A stretch of DNA of 64,000 nt from an uncultured cyanobacterium (GCA_963710605.1 CAVQBA010000004.1:544001-608000); one strand, 5' to 3'. Counted from the first letter of the stretch, positions 1 through 64,000 are shown. The notes: generated by a model not told the origin, from the sequence alone. Made by a program: numbers and translations.

Positions 1-8
1 CGTAGTTT

Positions 9-206
9 TATAGCAATCACCATAACAGTTAGCACAGTCTTAAAACGCAAAACTTATGTCAAGTAAAAGTTTTCTAGTTGTTTTAAATAAAAGTTTAATT
101 TATTAAACGAACAGGATATTAGCCTTGCACGAGAGTTCAAGGCGAGTTTAATACTTTGGCTTGAGGATTATTAATGAATGTCTCAATTCTTTTTAAAATT
201 ACTATA
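9..206. mobile_element. IS630/ISY100-like MITE (28-nt inverted ends) carrying a hairpin repeat
   Basis: TATAGCAATCACCATAACAGTTAGCACA (9-36, +) and TATAGTAATTTTAAAAAGAATTGAGACA (179-206, -) are inverted ends that begin with TA. The internal AGTTTAATTTATTAAACG...CCTTG..CAAGG repeat is at 92-149. Confidence 0.6.
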
Positions 207-289
207 CCGAATGCCCGAATGCCCTTTGACCTTTACTATAAAAAAATTGATAATGAGTAAATTATTAATTAATCGTCGAGGTTAATACA

Positions 290-1042
290 TTGTTATATCG
301 TATTACCGTTAATCCTGAACAAGTACAAAATCAAATCATTAAGTTGCAATCTGAACAAGAACATTACCTGCGTCGTGTAGTGAGATTGAATAATGAAGAC
401 AACTTCATTGCTATTGATGGTCGAGGTAACTGTTGGTTAGCCAAATTAACACCTAATCATGGTTGTATCGTACGATCGATCGATGAAAATAAAGAATTAC
501 CTATCGCCGTAACCTTAATAGTCGCTTTACCTAAAGGTCAAGGCTTTGAAGAGATTATTCGGATGACAACAGAATTAGGTGTAACTCAAATACAACCCGT
601 GATTAGCGATCGAACTATACTTAAACCTAATGCCAATAAACTAATACGTTGGCGTAAAATTGCCGCCGAAGCCGCCGAACAATCAGAAAGACAAATAATA
701 CCTGATATTACTCCCGTTGTATCGGTAAAAGAAGCTTTTAGTGCGGCTAATAATTTAAATATACCTAAATATTTAGCTTTTGCTCGCAGTACTACCCCAC
801 ATTTGCAACATATCTTAACAAAAGAACTAGAGCAATCAATACCACCCCAGATAATTATCGCTACAGGTTGCGAAGGCGGTTGGACAAACAAAGAAGTAGA
901 ATTTGCGGTTAATAAATGTAATTTTGAACAAGTGTCTTTAGGAAAAAGAATATTAAGAGCTGTAACCGCTCCAGTTATGGTCATGTCCTTACTCTCAGCC
1001 ATGATTGATTCTCAAATTAACGACCATCATCAAAATTTTTAA
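290..1042 (+). CDS. rsmE: 16S rRNA (uracil1498-N3)-methyltransferase
   Basis: HYLRRVVRL, TELGV, EAAEQSER, GCEGGW and LGKRILRAVTA motifs of the RsmE SPOUT family. Confidence 0.95.
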   Translation: MLYRITVNPEQVQNQIIKLQSEQEHYLRRVVRLNNEDNFIAIDGRGNCWLAKLTPNHGCIVRSIDENKELPIAVTLIVALPKGQGFEEIIRMTTELGVTQIQPVISDRTILKPNANKLIRWRKIAAEAAEQSERQIIPDITPVVSVKEAFSAANNLNIPKYLAFARSTTPHLQHILTKELEQSIPPQIIIATGCEGGWTNKEVEFAVNKCNFEQVSLGKRILRAVTAPVMVMSLLSAMIDSQINDHHQNF

Positions 1043-1149
1043 TTGTTAGCATATTTTATATATACAAAAATGCTACAGAAAAAGATGGTTTGATCTCGCC
1101 ATGATTTGTTAGAATAGCAAGGAAAAAAATTAAGTTAAGTTGGTAGTCT

Positions 1150-1656
1150 TTGAGTCAATCACTAGAAAATATTACTAAACTCGATACTCTGGCACAAGAA
1201 TTAGCCGCTATTCAGCAAACAGGAGCTAAAAAAATAGCCCTGCTAGGTTCTCGCCATGTGCCAATCACTCATCAATATTTAATCGAAATGATGAGTTATG
1301 CTCTTGTGTTAGGAGGTAACCGAGTAATTACCTCAGGTGCGGCGGGAACAAACTCCGCGGCGATAAGAGGTGCGATGCGAGCAGATCCTAATCTGCTTAC
1401 AGTCATACTACCTCAAAGTCTCGATCGTCAATCAAGAGAATCACAAGATCAATTAAAACAAGTTATTCATTTAGTTGAAAATCCAGACAACAACTATCTT
1501 TCCTTAGGAGAAGCAAGTGCAGTCTGTAACCGAGATATTATTTCTCGTTGTCAACAACTAATCTGTTTTGCCTTTCACGATAGTCATACATTGATGCAAA
1601 CTTGTAAAGAAGCTGATGAATTGAGTAAATTAGTAACCAAATTTTACTTTGATTAA
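1150..1656 (+). CDS. Small DprA/Smf-like Rossmann-fold protein (cyanobacterial 'DNA recombination-mediator protein A')
   Basis: IALLGSRH, ITSGAAGTNSAAIRGA, CNRDII and FAFHDS match this conserved cyanobacterial family. Confidence 0.75.
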   Translation: MSQSLENITKLDTLAQELAAIQQTGAKKIALLGSRHVPITHQYLIEMMSYALVLGGNRVITSGAAGTNSAAIRGAMRADPNLLTVILPQSLDRQSRESQDQLKQVIHLVENPDNNYLSLGEASAVCNRDIISRCQQLICFAFHDSHTLMQTCKEADELSKLVTKFYFD

Positions 1657-2008
1657 TCATAAAGTAGCTAAATGAACTTATGATTATATTTTTATCGAAA
1701 ATTTTAAGCTTTTGGTGTCGATCGCTTTAAGTACCATGACAAAGTTTTGAATAAACAAACAAAACAGTTTTGACTCTTGCTGTGTAGAGTACTGCAAGTA
1801 AACTTAAATTGCCAAAGAACTTAGATGATAAGTCCGCTGAAAGCTTATAGCCTAGAGTTGAACAATAATGTTCATTATATTCATAAATTCGTTTAGCTAG
1901 ATTATTTTTTATGAGCAACATTTTAGATGATTATTATTTCGGTAAAGGATGAAGATATGAGATAATTAATTTTTGTTAACACAATTATTTAATAAGCTCT
2001 TATCTTTC

Positions 2009-2782
2009 GTGGACAAAAATCGCACCGTTTCCGACACTAAAAGAAGTTTTTACCACCATCATCAACGCCCTATCAACTCCATCTATCGTCGTGTTGTTGA
2101 AGAGTTGATGGTTGAAATGCACTTATTATCAGTTAACATTGATTTCCGTCCCGATCCTGTTTACTATGTAGGTGTCTGTGAAAGTTTCGATCGATTTATG
2201 CAAGGTTATGTACCAGAGTCGGATAAAGACTCTATTTTCAACGCTATATGTCAATCAATAGAAGGCAATCCTGATGAGTACAAAACCAAATCGCAACAAT
2301 TACTCAATTTAGCATCGCAATTATCAGTAGAAGATTTACTCGCTTGGTTAGTTAATCCAAAAGACTCTGAAGGTGTAGAATCTGTAGCTCAAGATTGGCG
2401 CTCGGCTTTAGAAAATCCGAATTTCAAATATAGTCGTTTGTTTGCTATTGGTTTATATTCTTTAATTGAAAAATGTGATTCTGAAGCTGTTAAAAATGAA
2501 GATAAATTAATCGAATCGATCAAATCTTTAAGTGATAAACTATCCTTACCGATCGAAAAACTTAAAAAAGATTTAGATTTATATCGCAGTAATCTTGATA
2601 AAATGGATCAAATGCTGAAAGTGGTTTCTGATGTCTTAGAAGCAAGTAAGAAAAAGAAACAACAAGAGCTTCTCCAAAAACAAACTAAAGAAGACAAATC
2701 ATCAATAGAAGAAAGTACAACTACCTCTGAGGAAAGTACGACTACCTCTGAGGAAGAACAAAATTCCGAAACTAACGAATAA
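2009..2782 (+). CDS. psb29: Photosystem II biogenesis protein Psb29/Thf1
   Basis: RTVSDTKR...RPINSIYRRVVEELMVEMHLL, FKYSRLFAIGL, KDLDLYRSNL. Likely GTG start at 2009; acidic tail with a 21-nt duplication at 2711-2752. Confidence 0.95.
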   Translation: MDKNRTVSDTKRSFYHHHQRPINSIYRRVVEELMVEMHLLSVNIDFRPDPVYYVGVCESFDRFMQGYVPESDKDSIFNAICQSIEGNPDEYKTKSQQLLNLASQLSVEDLLAWLVNPKDSEGVESVAQDWRSALENPNFKYSRLFAIGLYSLIEKCDSEAVKNEDKLIESIKSLSDKLSLPIEKLKKDLDLYRSNLDKMDQMLKVVSDVLEASKKKKQQELLQKQTKEDKSSIEESTTTSEESTTTSEEEQNSETNE

Positions 2783-3035
2783 TCAATTCTCTTCCTACCA
2801 CACAATTTTAGTTGACAGTTTTTGTTAAACAAGCAAGGTTTATAATAATTTTGAGTATCAAAAAATTTTAATTGCGTCTTAGCTTAAATACACCAATTTA
2901 AAATAGATAAAACTAGATATTTAAAAATTGTTTTTGGCTTAGCACATTGTGAGGGAGAGTTATTCATCAATCATTTTTTACGCTCGATAGATATATAAGT
3001 TGTCATCCGTTTCATTGTGAAGAAATAATAATGTC

Positions 3036-4331
3036 ATGTTAGATTTAAAAAAAATTAGAGAAAATCCTGAAGTAGTATTAAAACTTTTACATCAACGTAG
3101 CCCAGAATATACTTTAGACTCCATTTTAGAAATCGATCGACAACAAAGAGAAATACAATCCCAAATCAACAAATTACAAACTAAAAGCAACGAAATCGGC
3201 AAGTCAATTGGTCAAAAAATGCGTTCGGGTACAAATCCTCAAAGCGAAGAAATCGCCCAACTAAAAGAATTGGGCAACCAAACCAAAACCAAACTAGCCG
3301 AATTAGAGCCAAAGACAAGAGAATTAAAAACCCAACTTGAAACTTTATTACTAGAATTACCAAATCTTCCTAGTGACACAACACCAGTCGGCACAAGCGA
3401 AGCCGAAAACGTCGAAGTTAGACGTTGGGGTGATGAATATATATCTAATGATGACAATAGCACTCAGATTCTTCCTCATGACGAAATAGGCGAGAAATTA
3501 GGCATAATTAACAGTGAAAGAGCAGTTAAAGTTGCACAAAGTCGTTTTGTTTCTTTAGTCGGAATGGGTGCGGCTTTAGAAAGGGCGTTAATTAATTTTA
3601 TGCTCGATCGACAAATAGCGGCAGGTTATGTGGAGGTGATGCCTCCTGTCTTAATCAACACACAATCACTGCAAGGTACAGGGCAACTACCCAAATTTGC
3701 GGAAGAAAGCTTTAAATGTGCCGAAGATGACTTGTGGTTAACCCCAACGGCTGAAGTACCAGTTACCAACTTTTATCGTCAAGAGATATTAGACTTTGAG
3801 CAATTACCGATACATCATTGTGCTTATTCTCCTTGTTTTCGTCGTGAAGCAGGTAGTTATGGTAGAGATATGCGTGGTTTAATCCGTTTGCATCAATTTA
3901 ACAAAGTCGAATTAGTCAAAATCGTTCATCCTGATGAAAGCGAAATAGAGCATCAAAAAATGGTAGAAAATGCTGAAGCTATTTTACAAGAGTTGAAACT
4001 ACCATACCGAGTTTTGGAATTGTGTACAGGAGATATTGGTTTTAGTGCTAACAAATGTTATGACTTAGAAGTCTGGCTACCTTCGGCTAATACTTACCGA
4101 GAAATTTCTAGTTGTTCTAATTGTGGTGATTTTCAAGCCAGAAGAGCTGATATTCGCTTCAAACACAAGAATACAAAAGGTACACAGTATGTTCATACCT
4201 TAAACGGTTCGGGCTTAGCTGTAGGGCGGACAATGGCGGCTATTTTAGAAAATTATCAGCAACCTGATGGTACAGTAAAAGTTCCCTCTGCTTTACAACC
4301 TTATTTAAAGACAGATATAATCGGTAATTAA
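3036..4331 (+). CDS. serS: Serine--tRNA ligase
   Basis: N-terminal coiled coil; [42 protein letters not shown]. Confidence 0.98.
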
Positions 4332-4415
4332 CGATCGATATTTGTTCATAATTAATCTTAATTCTGTCAAGTAGAATAAAACAAAAATAGATCAGTGTGT
4401 GTGTTAAAACTGATC

Positions 4416-4582
4416 TATAGTTATTCCAATTAAGATTAAGACAGTAAGAACAATACTGAAACCAAAGTATTAAAACTGCCTTTAACTGTCGTGCAAGGTT
4501 AATATCTATCCTGTTCGTTTAATAAATTAAACTAAAATTTAGATTCATTACTCGTGTCTCATTTTTATTGGAAACAACTATA
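4416..4582. mobile_element. IS630/ISY100-like MITE carrying the AGTTTAATTTATTAAACG hairpin repeat
   Basis: Ends TATAGTTATTCCAATTAAGATTAAGACA (4416-4443, +) and TATAGTTGTTTCCAATAAAAATGAGACA (4555-4582, -); internal repeat at ~4472-4533 on the minus strand. Confidence 0.6.
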
Positions 4583-4752
4583 AATCCTATTCTTTATTGT
4601 TATAACGATCGTATGTTTGACCAATAATCTCAAAGTTTTAGAAAAAATAGAAACTATATTTTGTCCAGATAAAAAGGGTTTTCTTCTCGCAACCGCTAGT
4701 TAGGATTTTACTTTAGGGTTATGGGATGTCACAATACGATGTTTCAGATTAA

Positions 4753-6048
4753 TTAACGATCACGATAAGCATAACAGACGGCATAATATTCAGAAGAAAG
4801 ATACTGACAAGCATATTGCTGTAGTTTTTCAGCCGATAAATTATTAACAATCTCAGGGTATTTTAAAGCTAAATTAGCAGATTCTAAAATGTGATAATAA
4901 CCATATAAAGAAGCGAGTTGTTCTGGTGTTTCTGTCGAAAAGATATAATCATGACATAATGATTTTTGGCAAGCACTTAGCTCACTTGCACTCACAGGTT
5001 GTTGTCGTAATTGTTGAATATGATTTCTAATTTTGGTTTCTACTTCTTCTAAATTATCAATACATGAATAAGCGGTGATAGTAAACAAACTTGAATATTT
5101 TTGTAAAGAAAAATCGCAACCAATACTCATTACTATTTGCTCTTCTTCTCTTAACTCTCTTACTAAACGAGAACTTCTACCACTTGCTAAGATTAAAGAT
5201 AACATATCAAGTGCGATCGCACCTTCTAAATCTTCAATTCCTGAAGTCATCCAACCCATCACGATTCTTGATTGCTCTAAACGGGGTAAAAACAACTTTT
5301 GCCGACGAGTACTAACTATTGGTGGTTCGCTATCAAAACGATTAACTGCTATCGATTCGGTTACAGGAGTTGGAAAATTTTGAAAGTTTGTTTCGACTAA
5401 AGAAACCGCCTCTTCTTGGCTGATATTACCGACTAAAACTACATTAAGATTATGAGGTTGATAATGAGTTTGATGAAACGTACGCATTTGTTCAGGAGTA
5501 TGACTCATCAAAAAAGGTTTTTCACCTAATACAGAACGTCGGTAAGGATGATGTTGATATATACTGTGAAGTAAAGATTGAAATATAATCCAATCAGGAT
5601 CATCGATCGTTGAACTAAGTTCTTCTAAAACGACATCTCGCTCAATATAAAAGTCTCGATCGGGTATTTGAGGCTGAAGAATAATCTCAGATAAATAAGG
5701 TAAAATTTCGGCTAAATAATCACTAGCGGTACTGAGAAAAAAATGAGTGTAATCGTAACTCGTCGCCGCATTAGCAAAACCGCCTTTACTCTCTACAAGA
5801 TAGTCAAACTCACCGGGTAAAATATTTTTTGTCCCTTTAAAGATCATATGCTCTAAAAAATGAGACATTCCTGATAAGGATTCTGATTCGCTTGTTACCC
5901 CTGCATTTACCCAGACATCGGCTACAACCACCGCACTAGAAAATATTTGCTGGTGTACTAACGTTACTCCGTTATCCAAACTAATCAAATTTAAATCGGA
6001 AATTAAAGTGTTATCAGAGTTGTTTTGAAGATCCTTGACTAGAGCCAT
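4753..6048 (-). CDS. M16 family (pitrilysin/processing) zinc peptidase
   Basis: Inverted zinc motif HFLEH followed by MIFKGT; NAATSYDYT; SSRLVRELRE. Confidence 0.93.
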   Translation of the reverse strand: MALVKDLQNNSDNTLISDLNLISLDNGVTLVHQQIFSSAVVVADVWVNAGVTSESESLSGMSHFLEHMIFKGTKNILPGEFDYLVESKGGFANAATSYDYTHFFLSTASDYLAEILPYLSEIILQPQIPDRDFYIERDVVLEELSSTIDDPDWIIFQSLLHSIYQHHPYRRSVLGEKPFLMSHTPEQMRTFHQTHYQPHNLNVVLVGNISQEEAVSLVETNFQNFPTPVTESIAVNRFDSEPPIVSTRRQKLFLPRLEQSRIVMGWMTSGIEDLEGAIALDMLSLILASGRSSRLVRELREEEQIVMSIGCDFSLQKYSSLFTITAYSCIDNLEEVETKIRNHIQQLRQQPVSASELSACQKSLCHDYIFSTETPEQLASLYGYYHILESANLALKYPEIVNNLSAEKLQQYACQYLSSEYYAVCYAYRDR

Positions 6049-6168
6049 CGAGATACATTTATTTACCTTTTCTTAATCTTACCTCTAAGCCAGGTAATAA
6101 ATGTTAACTAGATTACATTTTCCGATCACAAAATTATTTTTTTTAAATGTTTGAGTTATCATGTGTGG

Positions 6169-6663
6169 TTATTCATCAGTAACTTTGGCTATATTACCTG
6201 CTTTTACCCAACCTTCTTGTTCACTACCCGGAATCCGAATTTTTTGCCAATCTCCATCATTACTAGTACTTAAGATTATAATTTTACGATCGAAACCTAC
6301 ACCACCGATTCTCTCGGCTTCTTTACTTGGGCCATCTCTTAGACTTAAACCAGTTGACCATGTTACTCTAGCAAAATAAGCTCCGTTAGGAAGTTTTTCT
6401 TCAGGTTCAGGTTTTACTGCCGTTTCTTCAGGTTGTTTTGTTGTTTCTGTCTTTGTCTTTGTGTTTGTCTGTTCGGCTGTGGTTTCTACTTTTTCTTCTT
6501 TTGGTTTTTCTTCTTTTGGTTTTTCTTCAGAAAAAACTTGTTTTTCAGGATTAGTAGCTGTTTGGTTGAGGAAAAAATATGCTCCTCCTGCTATCCCGGC
6601 GGTAAAGAAAATAAGTCCGAAGAAAAAACCAATCACAAATTGAAACAGGCCTGATATATTCAT
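6169..6663 (-). CDS. Membrane-anchored SH3b domain protein
   Basis: N-terminal TM helix, charged linker, C-terminal GLSLRDGPS...WQKIR...GWVK SH3b signature. Confidence 0.85.
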   Translation of the reverse strand: MNISGLFQFVIGFFFGLIFFTAGIAGGAYFFLNQTATNPEKQVFSEEKPKEEKPKEEKVETTAEQTNTKTKTETTKQPEETAVKPEPEEKLPNGAYFARVTWSTGLSLRDGPSKEAERIGGVGFDRKIIILSTSNDGDWQKIRIPGSEQEGWVKAGNIAKVTDE

Positions 6664-6887
6664 AGTTATTTAGTAATAAATAATGAGGTTACACTTAATT
6701 TTTGATGGTAACAAATCATTTTTTTATAAGATTAATGATATAATATAGCACTTTATTCTTAATTTTTAACCAATAAATTATTCTGCTCATATTTCTTCAC
6801 ATATCGTTATATCTTGCATAAATTTATTTAAATACAGAATTTTGATTGTTTAGCAAAATATAATTTCCAGCAAATAGTTTATTTGAT

Positions 6888-7622
6888 CTAATGAGAATTA
6901 GAGCTTAGAAGTAAATCACTAATGACATCGACTAAATCTTCGGTTTGAGCCAAAGTAGGTAATAAGGTTATTTGTTTACTTATATTAGATGGTAGATTAT
7001 TAATCTGAGAAACGATCGTCTCTGTAATTTTTCCTGTGAATAAAAAGTAAGGTAAAACCGCCACAACTTCTTGCTCTGATTTAGTACTTGTCATTTCTTC
7101 TACCACATCGATAAAATTAGGCTCAATTGACCAGTAAGCAACCTTTGCCTGCAAATCGATCGTTATTTTTTCTAACTCTTGATTTGCTTGTTTAATACTT
7201 GTACCGTGGGCTAATAAGATACGTTGATGGGCTTTAGTTTGACTAAATTGCGATCGTAACAAAGCAATTAAATTATCAGAAGTACCAATATGAGGCATCA
7301 ATTGTAAAGGTAAAGGAGAATCAATACTAGCAAGAGCGATTTGTTCAGGAATATCATTAATTACATGAGTACCCGATAATAAAAATAGAGGTAAGATTTT
7401 GACAGATTGATAACCTAAAGAGGCTGATTGTTGAGCAAAACTGATTATATTTTCCGCTAAAGGTTTATTTGTTAATTCTAAATAAGCACTACTAAGAAAA
7501 ACTGATTTATTTTGAGCCTCTAATCGTAATTGAATTTGATGTGCTAATTGTTGTAACTGCTTACCATAGTTTACGTTACGACTACCATGAACAACCAAAA
7601 GATAAGCACTACTATTAATCAT
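6888..7622 (-). CDS. cbiX: Sirohydrochlorin chelatase (CbiX family)
   Basis: LVVHGSR, AYLEL, PLFLLSGTHV..DIP, LAHGT, PYFLFTG; ATG at 7622 preferred. Confidence 0.88.
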   Translation of the reverse strand: MINSSAYLLVVHGSRNVNYGKQLQQLAHQIQLRLEAQNKSVFLSSAYLELTNKPLAENIISFAQQSASLGYQSVKILPLFLLSGTHVINDIPEQIALASIDSPLPLQLMPHIGTSDNLIALLRSQFSQTKAHQRILLAHGTSIKQANQELEKITIDLQAKVAYWSIEPNFIDVVEEMTSTKSEQEVVAVLPYFLFTGKITETIVSQINNLPSNISKQITLLPTLAQTEDLVDVISDLLLSSNSH

Positions 7623-7710
7623 AATTATTATTAAAAACAAGAATTACTTACCAGTTTAAAGGTAAACTATCCAATGCAGAGTTTATTGTGTGCGTAGATA
7701 TATTTATATT

Positions 7711-8475
7711 ATGGTAGAAATTTTACCCCCTAATTTGCAAAAATTACAAGATCAAGTTGCCTTAGTTACAGGTGCATCTAGAGGTATTGGTAAAGCAACC
7801 GCTTTGGCTTTAGCGACACAGGGTGCAAAAATAGTTGTTAATTACGCAAGTAATAGTGAAGCGGCTGATGCTGTAGTTAGCGAAATAACCGAAGCAGGGG
7901 GAGAAGCGATTGCAATTAGTGCAGATGTATCGCAAGAAGAAGCCGTAAATTCTATGGTTACTCAAACCAAAAAAGAATTTGGCAAAATCGATATCTTAGT
8001 CAATAATGCAGGTATCACTCGTGACACATTACTATTAAGAATGAAGGCAGAAGATTGGCAAGCAGTGATTAATCTTAATTTAACTGGTGTCTTTTTATGT
8101 TGTAAAGCAGTCAGTAAATTGATGCTTAAACAAAGAAGTGGCAGAATTATTAATATCTCCTCTGTTGCGGGAGTTATGGGTAATCCCGGGCAAGCTAACT
8201 ATAGTGCGGCTAAAGCAGGAGTAATCGGTTTAACCAAAACATTAGCTAAAGAATTTGCCTCTCGTGGTGTTACCGTTAATGCAGTCGCCCCTGGTTTTAT
8301 TGAAACTGATATGACACAAGGATTACAAGCAGAAGAAATTCTCAAAGCTATTCCTTTAAATCGTTATGGTAAACCTGAGGAAATTGCGGGAATGATTACT
8401 TTTTTAGCAGGAGATATTGCCGCAAATTATATAACAGGGCAAGTATTTAATGTTGATGGCGGAATGGTAATATGA
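7711..8475 (+). CDS. fabG: 3-oxoacyl-ACP reductase
   Basis: TGASRGIG, LVNNAGITRD, YSAAKAG, VNAVAPGFI; ATG at 7711. Confidence 0.95.
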   Translation: MVEILPPNLQKLQDQVALVTGASRGIGKATALALATQGAKIVVNYASNSEAADAVVSEITEAGGEAIAISADVSQEEAVNSMVTQTKKEFGKIDILVNNAGITRDTLLLRMKAEDWQAVINLNLTGVFLCCKAVSKLMLKQRSGRIINISSVAGVMGNPGQANYSAAKAGVIGLTKTLAKEFASRGVTVNAVAPGFIETDMTQGLQAEEILKAIPLNRYGKPEEIAGMITFLAGDIAANYITGQVFNVDGGMVI

Positions 8476-8589
8476 TTAGTTGATAATTGAGAATAATGAA
8501 TTAGTCAATTTTGGCTTTTTAATTCTTAGTACAGACGTAGCACTACTACGTCTTTAACTGAGTTGGTGAGTTGGTGATGTATTAGGTTG

Positions 8590-9166
8590 TTATAGATAAT
8601 TAGACAGAGAAAATGAGTAATGTTTTAATAATATTTTAAAACCGATACCGACGAGAACTAAACCACCAACTAACTCGGCTTTTTTCTCAAAAATGTGTCC
8701 AAATTTATTTCCTAAAAATACGCCGACTAAACAAAGCAAAAAAAGTAATAATTCCAATTATCAAAGCAGAACTAAAAATAGGTATTTCAATCATTGAAAA
8801 TCCTAAACCAACAGCTAAAGCATCGATGCTAGTAGCGATCGCTAACGTAAATAAAACTGATAAATCACGAAAATTAGTACCTTCTTCATCTTCATCATCA
8901 AAAGATTCATAGATCATTTTTAAACCGATAAAAGCCAGTAAAATAAAAGCAATCCAATAATCAAAACTCTCAATTAATTCCCGAAAACTCAACCCCGCAA
9001 ACCAACCCAATAAAGGCATCAAAAACTGAAATCCACCAAAAAATAAAGCAATAAGTAAAGCATCTTTAATTGTAGCTTTTTTGAGAGTAATACCACTACC
9101 AACAGAAACAGCAAAAGCATCCATCGCCAAACCAAAAGATGTTAATACAATAGTCAAGAAACTCAT
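8590..9166 (-). pseudogene. mntP: Manganese efflux pump MntP, frameshifted in a T7 run (true lesion or sequencing error)
   Basis: LAMDAFAVS, FGGFQ..MP and ATSIDALAVG motifs. The missing C-terminus ([37 protein letters not shown]) continues in another frame after the A7 run at 8738-8744 and stops at 8590. Confidence 0.85.
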
Positions 9167-9342
9167 AACAAATAATTAATAATGAATAATTAATAATGAA
9201 TAATTAAAATGCTTTTTACTGTCTGCCAAAAATTAAATTACGAAACACAAAAACTTAACTTATCAGATATATATTTATCTTTTTTATTCCCCTCTTTTAA
9301 AGGAGGGGTTAGGGGAGGTTTTAATTTTTTAATTATCAATTA

Positions 9343-10134
9343 TTAAACGTATCTAGTCAAATTAACACGATAACGCTCTTTTTTAGTTAATTGTACTTCG
9401 CCTATTTCTAATCTACCTTTACCACGAAAAGAAATTAAATCTCCACTTTTGACATTACGACTAGGTTGAGTAACATCTTTCCAATTAATACGTACATCCC
9501 CATTACTAACCGCATCAGCCATTTTACTACGAGACATACCAAAACCGAAAGAAGCAACTGCATCTAAACGTAAAGAAGCCTCTACTGTCGTCATTTCTTT
9601 TTTCTTAGGAGGGCGTATTTTTAAATCAGTCAATTCAATCCGACGAGTTTTAACTGTAACTGAGCGTACTTGTACTAAAGAAGCCTCTAAAAAGTCAACC
9701 ATTTCTTCAGTTACAATGACTTGAGCACCTCTTTCACCTAAGACAATAATATCACCTACTTTTTCTCTGACGATACCTGTACCCAAAATTGAGCCAAGAA
9801 AATCTCGATGAGTAGCAGTATCAAATAAAAAATTACCCGCAATATCTAAAGCAACTAAGCCAATTTGAGTATTATCTGCTGGTATTTCTTCTCGATGCAC
9901 ACCTATTCTTTGTCTTTCTGCTTGAGGATAACCACCCCAAGGAATAATCTTAATGTCTGTTAATGGTGTAAATATTTGATTAACTTCAGCTAATACTGGA
10001 GGGGAAAGAAAATCAGTAACTACTAATTCCCATATTTTTAAGGCTTTCTCTGCTTTATCTATAACTTTGGCTATCTCTTCAACGTTTTCTACTTTTGCCA
10101 GTAATTCTTCTCTAGGTAACATAATTTGCGTCAA
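9343..10134 (-). CDS. Photosystem II S4-domain RNA-binding protein (YlmH/Sll1252 family)
   Basis: TDFLSPP, GGYPQAERQR, HRDFLG, SLRLDAVAS..F.MSR, RGKGRL. Confidence 0.93.
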   Translation of the reverse strand: MTQIMLPREELLAKVENVEEIAKVIDKAEKALKIWELVVTDFLSPPVLAEVNQIFTPLTDIKIIPWGGYPQAERQRIGVHREEIPADNTQIGLVALDIAGNFLFDTATHRDFLGSILGTGIVREKVGDIIVLGERGAQVIVTEEMVDFLEASLVQVRSVTVKTRRIELTDLKIRPPKKKEMTTVEASLRLDAVASFGFGMSRSKMADAVSNGDVRINWKDVTQPSRNVKSGDLISFRGKGRLEIGEVQLTKKERYRVNLTRYV

Positions 10135-10461
10135 TACTAATAATCATTTGCCACGATTAACTATTTTAGTCTCACAAACGATCGTTTTACTGATTAATTT
10201 TATCTTGCTCAATACTAAACATCTTTTCTAGTTTTCTCATAAATCTACTGTTTTTATCTTGATTTTTAGTTAGATTTGTTACATTTCTTATTGTGATTGA
10301 GATAGATTAATTATTTATAACTCGTAAATTGTGTATGAAGGCTGGGTTTTAAGGAAAAACAACAAAATTAGTAAATTATTAAAAAAAATTGCTTAAGTTA
10401 AGAAAAATCAAGAAATTAGAAGTTATAATAAATATAAGCACAAAAAATATTATTTATACTT

Positions 10462-11007
10462 ATGCAATCCTCAACATTAAAATCTTTGGCTTCTAATATA
10501 ATCAAGCCTAATTACGAAGCTAATTTTTGGTCTCAAACTTCATGGGCAATATTACGTACTGTTGTCGGTATCATGATGATTCACAACGGTTTTGATAAAC
10601 TCGGTAACGTAGAAAGTTTTGCCGAAGCTTATGTTGCTTATATTGGTTTACCTTTCCCCATCTTTTTCACTTACGTAGCGGCATATACTGAAATTGTTGG
10701 TTCAGTATTAGTTATCTTAGGTTTATTCACTCGTCCTGCGGCATTAGGATTATTTGGTACGATGTGTGTAGCAATGTATCACCATATTCTTGTAGCAGGT
10801 TTAAGTATTCCTTATTTAGAATTATCTGCTATCTATGCATCTTGTTTCCTATTCTTGCTTGTTAATGGTGCTGGTTTATTTTCTACCGATGCACTAATTA
10901 TTAACTTATTCAACAATAATGCTTTAAGTAAAAAAGCAAAACAAGTTATGTTATTAGAAAAAGCATATCAAATCGAGAACAAAGAAGATCAAGTAGTTAT
11001 TAAATAG
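10462..11007 (+). CDS. DoxX family membrane protein
   Basis: LRTVVGIMMIHNGFDKL, E..GSVL..LGLFTRPAA, GAGLFS.D. Confidence 0.88.
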   Translation: MQSSTLKSLASNIIKPNYEANFWSQTSWAILRTVVGIMMIHNGFDKLGNVESFAEAYVAYIGLPFPIFFTYVAAYTEIVGSVLVILGLFTRPAALGLFGTMCVAMYHHILVAGLSIPYLELSAIYASCFLFLLVNGAGLFSTDALIINLFNNNALSKKAKQVMLLEKAYQIENKEDQVVIK

Positions 11008-11063
11008 TCATTATCATTGTAATATTTACTTCTAAATATAGAATAATCACTAAATAAAAAAAT

Positions 11064-11100
11064 AAGGCTGTGTGGACAAATTTATCCATACAGCCTTTTT
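11064..11100. terminator. Intrinsic, probably bidirectional terminator
   Basis: AAGGCTGTGTGGA-loop-TCCATACAGCCTT with a T-tract 3' and an A-tract 5', between convergent genes. Confidence 0.8.
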
Positions 11101-11277
11101 CGTATCTTTAATATTTAATTTTATTTTTTATCTGTCAAAATCTGTTACAACTTTCAACTTAATATCAAATCCGATAAATTTTAGATTAAGACAAAATAGC
11201 TATTGATTAAAAGCTCAATTGATTAATCTTCAAATAACGTCATTTTTACGTTAACAGATTACCTCAAAAGTATTTGA

Positions 11278-11697
11278 TTATAATTGAGTGACACTACAAG
11301 TTAAAGGACAAGAAGCATAAATTGGATTGGTATTCAATTGCTTTTTCTCTCTTAACCAACCTAACCACTTAACTTCTTTTGGGTTGACTCCCCTAACAGC
11401 TAACAATACTGAGCTAACCATAATAACCATCATGATACCGCCTCCAATTGCCGCAGAGACTAAAAGAATTGCACTAGCTGGTAACACTGATTGTAAAATT
11501 ATGGCTGACAATACACCGACTGTCATTAAAACTACGACTAATGGAAATCCGATGACGAGGAAACAGACTGTTAGAGTTAGTGTCCAGATGAAAAAACTCT
11601 TAGCCATTGATAATAAATAACTATTGGGCCAACTACCTTGATTTGATATTTGCATTATTTTTGTACTCCTTGAAGATTTTGATTTTGACAACAACAA
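11278..11697 (-). CDS. Conserved cyanobacterial membrane protein of unknown function
   Basis: Hydrophobic segments, KSFFIWTLTL.VC, WL.WL and a C-terminal YASCPLTC. Confidence 0.7.
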   Translation of the reverse strand: MLLSKSKSSRSTKIMQISNQGSWPNSYLLSMAKSFFIWTLTLTVCFLVIGFPLVVVLMTVGVLSAIILQSVLPASAILLVSAAIGGGIMMVIMVSSVLLAVRGVNPKEVKWLGWLREKKQLNTNPIYASCPLTCSVTQL

Positions 11698-12109
11698 ACG
11701 ATTTTTATAAAGTTTTCGTAAAACTTAAGCATAAACAACTAGGTTTTGTTTTGCTATATTCTCAGTATATGAAAGATTAAGTGAAAATGAGTAGTTTTGT
11801 AATATTTTTTAACAGTAATTCTCAAAAAAAACTAGAATTATTGCTGTATAAGGCTTTAAATATTTTTATCTCAGAATAGAAACTATTTTATTAATTATCT
11901 TCTTAATATTTGTTTACATAATCTTTCTTTTTTCTCAGGTTTAAGTTGTTAGATAATTAATAATTAATCCTTTTATCTATAGTAAAGAATAAGATGCTTG
12001 AGGCTAATAGATTCTCCTAGCCCCCTTAATTAAGCCAAGATATCTTAAATATAATCTTCTAAGTAACTTGTTTCTTGCTATATCTATTATCTGTTTACGG
12101 TTACTTTAG

Positions 12110-12936
12110 TTAGATTGTGGTAGGTAAGGTTTGTTGAAACTGAGTATAAAAAAGGTTTTGGTAATAGTGTAAAACCAAACCAATTAAACCTAATTGGGCG
12201 ATTGATAATTCTCGATCGATATTGGAAAATTGAGTACAAATATGATTATGAGATTCTAAAACTAAAAAAAGAGCTTGTAATTGATACACAACTGTATCAA
12301 TCTTGATTTTAGATTTATTTATTTGCTCTATTAGTAAGATTAAATTTTTAATAACTTTTGTGTGAGGATAATTACCCATGTAAAATAGATGATACTGTTT
12401 AATGTTAGGTTCAATTATTTGCCATTGATTAAGAGAAAAATCTAAATTATTAATCGTAATTATTTGTTGTTGATGAGCTGATGTTAGTAAAGAACAACAA
12501 CGAGCATGAATATAATAATCGATAAACTTAATTTGACGATCGCTGCAGCGCCTGGCCGATCGTGTTTCAATTGAAATGAGTCCTTAATTAAAACAGGATA
12601 TTGAGTCAATTTATTCAAATACTGAGCGATGAGATACTTATTTACCGAAAACTCTAGCCAACCTTCACCAGATACATTTGTGGTAAAATCTTGATTACGA
12701 TCGTCTTCGTTGTTGTATTCATTATTGAGTTGAACTGCTATTTCGTTTGCTAATTGAAGTGAAGTTTTAGAAGTTGATTTAGCTAAAGTAAAACAATAGG
12801 CAGTCTGATAAATTACCTTTTCAGGATGCTTATTCAATTTCAAATCAGGTTTTCGAGTAATTAATGTATCAGTAATATCAAGCTGTTGGATTACTAAATC
12901 TAATTTTTGACTAATTACACGATCGAGAAAAGACAT
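12110..12936 (-). pseudogene. ArgRS-like (N-terminal plus DALR anticodon-binding domain) protein, interrupted by a 20-nt insertion
   Basis: The N-part has the ArgRS N-domain (SLQLANEI...GEGWLEF). YIHARCCSLL and a QLGLI..L...LP C-terminus lie in another frame. Removing 12543-12562 restores one 269-codon frame. Confidence 0.8.
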
Positions 12937-13162
12937 AGCATCAGTTACAAAATCTTATTTTATTCTCAAAGTATTATCTGTAGCTAGACTTTAAGAAATG
13001 GGTATTAGAGGAAAAAAATATCTACCGAATCCCCCCAAACAACTGTTTACAAACCTACTCCTGAAAACTAGATGTGTAGATGGGTAGATGTAAAAATCCC
13101 CGTTACTTTAGCATCAGGAGTGTCAAAGTCTGATATTTAAGACTTAAAAAAAAATCGATCGT

Positions 13163-13306
13163 TTATCTAACTTTGCCTGTTTTGATTTGTTGTAACAAGA
13201 TATCTAATTTAGTTTGTAAACTCATGTATTTAAGCTGTTGATCTGCTTGATATGCTTTTTGTAATTGTTCTAGATTAGAAAATTGTGATTTTATTTGAGT
13301 TGTCAT
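13163..13306 (-). CDS. 47-aa small protein (not in the ORF track), probably NtcA-regulated
   Basis: Open frame ATG...TAA encoding MTTQIKSQFSNLEQLQKAYQADQQLKYMSLQTKLDILLQQIKTGKVR, with an NtcA box and -10 upstream. Confidence 0.7.
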   Translation of the reverse strand: MTTQIKSQFSNLEQLQKAYQADQQLKYMSLQTKLDILLQQIKTGKVR

Positions 13307-13354
13307 ATATAAATTATTAATTATCTTGGTTTGTTAACAAATGTTAAAGACTAT

Positions 13355-13395
13355 ATAGTAACCCAAAAATTCCTTTTGTGTGTAACTTTGACTAC
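13355..13395 (-). promoter_or_regulatory. NtcA box and -10 element
   Basis: TGTA-ACTTTGAC-TACA (GTA-N8-TAC at 13382-13395); TACTAT on the minus strand at 13360-13355, 21 nt away. Confidence 0.7.
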
Positions 13396-13500
13396 AAAAT
13401 ATCAAAAAGTTAAATTTGTTGGAAAAAATCATTAAATCCTTTTAACCAATTGAATAGGTAGAGTCAGTTTGCTCATTAGAATTAATTACAAATAATCATT

Positions 13501-14661
13501 TTAGTTATTATTAATAATGACGACAGGTTCAATATTTTGTTTCGTTTCGATCGCTACACGAATCAGTAATCCAGCCAAGACAAAACTACTCATAAACGAA
13601 CTACCACCATAACTAAGAAAAGGAAACGGTAAACCAGTAGTTGGTAACGAGCCTGTATTGACACCAATATTAAGTAAAGATTGACCAATCAGAATAATGG
13701 TTGTACCCATCGCCACTAAACGATTAACCGGATTAATACATTTAATTGAAACAATCAAACCGATCGTACTATAAGTAATCAATAATAATAGTAATAAACA
13801 AGTACCTAAAAACCCAAACTCTTCAGCAAAAATAGCAAAAATAAAATCAGTATATTGAAAAGGAAGATAAAATAACTTTTGTTGAGACATACCAAAACCC
13901 GTACCAAACTTGCCACCTGAGCCGATCGCCAACAAACTTTGAACTAATTGATAACCACTACCTCTATCATCCGCCCAAGGATTAGTAAAAGAAGTAACCC
14001 GTAGTAACTGATAAGGATTCAACGTAATACTAATTCCTGCGGTAGCAACTCCTAATAATGCCGTCATGATTAGTTGAATATAAGATATTCCTCCAGCCAA
14101 AGCCATCAACCATAATGTCATACCACAAAGAGAAGTAGTACTTAGATTAGGCTGTTTTAAAATACAACCAAGGGTAAAGGTGAAAATAGCTAACCAAGTA
14201 CCCTTAATCGACCAAGGAAGTCTTCTCCAACCCGAAAAAATTGTTGCTCCTTGCAAGATTAAAAAAGGTTTTAATAATTCTGAAGGTTGAATTTGAATTG
14301 GTCCTAATTTTAACCATCTTTGAGCACCATTGATTTCTTCACCAAAACCAATCACAGTAAGAAGAATTAAAAACAAAATAGCCAAATAAAACCAAGGTGC
14401 TACTTCAAGTACTTTTTTAATCGGTAGATTAATGACTATTTTATACAAGACTAAGCCAACAACAACCCAGACTAATTGACGTTTAAAATGATACCAACCA
14501 TCATTAGCTGATTCTAAGCCGACAGCATAAGACGCACTAAAAAGGGTAACTAAACCGATAAAAATCCATAAGAATGTTAGCCATCTTAATAATCTAGCTT
14601 CTAAAGGCCATTGATTGAAATCTGGTTCATAAAAGGGAATTATGTAACGAGCAATATTCAT
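13501..14661 (-). CDS. ftsW: Cell division SEDS protein FtsW
   Basis: GAQRWL, IQPSELLKP, QPNLST, GYQLVQSL.AIGSGG, YLP..YTDFIFA..AEEFG, LPFPFLSYGGSS. Confidence 0.92.
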   Translation of the reverse strand: MNIARYIIPFYEPDFNQWPLEARLLRWLTFLWIFIGLVTLFSASYAVGLESANDGWYHFKRQLVWVVVGLVLYKIVINLPIKKVLEVAPWFYLAILFLILLTVIGFGEEINGAQRWLKLGPIQIQPSELLKPFLILQGATIFSGWRRLPWSIKGTWLAIFTFTLGCILKQPNLSTTSLCGMTLWLMALAGGISYIQLIMTALLGVATAGISITLNPYQLLRVTSFTNPWADDRGSGYQLVQSLLAIGSGGKFGTGFGMSQQKLFYLPFQYTDFIFAIFAEEFGFLGTCLLLLLLITYSTIGLIVSIKCINPVNRLVAMGTTIILIGQSLLNIGVNTGSLPTTGLPFPFLSYGGSSFMSSFVLAGLLIRVAIETKQNIEPVVIINNN

Positions 14662-14935
14662 AATTTTAATAATAAATCACTGTTAAAAGAATAAGTACAA
14701 ACTACTATTAGTAAATGGTGAATGGAAATCAATTCTAGCGGCTAGACAATTATTCGGGGAGAATTCAAATATCCTTTGTCGTTTTTTAGGCTTTATTTTT
14801 TGTTCTTTCTTTACTCATAGTTTTGATTTGGCACTATCTAATCTTCGTCGTCTTTAGATTTTAGAGCTAAAAATCGTGACTCAGAAACTTGATTTTTTTA
14901 CCTACTAGCTATGAGCGTGATTAAGTATAGCAATT

Positions 14936-15859
14936 TTAAATATGATTGAGAGCTTTTTGTTGATTACTGATAAAGTCTTTAATATTTTGTTCAATATTCT
15001 GACAAATATTCTCTAAGGGTAAATCGTTACAATCTGTACCAAAAGGATTTTCAATTTCAATTGCGATCGCTTCTATACCATAGACAATATAACTAATTAC
15101 AGCCACAAAAGGTATTGTCCACCAATTGATTTCACCAACGTATTGAAAGGGTAAAGCCAAACAGTAAAGAAGTAATAACTGTTTGAGATGGATACTATAA
15201 GACTTGGGGATGGGTGTTTTCAAAATTCTTTCACAACCACCTACCATATTGATTAACTCGCTAATCATATTTTGTAGTTGAGCTAATTGATAAGCATTTA
15301 AATGATTCTGTTGATATTGTTTTAATAAATATTCTCCTAAATAACTAGCTACTTGTAATGGTAAATGTTGAGAATATTGTAATTTATTGTAATTAGTTGA
15401 GGATAGTAATTGACGCATTTGTTCATCTAAGCCTTCTTGTCTTAAATGATTTTTGGTAGCAAAGGCAAATACTGCTAATAAATAAAGATGACTAATTTTG
15501 TTTTGTTTTTCTTCAGGGGTATTTGCTTCGATATTCACCCACATTTGCCATGTTAGATTACGAATATTATTAACAATACTTCCCCACAATTTTCTTCCTT
15601 CCCAAAAACGATCGTTTGCCGAGTTAGTACGAAACACTAATAGTAAACCTAGCACAATCGTCGGAATTAGACTACTTAATGTGGGTTGACCTACAGGTAA
15701 ACCATAATTGTGTAAAATACAAACAAATAAAGTTAAAATAGCAAAAAACAGCGATTTCTCCCAAACATCAGCCCAAATAGAATATTTAATTGCAAAGGCT
15801 CCTCTAAACCAAGATTTTCTTCTCTTTACTAAACCCTTCATATTTGTTTTCGTCTTCAA
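14936..15859 (-). CDS. Bestrophin-family ion channel
   Basis: LLVFRTNSA.DRFWEGRKLWG, CERILKTPIP, EIENPFG.D.NDLPL. Confidence 0.93.
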   Translation of the reverse strand: MKTKTNMKGLVKRRKSWFRGAFAIKYSIWADVWEKSLFFAILTLFVCILHNYGLPVGQPTLSSLIPTIVLGLLLVFRTNSANDRFWEGRKLWGSIVNNIRNLTWQMWVNIEANTPEEKQNKISHLYLLAVFAFATKNHLRQEGLDEQMRQLLSSTNYNKLQYSQHLPLQVASYLGEYLLKQYQQNHLNAYQLAQLQNMISELINMVGGCERILKTPIPKSYSIHLKQLLLLYCLALPFQYVGEINWWTIPFVAVISYIVYGIEAIAIEIENPFGTDCNDLPLENICQNIEQNIKDFISNQQKALNHI

Positions 15860-15937
15860 TTTGATTGCAAATAATTATATTTAACCTCAAATACAAGACT
15901 ATCTCAAGATAAATTTTGACGAAGAATCAAGACTCAA

Positions 15938-16387
15938 TTAAACGATAAAGTTATTTGCTTCCCCAAAACAAGCCTGACGACTACGAGCATCATAATATAA
16001 ATCAGCTAGGGTAATTTGAAAAACTGCTTGGGTAAATTTTTGGTTTAAGCGTCGCCAAAGACTAACCGTTACCCAATCTTCGGCTGAGTTATGGTTATTG
16101 TTGTTGTTTTGAGTCGAAATAGGCTCTATTTTGTCTCCCACCGCAATTAATATATCCCCTAAAGAAATATCCTCAGGTGCTAACGCCAACTGATAGCCGC
16201 CTCTTGCACCCCTAATTGATTTGATTAAACCTGCACGCCGTAGCTTAAGTAATATTTTTTCTAAATAAGGTGCAGGTAATTGTTGACGATTAGCGATCGA
16301 ATTCACAGATACTGGCTGATGAGAAGGTTGAAGACTTAAATCTAATAATGCCTTAACTGCATAATGCCCTTTTTTAGTTAATTTCAT
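15938..16387 (-). CDS. Rrf2 family transcriptional regulator lacking the three-Cys Fe-S motif (Slr0846-like)
   Basis: MKLT.KGHYAVKALLDL, YLEKIL..LRRAGL..S.RG..GGY.LA. Confidence 0.9.
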   Translation of the reverse strand: MKLTKKGHYAVKALLDLSLQPSHQPVSVNSIANRQQLPAPYLEKILLKLRRAGLIKSIRGARGGYQLALAPEDISLGDILIAVGDKIEPISTQNNNNNHNSAEDWVTVSLWRRLNQKFTQAVFQITLADLYYDARSRQACFGEANNFIV

Positions 16388-16996
16388 GGGAGTAAAGATT
16401 ATCGAATCAGAAAACTAATCTTGATCATAATTTAAATGCTTTAGTGAAGAAAGTATTAGTATAAACAAATTAGAGTACAAAGCCTTAAAAAAATAGAATT
16501 TTAAATAAGTTCAAAGTAAGTATAAATAATAACAAAATCAATATTTTATTCACTTTTATTGTAGTATTATCAATAACTATGATAATCATAACTTATGACA
16601 TTATAATTCAAATTAATTTTGATGTATTTTAAATTACTTACAACCTATTTTTTAAGTTTAATACTGTTTGATAAACATTTAAAGTATGATACGGTCAAGC
16701 TTAAAATACAGTAGAAAATGCTTTGTATAGGTAAAAATACTGTTTTTTGAGAATACTTCAGTTAGAAAAGATTTACTATATCTTTTTTTAAGAATCTCTT
16801 GTATATACTTCATCTATTAGTTATTCCCAACTTATTGTATTATTAAGATATTAATTTAATTGAATTAATAAAAAGTTTTAGCTTAATATTTTGGTATATT
16901 ATAGTTAATGAACAAAGATAAAAAACTATTTTGTATGTATCGTCGAAATAGACTGTTTAAAAATATTTAAAATCAGATAGCACTGAATAAAAGTAA

Positions 16997-17374
16997 ATGC
17001 CCAATAATAAAAACAAAACCTTAACAGGGAAAGATTTACTCAAAAAAGTTAAAAAATTAGGTAGTGTTTCCCGTGAAGAAAAAGCGATCGAATGCGGGTA
17101 CTATAGCATAGCTGAGAATGGACAAAAAAGAGTTAGTATGGTCAAATTTCTCAATGCTTTGATTGAAGCTGAGGGAATTGATTTAGATAACGAAAACTCG
17201 TTTGAAACTAAAAAAAGAGGGCGTAGTGCTAATTATCGCATTAAAGTTCAATCTAACTGCAATCTATCGATCGGTAAAGCTTATACTGAAAAAATGGGAT
17301 TAAAACCAGGTGATGAATTTGAAGTTATTTTAGGACGTAAAAACATACATCTTAAACAAATAGAAGAAGCATAA
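16997..17374 (+). CDS. Cyanobacterial AbrB-like transcriptional regulator (cyAbrB)
   Basis: LTGKDLL.KVK, CGYY, GRSANYRI.VQSN.NL.IGKAYT..MGL.PGDEFE..LGRK.I.L. Confidence 0.92.
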   Translation: MPNNKNKTLTGKDLLKKVKKLGSVSREEKAIECGYYSIAENGQKRVSMVKFLNALIEAEGIDLDNENSFETKKRGRSANYRIKVQSNCNLSIGKAYTEKMGLKPGDEFEVILGRKNIHLKQIEEA

Positions 17375-17461
17375 ACTAATAAAATAATTTCACAGGGGAT
17401 TAACACAGATAGATAAAAAGGTAATTAATCAAAAAAATTGATTATTTAATAAACTCTATTT

Positions 17462-18424
17462 CTATTTTTGCCCCGGTAACTTACGACTAACTTTGGCTGG
17501 TATTAACACTCTATCTCCTTGGTAATAGCCTATCCAACGTACATAAACAGATTCTCCTTCAGAAATATTTTCCTCTCCACAATCATGTATATTGGGATTA
17601 TAGGTAACTTTCCGCCAAGGTTGACCGATAGTTTCTATCTGCCATTGTTGTAATAATAATTCTAATGGTTTAAGTAAAGCAATAATATTTTTTGATGGTA
17701 AATTGTGTTTTAATTCAACCATTAGTTTAGCAGTTGGGTAGCTAATTAATAAATCATTTAATAATTCGATCGATTCAGCCTGCCAATTACTTTCTAGTTG
17801 TGTCGGTAATTGTTCTAATTTATTGACTAAAGAGCGATTTTTCGCTTCTAGTTGATCAATTCTCTCTTGATAATTTGTTGTTTGTTGTTCAAAGTCTTGT
17901 TGCGAATTAAAATATTTATTTTGAGTTAATTCTAATTGATCACTAGTCAATTCCAGTTCTGATTGTAAAGCCTCAATTTGTTCACTGAAAGTTGCCGTTT
18001 GATTCTGCCATTTTTTTTGCCCTCGCTCATACTTATTTTCTTGCTCTTGTGTTTGCTGAGCGTTAGTATCTAATTCTGATTGTAAAACTTCTATTTGTCT
18101 CACTAAATCAATTATACGCAGCTCAGAAGAGCGATTATCTTGAGCTGATGAATTAGAAACTGAATCTAATTGCGTTTGTAGTTTTTCTAACTCAGATTGA
18201 GCTACATTTAAAGCATTAGTTTGAATCTCTAGCTGTTTTTCTAGTTGTTGAATACGCTTTTGATTATTTGTTGAAAAATTATTTTTTTGATCTAAGCGTG
18301 GTGTTTTTTGCTCATCTTTACTTTGCCCAGAAAAACTCGAACTATTATTTTTAAATAAAGTTAGCAATATACCACTACCCGTAAGCCACAAAAAAAAACC
18401 GAAATAAAAATTTTGCCAATCCAT
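17462..18424 (-). CDS. Membrane-anchored coiled-coil protein with a GrpE-like C-terminus
   Basis: N-terminal TM, long Q/E-rich coiled coil, C-terminal WQIETIG..W..V.YNP..H...GESVYVR.IGY......PAKVSR. Confidence 0.7.
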   Translation of the reverse strand: MDWQNFYFGFFLWLTGSGILLTLFKNNSSSFSGQSKDEQKTPRLDQKNNFSTNNQKRIQQLEKQLEIQTNALNVAQSELEKLQTQLDSVSNSSAQDNRSSELRIIDLVRQIEVLQSELDTNAQQTQEQENKYERGQKKWQNQTATFSEQIEALQSELELTSDQLELTQNKYFNSQQDFEQQTTNYQERIDQLEAKNRSLVNKLEQLPTQLESNWQAESIELLNDLLISYPTAKLMVELKHNLPSKNIIALLKPLELLLQQWQIETIGQPWRKVTYNPNIHDCGEENISEGESVYVRWIGYYQGDRVLIPAKVSRKLPGQK

Positions 18425-18620
18425 CACCAAAAAAATATTGCCACAGCAATTACTAGCTTATCTCAAATAGGAAAAACAATGACCTAATCTCGATAAGTTG
18501 AAAAATTCAAATATAAATAAAAAGCCTCCATAGAGAGGCCATTTAGAGACAAGACAGTTGATTAATTTCTTTTGTGAGTTGTTTTCTACCCTACCATTGA
18601 CTAATCAATTATCAAAAAGA

Positions 18621-19763
18621 TTAACTATTAATTGGGGTTTGACCGAAAGTTGGTGAATCAAGATTAAACTTAAAAGCGATCGCATCAATAATAGCTTTTT
18701 CTTCAGGAGTAATTACATTATCCAACTGAGCAAAATAATAACATCTAGTTAAAGTTAAAGAAGCAAAATCAGCCGATAATTGCTCTAACAAAACATCCAA
18801 AGGCTGAGGATTTTCTAGCTTAGTCGCCACAACTTTAACAGAAGAAGGAGAAACTTTTTCTAAAGTACGTAAAATCTCTTCCCATGATTGCCCATCAGGA
18901 TAACTAGCCAAAATCATATGAGCCAAAATTTCATCCATAATTCGAGATTGAGCTAATGCTGACTCCCAATACTCAGCCCGTTGTTTTTCTTGAGCAGGAG
19001 TTGTCATTTTTTCGGTAGTAATTGTCGGGCTAAAATATTTATACTTACCTTCATAAAACCTACAAGCAGTATAACCTAAAGCATAAAGAATAATAGCATT
19101 AGTTGAAGCACCAACTACCGCACCAATACCGGGGATAATTTCAATTAAACTAAATCCTGTTTTAAGTGCATCTGTACCTAAAGATATGCCAAAAATAGCT
19201 AGTACTTCCCCACGACGAGCAGGTTCACGTAAATCTAAGCCATAAACCCCTGCAATTTCGTAAACCATCTCAGATTGTAATCTAGTAGTTAAAGCCAGTT
19301 CAATGCCTAACATAGCCACCGCAACAGGAGGAATAATATTACTCACTAGTCCTACTTTTCCTGCTTCCCATGCTTTATCTAAAATTACTTGATTAGCAAG
19401 TTCTTCTGGTGTACTATCAGGATATTTAGCTCTTAATCTAGCCAATTTAGCTTCTATTTTGTCAATATCTACTTCTCCTAGTATCGACATCAACCACTGT
19501 AAGCCAAATACATTTTTGCACGTTTTAACAAGACTATTTTGACTAAAAGATTCTAAGGTTTCTCCTACTTGTGCTGTGGTACGTTCGACTGCTTTTTGAG
19601 TTTCGGCGGCAGTATTTGTCACAAATTCATCAACGAAGGCTAAAAATTCGATCGGTGTTTCTGGTATTTTTTGTTCTGCTAAAGGTTTGGTAGATGTGCT
19701 ACTAGGAGGAAGAGCTAAATTTTCTTGATTTTGATTGAAAGTGTTGCGTTGATTGTTGTCCAT
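18621..19763 (-). CDS. EcsC/DUF697-like protein with a TerB-like C-terminus
   Basis: Q.EMVYEIA.VYG.DL..PARRGE, IPGIGAVVGASTNA; C-terminal AQLD..ITPEE..IIDAIA..F; ATG at 19763 preferred. Confidence 0.7.
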   Translation of the reverse strand: MDNNQRNTFNQNQENLALPPSSTSTKPLAEQKIPETPIEFLAFVDEFVTNTAAETQKAVERTTAQVGETLESFSQNSLVKTCKNVFGLQWLMSILGEVDIDKIEAKLARLRAKYPDSTPEELANQVILDKAWEAGKVGLVSNIIPPVAVAMLGIELALTTRLQSEMVYEIAGVYGLDLREPARRGEVLAIFGISLGTDALKTGFSLIEIIPGIGAVVGASTNAIILYALGYTACRFYEGKYKYFSPTITTEKMTTPAQEKQRAEYWESALAQSRIMDEILAHMILASYPDGQSWEEILRTLEKVSPSSVKVVATKLENPQPLDVLLEQLSADFASLTLTRCYYFAQLDNVITPEEKAIIDAIAFKFNLDSPTFGQTPINS

Positions 19764-19854
19764 AATTAAAATACGGTTGATAGTTGACAGTTGACAATTG
19801 ACAATTGACAATGAATAATTAACTTCTTACTCATTACTCATTACTCATTACTCA

Positions 19855-21378
19855 TTACTCATTCTTGCTAATTGTGTTACTGGATTTTTTTCCCAGAGGC
19901 ACAGTAGCAACTGATTTATCTTTAGTAGATAATCTATCTGAAAAAATTGAGTTGTCATCATTTTCTTGGTTGATAGTTTGTTCTATTTTTTGAGTTTCGT
20001 TTAGGGTTTGAGTCGGGTCATATTTTTGAGAATTTTGCACATAATTGAGTTTGAATTCTTCTAACATTTGTGACAAAAGTGTCTGTAATTCTGATTGAGT
20101 TTCTTGATTACCTAATTCAATAGTTAATGACTTTTTAAAATTTTGAGCTAAGTTTTCAAATAATTCTCTACCTTCAATATCACTATAAGAATTGAGTAAG
20201 ATAGTATAAACTGATTTAGCTAAATATTGGGCAAGTTGTTCTGTGGCTTCTGTTGGTAATAAATCTAAACCCGGTATTTTAGGCAATCCTCGGATTAAAT
20301 CTGATTGTTGTAGTGATTCAGTTAAACTATGTCGTAAAAGTGTTTCTACATCTGGCTGTACTTCTGGTAAAACTTTATAAATAGATAATGCTAAAATTCG
20401 ATCGGTAATCGCATCTAGTTTGTTAATTTCATTAACTTGAATATAGCCTTCTGATGGTTCAAGTAAAGAACGAGCCAAAGCACCTGTTTCTACTGCTTCA
20501 ATTGCTTGATTAATTAATCTGACTAAAATAAATACCGATGTACGATCGGCTAAATAGGCGGCTGGTTCGTGGGTTATCTGAGCGATGATGCTAGTTAAAC
20601 TGATCAAACCCGATCGATGTAACTTGACAGTGACAGGAATAATTCTTAACCAACGCCAAAAAGGAAGAATCAGAAAAACTTCATACCAACGCCGCAAAAT
20701 AGTATCGCCCCAAGAAACACCTTCTTGTTTAATGGAAATAAAAAACGATCTAATTAGTAATTCTAGGGCAAAGAAAAGACTAAAAGCTAAATCGATTAAA
20801 GAGAATTGATCAATAAATTGACCATATTCATCGATTTCTCGATAGTAGTTAACTTCTAATAAAGGTTTAATTTTACGATCGAAAAAAGTAAATGCTAACT
20901 CTGGAGTAGTTTGAGATAAATAATCATTACTCCAAAATTGACTAAATGCTTGCTTAGCTGAATTTGTTTTCATTTGATATTCCATTCTGCGTTTAAGCTG
21001 AGCAAATGTACCAAATTGATTAGCTACCGCAAAAGGATTTTCAGCGAGTAAATCACTACTTTGTTGTCTTAACTGCTCTAATGTTTGCTGAGTTAAAGGA
21101 GATTCAATTCCTCCTGTGGCAATTTGCTTTTTTAAAGAATCAACTGTATTTAGGTAAGTTGTTGTCTCAGGATTAGGTTCAATATTTTTAATTGGATCGT
21201 ATAATCTAACGATACTGGGAACTTTATGTAAATAAATATCACGTAGCGGAATATAACTGAAATTAAATAGTACGAGCAATAAATTAGCGACTGCAATTAG
21301 AGCCACTATTTTCGCCCACCAATTTTGATTATTACTCAGTTGTTCGTTTTGTATTTGTTCTCCAGTATCGTATTGCAT
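19855..21378 (-). CDS. Conserved cyanobacterial membrane protein with ion-transport-like TM segments
   Basis: NLLLV.FN.SYIPLRD, RRWYE.FL.LPFWRWLR.IPV; ATG at 21378, 2 nt after the kinase stop. Confidence 0.7.
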   Translation of the reverse strand: MQYDTGEQIQNEQLSNNQNWWAKIVALIAVANLLLVLFNFSYIPLRDIYLHKVPSIVRLYDPIKNIEPNPETTTYLNTVDSLKKQIATGGIESPLTQQTLEQLRQQSSDLLAENPFAVANQFGTFAQLKRRMEYQMKTNSAKQAFSQFWSNDYLSQTTPELAFTFFDRKIKPLLEVNYYREIDEYGQFIDQFSLIDLAFSLFFALELLIRSFFISIKQEGVSWGDTILRRWYEVFLILPFWRWLRIIPVTVKLHRSGLISLTSIIAQITHEPAAYLADRTSVFILVRLINQAIEAVETGALARSLLEPSEGYIQVNEINKLDAITDRILALSIYKVLPEVQPDVETLLRHSLTESLQQSDLIRGLPKIPGLDLLPTEATEQLAQYLAKSVYTILLNSYSDIEGRELFENLAQNFKKSLTIELGNQETQSELQTLLSQMLEEFKLNYVQNSQKYDPTQTLNETQKIEQTINQENDDNSIFSDRLSTKDKSVATVPLGKKSSNTISKNE

Positions 21379-21380
21379 AT

Positions 21381-23024
21381 TTATTTTAATTGTCCTGAAC
21401 GAATAATTCCAATAATCAACCAAAAACCGAGTAAACTAGCCGCAGTAAATAAAACTGTACTAACGATCGATAATTCTGCTGTTGCCGTACCTGTCGTGAT
21501 TGTTGCCGCTCCCATAATTAATGCACCGACAATGATACTAAACGAAAGTCGATTGGCTGATTGATCTAAACTATTAGATAAAATGGGTAAGTTACGTACA
21601 TTCAAGTTCAGTTTTAATGATTCTGAGGTAATTCTATCTAATAATACGTCTAATTGACGAGGTGAACTCAAACTAAGGCTTTTGAGGTCTAAAGCAACTC
21701 TTAAAAGTGTTTGAGCGGGGTCGTCTCCTAATAGTTGACGGCGAAATAAATCCGTCATTAAAGGTTTAATTTCATCAAGTAAGTTAACTTGAGGATCGAA
21801 TGTACGAGCTACTCCTTCTAAGTTAGCTAATGCTTTAGCGTATAAACCCATGTTGCTGGGCATTTTAATTCCATTTTCACGAGAGATTTCTAATACTTCG
21901 TAAAAAACTTGACTAAAATTAATTTCTGATAAACTTAGATTGTGGTATTTACGCAACATACGATCGTAATTATTCGTTAAACGATCTAAAGTAACAGGTT
22001 GCCCAGCTTCTGCTAGTTCGATCGTTAATTGAGCACATCTTTGAGCATCAATATCCACCACAGCGAGTAACATCTGAGTCAGAATTTGTTGCGTACGGGG
22101 ATCTACTTTACCCATCATCCCGCAATCTAAAATAGCTAGACGACCATCATCAAGATAAAATAAATTACCAGGGTGAGGATCTGCATGGAAAAAACCATCA
22201 ATGTATATTTGTTGAAAGAAAGCTCTAAATAGTAAAGTTGTGAGTTCTCTTTTTTGTTTATTTTCTTCCGAGGCAGTTTGAGCTATTTTAGAAGATAATA
22301 AAGGTACTCCATTTAACCATTCAATAATTAAAATTTTAGAAGTACTATATTGCCAATAAACTTTTGGTACAACAATATTAGTGGGATCAAACCACTTACT
22401 TTGAGAAAGATTTGATTGTAGTTGTTCGGTATATCTACCTTCTATTTGATAATCTAATTCGGCGGTGATGGCATTAGTAAATTCTTCTGCTAAAGATACT
22501 AAATCAAAATCTTTGCCAAAATCTGTCAAAGAAGCTAATTCAGCTAAGCTAATAATCAATGAAATATCTTTAGCAACTACTTGTTCAATATTGGGGCGTT
22601 GTACTTTAAGGGCGACTGGCGTACCATCAGCTAAGATTGCTTTGTGGACTTGACCAATTGAACCGGCGGCGATCGCTTCAGGGTCAACACTATGAAAAAC
22701 TCGATCGATCGGTTGACCTAATTCTATTTCGATTAATCTTTTAACTTCACCCCAACCTACAGGGGGTACATTAGCTTGTAAATCACTTAAAGCATCAATA
22801 TATCTAGAAGGCAACACATCTGGGCGGGTAGAGAGGAGTTGTCCTAATTTGACATAAACTGGACCTAACTCAAGAAGTATATTACGTAATACCTCAGGAG
22901 AAGGCAATTTCGGCTCACTAGCTTTGCCTCCACTTAACAAACCCCGCATATAATCCCAGCCATTGCTGAAGACAATTTCTAATATTTCACGCTGTCTAGA
23001 TGTAGTTTGAGTTAGGGAAAACAT
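21381..23024 (-). CDS. AarF/ABC1/UbiB family atypical kinase
   Basis: LGPVYVKLGQ.LSTRPD, AAGSIGQVH, VALKVQRP, FFHADPHPGN, LDCGM.G; two C-terminal TM helices. Confidence 0.95.
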   Translation of the reverse strand: MFSLTQTTSRQREILEIVFSNGWDYMRGLLSGGKASEPKLPSPEVLRNILLELGPVYVKLGQLLSTRPDVLPSRYIDALSDLQANVPPVGWGEVKRLIEIELGQPIDRVFHSVDPEAIAAGSIGQVHKAILADGTPVALKVQRPNIEQVVAKDISLIISLAELASLTDFGKDFDLVSLAEEFTNAITAELDYQIEGRYTEQLQSNLSQSKWFDPTNIVVPKVYWQYSTSKILIIEWLNGVPLLSSKIAQTASEENKQKRELTTLLFRAFFQQIYIDGFFHADPHPGNLFYLDDGRLAILDCGMMGKVDPRTQQILTQMLLAVVDIDAQRCAQLTIELAEAGQPVTLDRLTNNYDRMLRKYHNLSLSEINFSQVFYEVLEISRENGIKMPSNMGLYAKALANLEGVARTFDPQVNLLDEIKPLMTDLFRRQLLGDDPAQTLLRVALDLKSLSLSSPRQLDVLLDRITSESLKLNLNVRNLPILSNSLDQSANRLSFSIIVGALIMGAATITTGTATAELSIVSTVLFTAASLLGFWLIIGIIRSGQLK

Positions 23025-23115
23025 TAAAATTGTTACCTATTTTAATTAAGGAGTGGATAATTGACAATTAATAATTCTTAATTATTAATCACTAATTACT
23101 AATTATCAATTTTTT

Positions 23116-23592
23116 TTATGCTTCTTGCCACATTTGAGCAATTTTACCCGGTAAAAACTGACCGATTTCGGCTATTTTTTCTGCCGATAGTTCTTCTTTG
23201 GTTGCACTGAAAACTGTAGAGATTACTTTTTCACCAGTAGTGGTGTTAGGTAAGCCACCTTCTTGCTCGACACGAGTAATGAAAAGTTTATCGTTGATGG
23301 TGAAAGGTGCTTTTCCCTTAAAACGAGGACGGATTTTACTAATCCAAGAAACTAAGGGGTTAGTATCTTTCCATATGTCTTTAAGAGAATCGCCGTTTAA
23401 AGCATCGACCATATTGCCTTCTAATTCTTCGGCTACATCATCAATCATATCTCTAGGGATTAAATCGCGCATTGTTCGATAAACAATTTCGGTTAATTCC
23501 TTCGCATCATAGATATTTTCTAAATCAGCGTTTTGTTGAATTTTTTCTAAAAAAGGTTTGTGAGTTTCTGCAATTGTTTCGTTAGTAGCCAT
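23116..23592 (-). CDS. DUF2267 domain protein
   Basis: PFLEKI, VYRTMRDL, VFSATKEELS..I...LPG....W. Confidence 0.8.
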   Translation of the reverse strand: MATNETIAETHKPFLEKIQQNADLENIYDAKELTEIVYRTMRDLIPRDMIDDVAEELEGNMVDALNGDSLKDIWKDTNPLVSWISKIRPRFKGKAPFTINDKLFITRVEQEGGLPNTTTGEKVISTVFSATKEELSAEKIAEIGQFLPGKIAQMWQEA

Positions 23593-24017
23593 AAATATTA
23601 TTAATTTTTTTTAACTTCCATCTTAGGATACGAATAAACACTCTCAATATGTATCTATCTGAGGATGTATTAATCGATCTAACTTTAGAAAGATCTTTTT
23701 TCTTTTCGATCGGTTAAGTTAAAATAATTGATAATTAATAATTTATTTTTCTGTTCAGAAGGTAAATAAATATCACTATTTTATAAATAATATAAATAGT
23801 TGCTCTTGGTTACAAATCAATCGTACCACTATTGATTTTTAACTGCCAAATAACTGCCAGATAGCTTAAAAGTTAGTATTTATAGTCAATACTTTAGTCT
23901 TTTAATCAAAAAACATCTAATCTAGTTAACCGCACCAAAAGTAATTTTCTGATGCAGTCATAGACAAAAGAAAGATTCAATAGTTAATAAATTAGACTAT
24001 TAACTATTAACTATTAA

Positions 24018-25238
24018 CTATTCAGGCTCAACCCATCTATCATCAGCTTTAATCAAATTAATCAATTCTTGTACTCCTTCAGTTTCAGGCACTTTTTTAA
24101 TTTCTTCTCTTCCACGATACAAAGAAATAAAACCGGGTTGCTTACCAACATAACCATAGTCAGCATCAGCCATTTCACCTGGCCCGTTTACAATACAACC
24201 CATGACGGCAATGTCCAAGCCTGTGAGGTGTTTTGTTGCTTCTCTAACTTGATGTAATACTTCTTCTAGATTAAATAAAGTACGTCCACAAGAAGGGCAA
24301 GCTACGTATTCCACCATGGTTTTGCGTAAACCCAGAGCTTGCAAAATACTGTAGCAAACAGGGATTTCTTTTTCCGGATTTTCGGTTAAAGAAACACGAA
24401 TAGTATCACCAATACCATCAGCTAAAAGAGTACCTATACCGGCTGTGGATTTAATTCTGCCATATTCTCCATCACCTGCTTCTGTGACTCCTAGATGTAA
24501 AGGATAATCCATCCCCAACTCATCCATTTTTTTGACCATCAAACGGTAAGCCGCTAACATTACGGGTACACGAGAGGCTTTCATGGAGATAACGATATTA
24601 CGAAAATCAAGAGACTCACAGATATGAATAAATTCTAATGCTGACTCTACCATTCCTTGGGGTGTATCACCGTAGGTAAAAAGCATTCTTTCGGATAATG
24701 AGCCATGATTTACCCCAATACGCATTGCTTTACCTTGATCTCTTAAGGAGACGACTAAAGGTTCAAGAGTTTCTTTAATTTTCGCTCCAATATCGGCAAA
24801 TTCAGTTTCTGAATATTCATCTCGATCGCTTTTTGGTTTTTCAAATACATACAAACCCGGATTGATACGTACTTTATCTACGTGTTTAGCTACTTCTAAA
24901 GCAATTTTCATCCCATTATGATGAACATCAGCCACTAACGGTACAGGTTGATAAGTATCAGCGAGTTTTTGTTTGATTTCGGCTAAGGCTTTAGCGTGTG
25001 CCATACTCGGTACAGTGACTCTAACTATTTCACAACCGATTTCATGTAAACGACGAATAGAATTTACTGAACCTTCAATATCAAGAGTATCCTCATTAAT
25101 CATCGACTGCACAACTACAGGATTGTTACCGCCGATAGTAACGCTACCTACTTTTACAGGGCGTGTTTTACGTCTATGAATTGTAGTATCAAATAAGTTA
25201 TCTTCAGCACTATCTATAGGCTTATCAATAGTTTGCAT
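24018..25238 (-). CDS. ispG: (E)-4-hydroxy-3-methylbut-2-enyl-diphosphate synthase
   Basis: [53 protein letters not shown]. Confidence 0.98.
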
Positions 25239-25340
25239 CGTTAAAAATTAATGATAATTATTATTTTCAACTACATTTTAATCTACTATGGTTCACAAAA
25301 GTTAAAAGTTAAGAGTTAAAAGTTAAGAGTTAAGAGTCAA

Positions 25341-26810
25341 TTATCTTTTTTCCTTTATCCCTAATTCTTGTTCTATAGGTGGAGGATTAAATTTAATCAC
25401 AATCAAAGTAATATCGTCATTATTTGCTTGATTATCACCGACAAATTTTTTAATTTCCCGAAAGATATAATTGAGAATTTTTTCTGCGGTTTTGTATCTT
25501 TTACAACCAAGCTCAAAACAAGCAACGAGGTTATCTTCATCAAATCTTTGATTGTTAGCATTAACCGCATCAGTCAAACCATCGGTGTAATAAAGAATTG
25601 TATCATTTGGTTTTAACTGTATAGAATCTTCTTGATAAGCTGAATTTGGTTGTAAACCAATTAACATTCCGTCAGTATCTAGACGAATAATACTAGTAGA
25701 TTCATTTTCTCGCCAAAGTAAAGGAGGGTTATGAGCGGCATTAGCATAATTCAAAATATGTGTTTGAGGATTATATTCTGAATAAAATAAGGTGACAAAC
25801 CGATGTGAATTTTCTAAATCAGCAAACATAACTCGATTTAAATGACTTAACACTCGTGCTGGTGAGTGACGATTCAAAACTTCTGCTCGTAACATTCCCC
25901 TCGTCATCGTCATAATTAACCCGGCGGGTACACCTTTGCCCATAACATCGCCGATAACAATACTCCAAGGCTGACTTGCCGCATTTTCTTGCTGTTCGTT
26001 ATTGTGATCCCATTGATCGTAATTGACGGGAATAAAATCATAATAGTCTCCGCCTACACGATTAGCGGTTTTACATTTAGCGGCGACATCTAATCCTTTA
26101 ATTGAAGGAAATTTTCGTGGTAATAATTGTAATTGAATTTCTGAGGCGATTTCTAATTCTCTATCTTGACGCTCTTTTGATCTTAATTCTAGAGTTAGTC
26201 TGTTATTAGCGATCGCTACAGAAGTTTGATCGGCAACTAGTTGAACTAATTTACGACGAGTATTTGTCCATGTATAGTCACTATCTTTACTAAAAACATA
26301 TATTCTGCCTTGTTCTATATTTTTGACTAAAATAGGCGTACTAAAAATATTTAACCAAGAAGAAAATTTACGCTCTAGTTGATTCTCAACATATGTAGGA
26401 AAAGATTCTAAGGAAAATAATTTGGTAGAGCTATGTTTTTGTTGTCGTGAATAACTATTGATATTAGTGACGACTGACTGAAAAGAATTAAAGATTTTGT
26501 CTCGCCATTGATCATTGTTGCAATAAATCTGCTCTAAACGAACTCTATTTTCGCTGTAAAGCATTAAGACTGCCCCATCAGCATCGGTAACCCTAGCTAC
26601 CATCAAAGGAGTTAAATCCAAAAATTGATTTAGGTTATGAAAACTACGTAAACCATAACTTAAAGAACCTAGTAAATCTTGTATTTTATTCTGTTCTCTT
26701 TGTAAACTAGCTACTAACTCTTTTAAAGCCACAACAGAATCTTTATCAGTTGAATAACCAAATGTACCTTCTTCTGAATTATTAGAATAATTTTGATTAA
26801 AAATAGCCAC
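25341..26810 (-). CDS. GAF plus PP2C (SpoIIE) Ser/Thr phosphatase
   Basis: VGGDYYD, IGDVMGKG.PA, NAAHNPP, YTDGLTDA, DDIT. Confidence 0.93.
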   Translation of the reverse strand: MAIFNQNYSNNSEEGTFGYSTDKDSVVALKELVASLQREQNKIQDLLGSLSYGLRSFHNLNQFLDLTPLMVARVTDADGAVLMLYSENRVRLEQIYCNNDQWRDKIFNSFQSVVTNINSYSRQQKHSSTKLFSLESFPTYVENQLERKFSSWLNIFSTPILVKNIEQGRIYVFSKDSDYTWTNTRRKLVQLVADQTSVAIANNRLTLELRSKERQDRELEIASEIQLQLLPRKFPSIKGLDVAAKCKTANRVGGDYYDFIPVNYDQWDHNNEQQENAASQPWSIVIGDVMGKGVPAGLIMTMTRGMLRAEVLNRHSPARVLSHLNRVMFADLENSHRFVTLFYSEYNPQTHILNYANAAHNPPLLWRENESTSIIRLDTDGMLIGLQPNSAYQEDSIQLKPNDTILYYTDGLTDAVNANNQRFDEDNLVACFELGCKRYKTAEKILNYIFREIKKFVGDNQANNDDITLIVIKFNPPPIEQELGIKEKR

Positions 26811-27018
26811 AGGAATATGATAAAGCCAAGAAATGAGTAACGAGACTCGATATTGTTATGATGTAACAGTATTTCAATTATGGATCAAATATCAATAAAA
26901 TTCTGAATAATTGAATACAGGAACTACTATAACTTACTTTTTCTGGTTAAGCAGTAAAAAGACTAATCAATAATTAATAATTAATAATTGCCTACTCTAA
27001 ACTATTGATTGTAATCAT

Positions 27019-29976
27019 CTACTTTTTAGTAATATTTTTTAATAAACCACGAACTTGTTTTAATAAATGATCTTTATTATAAGAGCCTTTTTGTAAAATA
27101 GCAGAAACACGACCATTTAAACGTTGTCGATCGTCTTGGGTGATATCTTTGGCTGTAATAATAATGATAGGTATATCTTGCCAATTGGAATTTTGTTGAA
27201 TACTATTTGCGACTTCAAAACCATCAACTTCAGGCATCATTAAATCAAGTAATAATAATTGAGGGTGATAAGATTCAAGTAATTTTAAAGCTTGCTCACC
27301 ATTAATCGCTTCTAATACTTGCCAACCTTCTTTTTGTAATATATTTGTCAGCAAATTTCTACTATTGATGTCATCATCAACTACCATAGCTAACCGAGTC
27401 GAATCATGAGAACGATATTTAGTTAACACTTTTCTTAACTCTTGAGTGTTAATTGGTTTAGTTAAGTAATTTGTTGCACCTAAAGTATATCCCAAATTTT
27501 GTTCTTGAAGTAACGTTGCCATAATCACAGGTATTGTCGCTAAATCTGAGTCTGATTTAAGATGATTAAGAACTGACCAACCATCCATTATCGGCATCAT
27601 TACATCTAAAATAATAACGTTAGGACGAATATTTCTAGCTAACTCTATTCCCTCAAATGGATTAGTTGTAGTAATGACATCAAATCCTTCAGGTGCTAAA
27701 TAACGTTTCATTAAATCTAAAACATTAATATCGTCGTCGATAACTAATACTTTATTTTCCCTAATTGGTATTAATAATGACTGAGTCAATGTTGGCGTAG
27801 AAGTTGATACTTCAGTCGGTTGATTTTGAGCTGTCACTAACACAGGTAATTCGATCGTAAATATTGTTCCTTTTCCTAATTCACTTTTTAGTTTAATCTC
27901 TCCCCCCATCATCTCACAAAACTTTTTGGTAATTGTTAATCCTAAACCTGTACCACCATATTGACGAGTAGTAGAAGCATCAGCTTGAGTAAAAGGTTGA
28001 AATAGCTGATTAATTTGCTCGTTACTAATACCGATACCATTATCTTCTACTTGGATTTGAAGCCAATCTTGGTTATTTTGCTTATAAATGTTAATTTTTA
28101 AGAAGATAAGTCCTTGTTGAGTAAATTTACTGGCATTACTCAGTAAATTGAATAATATCTGTCTAAACTTAGTCATATCAGCATAGATTAAACCAATTTC
28201 GTCAGCATATCTCAACTCAAATTGATTTTGGTTTTTTTCAATTAAAGGTTGAGCGGTAACAATTATTTCTTCTAATAAAGATTTTAGCTCAAATTCTTCT
28301 AAAAATAACTCCATCTTACCTGCTTCAATTTTGGAAATATCGAGTATATCGTTAATCAGAGAAAGTAGATGTTTTCCGGCACTTTGAATCTTAATTAAAT
28401 CAGGGATAAATTCTTTTTGTTCTAAATCTTGGGCATCTTCAATCAGTATTTCACCATAACCAATAATGGCATTAAGCGGTGTACGTAGTTCGTGACTCAT
28501 GTTAGCTAGAAATTGACTTTTAGCTTGATTGGCTTCTTCAGCGGTTTTTTGTGATTTAGCTGAAACTTTTAATGCTGAAGATAGTTGATCAACTTTTTGT
28601 TGTAATTCTGATTCTAAGTTAGTATTAGTATGCTCTAGCTGTTGAAATGATTGTTGTAGTTGTTGTGCCATTGTCTGAAAAGAAGTAGCTAATTCTCCTA
28701 ACTCGTCTTGACGAGATAATCTAATTTTTTGCTCCCAATCTCCTTTAGCAAGGTTTTTAGCGGCGTTATTTAGTTGTAAAATTGGTTCTATAAGCCAACG
28801 TCGCATTGTCGGGCGAATCACAAAAATAGTGAGTAATAACATCACTGCACCAATACCATAACCAACAAAAATGATGTAACGTAATTTGTTTTCTCTTAAC
28901 GATAAAGGTGTACCAACATAAGCAATACCAACTGGGGTGGCTAATTCAGGATTAAGTTGCCAACGATGATCATAGATTGGGCTATAGCCTGTATAGTATT
29001 CTTGACCAATTATATTGGCTTGTCCTAAATAGATTGATTTTTCATTTAAAACTGTTTGAGCAACTTGACGAGATACTCTAGTACCAATAGCACGAGTTGG
29101 ATTTGTGGCTTGGGATTCGTAAGGCACATTAGTCGAGATACGCCAGTCTTGAGCAAAGATAGTAGCTGTATTTATACCTGCAATTTCTTCTACTTGATCA
29201 ACGATATGATAGTTACGATTAAGTAAGTTACCAGTTATGGTTGTACCAACTATTTCACCGTCAACAATTATTGGTGAAACACTCATAATAACTAAACCTA
29301 TTTTACCTCGATCGATAAAGTAAGTTTCTTCAGGAAAAGGTTTTTTGAGTAATGGTAAGTTATCAGTTTCTTGTGGGCGAATACCAATATCTGCTTGTGT
29401 GGCTAACCCCAGACGTTTTAAATATTTACTCTCAATTAATTCTATTCCTGAAAGGCTTTGCTTAGTTAAAAAAACTTGGTTAACTATTGGTAAGTCTTTT
29501 AGTTGAATTTTTTTAGGCACTGATAAAGAGCGAAATACCGTCTTTTCTGGTTTATCTGGTAGTTGAGGATATTGATCAAAGTTTTGGTCAATAATTAATA
29601 TTTTTTGGAAAATTGTTTCTCCTTGAGAATTAGTGATTAAATGGAAGCTATGATCGGCATTTAGTGATGTAAATTGATCAAAAATTTCTTCGACTTGAGC
29701 TTGTTGTTCAACATCATTAATATCTAAGTTACGATTTTCAATTAGTCTTGCTAGTTGAGTTGATTCTTCTTCTATATGTTCTTTTTCTTCTCTTATTTTT
29801 TCTTCTAATATTCTTAATTCGATCGCTATTTCTGATTTAATTAATTTTTTTTCTTCTCGTGGAATTAAAAATAAATTTACTTGAGTAATCACTATAATCG
29901 GTAAACCAATCGTAATTATTAACAAAAAAGATAATTTTTGATTCAAATTTAAACTTTTCCACAAGTTAGCTTTCAT
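27019..29976 (-). CDS. Hybrid sensor histidine kinase (Cache, HAMP, HisKA, HATPase, 2 REC domains)
   Basis: RISTNV...RAIGT Cache, DELGELA.SF HAMP, FLANMSHELRTPLNAI, GGTGLGL, two receiver domains (LDVMMP, LDLMMP). Confidence 0.95.
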   Translation of the reverse strand: MKANLWKSLNLNQKLSFLLIITIGLPIIVITQVNLFLIPREEKKLIKSEIAIELRILEEKIREEKEHIEEESTQLARLIENRNLDINDVEQQAQVEEIFDQFTSLNADHSFHLITNSQGETIFQKILIIDQNFDQYPQLPDKPEKTVFRSLSVPKKIQLKDLPIVNQVFLTKQSLSGIELIESKYLKRLGLATQADIGIRPQETDNLPLLKKPFPEETYFIDRGKIGLVIMSVSPIIVDGEIVGTTITGNLLNRNYHIVDQVEEIAGINTATIFAQDWRISTNVPYESQATNPTRAIGTRVSRQVAQTVLNEKSIYLGQANIIGQEYYTGYSPIYDHRWQLNPELATPVGIAYVGTPLSLRENKLRYIIFVGYGIGAVMLLLTIFVIRPTMRRWLIEPILQLNNAAKNLAKGDWEQKIRLSRQDELGELATSFQTMAQQLQQSFQQLEHTNTNLESELQQKVDQLSSALKVSAKSQKTAEEANQAKSQFLANMSHELRTPLNAIIGYGEILIEDAQDLEQKEFIPDLIKIQSAGKHLLSLINDILDISKIEAGKMELFLEEFELKSLLEEIIVTAQPLIEKNQNQFELRYADEIGLIYADMTKFRQILFNLLSNASKFTQQGLIFLKINIYKQNNQDWLQIQVEDNGIGISNEQINQLFQPFTQADASTTRQYGGTGLGLTITKKFCEMMGGEIKLKSELGKGTIFTIELPVLVTAQNQPTEVSTSTPTLTQSLLIPIRENKVLVIDDDINVLDLMKRYLAPEGFDVITTTNPFEGIELARNIRPNVIILDVMMPIMDGWSVLNHLKSDSDLATIPVIMATLLQEQNLGYTLGATNYLTKPINTQELRKVLTKYRSHDSTRLAMVVDDDINSRNLLTNILQKEGWQVLEAINGEQALKLLESYHPQLLLLDLMMPEVDGFEVANSIQQNSNWQDIPIIIITAKDITQDDRQRLNGRVSAILQKGSYNKDHLLKQVRGLLKNITKK

Positions 29977-30183
29977 AATAAATAATGAACAGTGAACGAT
30001 CGAATAGTAAAAAACGAATTATTAGTAACGAATCTTAATTACTTTTTCTTACCTTACTCTTGTTTTTAAGCTAATTGTCAACTGTCGATTGCCAATTGTC
30101 AACTATCAAATTTTATAATTGATTTTTTGACTATCGCACCCACGAGATAATTATAAAACAAACTTTATTTTTTTACTTAACTA

Positions 30184-30810
30184 TTAACTACGATAGTTCA
30201 TTCCCGAAGCGAGAAAATTAACTAACTTACTAACAACCTTGTCTATTTCCTCAATCGATTTTTTTTGAATCAAACTATGAGGTTTTTGGGCTTGAGTCAA
30301 GACACGAATTAAACTAGCGATAACTAAATCTAATTGCCAGTGAATTTCGTTACGAGTCTGATTTGGTAATACTCTTTGTAAAGCGTCTAAATAAGCCGTT
30401 TGACTTTCTTGAAACTCTTCTTCTGCTATTATACCAACTGAATATGGTTCGAGGCGACATCTACCCATAAATCTAGCACAATACAATTTACGATCGCCAC
30501 TATTAAGTATTACTTGTAATGGTGGAGTTAAAAAACAAGTTAAAACTTCTTCTAGAGTATAATCTGGTTTTTCTTCTTTTAATTTTGCTAATAACCTCAA
30601 TTCTCCTTCGACGACAGGTTGCGAAATTCTCATAACTACGGCACGAAATAATTCTTCTTTTGAACCAAAATGATAATGTACTGCGGATAAGTTTACTTCT
30701 GCCTCACTGATGACACTACGCAATGATGTACCAGCAAAACCATTTTCAGCAAATAGTTTCTCGGCAACGTTTAATATTTGTTCTTTAGTGTCAATTGAAG
30801 GTTTGGTCAT
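30184..30810 (-). CDS. TetR/AcrR family regulator (PsrA-like)
   Basis: TKEQIL.VAEKLFAE.GF.GTSLR....A.VNLSAVHYHFGSKEEL HTH; divergent from the RND genes. Confidence 0.93.
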   Translation of the reverse strand: MTKPSIDTKEQILNVAEKLFAENGFAGTSLRSVISEAEVNLSAVHYHFGSKEELFRAVVMRISQPVVEGELRLLAKLKEEKPDYTLEEVLTCFLTPPLQVILNSGDRKLYCARFMGRCRLEPYSVGIIAEEEFQESQTAYLDALQRVLPNQTRNEIHWQLDLVIASLIRVLTQAQKPHSLIQKKSIEEIDKVVSKLVNFLASGMNYRS

Positions 30811-30811
30811 A

Positions 30812-30829
30812 TTCAAACAAGTGTTGGAA
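30812..30829. promoter_or_regulatory. Putative TetR operator
   Basis: Near-palindrome TTCAAACA-AG-TGTTGGAA directly before the tetR ATG; related site at 31102-31119. Confidence 0.6.
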
Positions 30830-31101
30830 CTTTACTTATTGTACATCACAACATAGTTCAATAATTGACAATTGATAATTGACAATTGACAATTAAAAAT
30901 TATAATTGTTTTAATTAACACAGCAAGGCAATTCAAACAAATTTGTAGGGGGGGAGACACACTCTACACTGTTAATTTACAAGCAAATACTATTAGTCTC
31001 TCTCAAATTGTTTCATTCTTACAAGAAATACTAGACTCATCATTTCATTTAACTGTAGAATAATTTTTTTCGCTCGATGTTTAATTTTAATTAGCTTATT
31101 A

Positions 31102-31120
31102 TTCAAACGTTTGTTATAAT
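31102..31120. promoter_or_regulatory. Putative TetR operator overlapping the TATAAT -10 of the efflux operon
   Basis: TTCAAACG-TT-TGTTATAA; TATAAT at 31115-31120. Confidence 0.55.
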
Positions 31121-31234
31121 TTTTGCTAACAGATATAGTTAAGTTGTTTGTTGTTATGGTGAACGCTAAATTATTTTTTTTAACCGAAAATTTTGACGAT
31201 CTCTTATCTTGAATAGTTATCAAATACAACAGTT

Positions 31235-32605
31235 ATGGCTACAAACAAAATAAATAAAACCGAAATAAATTTAGAAGATAATTTCCTACATACTTCTTCA
31301 ACTAATAAGAACAAATTTAATAAACTTATTTATCTAATTTTAATTTTAGCGGGGATTGTTGGGTATATTTCAATCGATCGTTTTAATTTATTTTCATCAT
31401 CCGCATTACCAGAATCTCCAGTTGAAGAAAAAGTAGAACAAGCAAAAGCCTTAACTGTTTCAACGATCGAGATCGAACCAGTTAATTCTTATCAAGTATC
31501 TCGTAGCTATACAGGAGAAATAGCCGCAATTAGGACAAGTGAATTAGGATTTTCTCGTGGTGGAGAGCTAATCCAAATTTTAGTTAGTGAAGGCGATCGT
31601 ATTTCTCAAGGTACAATTGTCGCTCTTTTAGATACAAGAGAATTAAAAGCCCAACGTCAGCAATTAGTAGCTGAAAAAGTAGGCGAAAACGCTCGTTTAG
31701 CAGAGTTAAAAACAGGGGCAAGAATTGAAGATATTGATGCGGCAAGAGCAGATGTCAGAGATTTAGAGCAACAATTAAAGTTACAACAAAAACAAAGAGA
31801 AAGAAGAGAATTTTTGTATAACGAAGGGGCAATTTCAAGAGAAGAATTAGACGAATTTTCTTTTGGAGAAGGAGCATTAAACGCAAGACTAGCTAAAGCT
31901 AAAAGTGTCTTAGCTGAATTAAATAACGGTACACGCCCAGAAAAAATCGCCGCTCAACAAGCAGTAATCGATCGATTGAATGCCCGAATTGCCGAAATAG
32001 ATGTCACGATCGATCGAAGTAGTATCAAAGCACCTTTTAACGGTATCGTTGCCGAACGTTTTTTAGATGAAGGTACAGTAGTCAATACAGCACAATCAGT
32101 CATTCGTTTGTTAGAAAATACCACCCCTGAAGCGAGAATTGGCATACCTAGCAATACAATCCAACAATTACGAGTCGGAAGTTATCGTGACTTAAAAATT
32201 GGCGATCGAATCTATCGAGGACAAATCACATCTATCTTACCTGAGATCGATACCGATACACGAACTCAAATAGTTGTTTTTCAGTTAGAACGATCGGCGA
32301 TTACTCAAATTAACCCCAATCAAATAGTAACCCTAAATTTGAGCCAAAGTATTCCGACAGATGGTTATTGGTTGCCAATGACGGCATTAACTCAAGGTAT
32401 TAAAGGTTTATGGAGTTGTTATGTAGTGATTCAAGAACAAGAAGGAGAAGATTTATATAGAGTTGAGCAAAAAGCAGTAGAAGTTATTAATCAAGAAAAC
32501 GATCGAGTTTTTGTCAGAGGTACATTGCGATCGGGTGATTTGGTTGTTACTGATGGGATTCATCGTCTCGTACCAAAACAAGTTGTTCGCATTATTGACA
32601 ATTGA
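31235..32605 (+). CDS. RND efflux periplasmic adaptor (MFP)
   Basis: N-terminal TM, lipoyl-like halves (G.L..I.V.EGDR; IKAPFNG.V), coiled-coil hairpin. Confidence 0.93.
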   Translation: MATNKINKTEINLEDNFLHTSSTNKNKFNKLIYLILILAGIVGYISIDRFNLFSSSALPESPVEEKVEQAKALTVSTIEIEPVNSYQVSRSYTGEIAAIRTSELGFSRGGELIQILVSEGDRISQGTIVALLDTRELKAQRQQLVAEKVGENARLAELKTGARIEDIDAARADVRDLEQQLKLQQKQRERREFLYNEGAISREELDEFSFGEGALNARLAKAKSVLAELNNGTRPEKIAAQQAVIDRLNARIAEIDVTIDRSSIKAPFNGIVAERFLDEGTVVNTAQSVIRLLENTTPEARIGIPSNTIQQLRVGSYRDLKIGDRIYRGQITSILPEIDTDTRTQIVVFQLERSAITQINPNQIVTLNLSQSIPTDGYWLPMTALTQGIKGLWSCYVVIQEQEGEDLYRVEQKAVEVINQENDRVFVRGTLRSGDLVVTDGIHRLVPKQVVRIIDN

Positions 32606-32666
32606 CAATTATCTACTTTATCTAAAAATGAAACTTATATAGCTTTGCGTAAAATAATTTTTAGAC

Positions 32667-32824
32667 AACCGCAGAAAGCACGCGGAGTACGCAGAGAGGT
32701 TGACTAGTTTTGAGGAAAAAATTTTGAGAGAGAGGTACACAGGAGTTAGCTAGCTTTAAGGATGAAATTTTGGGGGGACAGAGAGAAAGAGAGTATTTGT
32801 TCGAGATTATTCGAGCGCTTTTTG
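32667..32824 (+). repeat. ~155-bp dispersed repeat, copy 1 (inside a MITE-like bracket at ~32638-32875)
   Basis: AACCGCAGA...GTACGCAGAG...TTTTGAGAGAGAGGTACACAGGAGTT...GAGATTATTCGA, matching 36242-36399 in reverse complement. Confidence 0.8.
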
Positions 32825-32880
32825 CTATTTTATTTATTTTTTGAACAATATTAAAAACTAATTTACAAAGCATATTTAAT

Positions 32881-32929
32881 TATTCATTATTCATTATTCA
32901 TTATTCATTATTCATTATTCATTATTCAT
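32881..32929 (+). repeat. STRR-type heptamer tandem repeat (TATTCAT)x7
   Basis: Seven exact copies ending 1 nt before the RND permease ATG; similar heptamer tracts near 19830, 25300, 43550, 54575 and 55020. Confidence 0.9.
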
Positions 32930-32930
32930 T

Positions 32931-35900
32931 ATGATTAAGGCATTCTACGAAAACAGTCGGCTTTTGATTATCACGATCGTCCTCATTATCGCCTGGGGAA
33001 TAGCTTCATTCACCGCTTTACCCAGACAAGAAGATCCTACCCTCGTGGCTCGTGTTGCGGTAGTTAATACACCATTTCCAGGGGCAAACGCTCAACGAGT
33101 CGAGGCGTTAGTCACAGAAATATTAGAAGCCGAAATTAGAGAAATTGAAGAAATTGATACTCTCGAATCGGACTCTAGGATCGGTTTTTCTAGTATTTCG
33201 ATCGAATTATTAGATACAGTAAAAGACGCTCAACCAATTTGGGCTCAAGTTAGAGATAAACTAGAATCTGCTTCTGCTTTTTTACCGACTTCTGCAGGTA
33301 CACCAGAACTAATAGAATCGAAAGTGAAAGCCTATACAACGATCGTTTCTTTGACGTGGAATTTAGAAGGCGAACCGAATTATGCGATTTTAAAAAGGTA
33401 TGCCGAACAGTTACAATTGATGGCGAGAGGATTAGCAGGTACAGAAGAAGTCGATCTATTTGGCGATCCTGATGAAGAAATTACAGTTGAAATTAGTAGT
33501 AGCGATTTAAGCTCAGTTGGGCTTTCGGTGGCAGATTTAGCTCAACAAATCGATTTAAGTGATGCTAAAGTCTCCGCAGGACAATATCGTAACGCTCGAT
33601 CGAATATTGCCATTGAAGTAGATAGCGAATTAGATAGTCTCGAAAAAATTAGACAAATACCAATTCAAAATACAACCACTCAATTTACCCGTCTAAGTGA
33701 CATCGCTACAGTAAATCGTGGTATTAGATTACCGCCAACAGACTTAGCTTTAGTTAAGGGTAAACCTGCTGTAGTGGTAGGAATTTTGATGAAAGCAGAT
33801 ATTAGAATTGACAAATGGGCTCAAAAAGTTACTGAAATATTAAATCAATTAGAGACAACTTTACCCGAAGGTATTAGTTTAGATGTAATTTTCGACCAAA
33901 GTAGTTATGTTGCCGATCGTATTGATAGTTTAATCGAAAATTTGATTTTAGGTGCAATATTCGTCGGCGGAGTTACCTTTGTTTTCATGGGTTGGAAATC
34001 GGCGTTAATTGTCTCGATCGCTTTACCTTTAAGTACTTTTATGGTATTAGGAGGACTTAGTTTTGCTGGGATTCCGATTCACCAAATGTCAGTGACGGGA
34101 TTAATTATTGCATTGGGTTTATTGATTGATAATGCCATTATCGTTGTTGATGAAGTTACAACCGAAATTTCATCGGGGCATAAACCTGTAGATGCAGTCG
34201 TGGATACGGTTAATTATCTTAAAGTACCTTTACTTGCTTCTACTATTACTACTGTGGCGACTTTTTTACCGATCGCATTGTTACCCGGTAGTGCGGGAGA
34301 ATTTGTCGGCTCGATCGCTGTTAGTGTCATTATGGCGTTGATTGCTTCTTTTATTATTTCTTTGACGGTGATAGCAGGTTTAGCAGGAAGAATCAATAGC
34401 GTTGGTAATACTGTTAAGCAACGACAGTTTTCTTCTTCTCAGGAGGATGATAATCGTGAAGCAAATTCATCATCTGAAAATGATAACTACCAGCAAACCT
34501 TACCTCCTCCTAAAAAAAGATGGTGGAATCGAGGTTTTTCTTTTCCTTTATTAACTAAAGCCTATCGTTTATCCTTGCAAAAATCTTTACGTTATCCATT
34601 GTTATCGATCGCTTTTAGTTTTATTATTCCCCTGATTGGTTTTATCAATGCCCAACATTTAGCAAATCAGTTTTTTCCTTCCCTAGCAAGAGATCAATTT
34701 CAGATAGAAGTTGAATTTTCCGCCACTACAGCGATCGCTCAAACTGAAGCTAAAATATTACAAGCTAGACAAATAATCATCGAACATCCAGAGATAAAAG
34801 ACGTACATTGGTTTTTAGGTGAAAGTGCACCCAAGTTTTATTACAACTTCGTTGGTAGTCGTCGCAACCAAGCCTATTACGCTCAGGCAATGGTACAACT
34901 GAATACCAATAGTGAAGTAGCTGAAATTATTCAACAATTACAAGCAGAATTAGACGAGCAATTTCCTTCAGCCAGAGTTTTAGTACGACAATTACAACAA
35001 GGGCCACCTTACGAATCACCTGTAGAGATCAGAATTTTTGGCTCTAATATCGATGTACTAAGAGAATTGGGTATTGAAGCCAGAAGAATACTTACTACCC
35101 TACCCGACGTACTTCATGTGCGTGATGATTTAACCGAAGTTTCCGTCAAGTTAGGTTTCCAAGTAGATGCAGAACAAATAAAACAAGTTGGTTTAACGAA
35201 TGCAACGATCGCTCAACAGTTACAATCGTACCTTGAAGGAGCGACAGGAGGCTCAATTTTAGAATCAACTGAAAATTTACCGATTAGAGTAAGAGTAGAA
35301 AACGATCGAAGAGGGGATATAGATGATATTGCTTCTTTAAATTTAGTCAGTAACAACAACCAAAATAATGATTTTCTTTCTACCTCAGCTTTAGGTGAAT
35401 TTGAGCTTTTACCTCAGTTAGCATTAATCGCTCGTTACAACGAGCAAAGAGTTAATACGGTACAGGCTTATATCAAAGCAGGTGTGTTACCTTCGGTGGT
35501 ACAAAATAGGTTAGAAGAAGCCTTAGTCGAAAATAACTTTCAATTACCTTTAGGTTATCGTTACGAATTTGGTGGTGAAAAAGAACAAAGCGGTGAAGCT
35601 CAAGGAAATCTAGCAATTTATGTACCTTTGCTGGTAATGGTAATGATGGCGGCGTTAGTACTTTCTTTGGGCTCTTTTCGTCAATTTTTAATTGTTGTTG
35701 GTGTTGCGATTGGTTGTGTGGGGGCGGCACTTTTTTCTTTAAGAATATCTAATTCTCCTTTAGGATTTATGGCGATCGTCGGTACAATGGGTTTAGTTGG
35801 AATTGCCATCAACGATACTGTGATGGTTTTATCTGCTTTAAATGAAAATCCTTTAGCAAAACAAGGCGATCAAAAAGTAATTTCAGAAATAGTCTTAAAA

Positions 35901-36086
35901 TCAACTCGTCATGTCTTGACAACTACAGTAACAACGATCGCGGGTTTTGTGCCTTTGCTTCTAAGTGGCGATCCATTTTGGCAACCTCTATCGTTTGCTA
36001 TCTCTGGTGGTATAAGCGTTTCATCTTTACTAGCTTTATATTTTGTCCCTGCTGTTTATAGTATGGTTTATCGAAGTAGAAAATAA
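32931..36086 (+). CDS. RND efflux permease (AcrB/AcrD/AcrF family)
   Basis: LPRQEDP, FPGA.A..VE..VT..LE, GLLIDNAI.V, 12-TM two-repeat architecture. Confidence 0.95.
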   Translation: MIKAFYENSRLLIITIVLIIAWGIASFTALPRQEDPTLVARVAVVNTPFPGANAQRVEALVTEILEAEIREIEEIDTLESDSRIGFSSISIELLDTVKDAQPIWAQVRDKLESASAFLPTSAGTPELIESKVKAYTTIVSLTWNLEGEPNYAILKRYAEQLQLMARGLAGTEEVDLFGDPDEEITVEISSSDLSSVGLSVADLAQQIDLSDAKVSAGQYRNARSNIAIEVDSELDSLEKIRQIPIQNTTTQFTRLSDIATVNRGIRLPPTDLALVKGKPAVVVGILMKADIRIDKWAQKVTEILNQLETTLPEGISLDVIFDQSSYVADRIDSLIENLILGAIFVGGVTFVFMGWKSALIVSIALPLSTFMVLGGLSFAGIPIHQMSVTGLIIALGLLIDNAIIVVDEVTTEISSGHKPVDAVVDTVNYLKVPLLASTITTVATFLPIALLPGSAGEFVGSIAVSVIMALIASFIISLTVIAGLAGRINSVGNTVKQRQFSSSQEDDNREANSSSENDNYQQTLPPPKKRWWNRGFSFPLLTKAYRLSLQKSLRYPLLSIAFSFIIPLIGFINAQHLANQFFPSLARDQFQIEVEFSATTAIAQTEAKILQARQIIIEHPEIKDVHWFLGESAPKFYYNFVGSRRNQAYYAQAMVQLNTNSEVAEIIQQLQAELDEQFPSARVLVRQLQQGPPYESPVEIRIFGSNIDVLRELGIEARRILTTLPDVLHVRDDLTEVSVKLGFQVDAEQIKQVGLTNATIAQQLQSYLEGATGGSILESTENLPIRVRVENDRRGDIDDIASLNLVSNNNQNNDFLSTSALGEFELLPQLALIARYNEQRVNTVQAYIKAGVLPSVVQNRLEEALVENNFQLPLGYRYEFGGEKEQSGEAQGNLAIYVPLLVMVMMAALVLSLGSFRQFLIVVGVAIGCVGAALFSLRISNSPLGFMAIVGTMGLVGIAINDTVMVLSALNENPLAKQGDQKVISEIVLKSTRHVLTTTVTTIAGFVPLLLSGDPFWQPLSFAISGGISVSSLLALYFVPAVYSMVYRSRK

Positions 36087-36241
36087 CTAGTACTTGTTTA
36101 AATTAAGTTTTAGACAGTATAAATAACAGTTAAAAAAAGCATAAAACTCGCCTTGCAATAAATTGACAAGGCTAACAGAGTACGTTTAATAAATTAAACT
36201 CTATCTATCTTTTTGTTTTTTGCATTTGATATTACAACCTC

Positions 36242-36399
36242 AAAAATCGATCGAATAATCTCTAACAAAGACTCTCTTTCTTCCTCTTTCCCTCCAAAAA
36301 TTGTAACCTCAAAGCCAGTCAACTCCTGTGTACCTCTCTCTCAAAATGTTATCCTCAAAACTAATCAACCCCTCTGCGTACTCTGCGTACTCTGCGGTT
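36242..36399 (-). repeat. ~155-bp dispersed repeat, copy 2 (inverted relative to copy 1)
   Basis: Reverse complement aligns with 32667-32824. Confidence 0.8.
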
Positions 36400-36444
36400 A
36401 TCATAATTATTTCAATTAAGTTCCAAACAAAAGTAAAATGTCTA

Positions 36445-36473
36445 GTAGGGACGTAGCAGTGCTACGTCCCTAC
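36445..36473. repeat. GTAG-class REP-like palindrome
   Basis: GTAGGGACGTAGCAGTGCTACGTCCCTAC; relatives at 51329-51357 and 8529-8556. Confidence 0.85.
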
Positions 36474-36512
36474 ATCATCATAAATTTTATTAATTCAAAG
36501 AGTCAATATTTA

Positions 36513-36797
36513 ATGGATAAAAAAACTACAGGTGCGGATGCAGTAGATAAAGCGATCGCTCAAGGATTAGATTTAGACGGTAGTAAAATACCTGAGAATA
36601 AATTGTCATTATATAACCAAGTAATGGGATTAGAAGGTAACAGACAACGTAGCGGTGTTACAAATACAATGCGATCGCGTATCGTCCGTATCGGGGCAAA
36701 ACATATCGCTCAAGATGAATTAAACCAAATGTTAACTGATGCAGATTTCCCTCCATTAAAAGATAAAGAAATCGCTTTTTATTACCAAAAAAAATAA
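36513..36797 (+). CDS. DUF4090 / Ssr1528-family small protein
   Basis: TTGADAVD.AI..G.DLDGS.IP, RQRSGV.NTMRSRIVRIGAKH, PLKDKEIAF; ATG at 36513. Confidence 0.85.
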   Translation: MDKKTTGADAVDKAIAQGLDLDGSKIPENKLSLYNQVMGLEGNRQRSGVTNTMRSRIVRIGAKHIAQDELNQMLTDADFPPLKDKEIAFYYQKK

Positions 36798-36962
36798 AAT
36801 TAAGCCAAATTTTACCAAACTAAAATCAAGATAAGTATATAATTATTAATTATTAATTATCAATTATTAATTACTACCCTACATTCTTGATTTTTTTCGT
36901 TTATCATAGTAACAACCCTCGAATATTTAGTCCAAGTATAAATATATTAAAAAACGAAAGAT

Positions 36963-38564
36963 ATGAGTGAAGCCTCAGACAGAATTATTATCTTTGATAC
37001 CACCTTAAGAGATGGCGAACAGTCTCCTGGTGCGAGTTTGAATGTAGAAGAAAAATTAACGATCGCTCGTGCGTTAGCTAAATTAGGAGTAGATGTTATT
37101 GAAGCTGGTTTTCCCCACGCTAGTTTAGGCGATTTTAATGCAGTTCAACGTATTGCTGGTACTGTAGGTACTGAAAATGGTCCTACTATCTGTGGTTTAG
37201 CCAGAGCAACAAAACTCGATATCAAAAGTGCTGGAGAGGCTTTACAACCTGCTGTCAATCGTCGTATTCATACTTTTATCGCTACATCTGATATTCATTT
37301 AGAATACAAACTTAAAAAAAGTCGGGCAGATATACTCAAAATTGTGCCTGATATGGTGGCTTATGCTAAAACTTTTACTGATGATGTAGAGTTTTCCCCT
37401 GAAGATGCGGGAAGAAGCGATCCAGAATTTCTTTATCAAGTACTAGAGAGTGCGATCGATGCAGGGGCGACTACTGTTAATATTCCTGATACAGTTGGTT
37501 ATACTACTCCTAGCGAATATGGAGCAATTATTAAGGGAATTAAAGAGAATGTACCTAATATAGATAATGCAATTATTTCTGTTCATGGACATAATGACCT
37601 CGGTTTAGCTGTCGCAAACTTCCTAGAAGCCGTCAAAAATGGTGCCAGACAACTAGAATGTACCATTAACGGTATTGGTGAACGTGCTGGGAATGCGGCG
37701 TTAGAAGAATTAGTGATGGCTCTTCATGTTCGTCGTCAATATTTTAATTCCTTTTTGGGCAGACCAAGCGAATCGACTGAATCGTTAACAAATATTAATA
37801 CCAAACATCTTTACAAAACGTCCCGTTTAGTATCTAATTTGACGGGTATGTTAGTTCAACCAAATAAAGCGATCGTTGGTGCTAATGCTTTTGCTCATGA
37901 ATCTGGTATCCATCAAGATGGTGTTTTGAAAAACCGTCTTACCTACGAAATCATGGATGCAGAATCGATCGGTTTAACTACCAATCAAATTGTGTTAGGC
38001 AAACTTTCAGGGCGTAATGCTTTCGGTAGCCGTTTACAAGAATTAGGTTTCGAGCTATCTGATGACGATCTTAACAAAGCCTTTGTTCGTTTTAAAGAAG
38101 TAGCGGATAAAAAAAGAGAAATCACCGATTGGGATTTAGAAGCGATCGTTAATGATGAAATCCAACAACCTCCTGAATTATTCCGTTTGGAATTAGTACA
38201 GGTTTCTTGTGGCGACCATTCTTCGCCGACTGCTACTATTACCCTCAGAATGCCTGATGGTAAGGAATTGAGTGATGCGGCGATCGGTACAGGGCCAGTT
38301 GATGCGGTTTATAAAGCAATTAATCGAGTGGTTAAAATACCTAATCAACTCACTGAATATTCGGTCAAATCTGTCACCGCAGGTATTGATGCGATGGGAG
38401 AGGTAACTATTCGCCTTCAGCATGAGGGTAAAACTTATTCAGGTTACTCAGCTAATACCGATGTGATCGTCGCTTCTGCTCATGCTTATATCAGTGCTTT
38501 AAATCGTCTTTATGGTGCTTTGCAAAGCAGACAAGAAACACCTGATTTACTCACTAATGTTTAA
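36963..38564 (+). CDS. leuA: 2-isopropylmalate synthase
   Basis: [38 protein letters not shown], regulatory domain G.GPVDA. Confidence 0.98.
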
Positions 38565-38808
38565 TTACACTGTCTAAATCAGGATTAAGAGGATTGTCAG
38601 ATTTACAGGATTGTTTTTTATTAGAACGATCGATCGGGATTATTTATCTGTAGATGATAATAAAACAGTATCTTATTTTTAATTTGATAGTTTAATTTAT
38701 TAAACGAATACTATTAGCCTTGTAATGATAATTCAAGGCGATTTTTATCCTCGCATTTTAGATATTCTTATTACTGTCTCAATTTCTATTAAATTAACTT
38801 TGAAATAC

Positions 38809-39609
38809 TTATCGAGAAATAATACCCGACCATTGATTTTTTTTCTCGTGACTACGACGGTAAGAAAAGAAATGTTCGGGTGTTTGATAAGTACAATAAG
38901 GTGCGATCGCTATTTGCTCGCTAGATATTCCTTGTTGTTGTATTTGTAGATTAATAGTTTGAGTCACATCTAAACGATATTTACCTTCTTCATTATCAGC
39001 TAAAAGCACTGAAGAGGGTAGTTTTATTGCTTGAGTAATAATTTGCTTGTCGGTCATATTTTCACTATCAGCAATTACTGTTTGAACGACTTTTATGGCT
39101 ACATCCTCTTTTACTTGATAGACTTTTCCTTCAATAGCTGGTCCTAGGGCAAATAATAAGTTATCTTTATTACTACCTTGGGATAAAAATAAAGCGATCG
39201 CTTTAGCTACAATCTGACTTGCTGTGCCACGCCAACCCGAATGTATAGCCGCTACTTTTCCTGTAACTCGATCGGCTATTAATACTGGTGTACAATCAGC
39301 ACTAGCTGACCAAACTGATTGCAAAGGTTTACTAGTAATAATGCCATCGCCTTGTAATAATTCAGATTGAGATTGAAGTGATGTTTGTTGATCTATTTTA
39401 TCGGTAGAATGGACAATAGAGCTATGGATTTGTTTAAGTCGATAAACTTGAGCGTCAGGATTGAGATAGGCAATCAAATCAACAGGAGATTGCTGAGGAA
39501 AATGATTAGAAAAAAAGCCATGTTGCCAATCAGCTAATAGTTGACAAGTTAGATAACTACCATTTTCAGTTTCTTGCCACTGCCATTGGTTATAGCGATT
39601 CGCATTCAT
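38809..39609 (-). CDS. pgeF: PgeF/YfiH (laccase-domain) family protein
   Basis: QIHS, ADCTPVL.AD, AIHSGWRG, GPAI, CT....FFSYRR. Confidence 0.92.
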   Translation of the reverse strand: MNANRYNQWQWQETENGSYLTCQLLADWQHGFFSNHFPQQSPVDLIAYLNPDAQVYRLKQIHSSIVHSTDKIDQQTSLQSQSELLQGDGIITSKPLQSVWSASADCTPVLIADRVTGKVAAIHSGWRGTASQIVAKAIALFLSQGSNKDNLLFALGPAIEGKVYQVKEDVAIKVVQTVIADSENMTDKQIITQAIKLPSSVLLADNEEGKYRLDVTQTINLQIQQQGISSEQIAIAPYCTYQTPEHFFSYRRSHEKKNQWSGIISR

Positions 39610-39861
39610 AAAAGAAGTTTAAATTATCAATCATTGTAATTAATTATATCGATCGTAATTACTAATTGACAATTGATAAAATATATACCAATTATTCGTG
39701 TTATGAAGTACTTGCTCGATCGATCGAGTAGTAATAGCTTCTAGCTATTTTCTTCTTTTTGAGAATGAAACAGCCCTGCCAACTTAGGGGGAGAATAAAA
39801 TGGGAAACTTGTAAATATAAACTGTACGTCAAAAGCGATGAGAAACACTATAGATAAAAAA

Positions 39862-40938
39862 ATGTTAGAAATACAAAAATTTTTAAACAATAATTCCTTG
39901 GAAGAATTACAAGAAAAATATGCGATCAAAATAACCAGACATCAACAATATCCTCATTTAGTTTGTTTAAAATATTGTCAGCTTAATAGCCCAATGAAAG
40001 AAAGAGTTGTGCAACAATGTAGAGGAATAATTTTAGATGAAAATAACAATTGGCAAGTAGTATCTTATCCTTACGATAAATTCTTTAACTATGATAGTCA
40101 TTTAGCACCCAAATTAGATTGGCAGACAACTAATGTTTATGACAAATTAGACGGTAGTTTGGTTATTTTATATCATTATGATGGAGCATGGCACGTGCAA
40201 TCTAGTGGTATGGCTGATGCGATGGGCACAATTCAAAACACTGATTTAACTATTAAAGATTTATTTTGGTCAGTATTCGATAATTTAGATTACCAAAAAC
40301 CAGCAGAAACTAATTATTGTTTTATGTTTGAATTAGTTAGCCCTTATCTTAGGGTAATTGTTGACTACCAAAAAGATGATTTGCTTTTACACGGTGTTAG
40401 AAATTTAGATACTTTTAAAGAAGAAAAACCAGATCAATGGGCAAAAAAATATAATTGGCATTGTATTAAAACATATCCTTTTTCTGAATTATTAGATGTT
40501 TTAAAAACGACAAAAACTATTAATGGTTTGGAATTAGAAGGTTTTGTTGCTGTTGATGCCAAATTCGATCGAGTTAAAATTAAAGCACCTAATTATGTTC
40601 GTTTACATCACCTCAAAGGAGAATTTAGTAATAGAAGGTTAATCGAAATAGTTATTAACAATGAGGGTGATGAATTTCTCAATTATTTACCTGAATACAA
40701 AGAAGATTACCAGAAAATATACGCTACTTATTGTCAATTACTTGAAGAAATAAATACTAATTTTGAACAATATAAACAGATAGAAGAGCAAAAAGAATTT
40801 GCTTTGAAGGTTGGTAAACTACCTTATTCGGGTATCTTGTTTCAGCTAAGAGCGAATAAAAGCAATAAGACAATAAAAGAGTATTTACAAGAGACTCATT
40901 TGAATAAGTTAATGAAATTGTTTAAATTAAAAGATTAA
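39862..40938 (+). CDS. T4 Rnl1/RnlA-like ATP-dependent RNA ligase
   Basis: CRGII, KFFN, motif I KLDGS, FEL (IIIa), EGFV (IV), RVKIK...Y...H (V). Confidence 0.82.
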   Translation: MLEIQKFLNNNSLEELQEKYAIKITRHQQYPHLVCLKYCQLNSPMKERVVQQCRGIILDENNNWQVVSYPYDKFFNYDSHLAPKLDWQTTNVYDKLDGSLVILYHYDGAWHVQSSGMADAMGTIQNTDLTIKDLFWSVFDNLDYQKPAETNYCFMFELVSPYLRVIVDYQKDDLLLHGVRNLDTFKEEKPDQWAKKYNWHCIKTYPFSELLDVLKTTKTINGLELEGFVAVDAKFDRVKIKAPNYVRLHHLKGEFSNRRLIEIVINNEGDEFLNYLPEYKEDYQKIYATYCQLLEEINTNFEQYKQIEEQKEFALKVGKLPYSGILFQLRANKSNKTIKEYLQETHLNKLMKLFKLKD

Positions 40939-41318
40939 TTCAGATATTATAGCAGTTAATAAGGAAAGTTTATACGATCAATCGATCCCCCCTTAGTCCC
41001 CCCTTAGTAAAGGGGGAAAGAGACGTTAATTGCTGTCATTATTTGTGAATAAGAAGGGTGTAAGCTTTCACTGGTGTCAATTGAAGAAATCAAATGGTTA
41101 AGTTATAACTTAAAGTTGCCTTTAATTATCATTGCAAGGCTAACATAATTCGTTCATGATTCATAAACTTTAATCGAGAAACTTATGAGTTTAATTTATT
41201 AAACGGATTTATTTAGCCATGAATGGCAATTCATGGTGTTGCCAGAGTCTTTATTCCACCTTAATTTAGTCTTAAGTTGACGCGAATGGTGAGCCTTACA
41301 GCCCTACAGTTAAAATAT

Positions 41319-42131
41319 TTAATCAATTATTTGGCTGATAATTTTCTCAACTGCTAAACTCCATCCTTTACTGCCACTAGCTTGAGCAATACGCCAATTT
41401 TTATGTTGTAATCCTTGATGGACACCTTTTTTGCCGGGAACAACGATCGCTATATCAACATTTTCTAGTAAACTTATATCGTTAGGGGTATTCCCTAAAC
41501 CGATCGTAATCGTTTTTTTTCTTTTAAGTTTATAGTTGTTTAACAGCCATTTAACCGCATTACCTTTACCTGAATTTTGACTAATCAGATGAGAAAAACG
41601 ATCGCCCACTACAACAGTACAATTATAAAGTGAAGCGGTTTGTAATAATAATTTTGCTGGAATATTTTTAGGGGTTAAAAAAGGTTCGCTAAAATCTCTT
41701 TGTTTTGCCCTTTCTCCTTCAGTAACGGATAAGCCTGTTAATTGACAAATTTCTTTGACTGATAAATCACCAAAACCAATCAAATTAGTTTGTAAAGTTG
41801 CACTCATTTGTTGCAAAACGATTCGAGCGGATTCATAATTAAAACCTAATAGATGATAATAATAACGATTGTCTTCAGTGGTCATCAACGGTAGATTAAA
41901 ACGATCTTCATTTTTGCTCATAAAAATAGCACTACCATTTTCGGTGATGAATGGATCATTTAAACCAATTTCTGAGCAGATAGAAGCTACTTCGGCTTGG
42001 GTTTTACTGGTAACAGGAATAATTGGTATTTGAGCAGATTGTAATTTATGAATTGTTGGCAAAGCCTCGTCGTAAAGATAATCATCCTGATTGAGTAAAG
42101 TACCATCCAAATCTGTAAAAATTAAAACCAT
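41319..42131 (-). CDS. Mannosyl/glucosyl-3-phosphoglycerate phosphatase (HAD-IIB)
   Basis: FTDLDGTLL, TSKT..EV, ENGS, R.FSEPF, GDRF.H, GLGN.PND. Confidence 0.88.
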   Translation of the reverse strand: MVLIFTDLDGTLLNQDDYLYDEALPTIHKLQSAQIPIIPVTSKTQAEVASICSEIGLNDPFITENGSAIFMSKNEDRFNLPLMTTEDNRYYYHLLGFNYESARIVLQQMSATLQTNLIGFGDLSVKEICQLTGLSVTEGERAKQRDFSEPFLTPKNIPAKLLLQTASLYNCTVVVGDRFSHLISQNSGKGNAVKWLLNNYKLKRKKTITIGLGNTPNDISLLENVDIAIVVPGKKGVHQGLQHKNWRIAQASGSKGWSLAVEKIISQIID

Positions 42132-42463
42132 AATGAATGTAAAAAGAGAAATTAGATGGGAAATAATTGCTTCGTCAATAGGTTTGATCGTTTACTGCCA
42201 AAATCGATCGTTAATTATTTATTTCATTATTATATATTTACCTTAATCAGTAATTATCTTTTTTACTAACTAGAAAAAAACCCTATCATCAGCCTTAAGC
42301 ATCTTGAAACGAGTAATGATAGTTTTTAAATATGAATCTGCCCATAATTTACGAACATTAAAAATTGAAAGCGATCGAAAAGATTGCTATAGAGCAAAAC
42401 TAATGCTAAAGATTATTAAAACTCACAAAAGTCATGCTCTAGCAAAATAACCACAGTGGTTCA

Positions 42464-42949
42464 TTATCCTTCTATTTTTTGTCCTTCAATTTGTTGTGTT
42501 TCGATTTGTTGTACTTCAACTTGTCGTGGTTCGATTTGTGGTACTTTAATTTGTGGCACTTCTACTTCTTGTCTTTTCTCTTCTTGTAATTGTCTGCCAA
42601 AAGGAAACAAAGCGACGGGAATTAATTTAAAATGTTGTTTAGCAAAAGGAAGCCCAACTACGGTAATTGCCAAAATAGCACCATGTACTAAATGAGAAAG
42701 AGCAATTCCCCAACCGAATATAATTAACCACAAAGCGTTTAAAGTAGTATTAGTGAGATTACCCGCATCAGGTGTAACTACATTTTCTTTACCAAAAGGA
42801 GTCATGGTGGCAAGTCCGATTTTGATAGTTTGTACTCCAAAGGGAATACCAACAATGGTGGCACAAATACTTAAACCACCTGCGATGTAGCCTAAGCCAC
42901 TGAGAAAACCACCAAAGATAAACCAGATTACGTTACCTAAAAAAGCCAT
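42464..42949 (-). CDS. YccF domain inner-membrane protein with a pentapeptide-repeat tail
   Basis: GN..WFIFGG, TIVGIPFG...PFG repeated twice; C-terminal (x-Q-I-E-x)-like repeats. Confidence 0.9.
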   Translation of the reverse strand: MAFLGNVIWFIFGGFLSGLGYIAGGLSICATIVGIPFGVQTIKIGLATMTPFGKENVVTPDAGNLTNTTLNALWLIIFGWGIALSHLVHGAILAITVVGLPFAKQHFKLIPVALFPFGRQLQEEKRQEVEVPQIKVPQIEPRQVEVQQIETQQIEGQKIEG

Positions 42950-43052
42950 AATAAATAAATAATTAAATAATAAGTTTTAATTGTTTTAATCGTTTTGATA
43001 TTGAGAGGAAAAATCCTCCCATTATCTTGTTTAGTAAGAATAATTAAATAAT

Positions 43053-43454
43053 CTAACTTTCTTTTTCTTCTAGTTTCAAAGCCACAGAATTCATACAATA
43101 ACGTTTTCCTGTAGGTTTGGGGCCATCTTCAAAAACATGACCTAAGTGAGCGTCACAAGCTCCGCAAAGTACTTCTGTTCTTTTCATGAATAAACTGTTA
43201 TCACTTTTATAAGCTACGCTATCTTCATTTAAAGGATTCCAGAAACTTGGCCAACCTGTACCTGAGTCGAATTTAGTCTCAGAAGAAAATAGTTCGTTAC
43301 CGCAACAAACACATTTATATACACCTTCTTTTTTAGAATCGTGATATTCTCCTGTAAAGGCTCTTTCTGTGCCGTGTTTACGAGCGACTTTAAATTGCTC
43401 TGGTGTTAATATTTCTTTCCATTCGGCTTCTGTTTTTTGAACTTTGGTTACCAT
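43053..43454 (-). CDS. msrB: Peptide-methionine (R)-S-oxide reductase
   Basis: GTERAFTG, KFDSGTGWPSF, HLGHVF.DGP, RYCMNS. Confidence 0.98.
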   Translation of the reverse strand: MVTKVQKTEAEWKEILTPEQFKVARKHGTERAFTGEYHDSKKEGVYKCVCCGNELFSSETKFDSGTGWPSFWNPLNEDSVAYKSDNSLFMKRTEVLCGACDAHLGHVFEDGPKPTGKRYCMNSVALKLEEKES

Positions 43455-43681
43455 AATTTGATTAAAAAAGCTATCAATATTTATTAAAATTACATCTATA
43501 TTTTAGCATTTGCTTCTTAATTGATTCAGTGTGTAAAACACTACATTTTAGTTAAGAGTTAAGAGTTAAGAGTTAAAAAAAATTATGAAGAATACGTGTT
43601 AATCAATAATCGAATATATTTATTACTAATTAGCTATTGTAATGTTATCTATATATTCTTTTTGTTCACTATTTTTAGTGT

Positions 43682-44140
43682 TTATAAAAATCGAGTCAAA
43701 TCAAATTCGGTGGGGTTGTTGGTTTCAGGTTGCATTTCTTGGCTAAGAATGAGTAGTATTCTTTCGTGGTAATCGATCGCACCTTGTAGTTTTTCTTCTA
43801 AAACTTTTAAACCACCATTAGCATATTCTTCAAAGATAGTGATTATTTGTTGTTCACGATCGATATTTTGAGGCGATATAGTTTTCGGGTTATCAGTTTC
43901 AATTAAAGCCAACAATTGTAAAAAAGGTTCGTAACCACGAGAATGAAAGACTTCGATGCTAATAGGATCAGGTTTTTTCGATATTATTTCTAAAGGGCTT
44001 TTTTGCTGATATTTATATCCCAAACTAGCAGTAAACACCAAAATATCAGCATAAGTGGTAAAAACACCATCAGAATTATCAGAAGTACAAAGTAAGCTTT
44101 GGATTAAGTCAGTTTTGTCTTGAGCAATCCTAATTCTCAT
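43682..44140 (-). CDS. DNA phosphorothioation (dnd)-associated protein 4-like
   Basis: RIRIA.DK..L...L, F.TYAD...F.A.LG, IFEEYANGGL..L, FDLTRFL recalled from this family; ATGA overlap with tab2. Confidence 0.72.
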   Translation of the reverse strand: MRIRIAQDKTDLIQSLLCTSDNSDGVFTTYADILVFTASLGYKYQQKSPLEIISKKPDPISIEVFHSRGYEPFLQLLALIETDNPKTISPQNIDREQQIITIFEEYANGGLKVLEEKLQGAIDYHERILLILSQEMQPETNNPTEFDLTRFL

Positions 44141-45012
44141 ACGGTTTGATCCATTAACAGCCAAAAAGCGGCAAAAGATTCTGATTCAGGAGAAGATTGT
44201 ATTGCTAAAAAATGAACTCCTTGAGCATTTTGTTTTGTTTGCTCAAATCCTTCTCCTTCTTTAACAGTATTAGCATCGGTTAAATTAGCTAATACCCAAC
44301 TATCACTCACACCGGTTTCCAAACAAATGAGGGGAAATTCGTTTTTTTCTAACCTTAGATAACCTAACTCTAAACCAGACATCCAACCAGCTAAGGGTAA
44401 AGCACGACTAGAAAAAATAATTAAACCTGAAATTTTAGTCTCTGGTTTAATATCGGCTATTTCTAAGGGAAAAGCATCGCCAAAACTAATATCCCATTCG
44501 TTCATTTCTAATAAGTCAGCCGCAGTCAGACTAACTAATGCCCATCGATCTTTTTTATCTCCTTTGAGGGCATCAGGAAGTCTAATCGGATTAGTTTGCG
44601 GATATTTAATTGAAGCTGAGGGTTTGGCTGTTTCGTCGTATCCTTCTAATTCAGGATAAACAGATTGAATTCTTTCAATCAGCCATTTGTTTAACAGATA
44701 AGTATGACGAGAAGGAAAAACTGGTATTCCTAAATCTTCACAACCTTTGACTATCATATTGTTCATTTGACGACGGAAAAAACGAACTTTAGTCGGAGTA
44801 TCTCCTGATAATTCGATCGCATTGGTAATAGCATCTTTTAAAGTTAAGGAATTAACTTCTCCATTCAAACAAAATTGAGAATAACGAAACAAAGAATTTA
44901 TATCTGTATTAATATTATCGGGGCTTTCACAAATTAAAACTTCCCATTTCTTTTTTTTGTTTTCGTCTAAGATAGGACGAGAATAAAAATCTAATTCCCA
45001 AGTTTTTCCCAT
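44137..45012 (-). CDS. Tab2/Atab2 family RNA-binding protein (DUF1092)
   Basis: WELDFYSRPILDE..KK.WE.LIC, RFFR.QM..MI, HFLAIQ..P....FA.FWLL. Confidence 0.93.
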   Translation of the reverse strand: MGKTWELDFYSRPILDENKKKKWEVLICESPDNINTDINSLFRYSQFCLNGEVNSLTLKDAITNAIELSGDTPTKVRFFRRQMNNMIVKGCEDLGIPVFPSRHTYLLNKWLIERIQSVYPELEGYDETAKPSASIKYPQTNPIRLPDALKGDKKDRWALVSLTAADLLEMNEWDISFGDAFPLEIADIKPETKISGLIIFSSRALPLAGWMSGLELGYLRLEKNEFPLICLETGVSDSWVLANLTDANTVKEGEGFEQTKQNAQGVHFLAIQSSPESESFAAFWLLMDQTV

Positions 45013-45245
45013 GATATTCCTATTCTGTGGCTTTTTTTTAAAGACTTTGATTGATTGTTTTTACTTTAGTAATCATATCATCGTCAGACAAATATCTTGA
45101 CTTAAAAAGTTGTAGTCAAGACTTTAGTCTTTATATATTTATTAATTTGTTACACCAATTTGCAAACTAGCCTTGCAATAAATTACAAGGCTAATATCCT
45201 GTTCGTTTAATAAATTAAACTTAGAATATTGTAGATAGTCGAGTT

Positions 45246-45526
45246 GTAGGGTGGGTTAGGCATTTATTCATTAGCAACTTCAACAAATTCATTAATAACG
45301 AGTGCTTTAACTCATCATCTAATAAGCTCGATCGTTACTCTCGTAGGTTGGGTTAAGCCGTTAAAAACTTGACATCTAAACGACACATAATGAAGATAGC
45401 GAAACCCAACAACTAAAAGCTTTGTTTAAATCTTATTCTGATCATAAACAAATAAAATTATCACCAACAAATACCAATGATTCGATTATTTATTGATATT
45501 TGGTTTAATTTTTTAACTCAACCTAC
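45246..45526. repeat. Cluster of RAYT-associated REP copies (GTAGG(T/G)TGGGTT...AACCCAAC)
   Basis: Copies at 45246, 45343-45410 and a degenerate inverted copy at ~45500-45526. Confidence 0.7.
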
Positions 45527-45589
45527 TTTTGATTAATTTTTTTAATTTTAATATTGCTATTGAGTAAGATGTTGACAAGCTCGATCGTC

Positions 45590-46132
45590 CTATTCCCCAC
45601 CAATTTCATCTTTGAAAATAATCTCCTCATTTGCACCCCACATCAAATCATAATCTTGATTTTGGACATAACGATGAAAACTAGAATACTGCCAATCTTT
45701 CGGTGCTTTTACTAATTGATGATGGACGGGATTATAATGAATATATTCTACATGATTAATAAAATCTCGATCGTCTCTAATTTGATGCTCCCAAAAACGA
45801 CGTTGCCAAATAGCTTTTTCTCCCTTTTTCTTTCGAGATAAGGTCATTTTTCCTTGGTAATCAACCTGACATTTACGACTAAAATAACTTTTAATTAATC
45901 GCCAACGAGTAGAAAAATCGGCATCATTTTCGGGTAATGTCCAAAGACAATGAAGATGTTCGGGTAAAATAACGATCGCATCAATTTTAAACCGATGTTG
46001 TTTCATTACATACCTAAACGCTTCTCTCAACAAATCAATATTTTCTGATGTAGTTAAAATTGGACAACGACGGTGAGTAACAAGAGTAAAAAAATAGGTT
46101 GCTCCTGCTATTTTTGCTCGACGATATTGCAT
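45590..46132 (-). mobile_element. REP-associated tyrosine transposase (RAYT, Y1/HUH)
   Basis: YRR....G.TYFFT.VT, LPEHLHC.W.LP..D.DFS.RW..IK, WQRRFWEH.IRD, YIHYNPV, W.YSSF; flanked by GTAG REPs. Confidence 0.93.
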
Positions 46133-46147
46133 ATTATCATTATTAAT

Positions 46148-46176
46148 GTTGGGTTTCGTTCCTCAACCCAACCTAC
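46148..46176 (-). repeat. REP upstream of RAYT
   Basis: GTAGGTTGGGTTGAGGAACGAAACCCAAC: GTAG tetranucleotide plus imperfect hairpin. Confidence 0.85.
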
Positions 46177-46178
46177 TT

Positions 46179-47513
46179 TTAATTAATTGTTTTAACTTTT
46201 ATATTACTACTGGGTACGATCGTAATTCCTCTTCTAACAGGTTTAACTGTCTGCGGTGTCAATTCCAAATCGCAAAAACTAAACATCGTTTGCAAGATTA
46301 AACGCATTTCAAACAAAGAAAACGCCATGCCAATACAGCCTCGATGCCCGCCACCAAAAGGGAAAAACTCATAAGGAGAAAACTTACGCTCTAAAAATCT
46401 TTCGGGGCGAAATTCTAACGGTTGAGGATAAACTTCGGGGTTACGATGTGCTAAATAGATCGAAGGAATAACTACTGTCTGCGGTGGTAATAAATACTCT
46501 CCTAATTGATATTCATCGATCGTAATTCGAGGTTGAGAAATTAAAGCGATGGGATATAGTCTCAGGGTTTCGTTACAAACTGCTTCAAGATAATCGTTTT
46601 TATTAATTATTTGTAGATTAGATTGAGTCGATAACTCTTGCTGGAGTTTTTGCTTAACTTCAGGTTGAGACAAAACCCAATAGATAGCCCATGCTAAGGA
46701 AGAAGCCGTAGTTTCGTGTCCTAATAATAACAGGGTAATTAATTGATCTCGCAATTCTTGGTTCGTTAAACCTTGACCCTTCTCATCAGTGGCAGTTAGC
46801 AGTAAACTTAAAATATCAGTACGATCGCTAAAATTTTGACAATGACGACGCTCTTCAATCTCGGCATAAATAAGATCATCAATTTTTTTTTGTCGGCGAA
46901 TAAAACGCCCCCACGGACTCCATTTACCTAAATCTTGTTGTAAAAATTCAAAGAAAAAACACGTCGAGTAAAGCGGTTGCGTAATTTCTTCGAGCAGTTC
47001 ACCAATCAAATGTTGTAGGGCTTGATAACGTTCTCCTTCCTTGATACCAAAGACAACTTGTAAAATAATTTCTAAGGTTATATCGGCTAAATATGGGCGT
47101 AGAGAGAATTCTTCTTTATTTGGAAATCTAGCTAAATTTTTTCTTGTAATCTCAATAATTTCTTCTGTATAGGTTTTCATGCGATCGCCATGAAGAGGAG
47201 GCATCATTAATTTACGTTGCCTTAAATGCTCTTTACCATCAAGCATAATCAACGATCGATTTCCTGTTAGAGGGCGAAAAACATGGGTTACTTTACCTAA
47301 AGCAAAGGTATTTAAAGGGGCTGTAAAAATTTCTTCGACTTTACTAGGTTCGCCAATAAAGACTACTTTGGGATTATTTGAGCCTAATACACCTGCGGTA
47401 AAAACATTACCTTGAGTAGCTAAATGATGATCGAAAAAAGCGATCGGATTACGAACTAAATTAAAAATTTGGACTAGATTAGGAGTGGTTAAAGCGGGAG
47501 GAAAAGTAAACAT
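46179..47513 (-). CDS. Cytochrome P450 (CYP110-like)
   Basis: LGHETTA, ETLR, PERF, FGGGHRGCIG heme ligand. Confidence 0.95.
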   Translation of the reverse strand: MFTFPPALTTPNLVQIFNLVRNPIAFFDHHLATQGNVFTAGVLGSNNPKVVFIGEPSKVEEIFTAPLNTFALGKVTHVFRPLTGNRSLIMLDGKEHLRQRKLMMPPLHGDRMKTYTEEIIEITRKNLARFPNKEEFSLRPYLADITLEIILQVVFGIKEGERYQALQHLIGELLEEITQPLYSTCFFFEFLQQDLGKWSPWGRFIRRQKKIDDLIYAEIEERRHCQNFSDRTDILSLLLTATDEKGQGLTNQELRDQLITLLLLGHETTASSLAWAIYWVLSQPEVKQKLQQELSTQSNLQIINKNDYLEAVCNETLRLYPIALISQPRITIDEYQLGEYLLPPQTVVIPSIYLAHRNPEVYPQPLEFRPERFLERKFSPYEFFPFGGGHRGCIGMAFSLFEMRLILQTMFSFCDLELTPQTVKPVRRGITIVPSSNIKVKTIN

Positions 47514-47634
47514 AATGAAGAATGAAGAATGGAGAATGGAGAATTAAAAACAAGTCAAAAGGGCACTCGTGCAAAGATAATAGTTGCTCATTTGCTTGTA
47601 GTACCATCAAACATAATTACGCCAATCAATGGAC

Positions 47635-47855
47635 GATCCCCCCCATCCCCCCTTCGGTAAGGGGGGAGATTCGGGGTTTAAAACCCGTAATTTTTTGATA
47701 ATAAAAGTAGTACAAGCCTTGCACCCTCTACTTATGGGCAATATCTCGATCGTTTTCTTACTTAACTAAATAAACATAATTAATATTAGTTTGATTTTTC
47801 ACAGCTACATTTACATTTAGCAAGTCCCCCTTCCAAAGGGGGATTTAGGGGGATT
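47635..47855. repeat. CCCCC-N-GGGGG small dispersed repeats (two copies)
   Basis: CCCCCCTTCGGTAAGGGGGG and CCCCCTTCCAAAGGGGGATTTAGGGGG; relatives at ~9287, ~40984 and ~53632. Confidence 0.75.
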
Positions 47856-47858
47856 TAT

Positions 47859-49343
47859 CTAATTTTTTAGTTTTTGATTAAGAATTTTATTTGCCAATTT
47901 AGGATCAGCTTTACCACCAGTTACCTTCATAATTTGACCAACAAAAAAGCCTTGTAATTTGTTCTTTCCTGCTCGATATTGTTCTAACTTCTCAGGATTA
48001 TCGGCTAATACTTTATCAATTATTGCACCTAACTCATCAGGATCAGAAATAGCCATTAAGCCTCTGCTTTCAACTATTTTCTTAGGTGAGCCACCTTTTT
48101 CTAACAACTCAGGCAAGATTTCCTTGGCTATTTTGCCGCTAATTGTGCCTTTTTCGATCAAACTAATCAATTCGGCTAACATCTCAGGTTTAAGGGCAAT
48201 TTGAGTAATATCTAAATCCAACTTGCTGTTCAAATATGCCGCTATATCTTGAGTAATCCAGTTAGCGGCATTTTTAGCGGTAACGCCACCTGCAACTACT
48301 GTTTCAAAATAATTAGCTACATCTCGATCGTCTGTAAGTACAGTAGCATCATAAGCAGACAAACCAAATTCTTCTACATAACGAGTTAGTTTTTGGGCTG
48401 GTAATTCAGGTAAGGTTTTGCCAATATCTTCTAATTGAGCGTCACTAACTACCAAAGGAGGTAAATCAGGTTCAGGAAAATAACGATAATCGCTTGAACC
48501 TTCTTTGATTCTCATACTAAATGTTTGTTGACTACTTTCATCCCACAAACGTGTTTCTTGAAGGATTTCTTCATCATTACCGATCGCTTCTATTTGTCTT
48601 TCTATTTCATATTCGATCGCTTTTTGGATGGCACTAAAAGAGTTCATATTTTTGATCTCAACTTTCACGCCAAATTCTTCTCTACCTTCAGGGCGTACGG
48701 AAATATTGACATCACAACGAAGCGAACCTTCTTGCATATTGCCATCACCAATACCCAAATAACGCACGATTCGACGTAATTGTTGGGCATATTCGGCGGC
48801 TTCTTTACCACTACGTAAATCTGGTTCAGAGACGATTTCTAGTAACGGTACACCTGTACGATTAAAGTCAACTAAAGAATGGGTTGAACCTGCAAGACGA
48901 TCGCTTCCTGCATGGACTAGTTTACCTGCATCTTCTTCCATGTGTAAACGAGTCACACCGATCGTTTTTTTGACTATTTCTTTGGTGTTATCGTCAATAA
49001 ATTCAATGTCTAATTTACCGTGTTCGACGATAGGTAAATCAAATTGAGAAATTTGGTAATTTTTAGGTAAGTCAGCGTAAAAATATTGTTTACGATCGAA
49101 TTTACTATAGCGAGTAATTTGCCCATCTAAAGCCAAACCCATTTTGATTGCCGAATTTAATACTTCTTCGTTTAAAACAGGTAAAACACCGGGATGTCCC
49201 AAGCAAACAGGACAAATGTTAGTATTAGGAGGGCTATCAAATTTAGTGGAACAATTACAAAAAATTTTGGTATTGGTGTTAAGTTGACAATGAGTTTCTA
49301 AACCAATAACTGCTTCGTATTTGGTTTGAGTCGCTGTGGTCAT
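47859..49343 (-). CDS. gatB: Asp/Glu-tRNA amidotransferase subunit B
   Basis: [49 protein letters not shown]. Confidence 0.98.
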
Positions 49344-49487
49344 ATATTCTCTTAATTGCTAATAAAGTAAATTCTAACGATCGACGTATTCTTAAATATT
49401 ATTGTAACTTGAATTATCGATCGTGGGCTTATTTTAAATCTACACCTTATATCAAGTTAGGTTTTTGATACATGCAGAAGTCATTCT

Positions 49488-49865
49488 TTAAATATTTCTT
49501 ACTGGTTCGATCGTTACATTTCCTCCTGCAAAAACTTGCATTGTAAGTTGATAACCTTCCATTAATGACATCCCTACAAGAGGCTCTGAATCAGCTTTAT
49601 CAATTGGAATTTTAAGGTAACTTCCATTCCAAATAATAACAGCTTCGTAAACATTGAAAATACACTCGCTACCATCTCCCAAAATAGCTCGTCCTCGTCT
49701 TTTCCATCTCAAATTTAACTTAGTGATTAAATCTAGAGGCAATGAAAGCCAACCGTTAAAACCAGTATCTATAATTGCATCTTGTGTGTAAGTAGTTCCA
49801 TTTGAGCTATAAAGTGATAAAGTAATAATAGCCTCAAAATCCGTATTTACAGTTCCAGTAATCAT
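49488..49865 (-). CDS. Clan AA (retropepsin-like) aspartic protease
   Basis: AIIDTGF catalytic motif, LGDG, PLVGMSL; ATG overlaps the upstream stop (TAATG). Confidence 0.85.
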   Translation of the reverse strand: MITGTVNTDFEAIITLSLYSSNGTTYTQDAIIDTGFNGWLSLPLDLITKLNLRWKRRGRAILGDGSECIFNVYEAVIIWNGSYLKIPIDKADSEPLVGMSLMEGYQLTMQVFAGGNVTIEPVRNI

Positions 49866-50134
49866 TAGGTTTTTTTTGTTCGTCCAGCAAACCGACGTAC
49901 ATGACGAGAGCCGATACGAACCATCCAAATTTGTGCATCGGGATGACGAGCTTCAAGGCGATCGCAAGCAGTAATTTCATTTCGATCTATTTCAAAATCT
50001 CCTGTTTTAAGATCGATTGCAACAATATTACCATCATTTCCTGCCTCAATTTGAGGTTTAATCTGAGTTTCGTAGATATAATCACCCCGCCTTGCATATT
50101 CTTCTTTAGTATATTGAGGTTGTCGAACTGTCAT
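49865..50134 (-). CDS. Small hypothetical protein (DUF5678-like) paired with the aspartic protease
   Basis: RRG..IYE..I.P, G.IVAID..TGDFE, P.AQIW..RIG. Confidence 0.7.
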   Translation of the reverse strand: MTVRQPQYTKEEYARRGDYIYETQIKPQIEAGNDGNIVAIDLKTGDFEIDRNEITACDRLEARHPDAQIWMVRIGSRHVRRFAGRTKKT

Positions 50135-50403
50135 GAGAATAACTCTGTTTAATATTGATATTTCTATTTTAATAATTATTAGCGATCGATTTAATTGCTT
50201 CCCAATCAAAAATTCTGACTACAAATACTATCAATATTTTACTTTAACTTGAATTCTCGATCGAATATTCTACATTTTGTTTTAGTTGTATCGAATAGCA
50301 CTATCTGTTTTGTAGTAATGGCTTTAGCCGTTAACAGTTATATTAGGATGAGAAACTTTTACATAGTTGACTACAAACTTACTTTTATGCAAGGCGAGAA
50401 AAT

Positions 50404-51276
50404 TTATTCCCCTGCACTCATCTTTTTTAAATTAATTTTATTAGCGATCGATTCTAAACCTAAAAATAATGATTTAGTCGCCTCCGAATCTGGTTTGTAA
50501 TTAGCAGGTACTAAATTAGTCAATCTTTGGCTACGAGTAATTCTTTCTTGGTGAACCCATTCACTCCCTGTTTTATCATCAGCATAAACTCCTAAAGAGA
50601 TACCACCATATTCATTAATTGCACTATAACAAGATAAATCCGACGATCCATCACCAATATAAATAATTTGATCTAAAGGTATGTATAAATCATTTGTAGG
50701 TATGTCTCGATAATTATAAATCAAATCTTTATCGTTTTCTTCGTCAACTCCTTTAGAAATTGTATATAAATAACGGACTTTTTCAGTATGAGTCATTTGT
50801 CGTTTCATACACTCAATCTCGCCTTTTTCGTTATAGTGTATTTCGCAACCCCATATTTCTTTAAAATATTTAGCAACGCTTGTACCACGAGCAATATCGA
50901 CAAAACCGCCTGAGATTAAATAAAATTCAAGGTCAATTTCGCTATTTATTTCTTGTATTTTGGCAATTAAACGATCGAATAGCGTCTCTATTCCTGGACA
51001 CAATGGAATTGTTTTACCTAAATCGGTAATTTTATCTTTGGTAATTTTATTATTTGTTCGTTTTGCTGATTCTTTACCTAAATAATAAGCTCGTGCCAAA
51101 TAATGTTCCCAATCTTCTTCTTCTATTACTGGTTTAATTACACCATCAATAAATTCAGATTTATCTATATCGCAGTGTTTGAGTAAGGCATAGAAGCTAT
51201 CGACGGGAATAACAGTTCGATCGAAATCAAAAACAATGGCAATACGATTAAAAACTGGTTGAGTAACCTGATTCAT
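50404..51276 (-). CDS. HAD-superfamily hydrolase
   Basis: IVFDFDRT, YLISGG, IYIGDGSSD. Confidence 0.85.
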   Translation of the reverse strand: MNQVTQPVFNRIAIVFDFDRTVIPVDSFYALLKHCDIDKSEFIDGVIKPVIEEEDWEHYLARAYYLGKESAKRTNNKITKDKITDLGKTIPLCPGIETLFDRLIAKIQEINSEIDLEFYLISGGFVDIARGTSVAKYFKEIWGCEIHYNEKGEIECMKRQMTHTEKVRYLYTISKGVDEENDKDLIYNYRDIPTNDLYIPLDQIIYIGDGSSDLSCYSAINEYGGISLGVYADDKTGSEWVHQERITRSQRLTNLVPANYKPDSEATKSLFLGLESIANKINLKKMSAGE

Positions 51277-51296
51277 TAGATTTTAATAAATAATAG

Positions 51297-51399
51297 TGTA
51301 GTAGTTTCAAATAAAAACCAATCATGATGTAGGGACGTTGCAGTGCAACGTCCCTACCAAGTATTTTACTTTGTTGGGAAATTAATTGAAATGACTATA
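51297..51399. mobile_element. ISY100-like MITE carrying a GTAG palindrome
   Basis: Ends TGTAGTAGTTTCAAATAAAAACCAATCA (+) and TATAGTCATTTCAATTAATTTCCCAACA (-) bracket the REP at 51329-51357; partial sibling at 36402-36480. Confidence 0.7.
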
Positions 51400-51769
51400 A
51401 ATAAAATAGAAAACTTTAATTTACTTATCGTTTTGTAGAAGTAGTTCACTGACAAACAAAATAACGACATAAATAAAGGTTAATTATAATTAAGTAATAA
51501 AACAATAATTTTTTTTTTACCGTTCAAAATAATCGCTATTCAATTATTATTAGCTATCTTCATCATTTATAGTCTCTTATTGTAAGGGTTAAAGTAGATT
51601 TTTAAGTTACTCGATCGTCTTTGAAGTAGTAATTTTGATTCTAATTATAAATTTATGATTGTTGATAAAACAGCAACAATGTGTCTTGAAAATTAAGTAT
51701 TGTTAAACTTATAAATCCTGATTAAGATAAAGCTAGATTATCTAGATATTAAACAATTAAAAAATTAAA

Positions 51770-52009
51770 ATGGCAGAACCAGTAATTGCAGATAAAAAAT
51801 CCGTAGTGATGGAATTAGAACCAGGTACATATTCTTGGTGTAGTTGCGGAAAATCCGAAAATCAGCCATTTTGTGATGGCTCTCACAAAGGTAGTGAATT
51901 CAAATCTCTCAAATTCACGATCGAAGAAAAAAAGAAAGTATCACTTTGTTTATGCAAACATACAGGTAATCCTCCTTACTGTGACGGTAGCCATCGTAAT
52001 TTAGACTAG
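51770..52009 (+). CDS. CDGSH iron-sulfur domain protein (two CDGSH motifs)
   Basis: WCSCGKS..QPFCDGSH and LCLCK.T..PPYCDGSH. Confidence 0.95.
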   Translation: MAEPVIADKKSVVMELEPGTYSWCSCGKSENQPFCDGSHKGSEFKSLKFTIEEKKKVSLCLCKHTGNPPYCDGSHRNLD

Positions 52010-52070
52010 TTAGCAATTTGGATCGACAAGACAAACTGTAACAAAACTTAAACATAATTAATCAGACTCC

Positions 52071-52113
52071 GTATCGTTTGATACAGTTATTTTGAAAAGA
52101 TTTTTGTTAATTT
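52071..52113 (+). promoter_or_regulatory. NtcA-activated promoter of the guanidine operon
   Basis: GTA-TCGTTTGA-TAC (52071-52084), then 23 nt, then extended -10 TG-T-TAATTT (52108-52113), just before the riboswitch. Confidence 0.8.
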
Positions 52114-52122
52114 GAGTCTAAA

Positions 52123-52256
52123 GTTTCTAGGGTTCCGACATATTTGCTATTAATTAGATAAATAAGTGACTGGTCCAAGAGAAACAAGCTACTAACTCAG
52201 GTTAAAAAATCAAGAAAATAATGGTAGCTACACGGAGGGAAAAAAGCCCGGGAGAG
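52123..52256 (+). ncRNA. Guanidine-I (ykkC-yxkD) riboswitch aptamer
   Basis: Conserved blocks TTTCTAGGGTTCCG, CTGGTCCAAGAGAAAC, ACACGGAGGGA-AAAAGCCCGGGAG; upstream of a guanidine hydrolase. Confidence 0.93.
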
Positions 52257-52301
52257 TAGGTGCAACGAATGGTGCATCGAGACGTTACTCTTCTGGGTTT
52301 T
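52243..52301 (+). terminator. Riboswitch expression-platform terminator
   Basis: AAAGCCCGGGAGAGTA (aptamer 3' end) pairs with TACTCTTCTGGGTTTT at 52286-52301. Confidence 0.7.
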
Positions 52302-52350
52302 GTCATTGATGTACCAGCAAATAATCAACAATTTTTTTGGTAATAAATTT

Positions 52351-53514
52351 ATGAGTAATCAACCCAACGATCGAAGCGAAGCTAACGAAGCATTAGAAAA
52401 AGAAACTCACCTTCCCCTCACAGGATGGCAACAAGAAGTAGATCAAGGTTTGGACTATGGATTAGAAGCCGCCGATAGTATCAAAGATCGGACTATCTCC
52501 ACTTTTTCTCGTGGTGAATTACCTCACTATGCAGGGATTAATACTTTTCTCAAAGCACCTTATATAGAAGATGTAAAGAAAGTAGGTGAATATGATGTAG
52601 CGATCGTTGGTGTACCCCACGATTCTGGTACTACCTACCGTCCTGGGACTCGTTTTGGTCCTCAAGGGATTCGCAAAATTAGTGCTTTATATACACCCTA
52701 TAACTTTGAATTTGGAGTAGATTTAAGAGAACAAATTACTCTATGTGATGTAGGAGACATCTTTACAATTCCTGCTAATAACGAAAAATCTTTCGATCAA
52801 ATTTCTAAAGGTATATCGCATATTTTCAAGTCTGGTGCTTTACCAATTATTTTAGGAGGAGATCATTCGATCGGTTTTCCCACAGTTAGAGGGATTTGTC
52901 GTCATTTAGGAGATAAAAAAATTGGCATCATTCATTTCGATCGTCATGTAGATACCCAAGAAACTGATTTAGACGAAAGAATGCACACTTGTCCTTGGTT
53001 TCATGCCACAAATATGGCAAATGCACCAGCGGAAAACCTCGTTCAACTAGGTATTGGTGGTTGGCAAGTACCTCGCCCAGGTGTTAAAGTGTGTCGAGAA
53101 AGAGCGACTAATATCCTTACCGTAACCGATATTACCGAAATGGGTTTGGATGCCGCCGCTGATTTTGCGATCGCTAAAGCCACTGATGGTACAGATTGTG
53201 TTTGGATTAGTTTTGATATAGATTGTATCGATGCGGGTTTTGTACCAGGTACGGGTTGGCCAGAGCCAGGTGGTTTAATGCCTCGTGAAGCTCTTTATCT
53301 CTTGAAAAAAATTATTCAAAATACTACTGTTGCGGGTATTGAAGTAGTTGAAGTTTCTCCTCCTTACGATGTCAGCGATATGACAGCATTAATGGCAACT
53401 CGTGTTATTTGTGATGCGATGGCTCATTTAGTGATTTCTGGGCAACTACCTCGTACTGAAAAACCCGACTATATTCACGAGGAAGAACAAGTAGTTGACG
53501 AACCTTGGAGTTAA
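52351..53514 (+). CDS. gdmH: Guanidine hydrolase (arginase/agmatinase fold, Ni-dependent, Sll1077-like)
   Basis: GELPHYAGINTF, TYRPGTRFGP, GGDHSIG, HFDRHVD, WFH, SFDIDCID, WPEPGG; context of guanidine riboswitch plus hypA/hypB; ATG at 52351. Confidence 0.9.
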   Translation: MSNQPNDRSEANEALEKETHLPLTGWQQEVDQGLDYGLEAADSIKDRTISTFSRGELPHYAGINTFLKAPYIEDVKKVGEYDVAIVGVPHDSGTTYRPGTRFGPQGIRKISALYTPYNFEFGVDLREQITLCDVGDIFTIPANNEKSFDQISKGISHIFKSGALPIILGGDHSIGFPTVRGICRHLGDKKIGIIHFDRHVDTQETDLDERMHTCPWFHATNMANAPAENLVQLGIGGWQVPRPGVKVCRERATNILTVTDITEMGLDAAADFAIAKATDGTDCVWISFDIDCIDAGFVPGTGWPEPGGLMPREALYLLKKIIQNTTVAGIEVVEVSPPYDVSDMTALMATRVICDAMAHLVISGQLPRTEKPDYIHEEEQVVDEPWS

Positions 53515-53598
53515 AAAAGTTAACAGTTAAAAGTTAAGAGTTAAAAGTTATTGCTCTCTCAATGGGTAAAACAATGGTTATTAATTACTTATTATTAA

Positions 53599-53758
53599 TA
53601 TAGCAATTACTAGTATTATGACGTACATATCGATCCCCCTAAATCCCTAACCAACAAAAGCGAAGCATCCTTATTCCTCCCCCTTACGAAGGGGGATAAG
53701 AGGGGGATAGGGGACTTACAAATATAAACCGTACCTCATAAATGTGAGAAACGCTATA
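53599..53758. mobile_element. MITE-like element with TATAGC...TTATGANGTAC inverted ends, carrying CCCCC/GGGGG hairpins
   Basis: TATAGCAATTACTAGTATTATGACGTAC (53599-53626, +) and TATAGCGTTTCTCACATTTATGAGGTAC (53731-53758, -). Confidence 0.65.
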
Positions 53759-53823
53759 TCCTTAATTCTCCCCGAATAATTGCAAAGCAAGAATTCATCT
53801 CTATTCTCCATTCTCAATTAACT

Positions 53824-54426
53824 ATGTATTGTTTGTATGATTTTTTACCATCAGGAAATGGCTATAAAGTTAGATTACTTTTAAACCAATTGCAAATACC
53901 TTTTGAGCGAATTGAACTTAATATTTTACAAGGAGAAACGAGAACACCAGAATTTTTAGCTAAAAACTCTAACGGTAAAATACCTGTTTTAGAAATTGCT
54001 CCCGATCGATATTTAGCTGAATCTAATGCGATTCTTTATTATCTAAGTCAAAATACTACTTATTTTCCTCAAGATAAATGGCATCAAGCAAAGGTAATGC
54101 AATGGTTATTTTTTGAACAATATAGTCACGAGCCTTATATTGCTACTTCTAGGTATTGGTTGAGTATCTTAAAACAACCAGAAAAATATCAATCTCAATT
54201 ACAAGCAAAACAAGCAGGAGGTTATCAGGCTTTGGAAGTGATGGAAAAACATCTGCAAATAAATACTTTTTTTGTTAACGAACAATATTCGATCGCCGAT
54301 ATTGCTTTATATGCTTATACTCACGTTGCTGAAGAAGGTGGTTTTAATTTACAAGAGTTTGGTGCGATTCGATCATGGTTTCAACGGATAGAAAGTCAAC
54401 CTAACTACATTCGTATTAATTATTGA
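53824..54426 (+). CDS. Glutathione S-transferase family protein
   Basis: SGNGYKVRL, GKIPVL, ESNAIL.YL, QWLFFEQ..HEP, SIADIALYAYTH. Confidence 0.93.
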   Translation: MYCLYDFLPSGNGYKVRLLLNQLQIPFERIELNILQGETRTPEFLAKNSNGKIPVLEIAPDRYLAESNAILYYLSQNTTYFPQDKWHQAKVMQWLFFEQYSHEPYIATSRYWLSILKQPEKYQSQLQAKQAGGYQALEVMEKHLQINTFFVNEQYSIADIALYAYTHVAEEGGFNLQEFGAIRSWFQRIESQPNYIRINY

Positions 54427-54609
54427 AATAGTACAAAAAAATTGTCTATTGACTGGTTTAAGGCTTTGAAAAAACAACTAATAGTTAAATTTTAGTACAC
54501 GAGTTTTGAAGAAAGTATTAGTTTCAGTGAACAACGAATAATGAACAGCTAACACCTAAAACAAATACACCTGTTACTCATTACTCATTACTTATTACTC
54601 ATTTATATT

Positions 54610-54963
54610 ATGCACGAAACAGATATGACCAAGGCTTTAATTGTGACGATTAAAGATTGGTATGAGTCGCAATCAACTAAATACAATATCGATAAAGTTC
54701 ATTTAATAGTAGGTGAATTTACTTGTGTCGAACCTGCTAGTTTAGAGTTTACTTTCGATGTTCAAACTCGCAATACTTTTTTAGAAGGAGCAAAATTAGT
54801 TATTAAAGATATACCTTTAGTTGCTTTTTGTCATCGTTGTAATCAAGAGTATAAACCTGAGGTTGGTTTGCAATATTCTTGTCCTGATTGTAATGCACCG
54901 ATGGAAGATATTGTCTCTGGTAGGGAATTAATAATCGATCGTCTCGAATATTCTCATCGCTGA
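54610..54963 (+). CDS. hypA: Nickel metallochaperone HypA (GhaA-like)
   Basis: MHE N-terminus, CHRC and CPDC zinc motifs, GREL. Confidence 0.93.
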   Translation: MHETDMTKALIVTIKDWYESQSTKYNIDKVHLIVGEFTCVEPASLEFTFDVQTRNTFLEGAKLVIKDIPLVAFCHRCNQEYKPEVGLQYSCPDCNAPMEDIVSGRELIIDRLEYSHR

Positions 54964-55053
54964 AAAAACTACTTGTTGATTGTGTAGTACTTACAAAGCC
55001 TTTTAATTTCTCTTAATTATTCATTATTCATTATTCATTATTAATTATCAATC

Positions 55054-55686
55054 ATGCACCAAACATTCGATGCCGCTTTAGAAATTAATTTACTTCATGC
55101 CAATCAAGAGGGGGCGAATCATAATCGATCGCATTTTGACGAGTGGGGTATTACTTGTTTTAACTTAATGAGTAGCCCAGGGGCGGGTAAAACAGCTTTA
55201 CTGGAAAAAACTTTAGCTCAATTAAATCAAGACTTGAAAATGTTAGTCATTGAAGGAGATATGACCACCGAATTAGATGCCGAGCGATTACGTAATTATG
55301 ATATACCAGTGATTGCAATTAATACAGGTCGATCGTGTCATTTAGATTCACGTATGGTTGCAGGAGGTTTTTTGTTTGAGGCTTTCTTAGGTACTAGTTA
55401 TGTTGGTGGGGTAATGTTAATTTCAATTATTGTCCTAATCTATACCGCTAGTGGTGGTTTATTTGCAGTTGCTTATACCGATGCGATTCAAGTTAGTATT
55501 GCTGTTTTGGCTACTATTTTTCTTTTTGGTTTTATTCTATTTAATTACGGTATCACAATTCCTGAAGGGTTAGGATCTTTTGATTTAGGGCAGTTAGCCG
55601 ATCCAGCTCAAGGTGCGGCTATCAATTGGGCAACTCTACTAGCTTTGGGTTTAGGGGATATTGTAGCGATTGATTTTAATGACTAA
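55054..55686 (+). pseudogene. hypB: Chimeric ORF: N-terminal half of HypB (GhaB-like) fused to an internal fragment of a sodium:solute symporter
   Basis: [21 protein letters not shown] (HypB) switch at VAGG (55357-55368) to FLFE...[17 protein letters not shown] (SSS motif). HypB ENVGNL/NKxD motifs are absent; premature stop. Confidence 0.85.
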
Positions 55687-55751
55687 GTCTCAAACCGAGT
55701 TAATTAGTGAATAAGTAATCAAAGGTGAGAAAAGGAGTTTGGAGTTGGTAA

Positions 55752-56333
55752 TTAAATTTGTTCGGCTTCAATCTGTTGTATAAATTCTGATTCGATGATT
55801 AAAGGGCTTTGGGTAAATCCTCGATTAACAAATTTTTCTAGTATTGTTGAGGTCAAAGTTAGTAAGAATAAACTACGATCGATTTCTATATATTGTTGAG
55901 TTTGTAGCTGATAAAAAGTTATTTTGTTACTCCGCCAAAACCAAACTTCTTTAACTCCGATGGTTTTATATTTATCAAGTTCGTCTAAACTACCACTAGA
56001 AAAAATTACTTCAGTAGCTAAGTCAGGAATATCTTTATCTATATTAAAGGTAAAACTCACATCAGGTTCTTTTCCTGCTAAGGGTTTATTTTCTAAACGA
56101 GTCGAACCCATGGGAAAATAAGGTAATTTAAACTTTCGACAATAGGCACATATCAAAATAGCAATAGTTTGGGCAATTCTTTCATGGTTTTTACTTGGTG
56201 AGACTAAAGTAATTACTCCATCAAAATAGGAAACTCTATAACCTAAATATTCTTCACTGTCAAATTTTGTATAGTCTTCCCAATTCATCCCCGCTAAACT
56301 AAAAGTTTGACTCTTGTTTTTGTAGGTAGTCAA
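55752..56333 (-). CDS. Uma2 (DUF820) family endonuclease-like protein
   Basis: W..Y, SPS..HE, GST, KEPD.SF, PDLA.EV..SS, Y...GV.EVW.W. Confidence 0.9.
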   Translation of the reverse strand: MTTYKNKSQTFSLAGMNWEDYTKFDSEEYLGYRVSYFDGVITLVSPSKNHERIAQTIAILICAYCRKFKLPYFPMGSTRLENKPLAGKEPDVSFTFNIDKDIPDLATEVIFSSGSLDELDKYKTIGVKEVWFWRSNKITFYQLQTQQYIEIDRSLFLLTLTSTILEKFVNRGFTQSPLIIESEFIQQIEAEQI

Positions 56334-56600
56334 TACTGAAAGGAAATTTAGCTTTAATCAACATAATTTGAGCTTAGAAATTGGGCGTTTTTTTGGTTAA
56401 TTGAGAGCTTGTTTTGAGATATATTAATTACTATATATTAGAGAACGAGTTGGTTAGGATATTAAGTATTACCAAAACACTTATATATCATGAATAATCA
56501 AACCTTTGCCCTTTGCACGAGTGCTATATAATAGAAAACTCTTGTGCTTAAAACATTCAAAAAAAATTGAGAATTACTTTTCATTGTTCACTCTTAACTC

Positions 56601-57872
56601 TTAACTTTTAACTGTTAACTGTGAGATGACTTTCCCTTGTATTTCTTGGTTTAACCAATAAGTATTAGAAGATAAAGACTTTAACTGTGAAGGGGTTAGT
56701 TGCCATTTTTGTTGGGGGGAAAATAGAATAAAATCCGCTACATCCGCACCAACTTCTAATTTAATAGATGGTTGATTGAGACATTTTAAGGGTTTGATAC
56801 TCAGACTTTGCCATAACTGTAACGCTGACAAACTTTCGGTAGATACTAAATGTTGCCATAATAAGGGTAATGCTAATTCTAAACCGATCGAACCTGCGGG
56901 TGCTAGGGCAAAGGCGACAGTTTTTTCTTCGTAGGTGTAAGGTTGATGATCGATCGCGATCGCATCAATAATACCATTTTTAATTCCAGCTAATAAAGAT
57001 AATCGATCTTTTTCTCTACCTAAAGGTGGTTCAAATCGAAGGTTAGGGTTATAACTACAAGTAATCTCTTCGTTTAATAACAAATGATGCCAAGTTACAC
57101 TCGCAGTTACACTGATACCATTTTCTTTCGCTTGTTTGATTAATTCAACTCCTCTAGCAGTAGAAACACGCATCAAATGTATCGGTGTTTTGGTAAAAGA
57201 AGCAATTTCTAAGATAGAAGCAATGGCGACAGATTCAGCTATTTCAGGATTACCTTGTAAACCCAAGCTCAAAGAATTTTGACTTTCTCTGACTACACCA
57301 CAACTACTTAGTTCAAGATTGTTGGCAACTAAAGCAACAGGTAAATTAAATGGTTGAGCATATTCAAGTAACTTCCTGACTAACTGTAGATTTTGATGAG
57401 GGCAATTATCTGTAAAACCGACTACACCTGCTTCTGCTAATTGAGCTAATGGGGCTATTTTTTCTCCTGCCAAATTATGGGTTAAACTTCCCCAAACATC
57501 AAACTTAGTATCATAATTACGGGTTTGATTTTTCAGCCATGATACCATATTCAAATTATCGATCGTGGGATTGGTATTGGGTAATATACCTACTCGTTTA
57601 AACCCTCCTGCTTGTGCGACTTGAGCCAAACTTAATAGTGTCTCTCTTTCTTCGTAACCCGGCTCACCACTACTACTATACAAATCCACTAATGCAGGTG
57701 CAAAAACTAATTCTTCACCATCTATGATTTGAATTGACTTATTGTCTAACTCAATCTGTGGCTCAATTTGTTTAATTTTATTTTCTACGACTAATACATC
57801 CGTTACTTTATCTATTCCTAGCTCAGGATTTAAAATTCTGACTTGTCGCAAAAGTTGGTTTGTTTTCGTCAT
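56601..57872 (-). CDS. pyrC: Dihydroorotase (cyanobacterial PyrC-like)
   Basis: P.LVDLYS.SGEPG.E.RET, PNT.P.ID, HLMRVST, PPLG, AIDH.P, A..G.IGLE. Confidence 0.85.
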   Translation of the reverse strand: MTKTNQLLRQVRILNPELGIDKVTDVLVVENKIKQIEPQIELDNKSIQIIDGEELVFAPALVDLYSSSGEPGYEERETLLSLAQVAQAGGFKRVGILPNTNPTIDNLNMVSWLKNQTRNYDTKFDVWGSLTHNLAGEKIAPLAQLAEAGVVGFTDNCPHQNLQLVRKLLEYAQPFNLPVALVANNLELSSCGVVRESQNSLSLGLQGNPEIAESVAIASILEIASFTKTPIHLMRVSTARGVELIKQAKENGISVTASVTWHHLLLNEEITCSYNPNLRFEPPLGREKDRLSLLAGIKNGIIDAIAIDHQPYTYEEKTVAFALAPAGSIGLELALPLLWQHLVSTESLSALQLWQSLSIKPLKCLNQPSIKLEVGADVADFILFSPQQKWQLTPSQLKSLSSNTYWLNQEIQGKVISQLTVKS

Positions 57873-57934
57873 TATTTTTTATCTGCTTAAATACAACTAC
57901 AAAAGTTTATCTCTAGATATAATTTGATTAAGGT

Positions 57935-58128
57935 AAACATTTGATACGCCTGAGTTACTATTTTACCCAACCATTGTCTTTATACTCGATCGAAGATTAA
58001 ATTTCTAGCTAGCTAAAACTTCTCCTCGCAATTCTTCTGAAGATTGTGCTTGACAACGGGCTTTTTTCGACTACACTAACGATCGCACTAGCTACATCTT
58101 GTTTTGATACTTTACTCGTAACTTGAAT
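57935..58128 (-). pseudogene. Decayed remnant of a small cyanobacterial hypothetical protein
   Basis: Pieces VASAIVSVVEK / ARCQAQSSEELRGEVLA / NLIFDRV*RQWLGKIVTQAYQ join after a +1 in an A6 run and a 4-nt AGCT duplication; one in-frame TAA. Confidence 0.5.
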
Positions 58129-58339
58129 ACTTTATAAGTTTGCTATTGACAAATTATTCAAATATTATAATACTTTGTATTTATTTTCGTTATTTAAATT
58201 ATTATTGGTTTATTTTATTGTTGAAATTTAGATACATTAATTGATAATTTTGATTCCTGACAAAACTTTGATCATGAAGTTACCCTTTCACATCTAGATC
58301 AATAATATCAAGCTCTAATTACTGTATAGATAATGAAAC

Positions 58340-59326
58340 TTATTTACTTAATTTAGACTTGATTTTTTTAACTATCTTATTTATATTTAACGGTTTATTT
58401 TTAATAATTATCGGTATATTAGCTGAGTAAGATTTTTGATGATCAAAAAATAAATTTATTTCCCTAATAATATGTTGCCAACGACTTTTAATTGAATCAA
58501 ATCTGTAGTTTTGTAAAATATTACTATAATCATTACTTTGCCAATTTTCAACAGTCGATAAAATTCTGTTTTGATCGTATTCTTGCGAATAAACCCGTAA
58601 TTTATGACAATTAAAACTAGGATCTAAATAATCGGATAAAGCATCATTTACGCTAGAAAAAATAGTACAACCACAAGCCATTGCTTCAATTGGAGGTAAA
58701 CCAAAACCTTCAGTTGCTTTAGATTGCACCCAATACTCGGTAGAATCATAAAGATATACTTTAGTTTGATTAAATAACGTGGCTAAATCATCTACCCAAT
58801 AATCGACCAATTCTAGGTTGCAATAAGGCTTTAACGCTGGTACTAATTGATTAATTAGGTATTGTGACGATTTACGTTTTTGGATTAAAACATCGATCGT
58901 TCTCGGTTGATGTAAATTAGTATATTGAGGCGAAATCTGGTTAGGTAAATGAAAAACTAAACAATTAGGTGCGTATCGTCCCCAATAAGCCTGTGAGTGC
59001 TTACTAACGCTAATAATCGGTACTTGTTCAGGAATTTGAAGCGAATAACCTGTACTATGAGAAAAATAAATCACCTGACGATTTTTTAGCTTTTTTAATA
59101 ACTTTTTTATATCAGGACCCCAATGAATAATATAGATATTGTCATCATCACTATTACCTTTAATTAAGTCATCTAAAAACAAAGTATCAACTTCTCTTTT
59201 GCGGTAACTTACAGGTTGAGCATTACCCACAGATTGAGCTATTTTCAAAAAATTAATTTGAGCAATATGTCCACCACTATTTATCTCCATTTCAGGAAAC
59301 AAAAAATACAAATCACGATCGAGCAT
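58340..59326 (-). CDS. Glycosyltransferase (GT4/GT-B fold)
   Basis: SGG near the N-terminus; EGFGLPPIEAMACGC. Confidence 0.88.
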   Translation of the reverse strand: MLDRDLYFLFPEMEINSGGHIAQINFLKIAQSVGNAQPVSYRKREVDTLFLDDLIKGNSDDDNIYIIHWGPDIKKLLKKLKNRQVIYFSHSTGYSLQIPEQVPIISVSKHSQAYWGRYAPNCLVFHLPNQISPQYTNLHQPRTIDVLIQKRKSSQYLINQLVPALKPYCNLELVDYWVDDLATLFNQTKVYLYDSTEYWVQSKATEGFGLPPIEAMACGCTIFSSVNDALSDYLDPSFNCHKLRVYSQEYDQNRILSTVENWQSNDYSNILQNYRFDSIKSRWQHIIREINLFFDHQKSYSANIPIIIKNKPLNINKIVKKIKSKLSK

Positions 59327-59482
59327 AACAGATTAATTAATAATTAATAATCGGTAATTGATAATATATTTGACATCAACAGCTACCTAGTTATAACACT
59401 ATCAGAAGTCACCTCTTTTTTTTGATAAAGTATAAAAACAATCAAGAATATTCACAGACAAAAAACAAAAACTTAGTCTTTT

Positions 59483-60256
59483 TTATCGTGGAGGTTTAAT
59501 ATATTTTTTCACACCTAAATAATTAAGATAACGTTCGATCGCTTCGGTTGTATCTCCTTGAAAAACAATTTCACCTTGCTCTAACCAAATTGTACGATCG
59601 CAAAAATCTTCAACGTATTCTAAACTATGAGAAACAAATAGAATCGTACTACTTTTTTCCCACAACCGTTCGATTCTCGCTTTTGATTTATGAGTAAACC
59701 TCGCATCACCTACAGCCAATACCTCATCTAAAATCAAAATATCAGGTTCTGTATCCGTAGCTACAGCGAAACCCAAACGAGCCTTCATCCCTGAAGATAG
59801 AGACTTAACTGGCATATCCGCCGAGTCATTTAATTCAGCAAAATCTAAAATTTCATTAGTTCGAGTTAACATTTCCTTACGAGCATAACCGAGCAAAACA
59901 CCATAGAGAAGAATATTATCTCGTACAGACAACTCCATATTAAAACCCGCTCCTAACTCGATTAAGGGAGCGATATTACCTCGAACTCTCACACTACCAG
60001 TAGTCGGGTCTAATATACCACCAATTACCTTTAGCAAAGTAGATTTACCCGCACCATTTGAACCAATAATGCCAACTTTTTCACCCGAATTAACGACTAA
60101 ATTAAGATTTTTTAAAACTTGTTTTTTAATAGGTTGAGTATATCTTCCTTGTATCAAAGAAAAAAGTGTTTTTTTAAGATCGTAAGAAAACTCTTCTTGA
60201 GTTCTACGCCAAAGAGAAACATTATCTAGTCTAATTGCTTCGGGGGTCATTGTCAT
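59483..60256 (-). CDS. wzt: Polysaccharide ABC exporter, ATP-binding subunit
   Basis: GSNGAGKST, LIELGAGF, LSSGMKARLGFA, LDEVLAVGD, VSH. Confidence 0.9.
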   Translation of the reverse strand: MTMTPEAIRLDNVSLWRRTQEEFSYDLKKTLFSLIQGRYTQPIKKQVLKNLNLVVNSGEKVGIIGSNGAGKSTLLKVIGGILDPTTGSVRVRGNIAPLIELGAGFNMELSVRDNILLYGVLLGYARKEMLTRTNEILDFAELNDSADMPVKSLSSGMKARLGFAVATDTEPDILILDEVLAVGDARFTHKSKARIERLWEKSSTILFVSHSLEYVEDFCDRTIWLEQGEIVFQGDTTEAIERYLNYLGVKKYIKPPR

Positions 60257-60417
60257 TAAAAATAAAAATCAGTTAAATACTTGGCTGTTCTAGTTTGAGT
60301 ATCATAAATGTTTTTGGGAAAATAGCAAAGATAAATTGATCGTACTTTCTCACTAATTTATTAAAAATTAGCCAATTACTCAATACTTAGTCTATCTAAA
60401 ATCTAGCTAATTAACGA

Positions 60418-61251
60418 TTATAGTAAATCCATAAAAGCTGATTGTACACTACGGAAAAATAACCATCCGATAGTGAAAAGAATCATACCACTACAAAAAC
60501 CATGAACTAAATAAACCGTTTCAGGAAATCTACCCTCCAAACTAATTTGACGAAAAAGCTCAATTACTGGTACTAAAGGATTTAAACCTAAGAAAGGTTG
60601 AACGCTTTTAGGTACAATTTCAGGGGGATAAAAAACAGGGCTGGTAATCCAAGCGACAAAAGTTGCTATTTCGTAAAAATAGCTCACATCTCGAAAGAAG
60701 ACATATAAAGCACTAACAAATAAGCTAACTCCGACACAAACTAAAACGAGAAAACTAAATGGAACTAATAATAAAAATACTAACATTAAGTTATGAGTTT
60801 TCATTAAAGTAACGATCGCTAACAAAGGAAATGAGCCTACCATAAACTGAAAAATATTCGCTCCAATCATCGATAGAGGAAAAACAGGAATAGGTAATCT
60901 AATTTTATTTAGTAAGCCTCCATTTTCGACAATACTAGTTAATGCTTGTGAGGTTGAAACATTAAAAAAATTAACAACTAATAAGCCTGTAAATGCCGCT
61001 AAAACATAGTCAGAGATTGAGTCATTATAATAAGAGGCAAAGGTTGTCCCAAAAATAACTGAATACAAAGCCGTCATAATAACGGGATTCAACAAAGACC
61101 AATATATGCCAAGAAACGAACCTCGATAACGCACTTTGAGATTTTGCGGGATTAAAACACAAAGCAACTCCCAATAACGCTCAAGATTCTGATTTCTGGG
61201 GGAATGCTCCGCTATTTCTAAAGTCTTTCTTCGAGCTATAATCATAAACAA
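60418..61251 (-). CDS. wzm: Polysaccharide ABC exporter, permease subunit
   Basis: KVRYRGS.LG..WSLLNP, FFRD, SPVFYP, NPL...IE.FR. Confidence 0.9.
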   Translation of the reverse strand: MFMIIARRKTLEIAEHSPRNQNLERYWELLCVLIPQNLKVRYRGSFLGIYWSLLNPVIMTALYSVIFGTTFASYYNDSISDYVLAAFTGLLVVNFFNVSTSQALTSIVENGGLLNKIRLPIPVFPLSMIGANIFQFMVGSFPLLAIVTLMKTHNLMLVFLLLVPFSFLVLVCVGVSLFVSALYVFFRDVSYFYEIATFVAWITSPVFYPPEIVPKSVQPFLGLNPLVPVIELFRQISLEGRFPETVYLVHGFCSGMILFTIGWLFFRSVQSAFMDLL

Positions 61252-61795
61252 CTAGAAACTAAAATTCGTCATTGGCAATAAGAATAGATTTATTGTATCT
61301 CACACTAGCCTGTTTTAAATAAACTTTATTGAAGTGTGAAGAATAAATAGTTAATACTAATCACATAGCAACCTTTTAAATCAATCTTGGAAGTTTCAAC
61401 CACACCTAAGCTTTTCTTGATCACTCAAATTCATTTTTTTGACTAGAATGATTGGTTCAAATAAATAACAGATAAAGTAAATATTAATATTGAAAATAGT
61501 TAAGAATTAAAAATCGGTGATCAAACAGATTTGCTTATTAATTATTGAAAAATTACTTATTTTTAATAAAGTAACAAATGTACTTAGGTATCTTTATTTT
61601 GTTACCCTAATAAAACAAAACGAAATATTAAAACAACTAGTAGTTTTTGAGATTAAATAAGTTTGAGAAAACAAATCGGCGTACTAATTAATTGGTATAA
61701 CTTTGGGTATAACTGAGTATCATACTTTAGGTAGATAAAAAAAATAGATATAGTTGTCAAGATAGTAGTCGTAAAGATAAATATAAAGCAATTTT

Positions 61796-62323
61796 ATGGC
61801 AAATATTAATATAGGTTTAAAAGAAGAAGAAATAAAAGGAGTTGTCGAATTACTCAATCAACAGTTAGCTGACTTTTATTTATTACAAATAAAAACTAAA
61901 AAGTATCATTGGGATGTAGTAGGACCACAATTTTTAACTCTTCATAAAATTTGGGAAGAACATTACGAAGCTTTTGCGATGAATATCGATGCGATCGCTG
62001 AAAGAATTAGAACATTAGGTAAATATCCTATTGGTACTGCAGAACTATTCGTTAAATATTCTTCGATCGAAGAACATTCTGGTGATTTACCTAATGCAAC
62101 ACAAATGGTAGAGCGTTTAATTTGTGATCACGAAACAATTATTCGTAATCTTCGTCAACATATCGACTCTTGTAGCGAAAAATACCATGATGAAGGTACT
62201 GCTGATTTTCTGATTCATTTAATGACTCAACTAGAAGAAATGTCTTGGATGTTACGCTCTTTCTTAGGTGGCGAAGGAGTAAAGCCTTCAGGTGAAAGAG
62301 AAAAAGAATTAATTACTCGCTAA
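61796..62323 (+). CDS. dps: Dps family DNA-protection ferritin-like protein
   Basis: HWDVVGPQF..LH...EE.Y, D.IAERIR.LG, D.GTADFL, W.LRS. Confidence 0.93.
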   Translation: MANINIGLKEEEIKGVVELLNQQLADFYLLQIKTKKYHWDVVGPQFLTLHKIWEEHYEAFAMNIDAIAERIRTLGKYPIGTAELFVKYSSIEEHSGDLPNATQMVERLICDHETIIRNLRQHIDSCSEKYHDEGTADFLIHLMTQLEEMSWMLRSFLGGEGVKPSGEREKELITR

Positions 62324-62382
62324 GCGACTGTTATTTATCAAACAAATAATAATATAAACGAAATTAATCAGGAGGACAAACT

Positions 62383-63156
62383 ATGACACAAATACAAGTA
62401 ACCGAAAAAACTATTAGTTGTATTTTTCAAGAAGAAGCTCAAGCAAAAAATTTAATTGAACGCTTAATCGATCGAGGAATATCAAGAGAAAACATCTCTG
62501 TAATGGGTAAAAATTTTGAATCCCAAACACGTATTGCGGGATTCATTACCAAAAAAGATGTAATTCTAGGTGGTTTAAGACAAGGTGCTATCTTTGGCTC
62601 TTTATTCGGTAGTTTACTTAGTCTATTAACAGGGGTAGGAGTTTTATTCATTCCTTTTGTTGGTTCAGTAGTAGCCGCAGGACCACTCAGCTCTATTTTA
62701 TTAGGTGCAGCTACAGGTGCGTTAGCAGGTGGTGCAGGAGCAGGTTTAGCTTCTGCTTTAACTACATTAGGAATGTCTAAAGACAAAGCCGCTGTTTACG
62801 AAACACGAGTTAAAGCTGGTGAATTTTTATGTTTGGTAGAAGTACCAGCCGAAAAATCAGGCGAATATAGATTACTCGTCGAAAGTGCAGGTGGTGAAGA
62901 AATTCACGTGAGCGAAACTACTTTACCTCGTCCTTGTGATGGCAAATGCAATAGTGCTGAAGACTTAATTCCTCAAGTACGTAACCACTTAAGCGAAAAA
63001 GCTCAACAAACTTTTATTGACGAATACAATAAGGTATTAGAAGATACTAATGATCAAGGATTAGCTGAAGAAGAAGCATGGCAAAAAATCCATAGTCAAT
63101 ACGAAGAAGACGAAAGTGGTATCTGGTTTAAGGAAAAAACAGCTACTTCTGTCTAA
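62383..63156 (+). CDS. General-stress (YflT-like, glycine zipper) plus ChaB domain protein
   Basis: GA..G..FG....L..G.G...IP..G...AAGP zipper; C-terminal L...VR.HL...AQ..F...YN...AW..I...Y ChaB. Confidence 0.85.
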
Positions 63157-63334
63157 ACTTAATTGGTATTGTTTATCCTCAGCATGGAGTGATAAGTATT
63201 TACAATTTAGAAAATTATTAATTATCTCGATTTACTTTAAATTAATAAAACATAAGTATTCGTAAAAAGAATTTGTTCATTGTTCATCACTTGATAACTT
63301 CATCCTGAGGTTAATCCTACAAAAATTAATTTAG

Positions 63335-64000
63335 ATGCAGAAAAATTGGGAGTTTGTCCGAAAATTTAAGTTAGGCGTTATGCCTATCTTAAAACTTAGA
63401 AAATCTTTGATGGATGATTCTAAGTTAACGCAGAACTACTTAGTTTTAAGTGTAAGTTCTTGCCTATTAGCTAGTTTTGGTCTTCTGATTAATAGTGCGG
63501 CAGTTATTATCGGGGCGATGATTGTTGCCCCTTTAATGTTACCTTTAAGAGGTTTATCCTTTGCTACTTTAGAGGGCGATTTGCCTTTATTAAAAAGAAG
63601 TTCACTTTCTATAGTTATTGGGACGGCTTTAATCATCTTTTGCTCAATGATGGTTGGTATGGTTATGGGTTTACCAGAAACGGGAGAGGAAATTCTTTCT
63701 CGAACTCAACCAACTGTAATTGATTTGTTGATTGCAATTATTGCTGGGGGAATAAGTGGCTATTCTAAAATTCGACCCGGAATAGGAGATGCGATACCGG
63801 GAACGGCAATTGCAGTAGCATTAGTTCCCCCAATTTGTGTAGTTGGCTTGGCAATTTCTCAAAGTGAGTGGCAAATAGCAACAGGTGCGAGCTTGCTTTA
63901 TGTAACTAACCTGATTGGGATTAATTTAGCCTGTTTAATTATTTATGTATTAGGGGGTTATACCAGAACAAATGAAACGGCAAGAACTTTATCTTGGGGT
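63335..64000 (+). CDS. DUF389 domain membrane protein (runs off the window end)
   Basis: Open frame from ATG 63335: ASFGLLINSAAVIIGAMIVAPLM.P, EILSRTQP, DLLIA..AG, PGTAIAVALVPP. Confidence 0.88.
   Translation, partial: MQKNWEFVRKFKLGVMPILKLRKSLMDDSKLTQNYLVLSVSSCLLASFGLLINSAAVIIGAMIVAPLMLPLRGLSFATLEGDLPLLKRSSLSIVIGTALIIFCSMMVGMVMGLPETGEEILSRTQPTVIDLLIAIIAGGISGYSKIRPGIGDAIPGTAIAVALVPPICVVGLAISQSEWQIATGASLLYVTNLIGINLACLIIYVLGGYTRTNETARTLSWG

Follow-up and report, generated by a model that had tools for sequence, protein, structure and literature searches.

Guanidine has been recognised as a nitrogen source of cyanobacteria only recently, and for the guanidine locus of Synechocystis sp. PCC 6803 the work of Funck et al. 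2022 is reportedly a further source besides the one cited below. As laid out in the accessible text of PMC12704784, that locus consists of an NtcA promoter, a Guanidine-I riboswitch, gdmH (sll1077), ghaA, ghaB and gimABC, in agreement with an earlier note on the DNA studied here, according to which gdmH and its nickel chaperones are followed in Synechocystis by an ABC importer. The ATP-driven GimABC is, in the same portion of that paper, the one guanidine importer shown experimentally, and its authors report that cells must also take guanidine up by other routes. Comammox Nitrospira have a secondary (ATP-independent) carrier under riboswitch control which is proposed to supply a Ni guanidinase with imported guanidine and is in these respects comparable to the sodium:solute symporter (SSS) family carrier considered here. 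However, the Nitrospira carrier is a permease of the APC superfamily (amino acid/polyamine/organocation) with a proposed proton symport, and it lies upstream of the enzyme with no Ni chaperones nearby, as far as the available text of PMC11410670 describes the locus.

The window analysed here is a stretch of 64,000 nt from an uncultured cyanobacterium (GCA_963710605.1 CAVQBA010000004.1:544001-608000). Positions 52071-55686 hold the broken remains of an operon by which cyanobacteria use guanidine, with the following features:

52071..52084, plus strand: putative NtcA-type box GTA-N8-TAC, GTATCGTTTGATAC, read from the sequence
52108..52113, plus strand: -10-like hexamer TAATTT (TAN3T), a consensus match only, 23 nt after the NtcA box
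52116..52256, plus strand: Guanidine-I (ykkC) riboswitch aptamer, RF00442 (75.7 bits, E 1.1e-11)
52243..52303, plus strand: terminator hairpin, the predicted expression platform, its 5' arm overlapping the aptamer 3' end and a U run following
52351..53514, plus strand: gdmH, predicted Ni-dependent guanidine hydrolase of 387 aa, apparently intact (ATG at 52351; Pfam Arginase E 2.8e-77)
53824..54426, plus strand: glutathione S-transferase (GST) family gene with GST_N and GST_C domains
54610..54963, plus strand: hypA/ghaA nickel metallochaperone, 117 aa, intact (PF01155 E 1.2e-30)
55054-55686, plus strand: chimeric ORF of 210 aa with a CobW/HypB domain and an SSF domain
55054..55368, plus strand: hypB/ghaB remnant, codons 1-105 of ~233 (cobW model 5-65 of 180)
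55354..55368, plus strand: deletion junction ATGGTTGCAGGAGGT, encoding MVAGG, a microhomology common to hypB and the SSS gene
55369..55678, plus strand: SSS remnant, residues ~143-245 of a 495-aa symporter (PF00474 101-170 of 406)
55679..55686, plus strand: unrelated tail, Asn-Asp-stop, beyond the 3' breakpoint

Every element listed in the earlier note (NtcA box, -10 box, riboswitch with terminator, gdmH, GST, hypA and hypB-SSS) was recovered at its position. The note was right that hypB and a transporter gene are present, but both are broken remnants here and not working genes; gdmH, the GST gene and hypA are still intact, whereas hypB and SSS are dead. The window operon has in common with that of Synechocystis the promoter type, the riboswitch class, the gdmH-hypA-hypB order and a terminal transporter. 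It differs in having had an SSS secondary transporter in the last slot, where Synechocystis has the ABC system GimABC, in an additional GST gene, and in the destruction of hypB and the transporter. The intact order would be gdmH, an optional GST, hypA/ghaA, hypB/ghaB and the SSS-family transporter. We give a probability of roughly 70% to the following reading: a guanidine-assimilation operon conserved among cyanobacteria is decaying in the window, and the transporters of the intact SSS clade, as we infer, import guanidinium together with Na+.

The NtcA-type box and the hexamer have the sequence and layout expected of an NtcA-activated promoter, in which GTA-N8-TAC precedes a TAN3T -10 box by about 22 nt; this predicted promoter would be activated by NtcA in an intact operon. 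A GTA-N8-TAC motif lies within 150 nt upstream of 44 of 55 aptamers, compared with 193 of 8621 (2.2%) background 150-nt windows, a distribution that fits assimilation rather than detoxification. The covariance search with the ykkC model, which the earlier note had asked for, placed RF00442 at 52116-52256 with a score above the gathering score of 63 and with model positions 1-107 of 107 covered, and the aptamer is single-copy in the genome. A long hairpin (-30.1 kcal/mol, z -3.91) is predicted for the segment 52232-52312, and none of 200 shuffles equalled it in stability. The 5' arm of this terminator is the aptamer 3' end (GCCCGGGAGAG) and a UUUU run comes next, so that the predicted hairpin would compete for the aptamer's 3' part, as in an ON switch, and guanidine bound to the riboswitch would lead to transcriptional read-through. 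A simple terminator scan, whose pattern was restricted to loops of 3-8 nt, did not flag the hairpin.

The gdmH product matches PDB 7esr/7oi1 over residues 8-386 (802.9 bits, E 5.1e-241), entries that we take to be Sll1077/GdmH and that the PDB itself names ‘Probable agmatinase 2’; this near-full-length similarity, together with the arginase fold, points to membership in GdmH. The enzyme would convert guanidine to urea and ammonium, and HypA/GhaA and HypB/GhaB would load it with nickel. The hypA gene at 54610 scores 119.2 bits on TIGR00100 (cut-off 88.1) and is the sole hypA in the genome. The GST gene occupies the same position in a same-genus relative (G001) and is also found in 7 of the best 80 SSS loci described below.

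Gene neighbourhoods were surveyed around intact SSS orthologues, the best 80 loci with full-length genes being kept from 176 relatives. Acaryochloris marina MBIC11017, Xenococcus sp. PCC 7305 and Spirulina subsalsa CS-330 are among the named strains with an intact orthologue. A gdmH gene lies within 10 kb in 41 of these best 80 loci and a strong Guanidine-I riboswitch is present in 46, which contradicts the case that the earlier note had named as refuting its proposal, namely full-length homologues never linked to gdmH or guanidine riboswitches. The order riboswitch-gdmH-(GST)-hypA-hypB-SSS on a single strand occurs in 30 of the best 80 loci, and the riboswitch-gdmH-hypA-hypB-SSS operon type is also present in G001 and in a relative of the same family (G014), in support of the ancestral order gdmH-hypA-hypB-(...)-SSS that had been put forward. 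In 5 of the 80, gdmH and SSS are divergent and each has its own riboswitch, and 9 more of these loci lack gdmH but have a riboswitch 94-350 nt ahead of SSS. Altogether the riboswitch is directly 5' of SSS as first gene in 14 of the best 80 loci, plus one further locus (L137). When matches before SSS were rechecked, 13 of 13, in 11 loci, were above the Rfam gathering score. In three other members of the family (G004, G006, G009) hypB is followed by ABC genes of the GimABC type.

The distribution of the two transporter types was followed in 400 cyanobacterial genomes, evenly drawn across the phylum. SSS is present in 8 of them, and all 8 have gdmH compared with 53 of the 400 overall (Fisher p 5.9e-8, a value to be read with the non-independence of related genomes in mind). 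GimABC-like genes adjoin gdmH in 41 of the 53 gdmH loci of this sample; among the 12 gdmH genomes without adjacent GimABC, 7 have SSS, compared with 1 of the 41 with it (p 3.7e-5). A search at E 1e-5 found no GimA homologue in the genome under study, whose assembly has a completeness rating of 84.9%, and genome-wide searches revealed no second SSS, hypB, hypA, GimA or Guanidine-I riboswitch elsewhere. The sole match to the three Gim proteins in the window is a distant ABC ATPase (59618-60127), and the window lacks the set of NMT1-type binding protein, permease and ATPase beside gdmH that defines GimABC. In some cyanobacteria SSS would replace or supplement the ABC importer GimABC.

The nearest solved relative of the SSS clade is CHT1 (PDB 8j74, E 1.5e-26), an organic-cation importer, and a single profile alignment to CHT1 served for residue mapping. 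The Na2 positions A53, V56, A322, S325 and T326 align with CHT1 A60, V63, A343, S346 and S347, and the intact orthologues would accordingly keep a Na2 site of the known pattern (two carbonyl positions in TM1; one carbonyl, Ser and Ser/Thr in TM8). These five residues are invariant in 121 of 121 orthologues, all at least 75% identical, so that invariance is weak evidence here. The clade resembles the high-affinity choline transporter CHT1/SLC5A7, which belongs to the SSS family and imports a small organic cation, with apparent matches at 5 of 5 Na2 and 2 of 3 Na3 positions as these are given in the available text of PMC11589582. It differs in the aromatic cage W62, Y67, Y91, W141, W254 and W406, likewise taken from that text, none of whose six positions is aromatic in the clade (S55, A60, L83, L133, A242 and L386 instead), and in the chloride loop, VGGGY in CHT1 but VDSNA here. 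The replacement of both cage and chloride loop argues that the clade is not a choline carrier. The breaks of TM1 and TM6, which in CHT1 bear the chloride loop and the aromatic cage, hold Asp57, Asp244 and Asp/Asn239 in the clade. PutP, PanF and ActP share with the clade Pfam PF00474 and overall length, but its scores are far under the curated NCBIfam cut-offs for these equivalogs (116 vs 515.5, 102.5 vs 328 and 31 vs 1099, respectively), and its public names are generic (‘sodium:solute symporter family protein’, ‘Na+/proline symporter’).

The linkage and distribution of intact orthologues thus support the SSS subfamily as a candidate Na+-driven guanidine importer, as the earlier note had proposed, and from these sequence comparisons we regard the intact clade as a good candidate for a Na+-coupled guanidinium importer. 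With somewhat less assurance, we lean towards a fuller reading. Besides GimABC and the proposed APC permease, the clade would represent a third type of guanidine importer, coupled to Na+ and directly turned on by Guanidine-I riboswitches and NtcA, and the fixed carboxylates Asp57, Asp239 and Asp244 of its binding site would stand in for the chloride and aromatic cage with which CHT1 holds choline. About one eighth of gdmH-carrying cyanobacteria would have no other dedicated uptake route, and in the genus of the window organism the clade would be in the course of being lost through two different deletions in two species. A literature search, which for part of the papers covered titles and the openings of abstracts, returned no paper linking SSS to guanidine, and supplementary gene-neighbourhood tables could already list the symporter.

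The most serious alternative, which we consider improbable, is that guanidine is the inducer only and that the clade carries another solute, such as urea, a substituted guanidine (methylguanidine, agmatine) or small organic cations generally. Some loci speak in its favour, since neither gdmH nor a riboswitch is near SSS in 18 of the 71 assessable loci. Riboswitch-like matches of 22.6-38.8 bits before SSS in four further loci (L058, L062, L083, L085) were not counted as riboswitches because Rfam reports nothing there at E 0.01. In nine loci with no such link, no other class of guanidine riboswitch reached the gathering score, and a motif search also gave none. In a test of nine genomes from the no-link loci, gdmH was present elsewhere in four and was not found in the other five, all of which are MAGs without a completeness figure. 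In three loci (L057, L069, L098) the neighbours of SSS are paired SMR genes, not gdmH. SSS also occurs in one operon with a GimABC-type importer in L047 and L065, and both are present in one locus in L082, indicating that SSS is not strictly an alternative to GimABC. Finally, the SSS family also includes the urea carrier DUR3. This carrier is named in the accessible text of PMC12625717. Against another solute stand the riboswitches placed directly before SSS as first gene in the 15 loci mentioned above and the complementarity with GimABC (7/12 vs 1/41), and the export of urea under an NtcA, that is nitrogen-starvation, promoter would be a waste of nitrogen.

Far less probable is the possibility that the SSS protein exports guanidine for detoxification, like Gdx/SMR under the same riboswitch class. 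Many Guanidine-I riboswitches do control exporters, according to the portion of PMC12186494 available, and the SMR pairs adjoin the SSS gene in the three loci named above, but all characterised relatives that were matched are uptake symporters (CHT1 and SGLT, with PutP and PanF at the family level), and the gene lies within an assimilation operon, behind an NtcA-type box and in the slot of the importer GimABC.

The copy of the transporter in the window is itself a pseudogene. The earlier note had described hypB as running into an SSS fragment, and the ORF at 55054-55686 does contain the 17-residue peptide quoted there, with a CobW/HypB domain at residues 38-97 (E 1.3e-10) followed by an SSF (PF00474) domain at residues 97-166, corresponding to model positions 101-170 of 406 (E 2.4e-11). 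The hypB remnant retains the P-loop and the CH motif, but the remaining GTPase domain is gone: a complete HypB G domain has about 220-233 aa (233 aa in G014, and an intact orthologue scores 308.2 bits on TIGR00073), whereas residues 1-105 only are left in the window. These are joined in frame, through a shared (M/L)VAGG, to SSS from residue ~139. With the junction included, the SSS remnant spans residues ~139-245 of 495; it lacks the TM1 and TM8 sodium-site helices, and with them a full LeuT-fold core, as well as the entire C-terminal half. The 210-aa chimeric product can work neither as a GTPase nor as a transporter. With 69-85% identity to full-length proteins in relatives, the SSS stretch is not a chance match.

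The two (M/L)VAGG repeats, of 13-15 nt, belong to hypB and SSS, respectively, and are 900 nt apart in one intact operon (L019) and 932 nt in another (L021); loss of the roughly 0.9 kb separating them would have produced the in-frame fusion. The C-terminal half of SSS was removed at a second break, at 55678. Homology to G001 ends at this position and there is no downstream synteny with that genome; the Uma2 region downstream is single-copy, so no repeat or mobile element accounts for the 3' break. With respect to G001, dN/dS is 0.082 for the hypB part and 0.064 for the SSS part, as low as in the intact gdmH (0.048) and hypA (0.082), with dS of 0.8-1.4, suggesting that the damage is recent. G001 has a different hypB-SSS junction, out of frame. 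A single ancestral deletion inherited by both genomes, with a second step in the one studied here, was rejected as the main scenario; both remnants have dN/dS of 0.06-0.08 at a dS near 1, which fits two recent independent deletions. That the chimera is an assembly artefact, or else a functional fusion protein, is hardly credible: the junction is known from the assembly alone and the join is in frame with low dN/dS in both halves, but a 15-nt repeat is too short for assembly collapse, the second break at 55678 is independent and leads into unrelated DNA, the missing halves of hypB and SSS are absent from the rest of the assembly, half a P-loop domain with about three membrane helices holds no TM1/TM8 sodium-site residue, and the low dN/dS is as expected after a recent deletion.

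With the nickel GTPase and the transporter gone, growth on low guanidine is probably impaired in this organism despite the intact gdmH. If the proposed function of the intact clade is true, a sodium-driven carrier controlled by the same riboswitch would explain the guanidine supply of gdmH species without GimABC, and a clade now labelled ‘sodium:solute’ or ‘Na+/proline symporter’ would receive a specific name. Guanidine-inducible expression systems could moreover be given an uptake module of one gene, and the range of substrates known for the SSS family would widen.

All the parts that the earlier note had named in 52071-55686 are present, namely an NtcA box with a -10 element, a guanidine-I riboswitch with its terminator (Rfam match and predicted fold), and the genes for guanidine hydrolase (gdmH), a GST, the nickel chaperone hypA and a hypB running into a sodium:solute symporter (SSS) fragment.

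Features of the operon (coordinates, strand, feature, basis)
52071-52084, +, GTA-N8-TAC box (NtcA-type), GTATCGTTTGATAC, read from the sequence
23 nt 3' of the GTA-N8-TAC box, +, TAATTT hexamer, read from the sequence
52116-52256, +, full-length Guanidine-I aptamer, Rfam (75.7 bits vs gathering score 63)
52351 (likely ATG start), +, gdmH, 387 aa, Pfam Arginase (E 2.8e-77)
53824-54426, +, GST gene, domain match
54610-54963, +, hypA, domain match
55054-55686, +, chimeric ORF, 210 aa, first half HypB, second half an SSS piece
55354-55368, +, fusion joint, ATGGTTGCAGGAGGT, coding for MVAGG, alignment
3' of the chimeric ORF, -, Uma2-family gene, domain match

The covariance-model check proposed for a ykkC riboswitch thus gave a full-length match above the Rfam gathering score, and this aptamer is the sole copy in the window's own genome (G000). 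A long hairpin is predicted directly 3' of it (-30.1 kcal/mol, z -3.91, 0/200 shuffles equally stable), its 5' arm being the aptamer's last helix, and is followed by a U run; a simple terminator scan did not flag it. Sharing of the 5' arm with the last aptamer helix, then a U run, is the usual layout of a guanidine ON switch. The hydrolase matches PDB 7esr/7oi1 with E 5.1e-241. A GST-family gene also lies between gdmH and hypA in the same-genus relative G001 (L017 3417-4022) and in seven of the best 80 loci (of 176) described below, and L021 has a SAM-methyltransferase gene there too (5892-6659).

The chimeric ORF retains residues 1-105 of HypB (233 aa when intact) and, by alignment, only residues ~139-245 of an SSS protein whose full-length orthologues have 495-518 aa. 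Both hypB (SKMVAGG) and the SSS gene (GN[LM]VAGGYLFEAF) contain the MVAGG peptide a single time, with near-identical bases, the two repeats being spaced by 900 nt (L019) and 932 nt (L021) in intact operons. The chimera is therefore the product of a deletion between repeats, which predicts exactly the observed in-frame fusion. A second break lies at 55678, where similarity to G001 ends and the frame closes after two foreign codons; the genes 3' of it are unrelated to those of G001. The similarity between the two genomes starts at the NtcA box (52081) and the flanks on both sides are unrelated, so that the operon behaves like a cassette set in different neighbourhoods. The G000 assembly has only 7 contigs yet is rated 84.9% complete, as gene loss or frame errors could explain. 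The lost hypB and SSS parts, a second hypA and a GimA-type binding protein were not found in this assembly, all three results being qualified by its completeness.

At the same gene boundary, the joint of G001 differs (L017 4469-6003), passing out of frame from HypB residue about 143-145 to SSS residue ~131, after which the SSS frame is still open for 362 codons. Between the two genomes (dS 0.8-1.4 for the segments), dN/dS is 0.082 for the HypB remnant and 0.064 for the SSS remnant, vs 0.048 for gdmH, 0.082 for hypA and 0.115 for the GST. The low values of both remnants indicate that, for the greater part of the period after the species diverged, hypB and the SSS gene were under purifying selection. 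Each genome acquired its deletion recently and independently of the other, and the window copy is a recently broken operon.

The intact arrangement is found in relatives. Five wider loci all carry a Guanidine-I riboswitch on the SSS strand and the order riboswitch-gdmH-(extra genes)-hypA-hypB-SSS, in agreement with the ancestral order gdmH-hypA-hypB-(...)-SSS that had been proposed. We then scanned one genome per species for SSS, which gave 176 relatives, and retained the best 80 loci (all at least 69% identical), labelled as cyanobacterial or merely "uncultured bacterium" with the exception of one Chloroflexaceae MAG. These were searched with the window proteins and a covariance model from six Rfam-confirmed aptamers.

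Context of the SSS gene in the best 80 of 176 loci
Riboswitch-gdmH-...-hypA-hypB-SSS on a single strand: 30
Divergent gdmH and SSS, own riboswitch each: 5
Divergent gdmH and SSS, riboswitch at gdmH only: 1
Riboswitch 94-350 nt 5' of the SSS gene, locus without gdmH: 9
Riboswitch, hypB fragment, SSS gene: 1
Only weak riboswitch-like matches: 4
gdmH without riboswitch: 3
No link whatever: 18
Not assessable, contig ends too near: 9

The neighbours of full-length homologues, which the earlier note had asked to be tabulated, thus include gdmH in 41/80 loci and a strong riboswitch in 46 of the 71 assessable ones. A recheck against Rfam confirmed 13/13 covariance-model matches, in 11 loci, and reported none of the weak matches in the four loci. 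L033 (8766-11434) shows the opposite decay, with a riboswitch, only a C-terminal hypB fragment (9723-9869) and an intact SSS gene, gdmH and hypA being missing from the locus. The contig labelled Chloroflexaceae (L087) harbors the entire riboswitch-gdmH-hypA-hypB-SSS operon, with a gdmH just 70% identical; either the operon was transferred beyond the cyanobacteria or the contig was misbinned. Six loci carry a glutamine riboswitch (RF01739) on the opposite strand 3' of the SSS gene (L019 11122-11193, L021 10562-10637, L029 11963-12038, L062 3820-3895, L035 4475-4553 and L064 13579-13662), which in the first three precedes a ~125-aa ORF whose end adjoins the SSS gene; this may reflect a nitrogen-regulation neighbourhood.

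In an even sample of 400 genomes of the phylum (G000 excluded; cut-offs E 1e-60 for SSS and 1e-100 for gdmH), SSS is present in 8 and gdmH in 53, including all 8 SSS genomes (Fisher p 5.9e-8, overstated because the 8 span only 6 genera). Within ~19 kb fetched around each gdmH, a riboswitch was identified at 44/53 loci, and genes resembling GimABC, the ABC-type guanidine importer characterised in Synechocystis as described in PMC12704784, adjoin gdmH/hypAB at 41/53. Among the 12 loci without GimABC, SSS lies directly 3' of hypB in 4 and elsewhere in the genome in 3 further (one on a split contig behind hypB); it was not found in 5, one of them at a contig edge. Only one genome with GimABC has SSS (G304, where the copy has its own riboswitch), i.e. 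7/12 vs 1/41 (p 3.7e-5). In the window's family, three relatives (G004, G006 and G009) have genes for an NMT1-type binding protein, a permease and an ATPase 3' of riboswitch-gdmH-hypA-hypB, and G014 has SSS in place of GimABC-type genes. The two systems can also coexist: L047 and L065 encode them in a single operon, and L082 within a single locus. A Na+/H+ exchanger gene lies 3' of gimABC on the same strand in G004 (L134 7607-9235).

It is possible that the SSS clade has a broader or different substrate, as suggested by the 18 of 71 assessable loci (a quarter; best 80 of 176 relatives) without guanidine context, by gdmH not being found in 5/9 genomes tested from such loci, and by paired divergent SMR genes, not gdmH, beside the SSS gene in three of them (L057 8960-9941, L069 9102-9941 and L098 9032-9813). 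No riboswitch was found at these three loci, and the genomes that contain L069 and L098 yielded no gdmH.

As for the type of symporter, the intact protein scores well below the cut-off of every NCBIfam equivalog, and the public names of its orthologues are generic only. Among solved proteins the choline importer CHT1 is the best match (E 1.5e-26), and its residues, as given in PMC11589582, were mapped through one profile alignment. The Na2 site is matched at 5/5 positions (A53, V56, A322, S325, T326) and Na3 at 2/3, whereas all six residues of the aromatic cage are small or aliphatic in the SSS clade and the chloride loop VGGGY is VDSNA. Asp57 and Asp244 are invariant among 121 orthologues, of which 106 have Asp and 15 have Asn at position 239. 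This alignment suggests a sodium-coupled carrier with pocket carboxylates facing a small cation, which fits guanidinium.

A GTA-N8-TAC box lies at most 150 nt upstream of 44/55 aptamers (44-69 nt away in 35 of those), against a background of 2.2% of 150-nt windows; this set excludes five weak or partial matches and L019 and L021, duplicates of L034 and L026. In five loci with gdmH divergent from SSS (L075, L088, L061, L094 and L079), the minus-strand aptamer is preceded not by an NtcA box but by TTGACC...TATAnT, a putative sigma-70-like promoter. In the part of the literature covered by the searches, no publication was found that connects an SSS protein with guanidine; an APC-superfamily permease has been proposed as guanidine importer in comammox Nitrospira (PMC11410670; review PMC12186494). 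Given the boxes at 44/55 aptamers, the SSS operons would share the joint control by NtcA and guanidine that has been described in Synechocystis (PMC12704784). Finally, the suggestion of a Na+-driven guanidine importer gains support from the riboswitch/gdmH linkage and the phylum sample, and the SSS clade is a well-supported candidate, amenable to testing, for a guanidine importer of a new type.
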